This document shows, in pieces, positions 1 through 64,000 of a stretch of 64,000 nt of DNA (position 1 is its first letter; every line of letters begins with the position of its first letter). This DNA comes from Eledone cirrhosa (Eukaryota). The DNA lies in assembly GCA_964016885.1 (NCBI GenBank), contig OZ024742.1:125116001-125180000 (forward strand). The letters are read 5' to 3'. The position numbers and the translations under genes are program-made. The notes under the pieces were generated by a model. The model was given only the letters and a program-made list of their open reading frames with translations. It was not told where the DNA came from and made no database searches.

Positions 1-374
1 TCCTGTCCTGCTGTAGTTGGCACTATCAACGCTCGACTGGGTTACCTCCACCCCCTCTCCCTCTTTCTTCTACTGGAAGGTTCAGCTACCCCTTCCTTCC
101 ACAAATTGCCATGATAGAATTATGTGTCTCAACAACAAACTTTTAACCAATCCTTGTGACAATCACTTTTACCATATATGGAATCACCCCACGAGAAGCT
201 CGGCTATTCATATACCAGGCTAAAAATGTTCATTTAGTCCAGAATTAGCCGTCGAAACGGCTGAGCTCAGCCGTCGGGGTCCTACTCGTTCCTATTACCC
301 ACTCTACTACACTAAGTATTGAGTACTTTTGTGCGTTATGGTCCACCTGGTCCCTTACCACATTCCCTTCGTTA
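1..374 (+). mobile_element. PLE-type terminal repeat fragment (family A) ending in (TA)n
   Basis: Similar to 7330-7730, 57146-57430, 58060-58497, 13321-13400 and 54841-54900. It carries an HHR-like motif and abuts (TA)n. Confidence 0.65.
186..280 (+). ncRNA. Degenerate type I hammerhead motif (family A)
   Basis: acccc-ACGAGAA-long stem II-GAAA-cggctgagctcagccg-TC-ggggt. The core heptamer is damaged. Confidence 0.55.
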
Positions 375-704
375 TATATATATATATATATAGGGAGAGA
401 GAGAGACAAAGTCAATGAAAACACTTCTGAATAGTTATTTGGGAATGTATGGAGTAAACGACCAGGTATTTGCTTTCGAAATAGTTTTAAAGAATCTATG
501 GCTCCTCTATTTGAATATATCGAACTGCTTGTATACGTGGTTTTAGTAATATTAGAAAGTGAACTAAACAAAGAGAACAAAATATGGTGACAATAAAGAT
601 GATTGGTGATGATTATGTTGATGAGGTAGGAAATCGTGGCAACAGCGGTGGTGATGATGACGATGGGTGTGATGATAATGATGATGATTATGATAATAAT
701 AGTA

Positions 705-1168
705 AAAATTGTTTCTAATTTTGGCACAAGGCCAGCAATTATAGCAGTACATTACTGGTACTTTATTTTATCGCCGGCCTTTGGTTTCTTATATAGGCAC
801 GAGGCGAGCAATTTTGGGGGAGAGGAAAGTCTATTAAATCTACCGCAGTGCATGACTGGTACTATATTTATCAACGCCGTAAGGATAAAAAGCAAAGTGA
901 ACCTCGGCTGGATTTGAATTCAGATCATAACGGGCCGTAACTCAGTGCTGCAAAGCATGGCGTCCACCCTCTACCGATACTGCCAATCCACCAGTAATAA
1001 TTGTTTCTACTTTTGGTACAAGGCAGGCAATTACCCAGTGCATTACTGGTACTTTATTTTATCGACTGCGTAAGGATGAAAGGCAAAGTTAACCTCGGCG
1101 GGATTTGAACTCAGACCGTAAACCATGCTAGAAAGCATGGCGTCCAACCCTCTACCGATACTGCCAAC
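705..1168 (-). mobile_element. Cluster of 3 tRNA-derived SINE copies/fragments
   Basis: On the minus strand: B-box gagttcaaatccc, core ctttgcctttcatccttacg..gtcgataaaataaagtaccag (resembles the MetaSINE core as I recall it) and tail ttgctggccttgtgccaaaagtagaaacaatta. Confidence 0.85.
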
Positions 1169-1624
1169 AATGATAGCGATACTGGCGTTTGCTAATGGAC
1201 ATAATGATAATGATGACATGGCCACAACAGTTGAAACAACAGCTCTAAAAAACAATGATATAAATGTAAACAACAGCAACATATATCATTATCTGCCACA
1301 CGTTCATCAAAATAATTTATTATAAAACAATACATCGCTGTTTTATTTATATCAAGCATATTCCCATTCCCTGTCTCTCCCTCGCTAACTACGCCCTCTT
1401 TTTCAGTCACACAAACGTTCAAACACACAAGTGTTCAAATATATACACATATAACAGCTATATATACAGATTCACTTAATAGAACCAGATTATATGGAAT
1501 CACGTGCACATATTTATATATATGGAAGTGGGTGGCATGTTTATATATATAATATTGATATTACTAATGATAATTAAAAAAATAGAAATAATTATGTTCT
1601 ATATTGAAAGGAAATCGGTATATA

Positions 1625-1658
<34 letters not shown>

Positions 1659-1740
1659 TATATACCGATTTCATTTCAATAATGAATATAATTATTTCTA
1701 TTTTTTATTACCATTAGTAATATCAATATTATGTTGTGAC

Positions 1741-1778
<38 letters not shown>

Positions 1779-3224
1779 CCATCACCATCATCGCCGTCAC
1801 AATGGACAATTCAATGTTTTTGTATATCTTTTGAATGATAGATCGCGCCCTCTCTATACAAATTGAGAAAATTACTTTGAATTTCTCGCCTGTTTACACT
1901 AACTTACAATGACACGTATATTTGCTTTTGGTTGTTATGCTGCCACTGCTTCTGTTAGCTTTATGTTCAGCTAAATCAAACGATACATTCAGACACAGTG
2001 AGGCTTGAAAAAAAAAACATCCGCGTAATCAAGCAGTGTTAGATTTTGAATAAATAAACATACTCAAACGTAAATTCATTCAGTCTGTGTAATATATGCG
2101 CTTCGACGCATTTTTACAAATGCATCATTTTCAGTATTTCAAACGTATGCAGACACAGAAACGAGTTTGAGTGGATGGGGGTGTATGCAGAAATAAATAA
2201 ATAAATAAATAGATGATTAAATAAATATATGACATTTAAAAAGAAATTAGATTAAGTTTATCTAGATGAGGAATTAATCAAAACATACACATACAGTTTC
2301 ATGTTTTAGATAAGAAGTATTCTTTAAGAATTTCCTTGTTGTAAAAAGAGGGGGGGGGGGGGGCAGGGCAAAAAATAAAGAAAACCGAAAAAAAATAGAT
2401 GAGATGCTCGGTTAGACCCAATCTTGTCTTACAAAAGTTGTTATCACACATATTGATTACTTGCCGCTTTTCAACTAAAATTGTTTGGAATCTGCTCTCG
2501 TCACACTTCACATATTCGCTTTTAGTGGGAGTATAATTTTTGTTTGTGTTATTCTCACTCGTGCATAAACGAGGCTGTTTATAATTGTTATTTATTTACT
2601 AAGAAACTGTCTTTTGGGATGTTTACATAAAAATTGAAAAAAAAAATAATAATAACACAAGAGAAATGAAAGTGATGTAATTTTTTATAGGAATTTCCTT
2701 AGTTTGTATAATATATTTAAGATGACTAACACCTGCTTTATAACGAACAGAGAGAGCGAACACCGTTCTGAATTTGTGATTAACTAAGTGTGTCCCCTCT
2801 TCATTTCCGGTTGTTTCTCTAGCTTCTTTATTGAGGTTGAGCGATCGATAGAAGTAAAACCACAAATTAAATAAATTCACGCAGTTGTTAAAATATATTA
2901 ACACCTATTTGTGATTGTGTATTTGAAATGAAATTACATAGAAGTAAATTGTGACATGTAAACTGGAAAGATCCATCAATACATTTAATTTGTAGTCAAA
3001 AGATTTTATTGTGTGGATATTTGAAAGGAATGTGTAATGAAGTTCAGCTGGATATTCTTCATCTATTTCGGTATGTAAAATAAACATACAAACAAAGGAT
3101 ATATAAATCATTAAAAGCGTGTGTGTGTTACAATCCCTTCGTGGTTCAATTTGCATTTCAATCAAATATAGGTCCAGTAACACACTGTGGTTGATTTAAT
3201 CAACTTTCCCCGCCACCGCCCCAA

Positions 3225-3936
3225 ACTGGTGGCCTTGTGCCTAAATCAGAAGCAATGAGTTCAAATCTCACCGAAATGTGTTGGTCTTGTGCCTGAGTCA
3301 GAATCTATTACATGCGTGGATGATTTTGTAGCATGTAGTTACGGCCCTTAAACTTCTGAGTTCAAATCTAGCCGAGATTGGCTTTGCCTTTCATCCTTAC
3401 GTGGTCGATAAAATAAAGTTCCAGCTCCCTTAAAATTGTGGGATGTGTAGTGAAATTGTTGGATAAAATAGACACGTTTTCGGGGTAGGATCAAAACTAT
3501 ACGAATTTGAGTGTGGAGAATATTTCTGATTTAGGCACAAAGCCAGCAATTTTACGGGAGGAGAAAGTTGATTAAATCAGCCTCGGTGCGTTACTGGTAC
3601 TTTATTTTATCGACCTCGTAAGAAGAAATAGTAAAGCTAATCTCGGCGGGATTTGCACTCAGAAGATGAAAGAACGTAACTGTGCCGCAAAGCATATTGT
3701 CCGACGCTCTAGCGATTTTATCAATCCACCAACTTAATGTAAGTATATAATTGTTTCTACTTTTGGGACAAGGCAAGCAATTAACTTAGTGCATTACTGG
3801 TACTTTATTTTAACGATCCCTTAAGGATGAAAAGCAAAGTTAACCTCGGCGGATTTGAACTCAGACCATAAAGGGCCTTAACTCTTTTCTGCAAAGCATG
3901 GCGTCCATCCCTGTACCGATACAGCCAATCCACCGC
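3225..3936. mobile_element. SINE cluster (+ copy ~3315-3440; - copies ~3520-3730 and ~3748-3936)
   Basis: Same B-box, core and tail motifs. Confidence 0.8.
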
Positions 3937-5291
3937 CATGTCAGTATATAATGAACATTATTTCTTCAAGTAAATGAAGATTCATGAACAATTCAGAAGC
4001 TTTCAAGATAAACACCCAGCTCCTACATTGTATTGATTTACATTCCTATCATATTTTACTTAATCGATTAATATCATTTACTATTCGTGCGTAATATACG
4101 TGCACATATGCACGAACAAGGATAACTATGTGAGAATATATAATTAATCGATGCTGAACTCGGACAGCCTGGTGAATATATTTTACTAATGAATGACGTT
4201 CAAGTGCAATCGGAGTTAATTAACAATGCCAGTTAATTATCATGTTTTACTTCAACATATATCTACAGTATGCAGAATGGTAGGGGGTGAAGTGGCAGAG
4301 TCATTAGAACGTCGGAACGTTATTCGTGTCGGCTCCTTGTGTTCAAATGCCTCCGACGTAAACTTTTCCGTTCATACATTTAAATTCGATAAAATGAAAA
4401 GTACTGAGGGACGATTCTTCCTCTATATCTCTTTCTGGAACAAATCTGCTGTATTCAGACATGGAGAGGAGATGGCCTCCGGCAGGTTTTAAAATATGCC
4501 CTCGCAAAACTGTGTGTCAATATGAAGCCCCAACGACACCCTCAGGAGTTACGGGTCCATGCATACATAAGGAATGGTATCCATGCTATTTTACCAAATT
4601 ATTTAGTTACGTTCCTTTCGATTCGAATTTGATTTCATTGATCAAGGGCAAATAAAACATTTTCCAGTAATGTTCTATTTATATCTCTGCATGTCATTTA
4701 TGGAGAAGAAATCAGGAAGTTATACATAAGCTACTTCTTCCGAAATCAACTCCCGGGAGACGCAGTAGAGGAAGACCTACTCGAAATTCAGCGATCAACT
4801 GTTGGGTGATATAAACCTGGAAAATCGTGAATTGTGGAGACTTTGTTAGGAATGTTAGACTGTGGTCGCAATGATGAAGATTTATATTGATAACACTATT
4901 CCAGGTCAATTTCTACCCCTGTAATTGTGTCATTATCAATTTCTATAAATGAAACAAACAGGCCTAAACAAAACAGTTTACTATATATTATAAGCCTTAT
5001 AGAACAAAACACACGGTATTTCTCCTTTACCCATAACCATTTTATGATATCAAAACATATCTGTTTCTTCCTATGGTTTCATGTTTCTATACAAATAAAG
5101 TGTTTATCTCCTACAGGCACGAATGTTATCCAAGTTGATTGAAATATTTAGCATATCATAAATGTAATCTGAGTGTTTCGAATATTAATAATAATATCCG
5201 ATTCATTTGCAATTATGCAAACGGCTTCTTTTATAAGCCATGTCAGTAGAATTTGCCCCTCATTCTCGCCCTTGTGTTAGCATGTAAACAG

Positions 5292-5340
5292 AACTACAGA
5301 CACTAATGTTCCTGGGTGATTACCCTTCATCAGTGCAGTT
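5292..5340 (-). ncRNA. Type I hammerhead motif (family B), GAAA mutated to GGAA
   Basis: Minus strand: aactgca-CTGATGA-agggtaatcaccca-GGAA-cattagtg-TC-tgtagtt. Stem I is 7 bp and stem II is gggt/accc. Confidence 0.7.
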
Positions 5341-6367
5341 TACTGCTCACCTGCAGCTCTCAGAGCTAGTGAAAATATATTATATTTTCTGAAATATACA
5401 GTGATAATCGGCCTGATTTGCATATTAGAGGATGGGCTGAGCAGTCAGATCTGCATATTGGCAGACCAAGTGATCAACCAGATTTGCATATCAGCCAGTC
5501 TGCTGATATGCAAATCAGGCCAAACCTGTACCAGAAGCAGCATTTTAACATAATTAAAAAAATCAAGAACTCTCTCGCTCAAGTTTTCAAGCATAAAAAT
5601 GACATTAAAACAATCAGTGATCTCAAGAAAAGGACAGTAAATATAGCCTAACAAAGTTCGTTTTTCCTCAACCCCGCTGTCTTTTACTTTCCCTCTCGCA
5701 AAAACTTTGGGCAATTTATTAAATGTTCGAGCGACATAAAGATGACTTGTTCACTGAGAAGTTTGTACACGGATGCTTAAAACGAATGATGCAAACCACA
5801 AAAGGGGAAACTACACGAAACGCTTCTGTATGCAGTTCCGTTCAAAGATAACCTCATTCAATCCCAGATCAACTAATAATTTCAATTGTTGCGAGTTACT
5901 ACCTTACCATGAGACTTACCATGAGACCATGTGGTAGATTGACCAATATGGAATGACAAAATACAGGCAACACCTATACATGTATTTCACAACATTGTCT
6001 ATCTTGCTTTTTATACCCTTTAAATATTAGGCAGATTGGGCAATTACTACTTGTGAATTCAGGAGCTTAGCTCCTCTCAAAGAATACAAATTCAGTTACA
6101 GATTCTCTTAGGTGATTGGTTATATAACTTGTACGTCTAATAATAATAGGTATGAAAGGTAACGTGTATATTTTATCTGCAAACCGACTGTTAATGACCC
6201 GTGGATATCATCATTATGGTGCTGCTTTTTTTACTGATTTGACATGTTGCTAGTTGACTTTCACAAGAGAGCATATTCTCAATGTGGACTCAAACATTAA
6301 TATGCCTGTTGTGTATAAACACACACACTCGTATACACACACACACATAAATATATATATCTTCTAT

Positions 6368-6492
6368 TCTAAGGCGGGTAAAACTCCCGAGATCCATGGA
6401 CGAGTTCTCTCCAGCGGTCTCTGTCCCTCATTACCGCTGCCATGTCCTGCGTCTCCAACAGACAAGTGCCTGTCCTTAGGGCATCAACATAT
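6368..6492 (-). mobile_element. RTE-clade LINE 3' end fragment
   Basis: Translates YVDALRTGTCLLETQDMAAVMRDRDRWRELV. It matches 39947-40072 on the opposite strand. Confidence 0.75.
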
Positions 6493-6523
6493 GTGTGCGT
6501 GTGTATATATATATTTACATATA

Positions 6524-6561
<38 letters not shown>

Positions 6562-6669
6562 TATATATACATACAACATAGATAACAATCAAATTGTGTT
6601 TAAGGCATTTATTTATAATTATATATATAAGTATAACTACTACTGTATATATATATATATATATATACG

Positions 6670-6718
<49 letters not shown>

Positions 6719-7227
6719 TAGTGTATATAGGCATATATATATATATATCTGTGTATATATATGTATGTATATATATGTATATATATATATGTATATATAT
6801 ATAAGTATGTATACGTATATATATATAAGTATGTATACGAGTGAGTGAGAAATGAAATTTTGTTTCATTTTTTTCCATTTATATATATATATAAGCATAT
6901 ATATTGTTATACTGGGGGGGGGGGGGATTTTGTTGTAATAATATTGACGGAAATAATAACAGAACACACTCACTCTTTGGTTGGTTTTCGTGAGTGTGTT
7001 CTGTTATTATTTCCGGCAATATTATTACAACAATATGACCCTCCCCAAGTATAATAATATTTGTTTCGACTCACGATTTCATATCGAAAACCTCGCAAAA
7101 CAAATATATATATGTATTGGTAAACGGAAAAGAAAATGCTGACAAATTGTTCACAGTGAAAAATAGTTTAATAAGAAATAAGTGAGAATTAGTAATAGTA
7201 TTGGTTAGTATTCAGTTTTGGTTTTAA

Positions 7228-7264
7228 GTTTTACCGGTTGCGCATTTCTAATGCTTTTCAAAAA
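7228..7264 (-). ncRNA. Degenerate U3-A8 hammerhead (family C relic)
   Basis: ttt-TTGAAAA-gcat tagaa atgc-GCAA-ccgg-TA-aaa. Same layout as 50827-50864 with a compensated stem II (gcat/atgc vs gcag/ctgc). Confidence 0.55.
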
Positions 7265-7329
7265 TAATTTTGAGATAGAGCGTCCGTGATGTTTGCTCTG
7301 ATCTGTATTTTATATATATATATATAAGA

Positions 7330-7730
7330 AAGAGTATGACCCCGGCGGCAGAGCTCAAACCGTTTCTGCTATTTCTGAACTAAATTAGAATTTTTAGCCC
7401 AGTAAATAAATAGCCAAACTTTCCAAGGGGTACTTCCTTATATGGTAAGATTGTAGTTGTCAGGAGGATTGGTCAAAATGTGTTGTAAACACAAATAAGT
7501 CTATCGTGGCAGTGGATGGCCTGTAGAACAATGAGGGAGTGGGTGGAGCCGGTCAAGGGTTGAAAGTGAATTCTATATAGCAAATTCTAAGGATAGTGTA
7601 TGAAAGTAGGCCAGAGGAAGTAGGCGAAAAAAGTCCTGGAGGAAGTAGAGGTGGGACGTTATAGAAGAGGTAAATTAAATGAGATTAGGAAGCAATGAAA
7701 AAATAAGAGAAAGATATATAAAAATATAAA
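7330..7730 (-). mobile_element. Family A PLE terminal repeat with degenerate HHR (7339-7431)
   Basis: Reverse-complement match to 58060-58497, flanked by (TA)n. Confidence 0.7.
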
Positions 7731-7953
7731 AAGGCATATATATATATATATATATATGTTCAGGTTTGAGGTTCACCACTATATAGAGCTGGTCTATTCC
7801 GTATGGTCAATCGTAATGCAATAATATAGAGAGTAGTCAACGTAAGGCAGTTCAACCGTCTTTGTTTTTGTTGTTGGTGGTGCTATTACGGAGTTAAATA
7901 TTATAATGAAATGACAGGAGTCTGGATTTGTGTAAATCCTTGAAAGGTTTATT

Positions 7954-8011
7954 ATACTATGATCATTTCAATGACCGGGTTCCGTATGAATCCGGTGATA
8001 TCATCAGGTAT
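7954..8011 (-). ncRNA. Type I hammerhead (family D)
   Basis: atac-CTGATGA-tatcaccgg..ccggtcatt-GAAA-tgatca-TA-gtat. Confidence 0.8.
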
Positions 8012-10547
8012 TCCAAATATAATACGTAAATGTAATAGATAAAATCCATGGGGCTGAAAATCGAGGACCCGAGGGCGACCGCTATTCTGTTCCTTCAACC
8101 TCAGCCGGTCGCCCTGGAGTGACGTGGCTAAAGTTTATAGTATGCTACTACCGGTCAGATAAACGAAAACAGAAAGGGATGGGAACATAAGTTAACGTCA
8201 ATCTCATGACACAAGGTAAAAGAAAGAAAGAAAGAAAGGAAGGAGAGAGAAGAAGGGGGAAGAAAGAAGAAGAGAAGCCGGGGTTAATGTCAGCTAAAAG
8301 AAGAAAGGCAACTACTACCGGTGAGATATACGCAAGCAAGAGGGGGAAGGAAGATAAGTCTGCGGGTGGAAGACAGGAAGAGGGGAGAAGAGAAGGAAGA
8401 GAAGAGAGAAGTAGAAAAGTAAGGGTTGATGGCTACAAGAAGGAAGATAGAAAGAGAGAGGAAGGAAGGTCGATATTAATGTCAGACCACAGTCAGGCCA
8501 GGAGTGGCGCGAGAAAATGTTCACAGGGACCCGCATCATGGCGGAGGTGAATATATTGGGAGTCAGTGTGTTACAATGTTTATACCTATAGGATGAAGTT
8601 AAAAAATTAATAATCAATATTCAATATTAAAGAGGTTAGAAAATTTAAAGTTCAACTGTTTAACATTTTCAGGTTGATATATCTAATAGTTCCGATTTGT
8701 TCTGTAATTTAAAGGTACTATGTGGCTGTTAAAACACCAGCCGCGCCCCGGGCCCCATGGCGAATTAAGCTACGCCGAGTATTTTCATTTACCGAAAGAA
8801 GGGGAAATTTATTTTTCCAAGCACTCCGGGTAAGCTCGCGCGCCAGGGAGCTGGTCGCGCCGCCATTAAAACCCACCCAACAGTCCGACAGAAATTTGGA
8901 ACTTTAGAATTTTGCTTAACTCTATCGGATGAAGTTGAAAGAATTCAGAATAACATTATAAAACTAAGGAGTAAGAAGATTGAGAATTGAACAAACAGAA
9001 AATTGTAGATTAAACATTCAAATAACCTCTATGAGGTTTTGGGTTGCGGGCTTTAATTAAATAGAGTCTTTTATGAAGAAACGTTAATTGTATTATGTAG
9101 ATCTGTAATTTATCCTAGTGGAATGTAGAGTACGGGATATAGTCGTGTAATGTTTAATTTTTGTTCTCAGGATGAGACATTCTAGTGTCGTGTGCTAATG
9201 GGTACAGGTCCCAATGTGAGGAGTAGAAATACATGGATACATAGAAGTGGAATACGTGGAAGAGCACATTGGTACAGCAGAGGTATAAATATATAAACAT
9301 ATAAATATATAGGTATAAATATGTAAATAAACCAACAAGAGTGGTGTTGGAGTAAGATGGAGAAATCAAGACATAGGAGAGTTACAATATTGAATATTGA
9401 TTACGATATTACAATATTACAATATTGAATATTGATTATTAATTTTTTAACTTCATCCTATAAGTCTAAATATTGTAACACACTGACCCACGATATATTC
9501 ACCTCTGCTAAGATGCGGGTCCCTGTGAAAGTTTTCTCGCGCCACTCCTGACCCGACTGTGGTGTGACATTAATATCGACCTTCCTTCCTCTCTCTTTCT
9601 ATCTTCCTTCTTGTAGCCATCAACCATTACTCTTCTACTTCTCTAAGCAAACTTTTAAAGTTCCAACTTTCTGTCAGACTGTTGGGTGGGTTTTAATGGC
9701 GGCGCGACCAGCTTCCTGGCGCACGAGCTTACTTCGAGTGCTTGGAAAAATAAATTTCCCCTTCTTTCGGTAAATGAAAATACTCGGCGTAGCTTAATTC
9801 GCCATGGGGCCCGGGGCGCGGCTGGTGTGTTAACAGCCACATAGTACCTTTAAATTACAGAACAAATCGGAACTATTAGATATATCAACCTGAAAGTGTT
9901 AAACAGTTGAACTTTAAATTTTCTAACCTCTTTAATATTGAATATTGATTATTAATTTTTTTAACTTCATCCTAGAAGTCTAAACACTGTAACACACTGA
10001 CTCCCAATATATTCATCTCTGCTAAGATGCGGGTCTCTGTGAACATTTTCTCGCGCCACTCCTGGCCTGGCTGTGGTCTGACATTAATATCGACCTCTCT
10101 TCCTCTTTCTTTCTATCTTCCTTCTTGTAGCCATCAACCCTTACTTTTCTACTTCTCTCTTCTCTTCCTTCTCTTCTCCCCTCTTCCTGTCCTCCTCCCG
10201 CAGACTTATCTTCCTTCCCCCTCTTGCTTGCCTATATCTCACCGGTAGTAGTTGCCTTTCTTCTTTTAGCTGACATTAACCCTGGCTTCTCTACTTCTTT
10301 CTTCTCCCTTCTTCTCTCTCCTTCCTTTCTTTATTTCTTTTACCTTGTGTCATGAGATTGACGTTAACTTATGTTCCCATCCCTTTCTGTTTTCGTTTAT
10401 CTGACCGGTAGTAGCATACTATAAACTTTAGCCACGTCACTCCAGGGCGACCGGCTGAGGTTGAAGGAACAGAATAGCGGTCGCCCTCGGGTCCTCGATT
10501 TTCAGCCCCATGGATTTTATCTATTACATTCACGTATTATATTTCGA

Positions 10548-10605
10548 ATACCTGATGATATCACCGATTTCATAGGGAACCCGGTCATTGAAATGATCAT
10601 AGTAT
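10548..10605 (+). ncRNA. Type I hammerhead (family D)
   Basis: atac-CTGATGA-tatcaccg..cggtcatt-GAAA-tgatca-TA-gtat. Confidence 0.8.
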
Positions 10606-10651
10606 AATAAACCTTTCAAGGATTTACACAAATCCAGCCTCCTGTCATTTC

Positions 10652-10765
<114 letters not shown>

Positions 10766-10990
10766 CGTGTATATATACGTGTATGTATATGTGTGTATAT
10801 ATGTGTATGTACACATATGTATATATATATGTGTGTGTGTGTGTGTATGTATGTGTGTATCTGGATGTATGTGTATGTATATATATGTGTGTGTGTATAT
10901 ATATATATGTATGTGTATGTGCATATATGTGTGTATATGTGTGTGTGTATATATATGTATGTGTGTGTATGTACGTGTGTATATGTATGG

Positions 10991-11026
<36 letters not shown>

Positions 11027-11398
11027 ATATATGTGTATATATATGTATATGTATGTATGTGTGGATGAAGGTATGTGTGTATATATAGGTGTAAGTGCAC
11101 TAAATCCCTTTCTATCAATCTCCCCTCTCCTACCTTCCACAGGAAGATATATGTATGTTTATTGCTTCCACCCCCTCACTGACCATCTGGCCATTGCTAA
11201 ATTTGACCTTTATAAATTAACCCACACGCCCAAATAACTTTTCATTCACTACCAGAAAGGGACCCAGCAGTCAACGAGCTGCTAAACGAGCTGCTACCAA
11301 GATGAAAACTACTGTGAAATCCCACAATGAATATTATACTTGAATTTTCAAATCTCAAATTTTAACTCTTCTTATTATTAATTTTTCTTAATATTAAT

Positions 11399-11448
11399 CA
11401 ACATTTGAAAAGATGGCTTTTGCAGACCCATCGAAACCGGTCATGTTG
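11399..11448 (+). ncRNA. Type I hammerhead with U3-A8 core (family E)
   Basis: caacat-TTGAAAA-gatgg cttttgcagac ccatc-GAAA-ccgg-TC-atgttg. Perfect 6-bp stem I and 5-bp stem II. Confidence 0.85.
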
Positions 11449-11551
11449 TATACCCTTTATTATTTCCTTACCTTATAAAATTAGATGTTTTTTCACAAAA
11501 AAGTATTCTGTCTCATATATATTCCATGTGCCATTACCAACCTCAATTTTC

Positions 11552-11656
<105 letters not shown>

Positions 11657-11920
11657 GGAAAAAATGAAATGAAATTTCATTTCTCACTCTTAGTACGGCT
11701 GTTACTTAAATATAAGTATGTATAGGTACATACATATATGTATTCAGACGTACAGTAGTATGTATATATATATACATACATGCGCACATATATATATGTA
11801 CCTATGGATTCACCGAACATTTATTATAATGCTCGGTGTGTTTGTAAACAAATATCCCGTATTAAGCCGTACAGTGTCTAGCAACCATCGCTGCTCATTT
11901 GTTCAACACTGACAAAGGAA

Positions 11921-11961
11921 CGCTGTACTAGTTTCAAGCTTATTAGCTATCGTCAGCAACG
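11921..11961 (-). ncRNA. Type I hammerhead (family F)
   Basis: cgttg-CTGACGA-tagctaataagctt-GAAA-ctag-TA-cagcg. Confidence 0.85.
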
Positions 11962-12459
11962 TATACGTTCCTGCCAGATGGTTGACCGTCTGAAAGTATA
12001 TACTTTCCTTATGCATATTACCGGCTAAGCAGCCTACTTTGCATATCGAGTGAGTTAATCGGCCAGCGCACCGAAAACGATAAACGGAAAAAATGAAACG
12101 AAATTTCATTTCTCACTCTTAGTATGGCTGTTACTTAAATATAAGTATGTATACGTACATACATATATGTATACAGACGTACAGTAGTATGTATATATAT
12201 ATATATACATACATGCACACATATATATATATGTACGTATGGATTTACCGAACATTTATTATAATGCTCGGTGTGTTTATAAACAAACATCCCCGATTAA
12301 GCCGTACAGTGTCTAGCAACCGTTTCATTTTTTCCGTTAATCATTTTCGGTACCCCGGCCGATTAACTCACTCGATATGCAAAGTAGGCTGCTCAGCCGT
12401 TAATATGCATAAGGAAAGTATATACTTTCAGACGTTCAATCATCTGGCAGGAAGTTATA

Positions 12460-12500
12460 CGTTGCTGACGATAGCTAATAAGCTTGAAACTAGTACAGCG
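12460..12500 (+). ncRNA. Type I hammerhead (family F)
   Basis: cgttg-CTGACGA-tagctaataagctt-GAAA-ctag-TA-cagcg. Confidence 0.85.
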
Positions 12501-12706
12501 TTCCTTTGTCAGTGTTGAACAAATGAGCAACGATGGTTGCTAGACACTGTACGGCTTAATTCGGGATGTTTGTTTACAAACACACCGAGCATTAAAATAA
12601 ATGTTCGGTGAATCCATACGTACATATATATATATGTGTGCATGTATGTATATATATATACATACTACTGTACGTCTGTATACATATATGTATGTACGTA
12701 TACATA

Positions 12707-12743
<37 letters not shown>

Positions 12744-13136
12744 CACGCACTTATGTGCAGTGCATGATGTTATTATTGTTATTTAGACACTTTCCTATTG
12801 TTTTGTTCTATTAGTTCTGAATGATTTCCTTTTCAAGCCTATTAAGCATGTTTTCTCTTCATTTCGTTTCCATCTTGTCTTGTTCGTATTATTTACTTTG
12901 ACTTTTGACGGAAGAATGCAGCATTTAGCATGGAATCCATTTGTGTTCATATCATTTTTGCTTCTAATATTTATAAGCAGATGTTTCTTTGTCTCAAGTT
13001 GTTTTACTTTTTTTACTTTCTCTATTCAATTTCTCAAATATGCCCAGAATCTCTCATATAAATAAGTGGAATATATAGAAATAGAACCACATAAATGAGT
13101 ATTCGTACAAATATACGCTCGCATTCATCTATGTAC

Positions 13137-13174
<38 letters not shown>

Positions 13175-13281
13175 TTGTGTACTTCCAATATTACGGACAT
13201 GTGGTTACATTGTGTCAGGATAGAGTAGTTGGACAGCTTATACAGGCAGGAGATCCATGGATAGAGACCGAGCAAGATGCT

Positions 13282-13324
<43 letters not shown>

Positions 13325-13414
13325 CCCACTCTACTATCCAAAGTATCGAGTACTCTGGGGCGTTATCGTCCACCTGGTTTCTTACCACACTTCGTTCGTT
13401 ATATATATATATAT

Positions 13415-13487
13415 GGTCTAACTGGTTTTTACCACCTCTATTCTGATTTATATATTAGAATAGAGGTGGTAAAAACTAGTTAGACCA
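13415..13487. repeat. Hairpin between two family A terminal fragments
   Basis: ggtctaactggtttttaccacctctattct / agaatagaggtggtaaaaactagttagacc. Confidence 0.8.
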
Positions 13488-13571
13488 CTACTCACCAGAT
13501 TACTCGATACTTGGGGTGGTTCGGATCTAGCTGTTGAAACGACCGGAGCGCAGCCATCGGGGTTCTGAATT

Positions 13572-13607
<36 letters not shown>

Positions 13608-14066
13608 GTACAAAATATAGACAGGGCTATAATGAAGCAATGACATTTGTGTCACTACTTGGCCACCTCTACCTCCCCTACTACACCTAAAATAACACAA
13701 AGCTAGCAGCAAGTGTCATATGGTGACCCTCTGCTATCGATATAACCCCATATTTACAGGCTGTCCCCGAATTAAATTTTCTATCTTCTATTTTTTTCTC
13801 TGTCTACTATCTTACATTTTCTGTTTGGGTTCAACGTAATACTATTACATAATTTCTAAAATAACCCCTGATAAAATCGTAATATGTATAGTGATCACGT
13901 AATTAAAATTATAAACTTAATTTTCCAGACCGGCCTTCTATTGTTGTTTTAATGAATACTTTATTCAGTTTCTGCATCAACGACTGGATACCACACCGAC
14001 GATGAGTGCTTCACGTGAATATCATTAAATAAGGTAAAAACTGAAATTTGTGGTGGATATATATAT

Positions 14067-14097
<31 letters not shown>

Positions 14098-14104
14098 AGA
14101 ATAT

Positions 14105-14221
14105 ATAAGTTGAAATAAAATGAAAACGAAATTTCATTTCTCACTCTTAGTATGGCACTTACTTAAATGTAAGTATGTATGTATACGTACATACATATAT
14201 GTATACAGACGTACAGTAGCA

Positions 14222-14273
<52 letters not shown>

Positions 14274-14288
14274 TATATATATATATAT

Positions 14289-14349
<61 letters not shown>

Positions 14350-15160
14350 TATATATATATACATACAGGTACACATACATATATGCACGCATCAGTTTAG
14401 CGGACGCTTATTATAACGCCGCTTTTGGTCGTTTGTAAACAAACTGAACACCTTGCATTTATGACGTGGTTGCCTTAACACTGTATGGCATAAATTCAGG
14501 CTGTTCAGTTTGTTTACAAACGAACAAAGCGGCGTTATAATAAGCGTCCGCTAAACTGATGCGTGCATATATGTATGTGTACCTGTATGTATATATATAT
14601 ATATGTGTATATATATATATATATGCATGCTACTGTACGTCTGTATACATATATGTATGTACGTATACATACATACATACATTTAAGTAAGTGCCATACT
14701 AAGAGTGAGAAATGAAATTTCGTTTTCATTTTATTTCAACTTATCGTTTTCGGTATGCCTGACCGATTTAACTCACTCAATATGCAAATTAGGCTGCTCA
14801 GCCGTTAATTTTCATAAGGAAAGTATATACTTTCGAACGTTCAACTATCTGGCAGATGGGTATACGGTGCTGATGATAGCTAACAAGCTTGAAACTAGTA
14901 CATCGTTCCTGTGTCAGTGTTGAACAAAAAGGTGACGTGGTTGCCTTAACACCGTATGGCATAAATTATACTGTTCAGTTTGTTTACAAACGAACAAAGC
15001 GGCGTTATAATAAGCGTCCGCTAAACTGATGCGTCCATATATGTATGTGTACTTGTATGTATATATATATATATGTGTGTATATATATATATATATATGC
15101 ATGCTACTGTACGTCAGTATACATATATGTATGTACGTATACATACATACTTACATTTAA
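14105..15160. mobile_element. Family F subfamily in nested inverted/direct arrangement
   Basis: ~14105-14450 is inverted against ~14503-14740, with a repeat at ~14930-15160. Confidence 0.75.
14865..14905 (+). ncRNA. Type I hammerhead (family F variant)
   Basis: cggtg-CTGATGA-tagctaacaagctt-GAAA-ctag-TA-catcg. Stem I covaries relative to 12460. Confidence 0.85.
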
Positions 15161-15349
15161 GAATATATATGTATATATATATATACACATATATATTTTT
15201 TCAATCAATCCAGGGCCTTTTTTCACCTTCCCTGAGGAACCCTTCCCTGATTGATCTCCAACGTTTTCTGTTTTGGTCATGTCAACGGTGTAGCCGTACT
15301 CATAACACTTAGTCAATTTCGGGTTGGTCAGACTAATTAACCCATAGCT

Positions 15350-15492
15350 GGGTAAACTCATTTCTAGAGCTGATTGAACTGGAGCAATGTGAAATAAAGT
15401 GTTTTGCTGAAGTACACAATGCCCAGTCCACGAATCGTACTCACAACCTGAGGATTTTAACGTTCACGATCTAACGACTATGCCATGCGCCT
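15350..15492 (-). mobile_element. Second tRNA-derived SINE family (CORE/V-like), decayed
   Basis: Minus strand begins ggcgcatggcatagtcgttag and includes aaacactttatttcacattgctccagt. Confidence 0.6.
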
Positions 15493-15854
15493 TCTCTCTC
15501 ACACATAAATATATAATAGTATAGTGAAAACCGAAATGAGCATGTGTTTATCCTGGGAGCATGATCCTCCTAAAGTATAACAATATATATATAATTTATT
15601 ATGACCAAAAGCGCTACCCAATTCGTATAAGCGCCTGGAGATAGATCGCGATCTTGTGCAAGTGTGGTCAATTTTGGGCCTTGAAACGCTTTTGTTCCGT
15701 GTATGAGCATTAATAAATAGTATATCATATCTGCTCTCTTCCCACTTCAGCATTGTTTTCTTTATTTCTTTTTAACACCTTAGCATGTTACTTCAGACAG
15801 ATTCGCGTGGGTGTACATTATATATACATATTCATATATACATATATACATATA

Positions 15855-16043
15855 GGGCGTTGGATTGGCAGTATCGGTAGAGGATGGGACGCCATGCTTT
15901 CCAGCATAGTTACGTCCCCTTACGATCTGAGTTCAAATCCCGCCGAGGTTTACTTTGCCTTTCATCCTTACGGGGGTCGATAAAATAAAGTACCAGTAAT
16001 GCACTGGGTAATTGCTGGCCTTGTGCCTAAAGTAGAAACAATT
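15855..16043 (+). mobile_element. Full-length SINE
   Basis: A-box-like head, B-box gagttcaaatcccg, core and tail. Confidence 0.9.
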
Positions 16044-16145
16044 ATATATACATATTCTAACAATTGTTTTTTAAATAAATGTTTTCTGTTATTCTATGAG
16101 AAAATTCTATTAGCATTTTCTAATGTTTTCTTATTTTCCTAATAT

Positions 16146-16251
<106 letters not shown>

Positions 16252-16481
16252 GTATATATATATTCAACCTGATTGTTCTCAACCTGATTAGTTCTATCGT
16301 TACTTTGGTATATATTGTGTGTTAGATTCGCCTACACCAATGTTCGATTTGTCAAGCTATTTAAACGTATGTTATTACTCTAAGGCCCTAACTTATCGAG
16401 TGCTTTGCTAACTCATCATTTCATATAAGTAGGTCGAATTTACTTGCAAACCGCCAGAGATTCGATTTTACTATTTTCCTA

Positions 16482-16575
<94 letters not shown>

Positions 16576-17069
16576 ATACTTTTATACACAAATGCACTCT
16601 CAATTGTTAATTATCCTGCAACAAATATAGGAGTGCCCAAATTTGTGTTAATTGTTTATTGTTTTTCATTTGAAACGATGGACAAAGTTATTCAATGTAT
16701 GATAAAATTATCTGAAATAATTTTGTGAAATGAAATATTGGTTTGTCCCCGGCGGACATAAAAGTGGAGGTCGGTACATATTTTCAATATTGACTGCAAT
16801 TCAACAATTGAGCGAGAGTATTTTGTTAGTTTTTCAACTCAATTCTAGAATGCATCATATATATATATAAATATATTTGATATTTTGTCAATATTATATA
16901 AAGTCTGATTTTTTTAAACAATGGCCACATTTTCATTTGTGTCTACATTATGCATTTATGAATAAAACATGATAAACTCCCAACAGTATTTAGTTCAATC
17001 CATTAAAAACAACATATCATATTTTCACCATATTTTGATATTTCTCTCCACCATTCAGTACGTGTTATA

Positions 17070-17690
17070 AGTAATAACCATTTGAATCCATCCAAGTGTT
17101 GAGGTACATGGTCAGGTTTAGCATATATTCGTTACAAATAGACTCTGGGATGGCGCTGACATCCTCCTTGGAGGTTTCCCTTAGTTTAATTATGTGTCTT
17201 GGTTTGTTGACATCTACGCTACCATTCAGATAGAATCAAAGAGAGAAATCTGGTGTGCTTAAACCAGGGCTGTGAAGCCAACTGATCACAGAATTTCCAA
17301 ATTATTTTTCAGCTATTCTTGCAACTCATTGTATATTCGAGGGCTTACTTCTTCTTGAGGGAAGCAGAACTTATTCATTAGAGATTGATACATGGTCATT
17401 ATCTCCATGTTGAAGGCTTCCACACAGAGTTCCTTTGTGGCTGCAACAGTGACACCATTTTCTTCGACGAAGAATGGGCTAATTAATCCTTTCTCAGTAG
17501 TCGACAAGTTATATTTGGTGGCATAGTGTTTTCACAGACAATTCAGTAATTTTTTCTGACCCCCCAGAACATCTTCATAGAGTTGATTTTTCGCTCTAAA
17601 TGAAAGTGGGCTTCATCAGAAGTCCATATTAAAATTAAAAACTTCTCGTCCCCACAAACTGCTGGATTTAAGCATCAATTAGAAATCAGT
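17070..17690 (-). mobile_element. Decayed Tc1/mariner-type DNA transposase remnant
   Basis: Frameshifted motifs WTSDEAHFHL, GLISPFFVEE and HSPGLSTPDF (typical SPDL.P.DF). Confidence 0.7.
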
Positions 17691-18021
17691 TATTTTCTAA
17701 GCAAAAAAGAAGTATAGTTAAGTAACACAAAATAATGTGGAGTAGCAAATATATGTAGAGCTCTGTTATTTTGGCTCTTTGAAATACATCTTGCAAGCTA
17801 GTGTAATGCGTTATGATACAGCGTGTTGCATCTTTTTTCAGAAATACACCACACAAGTAATCATAACATGTATATTGTAGGAATCTTAAAGAATTCAATC
17901 CATAGGTTTAGTGACTTTGTGGGATCTATGGTTTCGCATCTGATTATATAAATTAAATGCTACGTTGCCAATTTACCTCATCCGAGTATCTTAAGATGTG
18001 AAGCGTTCTTCAAACCAATCT

Positions 18022-18343
18022 CATCATCATCAGGTAGAGCTTGTCCGGCTTTCTACGACACGTTTCCTCCATCCATCTCTGTCTCTCATAGCGTTTGCCA
18101 GTTCTTCCGCAGTGCATCCAGTATCGTCCTCAAGTTGCTTGACGTATGTCTTCTTGGGACGACCAGCGTTTCTTGCTCCATGAGATGGACTCCATAACAA
18201 CACATCACCTGCTATTTCTTCCTTGCTGCGCCAACAGTGGCCAGCAAATCTGAGTCTCTGTCCACGTATTGACCTGCTGATAGGTGGTATATTGCCATAG
18301 AGATCCTTATGCGTTGGGCGTTCCCGCCAAGACAAGTTTAAAG
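18022..18343 (-). mobile_element. RTE-clade LINE 3' fragment
   Basis: SWRERPTHKDLYG..RLRFAGHCWR..LLWSP..GRPKKTYVKQL..MRDRDGWR. Confidence 0.85.
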
Positions 18344-18839
18344 CATAATTGTTTTATTTCTTTAAGCTCCACTTCGCTATCACATGTAATTCTTCGGGCA
18401 TGAAATGGATTTTTGTAAAGCTCATCACTCTTCATCCGCGCTAATCATTTGAAAGGTGGTTTATAGGTTACTGGCAGAGGCAGTATGCTATTATACATAC
18501 TGAAGCCATCTCTTGTATTTTGATCGTACCCTCTCAGTACGAATTAATTCTGAGGGCTTTGCTTTTTGTGGCTGCACATTATGTAACACCACTAAAATGA
18601 TGGATATTGGTTACACCAGGAAATTTCGAGTTTGTGAAATTGCTTAGCGCAAGAGAGAAGCTATATCAAATGTTTCCCCGAGATGCTGTTTAATAGCTAT
18701 TCAAATCAGATATTATCATATAAGTAAAGATGGAGCCTATATATAGTATTTCCACATTTTAGAATCATTTGATATATACCCTGACAAGTACAACATATTT
18801 AATAGCCTGAAGTTGTTGCCGTCCTAAATCAATACATCT

Positions 18840-19040
18840 CAATAATGGTTTCTGATTAGGAAGAATGCCAACAATTTTGGAGGAGGAGAAAGACGATCGA
18901 ATCGACCCCAGTGGGTAACTGGTACTTTATTTTATTTACCCATAAGAAGAAAGGCAAAGGTAACCTCGGCGGGATTTCAACTCAGAACGTTAAGGACCGG
19001 CCTCTATGCTGCAAAGCATGTTTACCGCCGATCTATAGAT
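18840..19040 (-). mobile_element. SINE
   Basis: Core and B-box motifs. Confidence 0.8.
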
Positions 19041-19664
19041 ATTGAGCTGTATTTTCTCTTCTTCACGCTGAATTAATTCTTGATACAGAATTTGCTTTGT
19101 TAAGGATGTGAAATCGCCAAGAGAGATCATCAGTTTCTGTAAATCCTAGGATTTGTTGTGACGTCAGAATTCTTACTGCGTGTAATTTATGTTTAAGAAT
19201 GCTGGAATAAATTTTGTTTAACCCGTATATGAAGTGATTGTGTCGTGCACTGATAGAGGAGACCTGTTTGGAATGATACCAGGAGATTATTTTTTAGGTC
19301 CATCTTCAAGGAGCAATCGCAGATTTAGCATAAAGTAATTTGTTGAGTGTGGATGACACTTTGCAATTGAATGTTGTTGACAACTGTATAGTATTTGTTG
19401 CTGTTAAAGATGAGGGCACGTAGATTGCTGTCTGTTGAGTAAAAAGTGTGTACGTAGGAAGAATTTAAAGAGTATTAGAATTAAATGTTGGTGAGTCCGC
19501 GAGCACCCTATCAGAATACTTTTCAAATGCAGTGGTCTGCCAGGTATCTTTCGATATGATCAATAAGGGAGCTTTGAAATTCTGGCAATTTATCTTTGTA
19601 TTTTACCTTTAATATTTTTAAACACCGTTGGTAAATAAGGGTAAACATCATTAAACACTATAGG

Positions 19665-19885
19665 GTGTGGAGGATTGACAGTATAGGTAGAGCGTCGGCG
19701 ACCATGCTCCGTGGCATAAAGTTACGACCCTTTACGTTCTGAGTTCAAATCGCACCGAGGTTAGCTTTGCCTTTTATCTATAAGGGGTCGATGAATAAAA
19801 CACCAGTAATGCACTGGGGTCGATTTAATCGACTTTGTCCTACCTTTCAAATTGCTGGTCTTGTGCCTAAAGTAGAAGCAATTAT
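19665..19885 (+). mobile_element. SINE (long subfamily with gtcgatttaatcgac hairpin)
   Basis: Head, B-box, core and tail. Confidence 0.85.
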
Positions 19886-22800
19886 TAAAACACTATCAAG
19901 TAATTTAATTCGTTTTTTTTTTTCTATGTAAATTTGAAAGCTATTCTTGGTGCATATTTGTAAGAATCATAGTCATTGTAAAATCATTTACGTTATCACC
20001 CGCCCTCTTAGAACTACCGGTCAAATATCCCTCGTGTTACAGCCCTCCTTTCTGAAAACGCAAGGATGCAGTTGACAACGTATATCTTCAATGTGTAGCT
20101 GAAGTCTAGTAGCAGCGAAGACAAAAATTGTTGTCGACATTCAAATATGGCATTTCCTGACAGTAATGAAGCAATATTGATATTTTTCTGTCATGTTTTT
20201 ATTGCTTTACAACACCTGCAACGATGATTCAGAATTTCGGAACATTCCATAAAGATTCGGTAAATTTACATTTATTAGGACTGTCTTAGATCTATGACAG
20301 CAGTTCTAGCAAGCTGAAGAGTTCCTCTTATATAAACGCATTTGGCTACATTAAACAGATTATGCATTTGATTCGCTGGTGAATCATAGCTGGATGCCAA
20401 TAGGAGGATAATATATTTATTTGTTAAATTATCGCTTACATCGTATGCACTCTGCTGGGATATATAATTTCAAAATTGATATATAAATCAGTGACAGTTT
20501 GGAATAATTATTGGCGTTGAGTTAATCTGATAGAAGTGGTACCTGCGATGTGTCCACTATATTCTAAGCATAAATGTTACAGACACTTAAACCATTAAAC
20601 TATCTAGATATGCGTTTGGGTTTTTCAAGCAAATTTAATTTAACTAGACTGACCTCATGGCTATGAAAATTGAAAAGAGAGTTTGATGTTGTGAAATCAT
20701 TAAATCTACTCCTGTAATCGAATCCCAACGCGTCTGATCTTTGATTAACAACTAGTATAAAGTCACTTTAGGGCAATAGATTAAACTTAATTTCTCTTTA
20801 TGTAAACTTATAATGATGAAAAGTATCGCACTTCCTATATTCCATTGAGTTTTGCTTCCGGTAATTCTCTATATAATATATGGAATATACTAAATATCAT
20901 ATCTTTAAACATTCTAGTTGCAATCAATAACATCGTTTTATTTCAGAATAATTAAACCAGCGCGCATGTTCGCTTTTATACTTCACTCTCCGATGCATTA
21001 CTAACTATCTCTAAGAAATTTATATGACCTTATATAACGTAAATTGGTAGAACCACAAATATCAGAGCTCTTCATATTATTTAGATTACTCTCACTATAT
21101 GCTAATTTTCTCTCAATGGTCATGCAACGATGTAGTTATTTTGTCACTAAAATACAGAACAGACATAGAATATAGTGCAACTAACCATATGCGTACATTT
21201 TAAATGCTTGATTTTGAGATAGGTTAGGGAAAAATATTATATCAATATTTTAATCTATATGATTTCTAAATGTTTATTATATTTTAAACTTATTTTCTTT
21301 ATTCTTTGTATGATCCAGTTGCTCTTTAAAGGATGACAGTTTAAGGTTAGGAAGTTGGTGATCTGCAACAAGACGTGTAGCATGTAATACTATCTTATTG
21401 TGAGTAGGGAGCCTGTCTCCAACTACATCATTCCACTGTTAATGTCATCATCCTGTGAATCTGCACCTCGAGCCTCTGCTCTCAGGTCCGTTGGACCAGC
21501 TGACCATGGAACATTTTTATCAGGCAACAAAATCAAATGTTTAATGCTTTCGCTTCTAATCCGTCCCCTCTGGTTTTATCACCTACTGGCTAGGAATATC
21601 TACTCTCGCAGTTTGTGAGATTTCGCACTAGGATTTTGTTCATCGGTTAGGTCAGACACAGGTAGGTGTGAGTGGAGAGGGACATTGATTTGTTGCTGTC
21701 TGGGCGCATCTCTATTTCAGTGTCCTCTCTCGCCCCCTATCGTTAGCAATTCATTCCTCAAATATGTGAATCCTGTGGTTGCCTTGAACAAGTAGCGGTG
21801 GATTATAATATCTACCCAGTGTTTCATTACTACATCCTAATGACGTAATCTCTGTTCTGAGATTTCGTCAATACTGTTCACAGTTGAATGTCTTTGTAGC
21901 GCTACCTTGCTTTCATTAAGAAAATAATATGTCTTCAGAGATTCCTCTGTGCAGCTAAGCTGGAGGCATTGGTAAAGTTATCCATGCAGCATTGACAATA
22001 CGGTACTGAAGGAAAAGCATACGCAGTTCTGCTGACCGGATATAGGGATATTTCTATACAAACATTCAAGCCCATGGCCATCGTCCTTTTATTTTCCTGA
22101 GAAATCATTTTAACACATGCAATATCATGTAAAAGTGTACGATCTTGTTTTTGTTATAATACTTTTTTATTTTTGAAATTCACACGTACCGTAGTCAAAT
22201 TTCATTTTACGTTTTGCTCTACATTAACAATAACGCAGACATTTAAACATGTTGGATGACACTGCCATCGTATGCTTTTGGTTTACATTAACTGTATAGC
22301 TCTCTCATAATTTTAGCTAAATAATACGGTATTGTATTTTATCAATCTAATATGCGATAACAGATTATCACAATATTCATTCGAGCCGTTTACTCTGTGG
22401 CAGTGTTTCTAACTTGTATCAATGAATATAAAGTTTCAAAAATGCGAATTGACATAATCATTATAATGTCTAATAAAGCGCTTTGCAGTAATCTTCAAGT
22501 AAACTTGATGGCACGCCTTCGACTGCATAAGAATGTTTAGGGTCATCCATTTATACGTGCAAAACACAGCCATGCATACATATATATATACAAACATGCA
22601 TGTTCCTGTAAATCCTGAGTGATTCGTTTGAAATGCAAAGCTTGCCTCGAGGGGATTTGCACTCAGAGAACAGAGAGCTGAAACGAATATCACAATGTAT
22701 TTTCTCCGACGTTCTAATGTCTCTACAAATTTGCCGCTAACATACATCCATACATACAACTAAGACAGAATTTTGTGAGAAAAACAAAAACCAGGAGACT

Positions 22801-24049
22801 CTCTCATTTCGCAAAATACGTTAAATGGAGTGGTTTTTCTACCTAATACGAGATCATGGTACATTAACTTTAGCACATAAGTCCATCCCAGGACAAAAGG
22901 GAGAAAGGAATATCAAGTGTATAGTCAACCAGTCAAAACGAATGAATAAGGAGGAAGATGGCGGAAAACACGAGCGTAAAATATTAACGATTAAAATTGA
23001 AAGTGATATCACATATGTGGCCTTCCCTAGATATTAATTTTAAATTACTGATATAAACTTAAGATATTGACGGTTGCAAGATGATGAATTTAGAACGAAC
23101 TCAAAAAAGAACCTTTGAACAACAATTGAAGTTGCACATAGTAAACATTTCGAGGCAGTCGCTTTAGTATTCATATAGAGTATATATTGAATGATACGTA
23201 ACTTTATTCGGTAAGTAAAATATTAAGGCGATCGCGAAATAAATGTAAAATTGTTTGCAGAACTTACAGATGAATGGGAGTATATTACTGTCAAATATCC
23301 AATTTTTTAATAGAATGTTGATATAGAACACATAACTGCTACTAGACTCGTAAGAGCAGCATAATGACATACGGCACTAAAGAAAAGAGAGAGATAGAAA
23401 GCAATGCAAATAATATATTGTACTCTGATGAAATGAAGGCAGTATTGCCTAAAGTAAAACACTTAATAAAATATTAATAAATCCTTAAAAACCCTTTGGC
23501 GATAGCTCATGATTACGCCTATCTTTTCAGATTAGTTACCGACTTATCAGTGCGATATTTGATATCATATATAAAAATGCATTCAAAAAGCATATGAAAA
23601 CTCTTTTCGCCAAAAAATTCCACTATAAAATGTTAAATATATCCTAATCTTACCATAATGTTATCAAGAGAAAATGCTTCAATATTTCTGTTTAAATTAT
23701 CTAGCAGATACATACAGGGAAAGTGATGTTGATGACGGTTAAATGGAAGCGTATAGCACTAATATAAAAATTAAGATAAAATATACATGGTGGGAAATAA
23801 AGTGGTATGAGTAACAGATAGTTATGAAGTTATATATAGTAATACATGTAATAACTTATCTATAGCATGGGGTTGTATGGTCCTGTATCTCATGAGGAGT
23901 CGTAGGGGTACAGTAGCGGTATACGGTGTTTCTAGGGGACAAGTCTGACGGAGCACATCCCTTCCATGTTTGAACGTTGCAGATTCCCTCCAGAGAATGA
24001 TAGAACGTGGAAGAGAGGGAGTGAGAAAGGGATATAGAGAAAGAATCAA

Positions 24050-24901
24050 TCCCAGTATTAGTCGGGTGCTTTTTTGTATTGACCTCGAAATGATGAAAAG
24101 CAAAGTCGACTTTGCTGGGATTGGAACTTAAAGAGCAGAGTTGAAACGAATGCCGCAAAGCACTCTATCCGACCTTCTAATGACTCTGTTAATTCGCGGC
24201 ACCATTGATATAAATGAGATATTGTTGATTAGATATTAGATGAGTAAATGTTATTATATATAATTGTGTATATATTCATTTTAAATTGTAATAACATGTA
24301 ATGTGAAAAGTGTTTGTACCAACATAACTATAATAATTGTTTCTTCTATTGGCACAAGGCCAGCAATTTTCCCAGTACATTACTGGTACTTTATTTTATC
24401 GACCCCGTAAGGAGGAAAGGCAAAGTGAACCTCGGCGGAATTTGAATTCACATTATAAAGGGGTGTAACTCTATGCTGCAAAGCATGGCGTCGGACCTTC
24501 TGCTGATACTGCCAAAACCATAAAAATTGTTTCTACTTTTGGCACAAGACCAGCAATACCCAGTGCATTACTGGTACTTCATTTTATCGACCCCGTAAGG
24601 ATGAAAGGCAAAGTTAACCTCAGCTGGATTTGAATTCAGATCATAAAGGGCCGTAACTCTATGCTGCAAAGCATATAAATAACACTATAATAATGATCGA
24701 TCATTATATTGATTTGGGCGGTGAATTGGCAGTATTGGTAGCGGGTCAGACACGCTTTCCAGCGTAGTTACGTCCCTTTACGCTCAGAGTTCAAATCCCG
24801 CTGAGGTTAACTTTGCCTTTCATCCTTACAGGGTCGATAAAATAAAGTACCAGTTATGTACTGGGTAATTGCTGGCCTTGTGCCAAAAGTAGAAACAATT
24901 A
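24050..24901. mobile_element. SINE cluster (- copies ~24050-24205, 24333-24518, 24525-24675; + copy 24716-24901)
   Basis: Core and tail motifs. Confidence 0.85.
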
Positions 24902-25388
24902 TATTGATTTGGATTCTATATGAAATTCCTTTATCTATAATACCAATGTTGCAAAGTCTTATTTTACAAACATATATTTTCTTAGGTATTATTGCAGCGT
25001 TTGTAACATATTTATAACGATTTATACGAATTCTTTTCTTTCAAAAGGTTATCTAATTTGAGCTTTCATTGCTATTAGGTTTCTAAAGTTATTTATGATT
25101 TCATATTATAAACACGATCCAACGTGTGCGAAATTATACACAATTGAAATTTAAATGTATGTTTATACCATGAGATCTACATTGCACAAAGGTACATCCT
25201 CCTTAGATTTATTCTCAAAATAAATTCTGCAGAGTATATCTAAATAAATAGAAAAAATAATAATTGTAATTGTTCACCGAGCACTGTGTAAAGTGTGCCT
25301 ACTTTATGTGGAAATATTCAACGACGACATGCTAAAGATTGTTCCTCCAAAGGGTAATAGATTTTACGTCTTATAATGTATAGTTAAA

Positions 25389-25520
25389 TAATTGTTTCTA
25401 CTTTTGGCACAAGGCCAGCAATTATCCCAGAGCATTACTGGTACATTATTTTATCGACCTCGTAAGGATGATGGGCAAAGTTAACCTCGACGGGATTTGA
25501 ACTCAGAACGTAACGGGCCA
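25389..25520 (-). mobile_element. 5'-truncated SINE
   Basis: Tail, core and B-box. Confidence 0.85.
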
Positions 25521-26049
25521 TATGGTTACGTTAAACAAGATCTACTTTAATTCATACAGCTTTGATCAACTCGATATTATAATAGACTATTCATCAACAA
25601 TATACCCAATATTTGAATCGAATACGCCAATAAGGAGTTCTTAACTGAAATTTGCATGCAAATACTGTCCTGTCAGACTTCAGTTTGCCTTCCAACATGG
25701 ATGATGAGTTATTTAACACTAAAATGCATTATTTAACAATTATTGCCAAAATTATATGAATCACGTTAACATACGACATCACTTGATTAGTAAGCGTATC
25801 GTAATCTGGATAAAATAAGCACCCAGATCGCATCGCTCTTAAGGTATTATCTGAAAAAATTATGAAACGTCAGCTCTCAATTGGGAATATTACTACTCTC
25901 CAAATGTATTAACATAATGAACAAAACACATCGCACAGTATAGTACAAATGCATATATTTTTATGTATTTACTTGATTGTACTTGTTTCATAAAATACGC
26001 CTCCACTAGGAAACATCGTCAATTATTTCCCCAAATTCCCATTAATATT

Positions 26050-27038
26050 TCTAACAAATAATTGTTTCTACTTTTAGGCACAAGGCCAGCAAATACTCAG
26101 TGCATTACTGGTACTTTATTTTATCGACCCCGTAAGGATGAAAGGCAAAGTCAACCTCGGCGGGATTTGAACTCAGATCGTAAAGGGACGTAACTATGCT
26201 GGAAAGCATGGCGTCCGACCCTCTACCGATACTGCCAATCCACCGCGCTTTCTAACAAATAATTGTTTCTACTATTGGCACAAGGCCAGCAATAAGCCAG
26301 TACATTACTGGTACTTTATTTTATCGACCGCGTTAGGATGAAAGGCAAAATTAACCTCGGCGGGATTTGAACTCAGAATGGCAAGGACCGTTCTAACAAA
26401 TAATTGTTTCTACTTTAGGCACAAGGCCAGCAATTACCCGGTGCATTACTGGTACTTTATTTTATCGACCCCGTAAGGATGAAAGGCAAAGTCAACCTCG
26501 GTGGGATTTGAACTCAGATCGTAAAGGGACGTAACTATGCTGGAAAGCATGGCGTCCGACCCTCTACCGATACTGCCAATCCACCGTTCTAACAAATAAT
26601 GGTTTCTGATTTGGGTCAAGGGATATGTGATTTAATCGACACCAGTTTGTTACTGGTACCTATTTTTTCTGCACCGTAAGATTGAAAGACAACGATAACC
26701 TCGGTGAGATTTCAACTCAGAACGTAAAGAACCGTAACTAAATACTGCAAAGCACGTTGTCCGACCTCCTACCGACATTGCCAATCAACCACCGACGTGT
26801 CTAACAAATAAATTATGATTTCTAGTATAGGCCAGTAATTTAGGGGGAGGCGCAAGTCGATTAAATCGACCCAGTACGTTACTGGTGCTTTATTTTATCG
26901 ACCCCGTAACGATGAAAGGCAAAGTTAACCTCGGTTTGGACTCAGACCGTAAAGGACAGTAACTATATGTTGGAAACCATGGTGTCAGACTCTCTACCGA
27001 TACTGCCAATCAACCCACGTCGTGTCTAACAAATAAAT
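26050..27038 (-). mobile_element. Array of five tandem SINEs separated by tctaacaaataa
   Basis: The motif recurs near 26050, 26250, 26392, 26588, 26800 and 27025, with a SINE between each pair. Confidence 0.9.
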
Positions 27039-30000
27039 AAGGAAAATTGTGAACAGCTGGAATCTTCAGATTGATATCGTTCGAGGGAATGAAACTATAA
27101 TAAAGGCATTTAGATTTATTACCATGAGGTCGGTTGCTTTTCAAAAATCGAAAACGATATTAACAGTTGGAAAACTTAAACAAAGAGAGGCGCTATCATA
27201 TCTGGATGGATAGCGTTTCTGAGTAAAACATTTTCAAAAAATTCATTTAATCTCATTTTTATTCCCTAATCACCAGATTTAACCTTACTCAAGTTATTTC
27301 TAATTTTAAAAAAATGAAAATAATAAAAGGTATTTCTTAAAAGATTTGGATGTATACATTTTTTGAGACGGGGAATTCGCGGAGTCAAGAGGATATCAGA
27401 TTGAATAGTTTTGCAGTATTTGTTCCGGCACCCTGCGTGCTGAATTCAATTGCCCCGGAGCACAAATGTTCCATTCATCCTTGCGAAGTCGTTAAAAAGT
27501 ACCTATCTTGTACTGGGGTCGATTCTTGATCTATATCTCTAATTTACTTCCTTCATTTCACTCTATATCTTTTTATGGAAGACATATACTTTGCTCAGAC
27601 CTGGACAGAAGATTCGATCGACCAGGTTAAAAAATATCCAAGAGACACCGAGGAGTACATGTATTTTTTTTCGAATATGGAATATGGATTGAAGGCTGAT
27701 TATAATGTGAAATACTTTTCGGTGATGAATGTTCCAATTGTGCAATCAACAGGACAGCCAGCTCCTGAAATTAACGTACAAGTGATAGGACATTCCTCTG
27801 ACACGTGTACTCTTAACGTAATACTGCTGAGATATTCCTGCATGTCACTATGTGTGAAAAGGATGGCCCTTTAAATTATGATGTACAGCCACTTCGAAGG
27901 TCTCCCAGGCCGTTTCTGAATACCAGTTTTACTCAAAACGTATACGTTGACACATGGTTATGATAAATGACACTTTCACTAGATGCCATGCAGTAGGATC
28001 GAACACGAAACATTATGATTAAAAAACAAACTGTCACCATTCTCTCATGCTATATCCATTTGTCACACGTAAGAAAGAATTTAAGTTTCTATTTGACGGC
28101 AGAACTATCTTTAGAAAGAAAACTGAAATTGGTCGAGGCAATTTAAGTTAAATTAGAGATATTAATTGTAAAGAAACAAATTACTTTATTTCCAACTATA
28201 TTTCAATGATGTGTTACTCCTGATGTTCTCTATCGTTGCACTTTAAAATATTTTCTTGCCATTTAGTGCTAGCTTTTCCCATGAGACCATTCAGAAGAAT
28301 CGGTAATGTTCCACTTAATGTGTAGACACGTGAATTCACACATATGTTATGGATGCAGTACACAAGTAAATTAAATTAGATACCATTGATTTGTTGGAAA
28401 TATTTGAATGACACGTTGGCTTATGGCAATATATATGGTGAAATTTAGTGCTTCCTTTTCTAAATTAAGAAGAAAATGCAAATTTGTGAGCCCATGAGAC
28501 GGATGCATACATTAATTATCTTAATGTTCTGGTTTATATCAACGAAGTGTTTTCACGTTAGACTTTGTTAACGAGAAGAATTTAGTCATTAAATATTGGG
28601 GCATATGTAATCAACGTCTTCGCAACTGAAAATTCCTCGTGTTGTTGTTATTTATCCATGGATTACACCAAATCATAAACATTCCAGCTTTGAGTATTCA
28701 CTCATTTGGTTGAACAATACTCCTTCAGCACCACATTATTAAATGTAAATGTAAACCTACCCCACTTTCAAATTGATAGCATGTGAATTGTAGTAGAACT
28801 GTTCTTTGAAGCAGACCGAATGGTCATGTAGAATATTTACTTGGTTATTTGCTATAGTTTGAAAATTATTCCTGCTCTAAACCAGACGTTAAATTGTCGA
28901 AGATAGTTTCTACTGTAATAGTGATGTGTGTAATATTCGTAGTCTCTCATTCATTTGCTAACACTGCTTATAATAAATACATATAATGACGCACATACCT
29001 ACTTCTTTGAAACAGTGACAATTGTGGTGGGCTATCTTGACCATGTATCCACCAACGAAGTTTCAAACATCCGACCTAATTTAACTTTGTTCTGTTGACT
29101 ACCACCTTGAAAACTCAGTTACCTGATGCATTTTTTAAACAAATGTCAATAAATATAAATGGAAACCTGTTCCAGTTGAATGTGGCTGTGGTTTGACAGT
29201 CATTAGCAGGTTATTTATTTACGGTGTTTTGTAATCTGCTTTCTTGCTGAGACTATATGTGTGTTTATTATCATTATATGTATACATAAATCTCATCCAG
29301 ATAGGAGAGAACGTCAAATAATCGTAATGGGTTTATTAAATTATATACTCCAATTAAATTAAGAGTTTATGAATACAAAGGAACATATTAGCACAAGAAT
29401 TGGTGTATTATAATCACTGGATTACGTTTTATTCGATTTCATCAAGTCTAAAATATGTTTTCTTCATTTCCTGCCGTTGCAGACATAAGGTGTATAAGCG
29501 GTTAAACTTAACAATGATATAACTGTCAAGACGACACATTGTGATAAGATTCTCTAAAAGATATCGAAATATATAAAAATCAATGCAGCATTGAATGCCT
29601 TCTATTGAAAACAGTAATATTCAGAGTTTTTCACGATCATATTTTTTAAATATCTTTCAAATCTTAAACGTAACTGTTTTGTTTCATTGTGAATTATTTA
29701 GTATTGATGTCGAATATAGACATAAGATCAAACATTTTAGGAAGATGTGTGTAGGCAATTTTATCGACTCAAGAACTTAACTGAAACTTAATTTAAAACC
29801 TCAGGAAATTAAAAGGCCAAGTCGACTACGTAGAGCTTGAGCTCAAGATGAAAAAATACATGGGGAAATACCACAAGGTATCTTGTTCAATGCTCTATGA
29901 ATGTTTCAAGTTTATAGAAATAGCAGTTAAACCCACTTTAAGTAATACCCTTCCGCTTCAGGTCTGTTGAACTCTAGGGGACAGAAAGGGTTGAAATGTG

Positions 30001-30106
30001 TTTGAACATAAGTACGTTCTATCAATGATAATCTAGCTTTAAATAAAAGGGCAACTATATTCTCTTATCGCATGTTATTTGCTGAGATAAATGAACCAAG
30101 TTTGAA

Positions 30107-30204
<98 letters not shown>

Positions 30205-30309
30205 TAATAGTACAAAATCAGTAAAGAAATTCTTTCAAGACATACAGAGTCGGTATGGAGTTCCTGAGATCATATATATCATATATATATATATAGAGAG
30301 AGAGAGAGG

Positions 30310-30350
<41 letters not shown>

Positions 30351-30388
30351 ATACAATCCACACACACGCATGCACACACACTTTCACG

Positions 30389-30559
<171 letters not shown>

Positions 30560-30863
30560 ATATATATATATATATTTATATATACATATATATACATATA
30601 TATATATATTTATATATATATATTTATTTATATATATATTTATATATATATATTTCGTTTCTGAATTTATTTAGCACGATTCTTTATCTGAAAACGTGTG
30701 GTGAAACCGATAGTGTTATACTTTGGGAGGGTCATTTTGCCAATAAGAAACACACGCACCCGAAGCTTTCACTTCAATTTATTATAATAAATTTATAAAT
30801 TTAGGAATTTATAAATTTCCGGTTGGTTGGTTGGTTCCACAATCAGATGCTTGTTTATATATT

Positions 30864-30906
30864 GTCAAAGTTCTTTCGTCACACAGTCTGTGACCTCTTC
30901 ATTGAC
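30864..30906 (-). ncRNA. Hammerhead (family G), C3 mutated
   Basis: gtca-ATGAAGA-ggtcacagactgtgtgac-GAAA-gaac-TT-tgac. Confidence 0.6.
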
Positions 30907-32002
30907 TGGGGATTCTTTTCTTTGTTTTTGTGCCTCTCCTTTGTTCTGTCCTACGCCATCTTGTTTTTGTGCGTGCTTAGTTTGCGCATGCGTTACATCC
31001 GGGTGTCTGTGTGTGTTTATATTCGTTTATTTATTTGTTTATTTACATGTTACTGGTTGGTTGTTTGTTCTATGTGCGTGTGTGTTTTCATTTTGTCCTT
31101 AATTGTAAGTTGTGATGTTGCTGTTCCACTCATGTTTCTATTTAATTTTGGGTGTAATTCATTTATGTTTATTGCTTCTGTGATTTGTCTAAATATTGCG
31201 TCTTTTCTGTGTGTAGATTCTATTTTTATTTCTATGTTCTCTAATTTACCCTTATGTTCTATTTTAGCATGTTGGTAGAGTATAGATGATTCTTTACTAT
31301 CTTGAAGGTCTCGCCAGTGTTCATTTATCCGTTCCCCTACATTACGAGCTGTCTCACCTATGTACACTATAATTTTATCTCTACATTGTCCTTCAGTACA
31401 TCTTATGCTATATACTACATTTCTAGTTTTACAGTTAATATGGGGGCTTAATTTACAGATTATACATTTCTTATCTATACAGGGAGGTCTTTGAAAAGGG
31501 TATGTCTAGCTAATAAGTGTTTTTATAGAGGTACCTGGTCTTTCTACTATCTTAATATTGAGTTTATGTTTATCTAGTGCCCTTCTAAATTTGTAAGCTA
31601 ATTCACCTCTAGGGGTTGTATCGATGAACATTACACTCTGGTATTTATTGCTATCATACCATGAGTTTATTCTATTAGCCTTATTCTTAGTTCTTTCTAT
31701 TCTATTCCAAAATTTGCTCCTATACAAGGGGCAGGTCCCATTACAACCAAAATTAAATAGAAAACATGAGTGGAACAGCAACATCACAACTTACAATTAA
31801 GGACAAAATGAAAACACACACGCACATAGAACAGACAACCAAACAGTAACATGTAAATAAACAAATAAATAAACGAATATAAACACACACAGACACCCGG
31901 ATGTAACACATGCGCAAACTAAGCACACAACACACACACAAAAACAAGATGGCGTAGGACAGAACAAATGAGAGGCACAAAAAACAAAGAAAAGAATCCC
32001 CA

Positions 32003-32045
32003 GCCACTGAAGAGGTCACAGAATGTGTGACGAAAGAACATTGAC
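32003..32045 (+). ncRNA. Hammerhead (family G), cleavage site mutated
   Basis: gcca-CTGAAGA-ggtcacagaatgtgtgac-GAAA-gaac-AT-tgac. Confidence 0.6.
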
Positions 32046-32199
32046 AATATATAGACAACCATCTGGTTGTGGAACCAACCAACCAACCGGAAATTTATAA
32101 ATAAATTCCTAAATTTATAAATGTATTATAATAAATTGAAGTGAAAGCAACTGATGGGTGTGTTTCTTATTGGCAACATGACCCTCCCAAAGTATAACA

Positions 32200-34420
32200 A
32201 TATATCCATGTTTTGTTTCATTGAGCATTTTACTTAATGGTATAAGTGAGATGCAGAATAAAAGCGGTGATAAAGAGTCACCCTGAAAAATTCCACAATT
32301 AATATTAACTTCTCCAGCTTCCAGTGATTTTGTTTCACTATTTAAAAGGAGTGTCGTTTTCCAAGTCTTCATACTGAATGACAAAAACCTCCTGACAACG
32401 GGTGATATTTTGAAAATCTCTAAACATTTTTCAATCCAACTGTGTGGCAAAATATCGAATGCTTTTTTATAATCTATCCAAGCAATTGATAGATTTTTGT
32501 GTCTATTATGACAATCTTCCAGTATCATTTTGTTAACCAAAAGTTGATCCTTACAGCCATATGAGCCTCGTTTACACACTTTCTGCTCAATGGGAAATAG
32601 GTCATTTGTTATCAGGTGGCCATATGTATATTCAGTTAGGACTGATGTTAACACTTTATACATTGTGGTCAAGCAAGTTATCGGTCTGTAATTTTTGGGA
32701 TTGTTTGTCTCATCATTCTTCGGAAGCAGGAATGTAATGCCGTTAACTAGCCATGATGGTATCTTTTCTGGCTCCTTAACTATTTCATTGTAAAGTTGGG
32801 CTAACAGCTTATGAGACTCTGTGAAGGCATTTATCCAAAATTTTGTATTTTGTCTTTTCCTGGGGATTTCCATATGCTGGTTTTTCTAAGAGCCAAACGC
32901 AACTGTTCAACTGTTATATTTTCCCATATTTGTTCCTCAAGGTGAGCTGTATCTTTCATTTGTCTGTCTATCCATGGGGCATGTATATTATAAACTTTTT
33001 CTTCGGCCCAGATCTTTTCCCAGAATGCTTGCACTTCCTCCTTGGGTGGTATTGATTTAGCAGTTATTGTTGACTTACCAATTTTTCTGTAGAAGTTTTT
33101 TTGGTTGTTTTTGGACATATTATTGTCCTTATAGATCGTTTTTCAAAGCGCCTTATACGAGCAGCTTTGGCCTACACTTTTTGCTTGATTATTTATATCA
33201 GTATGTCAATGTCACTTGTTGATTTTATACTGTACTTTCTTTTCAATTTTCTAAGTTTAGTTTGTTTAACATGTTCACCTACTTTATAGTTTGTTAAAAT
33301 TTCTATGTCAGATCGGAGAAGGTTTATTTGGCGATTGATGTTCTCTTGCCAAGTAGATTTCTTGTGGGAATTGCTTTGTTTTTTTCATTTTCCCTCCACA
33401 TAAGTGAGTGGTGATTTTAGCCGATGCATAATAGAGATGATTTCAATCAGTAATGTTTAGTTTGTTTGTGATGATAATGTTTTTGAGAATTATGTTAGTC
33501 TTGTGTATTATCTTTTGGTTCTGTTTGGAGTTCTGGATTTAGGGAGGATGTCTCGTTCCCCCATGTCAGATTCTTTCATTTTCAACCATTCGATCATAAT
33601 TTCATCCTTCAAGTTGGCAAGTTCATTCTCATTCATTTCTTTATCATTTACGATCTCATTGTTTTCATTTTGAGATTCATCTTGAGCATGCACTCCCTCC
33701 ACTTTTTCGATCCTTTCTTTAATTTGTTCTGTTGTCAGTGATTCAGCCCCAACCCTGGGATTCGAAGTGTTACAATTGACCTCGTTTTCACTGACACATG
33801 TTTCATTTTCCCTTCGCAGACTATGTGCTAATAGCTTGATCTGATCAATTTCTATATCAGTTAGTAACTTTTTTTAACAATATTTCTTCGTATATTGGCT
33901 AGTTTGTTACTGTCAATATAGCCTCTGTTTTCGGGATGTTTCTTTTTCCAGTTGATATATGTCTGTTCTGTATTCGATGTATTTGATGGGTAGTACATGG
34001 CAGTGTAGAAAGCCTCAAGGACTTCTTTATTATCTTCCCTTGACCATTTTTCTCTCTTTTTCTTTGGATTTCTTGGTGGTGAGCATGGAGAGCCAACAGT
34101 AGGAGTATTCCGGTTATGGGAGGTCTCCAGCTCCGAAATGATGGGAAGGTTTGAACCATTAGCTGATTTTTCGACCCCAGTCTGGTTCCTCTCTGAGGGA
34201 CGCGGCCTTTTTTGACCCGGGTGACGGCTGATACGGTATGAGATTTTATCATTTGACATTTACTTTATTTTGTCGCGTTTTATCCTTATCCGCCAAGGGT
34301 AATCATTTCGTGTTACCACTTCTAGGACGAGTGTCAACCCAGACTAGAGGGGTCGTCCTCCCCTAGAGACACGGCTATTCCCCGCCGGCCGCCATCCCGG
34401 TATTTCTTGGTCACGGGGTT
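32200..34420 (-). mobile_element. R4/Dong-like non-LTR retrotransposon, 5' part, frameshifted and 3'-truncated within RT
   Basis: N-term KWSREDNKEV..KLANIRRNIVKK. RT motifs KSPGKDKIQNF, NYRPITCL, GCKDQLL, WIDYKKAFD and GIFQGDSLSPLLF. It ends before the YxDD motif. Confidence 0.85.
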
Positions 34421-34942
34421 TTCTTTTTTGTTGTTTTTTTAAATCGTTATTATCATGAGTGGTTCCTTAATGTGAGCATTGCGTGGCTTAAGAATGAATT
34501 TATTAATAATATAATATACGTTTTGCTGAAGTTGCCTGTTATTGTTGTTGGCTATGTCGGTGGTGGTGCTGGGGCTTTTTCTATTGTTGGTGGGGAAGGG
34601 AGGAGCCAGCAGTGCCATAGTCATTGACATTTGACCCGTGGCCGGGTCACTAAGTCAGTCTAGTTATATCTTTTGCTAGCCTCTCCCTTGTCTAGTGATA
34701 CCGCCACCTTCCCCTTTCTTAAGTTAACAGAAGGTAATGGGGGAATAGTGGTGGTAGCAATGAAGGATTGGTGGCGGCGGTGATGGGATAGTGGTAGTAA
34801 TGATGAAGTGAGTGGTGGCGACGGTGACTATAGCGAGTGAGTTGTCATTACTGAGTTTTGTTGAATAGACTGTAGTTTGTTTGATCTGTGTATCTATGCG
34901 GATTGTCGCGTATGTTTAATATGTGTGTTATTATTATTATTA

Positions 34943-35934
34943 CGGGACAACAATCCAACTAATGATTGACGGAAGAAGGCCACTCTGCTTCGTCTGCGGG
35001 GAAGCAACGCATCTTCAAGCCTTCTGCCCTCAGCGCAAAAATGCAGGGGGTCGCAAACCTCCTTTGTTGCCAAAGCCAGTGTCAGCACGGAAAGCTGCAC
35101 CACCACCAAAAACAACATCAACAAAAACACGGACACCAACATCAAAAGCAGCTGGATCACCACCAACACCAAAACCAATCCAAGGAGAAAACGAGGAAAG
35201 CCCCCCCCCCCCCCCCAATTATACACATATACAAAACAATAAACGCACACACAGACACAGAGACACTCACAGACACAGACCCTTTGTCTTCCAGCAGCGA
35301 AGATGAAGGAAAACCCAAAATTGCAAAAAAACAGAGAAAACTCACAAAAGAAAAAGCTCCAACAAAACACAAAAACACACACAACAAAAAATACAGATAC
35401 GACTAACGCAGACACTTCCCCAATAACATCATCACCAACAGCAACATCGACACCACCTCCACAATCCGCGAAACGCAAACAACCTAAACAAACACAAGTA
35501 CAAATAAACACACAAATACCTGAAATTGCAGACACCACACCTACAACAAACATAGACATACCCGAAACAACACCACCAAAACCATCGCCATCACCTTCAC
35601 CAAAACGAAAACAAATAAAACCACACCAACAAAATGTTAAAAACTTCGTGCTTGACAGAAGGGCCAACGCTAAACTGATGGCCCTCTTAGCGCGAAGCGA
35701 GGACATTCAAACAGAGGGGGAGATTTTTGAAATGAGCACATTTTGCCTGCCAGAAGATTTGCTTCTGGTCTGAATGTCACTCAATTCCTTCAAAGAAATT
35801 CGAGAGAGCTTTCCTCAAGACGTGGGAACCCCGAATGTGAAACCCACATCAAGACTTTTAAAGGGGTTCCCAAAAGAAACCCCCACCAACCATGGAGGTC
35901 AAACCACCCGACCTTCACAAGACCCGCGAGGTAA
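34943..35934 (+). pseudogene. LINE ORF1 remnant with CCHC zinc knuckle
   Basis: CFVCGEATHLQAFC followed by a Pro/Thr/Lys-rich region with frameshifts. Confidence 0.75.
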
Positions 35935-35971
35935 GTAAACCTTCCCTCTCTCTCTCTCTTAGCTTACCAAT

Positions 35972-38830
35972 ATGGCCATATTAAGAGTAGGAAGTTTATA
36001 TGTTCGCGGCCTGGGGTCACCCTGGAAGCAGGGTCGCCTGCTCAACGACCTCCGGTCGCTGGAAATAGATGTGATTGCCGTAAGCGAGACCAGAATTTCC
36101 GACACGCGCGCACTAGCCCCCATTTTCGACGACTATCAGATCTACGCATCTGTTAGCAGGCCGGGAACGAGGGGTGGGGTGGCAGTGCTGTTTAGGAAAG
36201 GACTGGATCTCGAGATAAGGTCGATCTTCCGCGACCCGGACGGTAAGTTGGTGGTCTTGGATGTGAGCAGTAGCGAAGGTGGTGCCTTTAGACTGCTGGC
36301 CGTCTACGCCACTACAGCGGCCGGACGACCTGACTTCTTTAGGCGCTGGAGACCTATCTGGGTACGTCTCGCCCTTTTCTGTTAGCGTGGGACTGGAATG
36401 GCATCTTAGACGAACGCTGGGGTTGTGTGGGAGTAGCCGATAGGAGCAGGGGGTGCAAAGGCCTCAAGCACCTACTAAGCCAGTTCCAACTGTCTGACAG
36501 GTATCGACTAGATTTCCCCAATGTGCCAGTAATAAATGTGCCAGTAATAAAACCACAATTCCGTCTTTGGCGGACCGAGACGGACACGAGATAAGCGATT
36601 CCAAGCGGATGTGTGAGGCCTTTCGCCAGCACTTTGCTCGGTTGTTCAGAGAGAGTGGCGAGTCAGAGAGAGTAGCGGATTTCAGTCGCTACCTTGACGG
36701 CTTGCCGCGTCTCTCGACGGTCGACGCTGAGCGCAGCGAAAGGCCGATTACTTCAGCCGAAATTCAGGACGCCCTTGTCGGCTGCATGAGGCGCAAGTCA
36801 CCCGGTTTGGATGGCCTGCCCTACGAGCTTTACGTAAATATGCCAGACTTGTTCTCCGAACTCCTCGAAGCACTCTACTGCAACTGGCAGCAGAATGGGA
36901 GTATTCCCAGTTCTGTGAGCAGGAGAGTGGTGACACTGATAAGGAAAGACGAGAACAAGAGGGATACATTAGACAACTTCAGGCCCATAACTCTGCTCAA
37001 CACAGAGTTTAAGATTTTGGCCAAGGTGTTAGCAAAGAGATTGGCGCTTGTCGTCGAGGATTTGGTTGGGGAGGCGCAAACTTGCGCAATCCCATCCAGG
37101 TCCATACACGACAATCTCCACCTCATGCGATACATCATAAGGAGGGTAGGGTGTAAACCTGGCTTCGGTGGGGCACTGATCAATTTAGATCAATCGAAAG
37201 CATTCGATAGGTTCGACCATCGGTATCTGGAGTTTGTCCTCAAGGCAGCTGGCTTCGGCCCCGTCTTGAGAAGCTGGATCGTTGCAATGCACAGCGACAC
37301 ATGCTCGGTGGTCAAGGTTAATGGCCACCTCTCGGAACCATTTCGGCTCTCACGATCGGTCCGTCAAGGGTGCCCTCTCTCTTCCCTTCTGTACGTATTG
37401 ACTCTCGAGCCTTTACTGCGGAAGCTGGAGCTGTTGCAGGGCATCCCGTTCGAACCGGGACGTAGAAGGGCGGTGTCGGCTTATGCGGACGACATCACCG
37501 TGATGGTGTCGAACACCTCTGATATCGAGGTGGTCGGCAGCTTATTGAAGGAATATGAAAGGTTGACAGGAGCCAAACTTAACCCGGAAAAGTCGGTGGG
37601 CTTGCAGCTCGGAACCTGGAGAGGCCAGCCCATGCCGTCCAACAGCGTCGTGGGGCGCTGGACGGACGGACCGGTATAGTTGCTCGGGGTTTGGTTCGGA
37701 CCAGACCTCCGGGTGGAAAAGAATTGGGACGAGGTAACGAGCAGAGTAGCCAGTCTCACCCAAAAATGGGCTGGGAGGAAGCTATCACTGAAAGGTCGCG
37801 CGGAGGTGGCGAATGCGTACATCGCGTCCGTCATCTACTACCGCCTGACCGTCGTGCCGTGCCTCCGTCCGCGCCTCGTCAAGCTGGAACGGCTCCTCTT
37901 CAAATTCTTGTGGAGGGGACAAGTTCCGTTGGTGAGGCGGTCCATCTGCTGCCAGCACACTCTAGGCGGAGGGCTGGGCATGCCGTGGCTAATGATGGGC
38001 AGACATGCGTTGAGGCTGCGACATCTCCAGATATTCTGCCTCAACGGTGAACAGGTGTGGTCGCCGTTTGTCAGACGGGCCTTTCCGCAGCTCATTTCTT
38101 TGACCGAGCTGCAGTCCTGTGTCAAGAAGAGACCGAGACTGGGTGACTGGCACCTGGAATGTTGCCAGGCACTCACTGCCCTCTACCAAGCGGACAATTC
38201 GATCAGTGGAACCTCCACTCTCGAGTTCTATAGAGGATTAGTGGTGGGCAAGTGCGATGACGCACTCGGAGAAGCTTTGGGCATCGATGAAGTCGAACTT
38301 AGCAGTCTGTAACGGAGGACAATTTCCAGAAATCCCTCGCTTGGCAGTGCTACCGGGGGGCACTGCAGGTTCGGGATAAACTCTACAGGCACGGAAGTGC
38401 TGTCAGACGGACCTGCCCAAGATGCGCACAGAACGACGAAACCATTCTGCACGCACTTGTCCAATCTCCGTGTATTACTGACTTGTGGAGTTATGTCGAA
38501 CAGCTACTGTCGCGTGTGGAACGAATCCGGCTATCGGTCGAGTCCATAGTAAAGATCGTTCCACCGCCTTCCTTAGGTCAGAAAGAGCAGGAAATTTTCC
38601 TCTGTCTGGTGGCAGTTGCGAAAGAGATTATATGGTGAACCAGGTTGAAAGGACTAAAGACAGACACTTTTCTCTTCGGCCAATCCCTCATCAACTTCTT
38701 CAAGTTTCACCTGGAAAGGAAGGTGAGGGTGGAGAGAGAAGTGCTGCTCCCCAGTACATTTGCTAAAAGGTGGGTGAATGTGGCGAGAATGGCTCGTGTG
38801 AATGGGCCTACTCTGACCATGCGCCTATAG
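35972..38830 (+). pseudogene. LINE ORF2 (APE endonuclease-RT-zinc finger), disrupted
   Basis: VGSLYVRGL..DVIAVSET; KSPGLDGL, NFRPITLLN, LDQSKAFDR, VRQGCPLS, AYADD; CPRCAQNDETILHAL. Stop at 37677, frameshifts and an internal deletion near 36550. Confidence 0.92.
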
Positions 38831-39109
38831 GCTGGCTAACTTGAGGAGAGGGGTGCACTCCCTGGGTTCCCTAGAAGCGCAGGGTGGTTCAGGATTGGTG
38901 GGGTACCTGAAGCACCCCAGGGTCGTACACCCCCTATCGGAGAATTTATTTTGTTATATTTATGCATAGTTTATTTTATATTTTTATATTTTCATTGTTA
39001 AATTAGTCTTGCCATTGTGCACTTTTACTCCACGTTATTGTAAACCCCCACTGTCCCTGTCTTTGCATTGTCCCCTACATGTCGGCCCTGGTGGCTAATA
39101 AATGAAATC

Positions 39110-39110
<1 letters not shown>

Positions 39111-39188
<78 letters not shown>
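39111..39188. repeat. (TTA)n microsatellite
   Basis: Seen directly. Confidence 0.97.
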
Positions 39189-39189
<1 letters not shown>

Positions 39190-39321
39190 GAAGCTGCATA
39201 AGTTGGCTCAACTTATAATAAAAAAGAAATATGCAAATGAGATTAATTATGTTATTTACACAGACGAGAAACTATATATTCTCGCCTGTCTTCTAGTCAG
39301 CAGTCGCAAGCGCTGGGAGGG

Positions 39322-39365
39322 ACCGTCCTGACGATGGCCAGTTAATCCTGAAATGCATAGACGGT
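39322..39365 (+). ncRNA. Type I hammerhead (family H), copy 1
   Basis: accgtc-CTGACGA-tggccagttaatcct-GAAA-tgca-TA-gacggt. Confidence 0.85.
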
Positions 39366-39645
39366 TGTCCCCCTTGCTTCTGCTGGACATCACCAAAGAG
39401 GCGTTAGGCCCTCGGTGTTTGCATAGCTACGGCTTCCTAAAACCATATTTCTTTGGAGACACGAAATATGTTTACAAGGTGTATAAAGCTATGCTTGAAG
39501 CGAAATCGTATTTCTTTTTTATTGTAAGTTGAGCCAGCTTATGCAGCTTCATATGCAAATGAGACTAATCACTTCATTTACACAAACCAGAAAACTATAT
39601 ATTCTCGCCTGTCTACTAGTCCAGCAGTCGCAAGCGTTGGGAGGG

Positions 39646-39689
39646 ACCGTCCTGACGATGGCCAGTTAAGCCTGAAATGCATAGACGGT
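39646..39689 (+). ncRNA. Type I hammerhead (family H), copy 2
   Basis: accgtc-CTGACGA-tggccagttaagcct-GAAA-tgca-TA-gacggt. Confidence 0.88.
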
Positions 39690-39705
39690 TGTCCCTATAT
39701 ATATA

Positions 39706-40071
39706 TTTAGGTCTTTACGAAGGTCCGACTTCCACACCGATCTCAAGGTGTGGCACGCCGCCTAGGCTGTGATCTTCCTCTCGGCCACATCATCTTCCGT
39801 ATATCAAATATTACCTCCCAAATACAGGAGGTCGTCAACCAATTTTAGCGGCTTACGCCTACATTAGTAATCTTCTCTGGCTTTTTAATATTCTCTACCA
39901 GATACTTCATCTTAATCTCATTCATTCTCAGCTCAGACCAAGGTTAACATATGTTGATGCCCTAAGGACAGACACTGTTCTCTTGGGGACGCAGGACACG
40001 GCAGCGATAATGTGGGAAGAGAGACGGCTGGAGAGAGCTCGTCCATGGATCTCGGGAATTTTACCCGCCCT

Positions 40072-40072
<1 letters not shown>
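39706..40072. mobile_element. RTE fragment with 5' inversion (- 39706-39945; + 39947-40072)
   Basis: Minus: LKLVDDLLYLGGNI*YTEDDVAERKITA*AACHTLRSVWKSDL. Plus: RTE 3' end then (TA)n. Confidence 0.7.
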
Positions 40073-40135
<63 letters not shown>

Positions 40136-40324
40136 TCAAGTATATATATATTATATATACTCAAGCTCTAGTATATTTCGTCAGGCAAGTTTGCGTTTTA
40201 TGTTTCCATTTCTGAATCTAAACTTGTAAAACTAACAGTAATTAGGCTCATAACGGCTTGCTGTGCAACGTATTTCGCAGTGTCAAATTGCTGTTGTTGT
40301 TGGTGGTGGTGTTGTTGCTGTTGA

Positions 40325-40357
<33 letters not shown>

Positions 40358-42249
40358 ACTTAGTACAACTTGCTTAAACAATCTTATGATTAAGGATATT
40401 CCTTTTCCCTAATTTTAGTCCCCGCATACGGGTGCTAAACGATTCAATCTATTATTTTTACTGGAAATGTAGGGTTGAATTGGTTTACATGTTTAGCAGA
40501 TCAATCTATGTTAGGTACTATGTACCATAGCATTATATAGTTTAACTATAGTGACATAACTAGAGGGATTTGTTCCCAAAGGAATGAGTGTTACTAAAAT
40601 TAATATGAAACGTTCTAGTGAGGGTTCGATCTTAGACAGTTGTTTTTCCGCGTGTATTCACAATTTTACTTTCGGTGTTTCATCGTACAACTAGCAATGT
40701 GGATGATATAGAAAAGTGCACAAAAGTTTTTAGAGTACAAGAAATAAAATAAAGTATTTTAGCAATTCCTTCCTGGAAATATAAATATTACATCACTCGT
40801 GTCCAGTATGGAAATGTTATTATGTGCTGCTTTAATTTAATGTTTAGAGAAAATATAAAAACTAACACAAATGCATTGGTTGATTAACTACTACAACTTT
40901 CATCGTTTCGCGAAGTACTGCAAATATTTTTCCCTATGGGAGCGCAAGCATTTGTCCGAATTTATTACAATAATCGATCATATTGACTTATATGACTGTT
41001 AGTGTGATTTATCTTATCATTCTCAAAGTCAATCCTTAATATTTTCATATGTGAATCAATCGAGTGTCAAATATCAGTGATCTGTGAATTCCCCGTTGTC
41101 AACACTAATTTTCTATGTATACAGTAATTTTAATCTTAGAAATTTCCAATACGGATTTTATATTTCAGTGATAAACATCTCTTCGCGTATGTAACAGTCA
41201 ACTCAATAACTTCGTCTTTTTGTTAGGAATCTTAAAATCATTAAATCTACTTTAAAACCGACAAAGATTTATCTAGCAAAGGCATACTGCTGTTTCACTT
41301 ATAGTTACACTTATCTTCTATATTTTTACTTAAGATTTGATGTTTTAAAACATTTCAGTGTATAACATTTGTAACAAAATATGTTAGTATGTACCAGCTG
41401 CCCTTCAACCTATACTCAAGAACTGGAATACAACTCTCTAATAAGCCTGACTGAATAAATTGAGAAAACAACAAGGAGGTAATTCACTAGAACGATTTTT
41501 ACTATTTACATTAAAATTGCAACATAATGTGAACCTAAACATGAAAGATACTGAATACGTTTTAATAACCCAGTACTTAAACTGTACGCAATCGTAGGTT
41601 GTACATATTCTGTGGAACCTATTTAACATATATTGATATTGGTCAATACAATTTATCCTTGATGTTTGAGAATAAAATATCATCAGTGATAACAAGACAC
41701 TTTTCATACCGTAACTGATCCAAAACATGCTCATAATGAAATAAGCTCTAACTCTATAAAACATATTATGCATATATACAAAAAGTACTTGGCAGATAAC
41801 GGAGAGCGATAAGGCTACCAGATAAGATGGTTATTTGCGATATAGGCAGGCTCTAGCCGAATGTATTAGCAGCACCGGACAATCAGGGATAGACTGCTAG
41901 GGGTCTTAAAGCAATGGGTGACACTGTTACTTCCCTCAAATCTCTCACAATCCAGTAATGTAGCAATGACTAGGTGAGTAAAGACAACCTCTAAAAATGC
42001 CTAGTATTTGCGGAACTGAGAAAAGTACCAGATAGGTAACAGGTGCGAATGAGACCATCTAAACATTGCAATATGGCCGGAGACAGTAAAGACATAAACA
42101 ACACATCGTCCTTCATGCGGTATAACAAGGGGCGCATTCAGTATTTAAATAGAAGGCACTGCAACGCTGCATAAATTGGTGATGGGCCTGCGACTTGGAA
42201 ATGCAAATGTTACGTAACCTGAAATACAAGAGCCGGTCGAGAACGGAAC

Positions 42250-44500
42250 AAATCTTGACAATTGGGAACTAGAAAGTTACAACACTTCGAGTCAAGCAGG
42301 AACTAGGGGAGGAGGTCAAGTGCTACCGGCTAGATACAGTCAGTGTTTCCTCAACGGAGTAGTGTGGCCCTGGTACTCCAGATTTGGAAGAAAGATGGAA
42401 ACTCTCTATTCAGATGTGGAGTCGGAAAAGACTGCACAGGTGTGAGTAAGGATACTCATCAGCCCACAGCTGTAAGAGTGGAATTATGAAGTGGATCCTA
42501 TTAGAAGAGAGGATTTGCCTTTTGAAGCTTAGGTTGAAAGAAATGTCTATGAATTTAAACTGTCAACTAATCACCATCTAGTCATCTGCAACCTCGTACA
42601 ACCTAATGTCAGGAGAACCCAGAAAAACTTGCTGTCCCAGTTGGAATTTTCAGGATAAAGTGGGAAACACTGAATTGAGGAACAGGTAGGCAGATGCTAT
42701 CTCATTCAGATTCAGAGAACACCATGGGCAGACTAAGGACGTTGAAATGGAATGAAAACTGTTCAACTTGGCAGTGTCTACTGCAGCTGTTAAATGCTAC
42801 GTGTGAAAGCAGAGTAATGTGTCCTCTTGGTTCAATTATGTAGTCAAATATGCCATCCAGCAAAGAAGGATAATTACAAATCTTAGCTTGGAAATATGTC
42901 CTTCCTCTTGGAATTGTGGTAAATGAGGGCACGAAATAACGCAGCAGAGACATAAATGCGTCCAATGTTAAGACATTGGAGGATTTGGGGTTAAGCTGAA
43001 ACCCCACTTTAGATCAACGAATAAAATTTTCGGGCAGATCGTCCCCGGACTTCGTAATAAAAAGCCATCTTCTACGCCTGCTATAAGGAATTTGTATGGG
43101 ATAGTCCTCTCGGCTGAGAGGTGCATCCTCGCGAGATGTAGAGGTCATTTCGCTAACCTCCTAAAATGGATCCCATCAGCATCCTTTATTGTACATGAGA
43201 TACATCTAGGAACCATAAATAGGAGCTGAGGTGACAAGAGGAAATTAAGAAGTCAAATGTAGCAAAGCCGCTGGCAAGGATTACAAGGCTTAAATAGTGA
43301 AGGTATTCTCTGGTCAATCCGTGTGTGCTAGGTTCTCATTTGTAAGGCTCTCCAGGAAAGCTTACGCTAAATACCAAGGACAGAGTTGTATGGAAATTGT
43401 CGAGTTCAGGCGAGCTGACGAACAGTGCCGTGTTCGCCTTAGACTTAACAATGCCAACCAAATAATCACACTGCTACAAATCTTTCAGAAATCATGGAAT
43501 TATTGCGAAGAGGGGTATGCTCATTTTGTAGAAATCGAAAAAGGATATGACCGAGTTCCACAGGCCCTGTTGTGGAAGTTTCTGCAAAAGTATTGGATCG
43601 ATTAATCGCTGTATGCTGACCTGATATCTACATACGTATTTGTGTTCTGTTAAATAGTACTAAGTTGAATCCATTCTATGTGTATCGAACTATGCCAAGT
43701 GTGCGTTCTGTCACATCTCCGGCTCATAATATTCATGGACAGGATTGACATGCGCAGCCGAGTTAAAGTGGTATCGGGACCTGCGTGTGTAGGATCCGTC
43801 TGCTGGAATTTTCAGACGGCATAGCACTACTTATCTCGTCGGAAGGTGATCTCCCACATCTACTTGATACACTTGATGGTGAGTACTGCATGGCTGGAAT
43901 GAAAATCAATTGACGCGAAGACTGAAGCATGTGGAGAATTTCATGTACCGAGCTCACGAATGAAGGAAGCAGGTAGATGAATTTAGTGCAAAAATTGTAG
44001 GAGCTCGTGCAGTAATGTGACAGCTTCAATATTCAGTAATGAGAAGAAAGGTTGTGGGTGAAAAAGACAAATTTGCTATTTTCAATTGGACATTCGTGCA
44101 AACCCTTAACTATGTTCGGTAAACTTGAATAATGACTGAAAGAATACGATCGCGGATACAAGTGGCCGATGTGTAGTTCCTCACTTTCTTTTGAGTGACG
44201 TTACACAACAAGGTGCGGAATTGAGAGATTATAATTCTGATATTACAGAAATGTTAGAATGTCTCATGAAAGATTCGCTAGACAAATTTTATGGGCAAAA
44301 CCAACCGACAGGAGACCCAGGGGCAGACCCCGTGCAAAAGAGTTGAATAACATCTATTATCTCGGCTTGTCTTCTTTAGAGATCCATCTGGATCAATTGC
44401 AAACCGTAGCATCTGACAGAACCTGGTGGAAGGCTTGCTTGAGGACTCTGACCCCCACGACCCTCCCAGGAAGAAGACAGAGAAGGTAGAGTAGGATGAG
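42250..44500 (+). mobile_element. Heavily decayed RTE-clade LINE
   Basis: Endonuclease-like start (YRLDTVSVSST), RT FVEIEKGYDRVPQALLW and C-term RRPRGRPRAK..DRTWW. Confidence 0.8.
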
Positions 44501-45256
44501 AAGGAGGAGATGACAACGGTGGAGTCCGTTGTACATCTTCAGATGCAGCAGCATATATGTAAATGCAGCTATTTGGAGTGTCAATGTCACATATTCACAA
44601 TGATATCATAAAACCAATCTACAAATGAAATAACGATATTTTCTATTTCATTCAGACATATTATTGATACATTGCTTTATGGAGAACACTGAGTCTTACT
44701 TTCTAAATTACTTCGTATTCTTAAAGGAAACTGCTGACATTTCACATTATGTGAGAAAGCTGTGATTAAAATAATAGATGAGAGTAATTAATTTAAATTA
44801 CTTCGAGAGATTTGATGCAAATTGACCCAAATATTTAATTAGTTGCGACCTGAATATACAACAAAATAAGTCATTAAATAGAAAGATGATATAGTATTAA
44901 TATAGATAGTTTATTATATTCTGAAACAAGCAAAATATTGTGTATTTTGTCGACAACTACATTGATATTATTAGGTTCAGCTGAACCTAATAATTGTTTC
45001 TACTTTTGGCACAAGGCCAGCAATTGCCCAATGCAATAAAGTACCAGTAATGCATTGGATAATTGCTGGCCTTATGCCAAAAGTAGAAACAGTTATTAGG
45101 TTCAGCTTTTCACTTCCAATCCCCGGCGGAGTTTATATTGTTTTCAATCATTCTCAATTGTATAAAATAAATACCAGTTAAGGAATTGCGTGTATCGACA
45201 CTTTCCCCAAGGAAATTTTCTTAACGTTAACTCAACCTAGGAAGTCGGTTATAATG

Positions 45257-45325
<69 letters not shown>

Positions 45326-45502
45326 GGTATCCACAGTGAGTTGTGGGATCTATTCTGCATGAAGAACTCGAAGTAATCCATATGTTGAAAATGTTGTAGG
45401 TTAAGATAAATCTCGGAAAACAATAAAACATTAAAAGGTAAACAGAGTCATGATATAAGTTAAAACAATGAAATAAAAAATCAAGTCATTAGAGATATAC
45501 TT

Positions 45503-45644
45503 CACTGCTTTACGATCGTTTCTAGATGATGATAATACATTCTAGCTATACTCAGTAATTGATCTATGTAAGGTTATTTACAAACTATCAGATAAAGAGA
45601 ATATTTACTTACATGCATATCATCAGCTGTTTTCAAAAGCAATA
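45503..45644 (-). ncRNA. U3-A8 hammerhead with ~107-nt stem II domain (family I)
   Basis: tattgctt-TTGAAAA-cagctgatgat..atcatcatcta-GAAA-cgatcg-TA-aagcagtg. 8-bp stem I. Confidence 0.72.
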
Positions 45645-45676
45645 ATAATGTTATTCAATAATGATTTTATTAAGAA

Positions 45677-46589
45677 CTAGCAGTAAAGCCCGGCGTTGCT
45701 CGGGGTCGCTCAGTAGCTGTGTTAAAGTTACAATGTTAAGTTTCTTTTTTGGTTTAAAAACTGTAGTGTCTACTGTGCAGACTTCCATGTGGTCTTTTTG
45801 ATTAATATTCCCTCAACCAACAATATGCCTTATGAAGTTAAGAAAACATAACGATAACCCGAATGTTATAGCAAAAGAGGATGCTGGGGATAAAAACTGC
45901 ACTGATTATTTATTAACAAAGATCGAAAATGTAAACACTGCAACGCAGAGAAAAACATTAGCGTAACCAAATTATCAGTTATGTCTGTCTGCACGCCTAT
46001 ATCACCTCTCTGCACGACTATCTGTCTGCACGCCTATATCACCTCTCTGCACGACTGTCTGTCTGCACGCCTATATCACCTCTCTGCACGACTATCTGTC
46101 TGCACGCGTATATCACCTCTCTGCACGACTGTCTGTCTGCACGACTGTCTGTCTGCACGCCTAACGACGAAATATTTTCTTGTTTTACGTAGTCTGTAAA
46201 TAGACTTGTTTTCAAGTAAAAATATTGTTTTAAAATGCTTTTAAATGGAAATGAAGCAAAACGGAAGCTTAGTGTTCGAACTGATGAATTTTGCAGGTCA
46301 ATATTTTGCTGGCTCGACAACTGTTAAAGCCAGCGTAATTGTTTACGTAAGACGCTCAATGTAAACAGAACAAAGGGAAATAACTGATAACTTACGCTCA
46401 AAAATCGATACATTATATTCGATTTCGTCACATAGGGCGGGTCAATTTTTAATTTTTTTTTCCGATGTCTTCGCTAGGGCTCAATGTACAAGTATAGCAA
46501 TTTCGGTGCAATTCCGTGAGAGATTCTAAGAGGAGATGTGTGCCAAAAATCGATAGACAGACAGACAACCACAGTTTTATATATATAGA
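45677..46589 (-). mobile_element. Non-autonomous Helitron copy 1
   Basis: Minus strand starts TC(tatatatataaaa) and ends with hairpin cccgagcaacgccggg plus CTAG. Contains an internal 37-bp minisatellite and (GTCT)n. Confidence 0.88.
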
Positions 46590-46728
46590 TGATACAGTTT
46601 TATGTGAAATGGTACAGTTTTATATGGAATGATACAGTTTTATGTGAAATGGTACAGTTTTATATGGAATGATACAGTTTTATGTGAAATGGTACAGTTT
46701 TATATGGAATGAAACAGTTTATATGTAA
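46590..46728. repeat. 20-bp minisatellite (gatacagttttatgtgaaat)
   Basis: ~7 units between Helitron copies. Confidence 0.9.
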
Positions 46729-47722
46729 CTAGCAGTAAAGCCCGGCGTTGCTCGGGGTCGCTCAGTAGCTGTGTTAAAGTTACAATGTTAAGTTTCTTTT
46801 TTGGTTTAAAAACTGTAGTGTCTACTGTGCAGACTTGCATGTGGTGTTTTTGATTAATATTCCCTCAACCAACAATATGCCTTATGAAGTTAAGAAAACA
46901 TAACGATAACCCGAATGTTATAACAAAAGAGGATGCTGGGGATAAAAACTGCACTGGTTATTTATTAACAAAGATCGAAAATGTAAACACTGCAACGCAG
47001 AGAAAAACATTAGCGTAACCAAATTATCAGTTATGTCTGTCTGCACGCCTATATCACCTCTCTGCACGACTGTCTGTCTGCACGCCCATATCACCTCTCT
47101 GCACGACTGTCTGTCTGCACGCCTATATCAACTCTCTGCACGACTGTCTGTCTGCACGCCTATATCACCTCTCTGCACGACTGTCTGTCTGCACGCCTAT
47201 ATCACCTCTCTGCACGACTGTCTGTCTGCACGCCGATATCACCTCTCTGCACGACTGTCTGTCTGCACGACTGTCTGTCTGCACGCCTAACGAAATATAC
47301 AGATACATATATTTTAAATAAACTTATATAATTTTTGCTTTTTTTTTACGAAATATTTGCTTGTTTTACGTAGTCTTTAAATAGACTTGTTTTCAAGTAA
47401 AAATATTGTTTTAAAAGGCTTTTAAATGGAAATGAAGCGAAACGGAAGAAAATGTAAAGAGAACGTAAGACGCTACGCTGAATGTAAACAGAACAAAGGG
47501 AAATAACTGATCACTTACGCTCAAAAGTCGATACATTATATTCGATTTCGTCACATAGGGTGGGTCAATTTGAAATTTTTTTTTTCCGATGTCTTCGCTA
47601 GGGCTCAATGTACAAGTATAGCAATTTGGGTGCAATTCCGTGAGAGATGTGAGAGATTCTAAGAGGAGATGTGTGCCAAAAATCGATAGACAGACAGACA
47701 ACCACAGTTTTATGTATATAGA
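46729..47722 (-). mobile_element. Non-autonomous Helitron copy 2 (variant internal segment)
   Basis: Same termini, with more 37-bp units. Confidence 0.88.
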
Positions 47723-47942
47723 TGATACAGTGTTATATGAAGAGATACAGTTTTATGTGTAATAGTACAGTTTTATATGTAATGATACAGTTTTATGTGA
47801 AATGTGACAGTTTTATGTGTAATAGTACAGTTTTATATGTAATGATACAGTTTTATATGTAATGATACAGTGTTATATGTAATGATATAGTGTTATATGG
47901 AAAGATACAGTTTTATATGTAATAGTACAGTTTTATATGTAA
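47723..47942. repeat. 20-bp minisatellite
   Basis: ~11 units. Confidence 0.9.
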
Positions 47943-48855
47943 CTAGCAGTAAAGCCCGGCGTTGCTCGGGTTCGCTCAGTAGCTGTGTTAAAGTTACAAT
48001 ATTAAGTTTCTTTTTTGGCTTAAAAACTGTAGTGTCTACTGTGCAGACTTGCATGTGGTGTTTTTGATTAATATTCCCTCAACCAACAATATGCCTTATG
48101 AAGTTAAGAAAACATAACGATAACCCGAATGTTATAACAAAAGAGGATGCTGGGGATAAAAACTGCACTGGTTATTTATTAACAAAGATCGAAAATGTAA
48201 ACACTGCAACGCAGAGAAAAACATTAGCGTAACCAAATTATCAGTTATGTCTGTCTGCACGCCTATATCACCTCTCTGCACGACTGTCTGTCTGCACGCC
48301 TATATCACCTCTCTGCACGACTGTCTGTCTGCACGCCTATATCACCTCTCTGCACGACTATCTGTCTGCACGCGTATATCACCTCTCTGCACGACTGTCT
48401 GTCTGCACGACTGTCTGTCTGCACGCCTAACGACGAAATATTTTCTTGTTTTACGTAGTCTGTAAATAGACTTGTTTTCAAGTAAAAATATTGTTTTAAA
48501 ATGCTTTTAAATGGAAATGAAGCAAAACGGAAGCTTAGTGTTCGAACTGATGAATTTTGCAGGTCAATATTTTGCTGGCTCGACAACTGTTAAAGCCAGC
48601 GTAATTGTTTACGTAAGACGCTCAATGTAAACAGAACAAAGGGAAATAACTGATAACTTACGCTCAAAAATCGATACATTATATTCGATTTCGTCACATA
48701 GGGTGGGTCAATTTGAAATATTTTTTTCCGATGTCTTCGCTAGGGCTCAATGTACAAGTATAGCAATTTCGGTGCTATTCTGTCAGAGATTCTAAGAGGA
48801 GATGTGTGCCAAAAATCGATAGACAGACAGACAACCACAGTTTTATATATATAGA
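47943..48855 (-). mobile_element. Non-autonomous Helitron copy 3
   Basis: Near-identical to copy 1. Confidence 0.88.
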
Positions 48856-49657
48856 TTAGTAGTATGTTAGTATCATGTCCTTATTTGGAGATAGTTGAAG
48901 AACTAACGAATCAAATTGTTTTTTTCATATGGTGTTCAGATGAAAAGTAATATACTTTACTTGAGGTCATGACCCTTTGAAAGGAATGGTTGAAGGGTGT
49001 TAATAGTAGATTTGGTATACAAATCTATTAGGAGAAAGGGATTGTCAAACTGATAGTTGAATGTATCTGGTATAGTGAATTTAAAGGGTATGTCAAAATA
49101 AATGGTGATTAGTGTTGTATTGAGTTTTAAGGGGAATATAAATTAAGTTTATGGCTAGGAAAGATAGTATATTAAAAGATGAAATTGATAATAAAATAAT
49201 GAAATACAGTAATGCGATAATATACAACTTAACCAACACAATATAGTACTGTGTGGTAAATTGCATTTAGTATAATATAGCGTATGATACGCTATAATAT
49301 ACTATCAAATATGTTTATGCATAAATAATCAAACTCAGATAAATACATGTTGGCATAGTTAAAACACATAAATTTCATAGATTACAAAGTGCATATACCC
49401 AGACTATATATAGGGAGAGGTACAGTTAAATTGATATCCAACCAAAAATATACATACGCACAAATAGATGCAAATCTAAATACACATTTACACGCATGCA
49501 TATAATCATATACATACATATCCATACATATTTATATCCACTCATACACATCTATACCCACATATATACATATATATATACACACACACTCATACATACA
49601 TATATATATTTATATATATATATATCCACACACACACATATATATATATATATACAC

Positions 49658-49736
<79 letters not shown>

Positions 49737-49860
49737 CATATACATATATATACATACACACACACATACACATATATATACATATATACATGTGTGAGTA
49801 TAAGTACACTCCTCATACATGTGCACATACAGATAAACACTCATACACCTATACTCACAT

Positions 49861-50290
49861 GGCTGTAATTGCAGAAATAGAAGCATTTGCTCCTTAAATG
49901 GAAACTGTTTGATTAATAATGTAATATATAAATGCCACTGTGTCTACTACAGACTCCAACAAAACATATATAGGATCTACATCAAACACATTTAAGAAAG
50001 GATTTTACGCACACTCTACTTATTTCAACAATACTAAACTAGCTACCACCACATCTTTAACTGAAGCGGTAAATAATTATAAAAAGAAAAGAATAGATTT
50101 CAAGTTATCGTGGAACACCATTCTACAAAGAACTCCATATATTGGTAACATGAGGGAATGCAGATTATGTTCAGGGGAGATCGTAGAAATTACTAAATCT
50201 ATTGACGATTTATTAAATAAAAGACAGGAATTGATCATAGTTTGTAATCACCGTATACGGAAAACATTTAAATACTATAAACCTAATTAA
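49861..50290 (+). pseudogene. Naiad-type PLE GIY-YIG endonuclease remnant
   Basis: [24 protein letters not shown] / YIGSTSNTFK..H..CRLCSGE..LLNKRQELIIVCNH, with one frameshift. Confidence 0.85.
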
Positions 50291-50737
50291 ATACTATAAA
50301 CCTAATTAAATATTCTAAATAGCAACTCACTATAATTCCATATAGAGTAACATTTATTAGTACCTCTTTTCCCTAATTATATGCATTCATGCTTATCTTT
50401 TGCCTCTTAATATTTTAGCTTCCTAAGATTTATGCGTTAATGACTAAAGGCAACAAGATACACAACCACCCGTAATTGCATGAGTAAATATATATCTATC
50501 TATGATATGGAAATATATTTATGTGTGTGTGTGTATATATATGTATATGTGTGTATATGTATTTATGTATGTGTATATGTGTGTATATATATATATATGC
50601 TTGTATATGTGTGTATGTGTATGTATGTATATATATATCTGTATATATATATATATATATATAAAGAAAAAGGGATGAAATCGAAAATGCAACTGAAGTC
50701 TTATTTATTTTTTTTAAATATATATATTTATTTGGTT

Positions 50738-50775
50738 CCTTTACCGGTTTCGCAGTTCTTCTGCTTTTCAAAAGG
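50738..50775 (-). ncRNA. U3-A8 hammerhead (family C)
   Basis: cctt-TTGAAAA-gcag aagaa ctgc-GAAA-ccgg-TA-aagg. Confidence 0.82.
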
Positions 50776-50826
50776 TGAGTTGAGATGGAGGGTCTGTGGT
50801 TTTTACAGACCCTCCATCTCAACTCA

Positions 50827-50864
50827 CCTTTTGAAAAGCAGAAGAACTGCGAAACCGGTAAAGG
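50827..50864 (+). ncRNA. U3-A8 hammerhead (family C)
   Basis: cctt-TTGAAAA-gcag aagaa ctgc-GAAA-ccgg-TA-aagg. Confidence 0.82.
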
Positions 50865-51001
50865 AACCAAATAAATATATATATATATATTTTTTTAAAT
50901 AAGACTTCAGTTGAATTTTCGATTTCATCTCTTTTTCTTTATACTTCCACTCGTGTAGGACACCTCGGTTATTTTTCATTTTGTAAAAAAAAACCTCACT
51001 A

Positions 51002-51036
<35 letters not shown>

Positions 51037-51177
51037 TGTATGTGTGTATGACTGTTTATGTGTGAGTATGTGCACATGTATGAGGAGTGTACGTATACTC
51101 ACACATGTATATATGTATATATATATATATGTATGTGTGTGTCTGTGTATATAAATATATATATATGTATATGTATG

Positions 51178-53436
<2,259 letters not shown>

Positions 53437-53445
53437 GTATATGTG

Positions 53446-53476
<31 letters not shown>

Positions 53477-53831
53477 ATATATATATAAATACATATATGT
53501 ATGTATGAGTGTGCGTGCATATATATATGTATATATGTGGGTATAGATGTGTATGTGTGGATATATATATGTATGGATATGTATTTATATGATTATATGC
53601 ATGCGTGTAAATGTGTATTTAGATTTGCATCTATTTGTGCGTATGTATATTTTTGGTTGGATATCAATTTAACTGTACATCTCTCTCTATATAGTGTGGG
53701 TATATCACTTTTCATCTGAACACCATATGAAAAAAACAATTTGATTCGTTAGTTCTTCAACTGTCTCCAAATAAGGACATGATACTAACATACTACTAAT
53801 TCTGAATAAAATCATTATTGAATAAAATTAT

Positions 53832-53973
53832 TATTGCTTTTGAAAACAGCTGGTGATATGCATGTAAGTAAATGTTCTCTTTATCTGAGAGTTTGTAAAT
53901 AACCTTACATAGATCAATTACTGAGTATAGCTAGAATGTATTATCATCATCTAGAAACGATCGTGAAGCAGTG
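53832..53973 (+). ncRNA. Family I hammerhead, cleavage site mutated to UG
   Basis: tattgctt-TTGAAAA-..-GAAA-cgatcg-TG-aagcagtg. Confidence 0.65.
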
Positions 53974-54016
53974 AAGTATATCTCTAATGACTTGATTTGT
54001 TAATTGATTGTTTTAA

Positions 54017-54102
<86 letters not shown>

Positions 54103-54572
54103 CATTATCGGGGAAAGCTTTTAGCGATACTCCGGCCAAATCCCAACTCACTTAACAAACATTAGGAAATAAGTGAGTATATTCCTTTCGGGGTGCTAAC
54201 TAATTGTATTGTGTGGAAAATTGGCTGTATTATTTCTATGAGACATATCGAACATATCTCTTCCCAGACGGACATCTCGTTTCATTATAAGATTCCTACA
54301 ATTTGAGTGAAATTATGCCAATTTATGTAGGAGCTTGTATAAGATCAACAGATACATATTCAAGTGGGCTCTTATAATTCTTCAGTGGGTGCCCAATAAT
54401 ACTAATATTGATAATCAAATCAATATGAGTATTTAGCGATAATCATCATCAGTGCTTGAGGTATCTGTTAGGTTGCTACTCTAGCAGTTCCAAAGAAATA
54501 CTCAAACTGATTCAAAAATGAGGAAGTAGATTACCGCCAAAAAAACAATACATGCGCATATATATATATGTA

Positions 54573-54648
<76 letters not shown>

Positions 54649-54782
54649 GCGTGTGTGTGTGTGTGTGTGTGCGGAGTTACTAGTTTAGATCTGTAAGAAT
54701 ATGTACAGCTAAGAACTCGGTATGTGAGAAAATAGACTTTATGTATTGTAAAAACTTAGTGCTGCCGCAGACTAACAATTAA

Positions 54783-54842
<60 letters not shown>

Positions 54843-55211
54843 CGGAGGAAGTGTGTTAAGGAACCAGGTGGACCATAACGCACCAGAGTACTCAATAGAG
54901 AAAGAGTCAGTGTGTGTGCAATTACATATACAATTTTAGATAAGATTAGTTTATTTATTTCTTAATGTTTTCGGTCATTAGTCTGTGGTCATATTAATGG
55001 AATACAATCTAGGGATTTTAGTTAAGGACATCATCAACTGTACCATTGTAGAGTGGTATTTATGTTAGCGATCTATGTTTTAAGTGGATTGGATTGCTAT
55101 TTCTAGCAGGCGAATGACTGTCAAGAGGTTCCTTCATTAGATCACTGTATAAACTGTCATGTTTATGAAGAAGATACATTGCCGAACTCTCGTACTTTAA
55201 GCACCGGGAGT

Positions 55212-55491
55212 ATAAAGTTCATACAAAGAATGATGTGCTTATGCGCAGTTATGCAATAGAATAGCTTATAAAATAGGGCTAAGACCCTTAAAAGACGGAA
55301 AAAGAAGTTGTCATCGGCCGCTATGGGGAATCGAACCTATATCTCCCAGATATAGATATCTACGGGGTTAGATCCCTCTTAGCGCCCGGTGGCAACTTCT
55401 TTTTCCGTCTTTTAAAGGTCTTCACCCTATATCATATGTTATTTTATAGCATCTCTGCGCATGGGCATACCATTCTCTATATTAACTTTAT
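55212..55491. mobile_element. ~280-bp imperfect palindrome (MITE-like)
   Basis: Arms pair, e.g. taaaagacggaaaaagaagttg / caacttctttttccgtctttta. Confidence 0.75.
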
Positions 55492-56845
55492 GAGGTTTTT
55501 TGTTATTTTAGTATAGATTTAAAACTCATTGCTAACATTAGAACCGGATGGCAGTGATTAGTCTTGTATCGTGAGTGTATTTCATAAGAGATTATTTATA
55601 TATACCAGCTCCAATGGAAATTGTGTTTAAATCATAGGGTTGCAATTCGTGTTAGGATGTCACTGTATCGACTCGTTAAATTTTGTATATTTCCGGTTTG
55701 TGTCTCCTAAACTTGTCACGAACAATTATGATGGCTGTCACTTCCCGCCTCCAGCACCATTGGAATATACATATTTATTGTTCACCAAACTATTTTTAGG
55801 CTGAACTCTTATAATTTCTAGACATTACATGGAATGTATTATAATTTTCGTTTGTTATGAATGATGGCTACTATACAGATAAATGAATGCAGGAGAAAGA
55901 GAAAAATATTTCAACTATTTTGAATTTGTCTCTAATTACAGTTTATATGCAGTAAATATGTACATCTACATATATTCATACGTAAAGATAGAAGGAGAGC
56001 GAGTCAGAGAGAAAAAAGAGAAAGTGAGAGAGTGTCTGGTAATGGGAGGTATCAGTGACTAAACATTTAATATATAAAATGCTGACCTAAAAATCTAAGA
56101 AATTCTTGAAAAAACAAAATCAAATATGAACTGATTCAATATAAATTGAACGTTTTGACATTTTTTCAAATAGTCATTATTATATAAAGAATAGAATTTA
56201 CTTTATTCACCATCGCCAATCTTTGTCATTCGCGTTCTTTCTAACGGCTATTTTCTTTTCTTTAAGCAGTTATTTAAAGACAAGTTTGCCTATATACACA
56301 CAGAAATATATTTGTATATATGTTGAAGGAAATATGTGTGTATCTATCAATCTATCTATCTAACTATCAATCTAACTTCAACATTTTTTTTTTGTTTGTT
56401 GTTTTATTTTCGTTGTTTTTTATACGTCTGAAACAGCCAATGTTCAGTATAAATTTAGATAAATTAGATGTCAGAAGCGAAAATGTCTAACGTTTGTGCT
56501 TGGCGGAAAGAAAAGATACAATGAAATGAAGAAAATTCAAGTAGTATAAAAAATGCGCAGTGAATTAAAAGAATTGATGCTACACAATAAGATGTATTGC
56601 CTAATAGTAGTCGATATTAAAAAAAGAAACGTAGCCAAACATATAATTTTAATACCCTGTCGTGAAAAATATAACTATGCTCCGCAAATAACATACACAG
56701 ACATATACACAGAGGTTCACACACATGGAAAAGCACACACTGAGAGAATTAGCGTGCAGGGACAAAAATACACACTCAGATTAATATATATTTATATATG
56801 TGTGTGTCTTTGTGTCTGTTGTGTGTATGTATCTATCTATATATC

Positions 56846-56919
<74 letters not shown>

Positions 56920-57047
56920 TGTGTGTGTGTGTGTGTATATATCTGTGTATGTATGTATATGTATGTATATGTATGCACATATATATCTATATATGGGTAT
57001 GTATATATATATATATATGTATATGTATGTGTACGCATATGTATGTG

Positions 57048-57146
<99 letters not shown>

Positions 57147-57237
57147 CGAAGGAGTTGTGGTAAGGAACCAGATGGGCCATAACGCACCAGAGTACTCAAT
57201 ACTTAGGGTAGTAGAGTGGGTAATAGGAGAAATTATG

Positions 57238-57335
57238 ACCCGACGGCAGAGCTCAAGCCGTTTCGACGACTATTTCTGGACAAAAGTAAGAGTTTTTTTA
57301 GTCTGGTAAATAAATAGCCGAACTTTTCAAGGGGT
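57238..57335 (-). ncRNA. U3-A8 hammerhead, long stem II (family A)
   Basis: acccc-TTGAAAA-gttcggctattt..aaatagtcgtc-GAAA-cggc ttgagctct gccg-TC-ggg. Confidence 0.8.
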
Positions 57336-58382
57336 ACTTACTTATATGGGAAGATTGTAGTTGTCAAGAGCATTGGTCAACATTTGTTGCAGACACAGAA
57401 AAGTCTATCATGGCAGTGGGTGCGGGGTGGGGGAGGTTGAACCTTCGTAAGTTGATCCTTCGTAAACAAATGCTGTTTACAAAGGATCAACTCCTAAAAA
57501 AAAAAGACGAACTGGTAACTGCATGCAAACACAGTTTGTGGAAGACTTACCTCGCCCTCAAACCCCCTAATGATCCGGGTGGGTAGACAAGGGCTGAAAC
57601 ACCCCCACTTGCTGAATAAGATAGGGAAAACCCCAACTTATATAGGTAGATCTACCTCTTTTCTTTTCCTCTATGTTTTCTTCTTCCCTTTGTCTCCTCC
57701 TATAACTTCTTTCCACCACCGATCTTCTTCCTCGTTCGTTTCTTGTTTTTTTTCCCTTTCGCCTACTGCGAGGCAGCCCATCTTTAGCCTCAGTACCCCC
57801 ACCCCAGGAACTTATAGATAGCATTGGCCGATTACGCTATACTAACTATTCATAGCAGCTGTGTTAGACCCCAGAGATGTGGTATTAATTTTTAATACCC
57901 AATTCTAAAATTTCAATAATTCTCATCTAGCAACTCATTCTATAGAATTGGCCGAAAAAGCAGAACCAACTAAATATAGCAGCTGTGTTAGACTCCTTAG
58001 TTTTTGTTTTATTTCACTTCTCACTTTCCAATCATACATTCTGATATATCTTTCTCTCATTTTTTATTATATTCTTTTTTATCATATTTTTTCATTGTCC
58101 CCTAAGCCCATTTGATTTACCAGATCTATAACGTCTCTCCTCCTTTTTCTAAAGAAACCTGTTTTCGCCTACCTCCTCCAGCCTACTTTCATACACATTC
58201 CTTAGAATTTGCTGTGTAGATTTCACCTTCAACGCTTGACCAGCTCTCCCCACTCCCCTATCGTTCTACAGGCAAGTTCAGCCACCCCCACCCCAGACCC
58301 ACTGCCATGATAGACGTTTCTGTGTCTGCTACAAATGTTGACCAATTTTCTTGACAACTACAATCTTCCCAAATAAGGAAGT

Positions 58383-58481
58383 ACCCCTTGAAAATTTCGG
58401 CTATTTATTTCCCGGACTAAAGAAACTCTTACTTTAGTCGAGAAATAGCCGTCGAAACGGCTTGAGCTCTGCCGTCGGGGT
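58383..58481 (+). ncRNA. U3-A8 hammerhead, long stem II (family A)
   Basis: acccc-TTGAAAA-tttcggctattt..aaatagccgtc-GAAA-cggc ttgagctct gccg-TC-ggggt. Confidence 0.8.
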
Positions 58482-58621
58482 CATACGTTCTCCTATAAAT
58501 ATATATATATATATTTATTAAAGTAACAGATTAAATATTTGCTCTACTGTTCTTATATATTTGATATATATTTATCCTTATCGAGCCCTCTTTGGATTTT
58601 AGTCTTCAAATTTATTATTAT

Positions 58622-58707
<86 letters not shown>

Positions 58708-58760
58708 TTATATATATATATATATATACACATATATATGTATATATATATATATACATA

Positions 58761-58820
<60 letters not shown>

Positions 58821-58872
58821 TTAAAGAATGAGGAGTAACATGGTTGGCTGTACAATAAGGGCTTTATTTAAA

Positions 58873-58983
58873 GTACTGACAATTGTTTCGTTGATCAGGT
58901 GAGTCTAGAGTTTGCTAATCGCTTGAGGATGCGTCAATCGATCTCCAATACATTATTTACCACTGGTCAACACGTCGGAGCAC
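58873..58983 (-). ncRNA. Hammerhead-like motif with U9 and ~82-nt stem II (family K)
   Basis: gtgct-CCGACGT-gttga..tcaac-GAAA-caattg-TC-agtac. Confidence 0.62.
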
Positions 58984-59506
58984 ATAGATATGAAAGTAAT
59001 TCACTCGCGGCAAGACTTATATAGAGGAGTAGTGTAAAACAAAACAATAAAATCAATAATAGAGCACCGTATAATTAAAATAATAACATCAATAATAAAG
59101 CATGTATGGTAAATAGATAGAGCAGTTACAAATGTAAAAAGTAACAAGTAAGATACAATGTAAGGTACATTAAAAAATAATAATAATAAGAAGAAAATGA
59201 GGAAATGGAAAATACAAAGAAATAAAAGAAATGAAAGAGTGATATATTGTACTTAGAGTAGGATTTTAGTAGTTCTTGAGAAAGTATTCCTTGGTGCATT
59301 TCTTTTATTTCTTTGTATTTTCCATTTCCTTATGTTCTTATTATTATTATTTTTTAATGTACCTTACATTGTATCTCACTTGTCACTTTTACATCTGTAA
59401 CTTCTCTATCTATTTACCATACATGTTTTATTATTGATGTTATTGTTTTGTTTTACGCTAATCCTCTATATAAGTCTTGCCTCGAGTGAATTATTTTCAT
59501 ATCTAT

Positions 59507-59617
59507 GTGCTCTGATGTGTTGAACAGTGGTAAACAATGCATTGGAGATCGATTGATGCAACCTCAAGCGATTAGCGAACTCTAGACACACCTGATCAAC
59601 GAAAAAAGTGTCAGTAC
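59507..59617 (+). ncRNA. Hammerhead-like motif with U9 (family K)
   Basis: gtgct-CTGATGT-gttga..tcaac-GAAA-aaagtg-TC-agtac. Confidence 0.58.
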
Positions 59618-60084
59618 TGTAAATAAAGCCAACCATGTTACTCCATTTTCTTTAACTTGTATTACTCCAAATATTACTCCAAGCATAGAAATTACCGCGA
59701 ACTAACTGTATAACTATGGAAACATCTTGTTGAGTCAAACAAAGCCGTACGTTAAAACCACCCACGACGTGGAATACTCTAACCGGATTACCTCTAACTG
59801 GATTACCTATAACGATAACTTGTTATCCCATATATATTTATATATTTATTTGTTATGTAGTACATTTATTTGTTATACATTTATTATGTAATATATTTAT
59901 TTGTTATGTAATAAACAACATAAGATAATTATTTCATTTACCAGTGGTTTCTTGAAAGCAGATACATCTGTTTTCAGTCGTTAGAATGAATAAAACATGG
60001 TGTTTTTATTAAATATGGATTTCAAAACAAAATATAAGAAATATGAAAGTGAGGCTGACGATCAACGGGCGAAGAAGAAGAACA

Positions 60085-60245
60085 GAAAAAAAAGAAAAAA
60101 AGAAAAATACATACATACAACGCGCATATAATTAAAAAGTACGTAGACGTAAACATTGTCACATAAGCGTATATGTATCTACAGGCATTGACAAAATACA
60201 TACACATGCATATCCATGATGTGTGCATATACATAAATATATATG

Positions 60246-60330
<85 letters not shown>

Positions 60331-60543
60331 CATACACACGCACACACACAAGAAAACATGCACAAATACTCATACACACGTATAAAAACACTTACACAAT
60401 TGTATGTGTATATACATATATATATACACACACACATACATATATATATATATGTATATATATATACACACAAAAATAAAAATATAAATTATAAAATAAA
60501 CATACGTACATGTCAACATACACATACACATGCGTGCGAAAAT

Positions 60544-60589
<46 letters not shown>

Positions 60590-60939
60590 ACGTTTATAGA
60601 AACATGGATGCAACCAAATATACTAACACACACATAAACCCTACAAAAAGAGCATTGGTACATAGCCTACGTACAAACATAAACACATGCTTGCGCGCAC
60701 TCGCACGTAATAAGAAATCAACACACGCATACAAAACCATACGTAAGACTATACAGACAAAATCAAAAGCATATATACAACCGCATACACACAACTATAT
60801 ATGTAAACATACATAGAGCTATATGTAAATATAATATGAACATAAATAAACTCACACACATAAATGTATATACATACAATCACATAGACACATATATATA
60901 TACATATATACACACATACAAAAACATTGACACGCAATT

Positions 60940-61019
<80 letters not shown>

Positions 61020-61028
61020 CATACATAC

Positions 61029-61065
<37 letters not shown>

Positions 61066-61105
61066 CTCACACACACACATACACACACATATACATACGT
61101 CCACA

Positions 61106-61188
<83 letters not shown>

Positions 61189-63173
61189 AACGCACACATG
61201 AACCTGTCTGCAAATGCGCCAGCACACAGCGCCATGTGAGAACATAAAAACCTAGTGGGTAAGTAAGGACAAAAGGGGAGTAAGATTGAAATGATAAACA
61301 CAATATTAAGAATAGGTAATGGAAAACATTGTTGTAAAAGGTTTGCGATGAGATCTAGATAAGAGTATCTAGTTAAAGAGTGAACTGAGTAAAGAATATA
61401 AGCGGTGCGTGTGTATGTGTAAAGAGTAAGGTAGAAAGTAGGGGGTATTATAAGTCAACTGAAAAAAAGTTTTAAATAATAGGAAAAAACTAATAAAAAA
61501 TATAAAGAGATATAAAAGGAGATGACAGAGAAAAAGTATATATGGGTAAGAAGTATCATTTCTTAGAGTAATAATATTCGTGGTGAGCGAAAGGCGTAAT
61601 GAGTAAAGAAGAAGCTAAAAGTGGTTGAATCATCGTAGGAATGTCAATCCAGTTAAAAAGTAGATGCGATTTCAGATGTGGACAACATCTGAAGATCTCG
61701 GTCTTGGAGTTGAGGCAAGTTGAAGGGGCTTTCAAATTTTGGAGAATTCTAAATTTTTCCGTGGTGCACAAACAACATTTCTATGAGCTCCTTTGGTATT
61801 CTCTTGATTAGTCTAAAATAGAGCAATCAATAGTGTACGAGATAGTTTTTGTCTTTGAATTCCCACACTTTCTTTGCAAGCGCCGTCGCTGTTCTTTTTT
61901 CAGAGTGTTTAAAAGAAGCGATATGTGCATAATACCTGGTTTTGAATATGTCCTGGGTCATGCCAACATATCGTTCACTCCTGGCTGGCTAGCTCGTTAT
62001 TAATCATCGGTGTCAATTTGGCCTCATACACAATGGATGTGGTATAACATTTACCCTGTAATGGGCATTCTATCGGCTTCCTGCAACTGCATCCTGGATT
62101 AACTCTCATACGATTAGAGTTGGTAATTTTAGTCTCCATTTGTGGACAGCAAGAGTAACTGATTTTGACTACATTTCTATTAAATATCTTATTATATCTA
62201 TGATTAGGGAGAAAATGTTTGTCTAGGAGGTCGAGGAATTTCCTTCCTACATTAGTTTTGAGTTAGAGAGAAGGGGGGTGTAAACCAAATAATTTATTTT
62301 TCTTTTCCTGTTATTGTGTTTAGTGTTAGAGGGAAGAATAGGAAAGTATTTAATATGTTCGGTGAAGCCGATGTTATTGAGGGCGTTATTATAATAAGTG
62401 GCGGCTTTGTTAAAATTGTCTATAGACGAAGATAAGGTAGATATCCTACGGCTAATGTTAGGAATAAGATTTTTAAAGACTATAGGTGGATGGCAAGATT
62501 CTTTGTGTATATATCTTACATGCTCGTTAGGTTTATGATAAGGTTTAACATACGCAGTAAGTAGATCAATATTATTATCAAGAGAGTTAGTATAAGTAAG
62601 ATTCGTATCTATAGTAATTTTAAGGTTTAGGTTAGCAGAGGCATTGATTAAATCTTTACGGAATTTATCAAGGTTATGGCCGTTGGTAGTATGAGAAATT
62701 ACCAAACCGTCGTCTCGGTATAAACCGATATTATGGCAAGGAAATTTATCTTTAAGTGTGTGGAGGAGGAATAATCCTACTACGTTGCATACATCAGCAC
62801 TATCATATGAGCCCATCGCAACATCAAAAGAGTTTTCAGGGCTTGACTTTTTAACCCAATATAGTTGTGCGTATGCGGTTGTATATATGCTTTTGTTTTT
62901 GTCTGTATAGTCTTACGTATGGTTTTGTATGCGTGTGTTGATTTCTTATTACGTGCATGTGCGCCAACGCATCTGTTTTTGTTTGTACGTAGGTTACGTA
63001 CCAATGGTCTTTTTTGTAGGGTTTATGTGTGTGCTAGTATATTTGGTTGTATGCATGTTTTTATATACGTGTGTATGAGTGTGAATGTGTATGTGTATAT
63101 GTATTTTTGCACGCTTGTGTATGTGTATGTGGATATGTACGTATGTTTATTTTATAATTTATATTTTTGTTTT

Positions 63174-63214
<41 letters not shown>

Positions 63215-63930
63215 TGTAAGGCTTAATTCGGGATGTTTGTTTACAAACACACGGAGCATTATAATTAATATTCGATGAATCCATACGTACATGTATATAT
63301 GTGTGCATGTATGTATATATATATACATACTACTGTACGTCTGTATGCATGCATGTACGTATAGATACTTATATTTAAGTAACAGCCGTACTAAGAGTGA
63401 GAAATGAAATTTCGTTTCATTTTTTCCGTTTATATATATATATATATATATATATACGTATATGTGTGTGTGTGTATATATATATGTATATACACATACA
63501 TGTTTGTATGTGTTTTTATATGTGTGTATGAGTATTTGTGTATGTTTTTGTGTGTGTCTGTGTGTATGTATGTGTGTATACATGTATATATATGTATATA
63601 TATTTTATATATATGTATATTTATGTATATGCACACCTCGTGTATTTTTTTATTTTTAATTGTTTTTATTTTTCTCCCCCTCCTCTCACTTATCGTTGTC
63701 AACACGTATCTTTTATTTTTGAATTTGTATTTTTTGTTCTTATTCATTTATTCATTTTTTTCTTATTACTACATGTATATGTATGTGTATGTATTTTTCC
63801 ATGCCTGCAGATACATATACGCTTATGTGACAAAGTTTACGTCTACGTACTTTTTAAGTATATGCGCGTGGTTGAGTGTGTGTATGTTTATATATTTATT
63901 GTTTTTATCTATACATGTGTATTTTTCTTT

Positions 63931-63940
<10 letters not shown>
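60085..63940 (-). mobile_element. 5'-truncated Naiad-type PLE with inverted copy of its 3' region (~60085-60800 vs ~62860-63940)
   Basis: Inverted low-complexity arms share unique segments (e.g. gtacgtagacgtaaac..tgtcacataagcgtatatgtatct) and bracket RT-EN. Confidence 0.8.
61660..62862 (-). pseudogene. Naiad-type PLE RT C-terminal half plus GIY-YIG, frameshifted
   Basis: WVKK..FDVAMGSYDSADVC..GLYRDDGL..PYHKPN..HPP..RRISTLSS; CSCRKPIECPLQGKC; YVGMT; CLCTTEK..CLNSKTE..CPH. Confidence 0.88.
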
Positions 63941-63961
<21 letters not shown>

Positions 63962-64000
63962 TCTTTTTTTTCTTTTTTTTCTTTTTTTTCTTTTTTTTTC

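Follow-up and report, generated by a model that had tools for sequence, protein, structure and literature searches.

Probable C3-G8 to U3-A8 core swaps in hammerhead motifs of several Penelope-like element lineages in Eledone cirrhosa

Several lineages of Penelope-like elements (PLEs) in the genome of Eledone cirrhosa carry hammerhead motifs with U3-A8 in place of C3-G8 in the catalytic core. We consider it probable that these are type I motifs in the 3' pseudo-LTRs (pLTRs) of the elements, that the pair was swapped in several lineages and that the motifs likely cleave weakly, as dimers or with the help of a protein. The analysis started from a window of 64,000 nucleotides (contig OZ024742.1, positions 125,116,001 to 125,180,000) in this 3.0-Gb, AT-rich genome, which is rich in microsatellites. 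A sequence-only reading of the window had proposed eight TTGAAAA sites as compensated hammerhead cores of four families (E, C, A and I). TTGAAAA is present at all eight places, which are 8 of its 39 occurrences in the window (18.6 expected), and all eight are hammerhead motifs at PLE 3' ends. The motifs and the associated parts of their elements are:

7228..7265, minus strand: C-related motif, U3-A8, with GCAA replacing GAAA, broken core (site 7255)
10997..11554, plus strand: 3' end (pseudo-LTR) of a family E PLE, 5'-truncated copy, Neptune-type, by match to the repeats at locus L031
11399..11448, plus strand: family E minimal type I hammerhead motif, core UUGAAAA at 11405-11411
45504..45643, minus strand: family I hammerhead motif, U3-A8, core intact (site 45630)
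49855..50290, plus strand: family I GIY-YIG endonuclease remnant, Hydra-type (80% match)
50738..50775, minus strand: family C minimal hammerhead motif, U3-A8, inverted partner of the next (site 50765)
50827..50864, plus strand: family C minimal hammerhead motif, U3-A8, arm of the inverted pair (site 50831)
53833..53972, plus strand: family I hammerhead motif, U3-A8, G at position 17 (site 53840)
57238..57335, minus strand: family A hammerhead motif, U3-A8, inverted partner of the motif at 58388, left end approximate (site 57324)
57467..57583, plus strand: remnant of the endonuclease-coding end of family A, upstream of the motif at 58388 (tblastn, 82% over 39 aa)
58383..58481, plus strand: family A hammerhead motif, U3-A8, long stem II, Hydra-clade PLE (site 58388)

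The hammerhead frame is recognizable around all eight sites, but two of the cores are broken, by GCAA at 7255 and by G17 at 53840. The core N3 UGAN N8 A9...GAAA...UH is found in full in the E motif, both C motifs, both A motifs and the I motif at 45630. Given its G17, the motif at 53833..53972 is likely inactive; the GCAA replacement recurs in a C-related copy in locus L197. In the window E motif, stem I (CAACAT/ATGTTG, 11399-11404/11443-11448) has 6 bp and stem II (11412-11416/11428-11432) 5 bp; GAA follows at 11433-11435, and stem III is the palindrome ACCGGT (11436-11441), with C17 at 11442 and a predicted cut 3' of C11442. Stems I and II of the two intact C motifs have 4 bp each, and their stem III is ACCGGT as in E. 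Family I motifs have a 7-bp stem I, a stem II insert of ~105 nt and, again, a palindromic stem III, ACGATCGT. Family A has instead a stable 5-bp stem III hairpin, together with a 5-bp stem I and a stem II insert of ~55-59 nt; the fold of 58383..58481 has a z of -3.3.

Standard tools recover little of this. The Rfam hammerhead models gave no match at gathering score in the whole window and, in 11200-12600 at E up to 10, no match to the family E or C3-G8 motifs. Since minimal motifs of both kinds, C3-G8 and U3-A8, escape Rfam, its blind spot is not specific to U3-A8. In the window our strict descriptor recovered E alone and a relaxed one six motifs, and the long-stem and mismatched families required family anchors. 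Across the genome, controls for the family patterns gave 0-1 matches.

In AT-rich DNA the word TTGAAAA is frequent: 31 of the 39 window occurrences lie outside the cited set, most without hammerhead context, and the E 50-mer, besides lacking an Rfam match, folds no better than shuffles (z -0.24). That the hammerhead reading is due to chance is nevertheless scarcely credible, since the motifs hold a fixed position 3' of PLE ORFs and show compensatory changes. It is refuted by these changes and by two counts. In a 600-kb sample (60 stretches of 10 kb, spaced evenly along the four largest contigs) a structure descriptor gave 24 hits (17 C3-G8, 4 U3-A8) versus 1 on the reversed sequence, and the core with an ACCGGT tail occurs 23,832 times versus 288 for the control.

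The proposed PLE identity is borne out, the motifs lying in pLTRs or downstream of ORFs for reverse transcriptase (RT) and GIY-YIG endonuclease. An intact family E element (L031) has a 1,138-codon open frame with RT and GIY-YIG motifs, flanked by two 539-bp direct repeats that are 99.3% identical and each contain a hammerhead motif. The window E copy, which lies between TA/TG and TC/TA microsatellites, matches both repeats at 91% over 515 aligned nt. A first look for the family E region gave 721 candidates; identity was 98-99% in the 40 that were scored. Family C motifs are downstream of ORFs (L195, L097 and L034) that are 52-57% identical to that of E. Both families have a DKG/DKG-type RT and a CX4CxxC linker finger; the name Neptune is applied to them on the basis of this linker, which Nematis elements share, and is to be read as provisional, the trees having been built without reference sequences. 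A full-length family A copy (L185) is arranged motif-ORF-motif over 3.1 kb. Family A ORFs (L185, L184 and L187) carry RWR (RWK-like), DKT, CxCX5C, CxxC and CxH motifs in elements of ~3 kb with a short single ORF and (TA)n targets, and by these features, as the clade is defined in PMC8557442, family A is assigned to the Hydra clade. The family I motif follows, by 450-750 nt, a GIY-YIG endonuclease related to that of family A; its Hydra placement comes from the tree, its ORF having been read at the endonuclease end only.

Judging by strand and family, the endonuclease remnant at 49855..50290 and the 53840 motif probably belong to one insertion and are separated by other, nested elements. The order across 49855-53972 runs from the I endonuclease end through the inverted C pair and a Neptune-type C3-G8 element (motif at 51394, endonuclease at 52743-53188) to the I motif. 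Pfam recognized none of the four window PLE fragments, and the intact ORF fell just below the RVT_1 cut-off. The copies in the window are insertions that have been truncated or inverted, and they are probably non-functional in place. Exact patterns count 2,088 copies of E, 6,734 of C, 5,996 of A and, with a narrow pattern, 57 of I.

The four families had been described as independent, with otherwise unrelated helices. This does not hold for E and C, which share the ACCGGT stem III and have ORFs 57% identical. In the RT-endonuclease tree the two form a clade with a third U3-A8 family, T (98/99), apart from the C3-G8 family Q. Hence one origin suffices for E, C and T, and the four families represent at most three lineages. 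Judged from their protein sequences, A and I are separate lineages of the Hydra clade. The endonuclease tree of 27 Hydra-type rows, one of them dropped, groups I with C3-G8 sisters (100/99). A clade of A and I is rejected (p-AU 6e-7), at least two changes being needed within the Hydra clade, and a single U3-A8 clade that includes the Neptune-type families is rejected as well (p-AU 4e-76). The 3-8 pair has thus changed, in one direction or the other, at least three times among these PLE lineages, once on the E, C and T branch and at least twice in the Hydra clade; five rows of the Hydra tree have no known motif. The dropped row, L107, was a decayed family A endonuclease mispaired with the motif of another element. 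Hammerheads were sought for the related ORF families L233, L236, L237 and L247 and not found, and their rows are unlabelled. A further Hydra family (L031, L197, L152 and L068) also carries U3-A8, and the U3-A8 motifs of families outside the window include several further examples (L243:2855 and 3309; L298:4124; L031:1410, L068 and L152).

Protein trees would overcount the changes if U3-A8 had arisen once and spread among PLE families by exchange of 3' ends, and PLE copies nested in one another within microsatellites provide the opportunity. We regard this as very unlikely. The I motif aligns over its full length with those of its C3-G8 sisters, and the protein tree too makes them sisters of I (99/99), which contradicts exchange for I; the E/C, A and I motifs differ in stems I, II and III, and the two topology tests above speak against one U3-A8 clade.

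To estimate the share of U3-A8 in the genome, we counted core plus tail (N10-30, GAAA, SNNS, TH), using the reversed pattern as control. There were 105,559 C3-G8 matches against 6,061 in the control (excess 99,498) and 44,368 U3-A8 matches against 14,999 (excess 29,369). The mismatched classes gave 7,657 against 4,381 for C3.A8 (excess 3,276) and 12,599 against 7,011 for U3.G8 (excess 5,588). After control subtraction U3-A8 amounts to ~23% of the two paired classes, for a pattern that leaves out long stems II and other stem III lengths and takes in some non-hammerhead repeats, to which part of the U3-A8 and U3.G8 excess is due. In the 600-kb sample, anchors derived from families already known, one of them loose, located 74 motifs (60 C3-G8, 11 U3-A8 and 3 other) and none in the reversed sequence, a U3-A8 share of 15% (95% interval 8-25%). 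The share is therefore about one in five genome-wide, and the window, with 8 U3-A8 versus 9 C3-G8 motifs, overstates it. The earlier inference that CUGANGA searches would miss a large share of these ribozymes stands to the extent of ~15-23%, but the proportion suggested by the window is too high. Ribozyme censuses here need descriptors for U3-A8 and for long stems II; otherwise about a fifth of the motifs are lost. The novelty implied for the variant falls away: Cervera and de la Pena (2014; PMC4209133) give ~1,300 U3-A8 versus ~2,000 C3-G8 hits for PLEs of Schistosoma, with U3-A8 in the Cercyon PLEs of Schistosoma mansoni, and the same descriptor lesson was taught there.

Positions 3 and 8 covary. 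Were they independent, ~24,400 C3.A8 and ~26,700 U3.G8 motifs would be expected versus the 3,276 and 5,588 found, a five- to sevenfold deficit, although genomic copies are not independent events and the two-by-two table consequently reflects a few changes. The compensatory swap holds at the level of families, in the pattern counts and in the comparison of I with its sisters. Family C has 6,734 U3-A8 copies versus 17 that are non-U3, and 55 of the 57 family I copies are U3-A8. The 3' half of the I pattern matches 15,658 times; of 30 loci that were read, most belong to sister families with CTGAAGA. An alignment of I with these sisters (12 hand-picked rows, 7 with C-G and 5 with U-A at 3-8) also contains two stem I pairs that changed on both sides; 98.7% of its cells are paired, against at most 58% in slid controls. 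It represents one inherited event rather than twelve and shows the double swap within homologous ribozymes. In the I lineage and its C3-G8 sisters (45504-45643; L203-L232) the insert in stem II is branched, measures 100-115 nt and opens with C.A, two pairs and then a C.C mismatch; descriptors with a length limit would overlook these motifs regardless of the core.

Independent variation of positions 3 and 8 had been named as evidence against the proposal. Covariation prevails overall but fails in part of family A, where 1,488 of 5,996 copies (25 of the first 100 matches) are C3.A8. G8 forms number 48, 9 of them C3-G8, and a genome-wide search for an amplified C3-G8 descendant of the C3.A8 subfamily found none beyond these 9 copies. 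C3.A8 co-occurs with flanking variants in two or more backgrounds and is shared by inverted arms, which makes assembly homopolymer error unlikely as its source. Trees of family A DNA were made with positions 3, 7 and 8 masked from copies with enough ORF end (22 and 31 rows). In these, well-supported branches of C3.A8 rows make up a ladder within which the youngest U3-A8 copies nest, and a single U3-A8 clade is rejected (p-AU 9e-105); a distant outgroup failed to place the root of the 31-row tree. All eight C3.A8 loci that were fetched have interrupted or truncated ORFs and are mostly 88-95% identical to the young family, so that a mismatched master element is a supposition drawn from the copies. 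In one tandem copy, L288, the upstream repeat has U3 and the downstream repeat C3; other C3.A8 examples are L126, L143, L189, L190 and L286-L292.

We tentatively read family A as a compensatory swap in progress, possible though somewhat short of probable, in which C3.A8 would have persisted through a series of subfamilies and ~1,500 copies before U3-A8 was regained in the youngest. The C3.A8 core is nearly inactive in other hammerheads. Rescue of C3.A8 by A-to-I editing, which disfavours a preceding G, is not supported, as A8 mostly follows G. The tree suggests that the 3-8 pair is favoured but not required for the spread of family A. If true, this would be in vivo evidence that a PLE hammerhead is advantageous yet dispensable for retrotransposition, and would explain the frequent flips of the pair in PLEs. 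The C3.A8 phase may be the only part of our findings that is new; a search, mainly of the open literature, found no publication on an amplified mismatch subfamily or on the hammerheads of this genome. Lunse et al. reportedly described PLE hammerhead variants that cleave as dimers, and may already list such variants.

The perfect 6-bp stem I and 5-bp stem II noted for E are real in the window copy but do not describe the family. ATGTTG follows the cut site in one genomic copy, that at 11443-11448, versus ATTTTT in 2,103 copies including intact L031, so that stem I, of 4-7 bp in C, A and I, is mismatched in nearly all of E. Single changes toward pairing are rare; T-to-G, which improves pairing, dominates the rare variants at both stem I positions (7 of 11 variant copies have G at one, 32 of 37 at the other). 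One mutation on top of a minor subfamily, or quasi-palindrome correction, could account for the perfect stem. In the typical E stem I a C.U mismatch lies between two segments of 2 bp, and its predicted formation has P 0.0; neither form of E cofolds into the dimer geometry (P <=0.06). Two C copies, in contrast, cofold through ACCGGU with stems I and II kept (P 0.92-1.0). In the related families E2 and T, stem I has only the 2 bp adjoining the core. A helix I as short as 2 bp has a precedent in the Penelope element of Drosophila virilis (PMC4209133).

These stems bear on whether the motifs cleave at all. The U3-A8 lineages might be hammerhead-derived with negligible cleavage, kept as a protein-binding or dimerizing RNA structure or by slow drift. 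The mismatched stem I of 2,103 E copies, the 2-bp stems of E2 and T, the C3.A8 subfamily of A and the C-related family with GCAA all point this way, as do the weak in vitro activity described for minimal PLE motifs (PMC4209133) and the in vitro insertion of an anole PLE, which in the assays reported was independent of cleavage (PMC11167929). We judge it unlikely, because the full core (UGAN, A9, GAAA and UH) and a Watson-Crick 3-8 pair are kept at ~21-57% protein identity, the double swap separates I from its sisters, and the youngest A subfamily again has the pair. The matched natural sets, I versus its C3-G8 sisters and U3-A8 versus C3.A8 in family A, allow the need of cleavage for spread to be tested.

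If the motifs do cleave weakly, as we favour, each pseudo-LTR in the read-through RNA of tandem copies would be a cleavage site, and cutting there would free unit RNA. As E, C and I have only a palindrome as stem III, two copies on a tandem transcript would pair to give two active sites; family A, with its stable stem III, could fold as a monomer. The U3-A8 swap preserves Watson-Crick geometry. Activity would probably be low and may need the protein of the element, by analogy with the anole element PAc. If selection on cleavage is weak, the pair would be free to flip via a tolerated mismatch state, which fits family A. The inverted C and A pairs of the window would form hairpins on one transcript rather than ribozyme dimers.

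The window holds further elements. In its C3-G8 motifs at 8001, 10552, 11950, 12465, 14870, 39328 and 39652, U.U replaces G10.1-C11.1 at the base of stem II, a feature that recurs in three families and in the U3-A8 family T. A very abundant C3-G8 family is present at 32007 and ~30870-30900, with an endonuclease remnant at 31050-31736 and a partly palindromic stem III (AGAACT, AGGACT or AGAGCT). The stretches 32115-34264 (minus strand), 35963-38638 (plus) and 61770-62912 (minus) contain broken LINE-type RT elements and a Hydra-type PLE remnant, the latter with a decayed C3-G8-type motif downstream; Pfam RVT_1 matches two LINE-type frames. A SINE-like repeat has at least 14 copies, some in tandem (867-1196, 3559-3905, 18931-18999 and 24326-26964), and 45665-48470 comprises blocks of 37-bp and 20-bp minisatellites, repeated three times.

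The closest known system is Cercyon of S. mansoni as described in PMC4209133, which likewise has minimal type I motifs in pLTRs, a palindromic or absent stem III and U3-A8, with many motifs found after a change of descriptor and mostly as single truncated copies. Unlike Cercyon in that description, the motifs here occur in another host, in two PLE clades and in tandem repeats, with stem II inserts of ~55 and ~105 nt, a monomer-type stem III in family A and an amplified C3.A8 subfamily. Perreault et al. (2011; PMC3088659) report the same natural compensatory covariation and state that it is active in vitro; there U3-A8 is rare, with several examples, whereas here it makes up about a fifth of the motifs of one genome. 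Family A resembles the Hydra clade of Craig et al. (2021; PMC8557442) in its motifs, ~3 kb length and (TA)n insertion, and E and C resemble the Neptune clade in their DKG/DKG-type RT and CX4CxxC finger, these motifs being the basis of the clade names; the Hydra motifs described there are canonical, whereas here A, I and a third family carry U3-A8. We also consulted PMC6765202, PMC13282606, PMC6155905 and PMC7151607.

The anole Poseidon element PAc (PMC11167929) also has a pLTR hammerhead, assisted by protein, but with a C3-G8 core and demonstrated activity. Its 3-8 pair was tested by single mutants and double rescue; in the experiments described, ribozyme mutants had no effect on in vitro insertion and no reads ended at the cut site. 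Finally, ~300-bp tandem type I units in this genome resemble non-LTR retrozymes as these are described in PMC7229834 and bioRxiv 10.64898/2026.07.22.740005. Such retrozyme-like arrays are found at L199:1800-3870, L250 and L201. The 316-bp units of L199 are U3-A8 and the 311-bp units of L250 C3-G8, 74% alike over 145 nt, and related single motifs occur in L058 (C3-G8) and L100 (C3.A8). Unlike retrozymes, the four families of the window are the ends of protein-coding PLEs.
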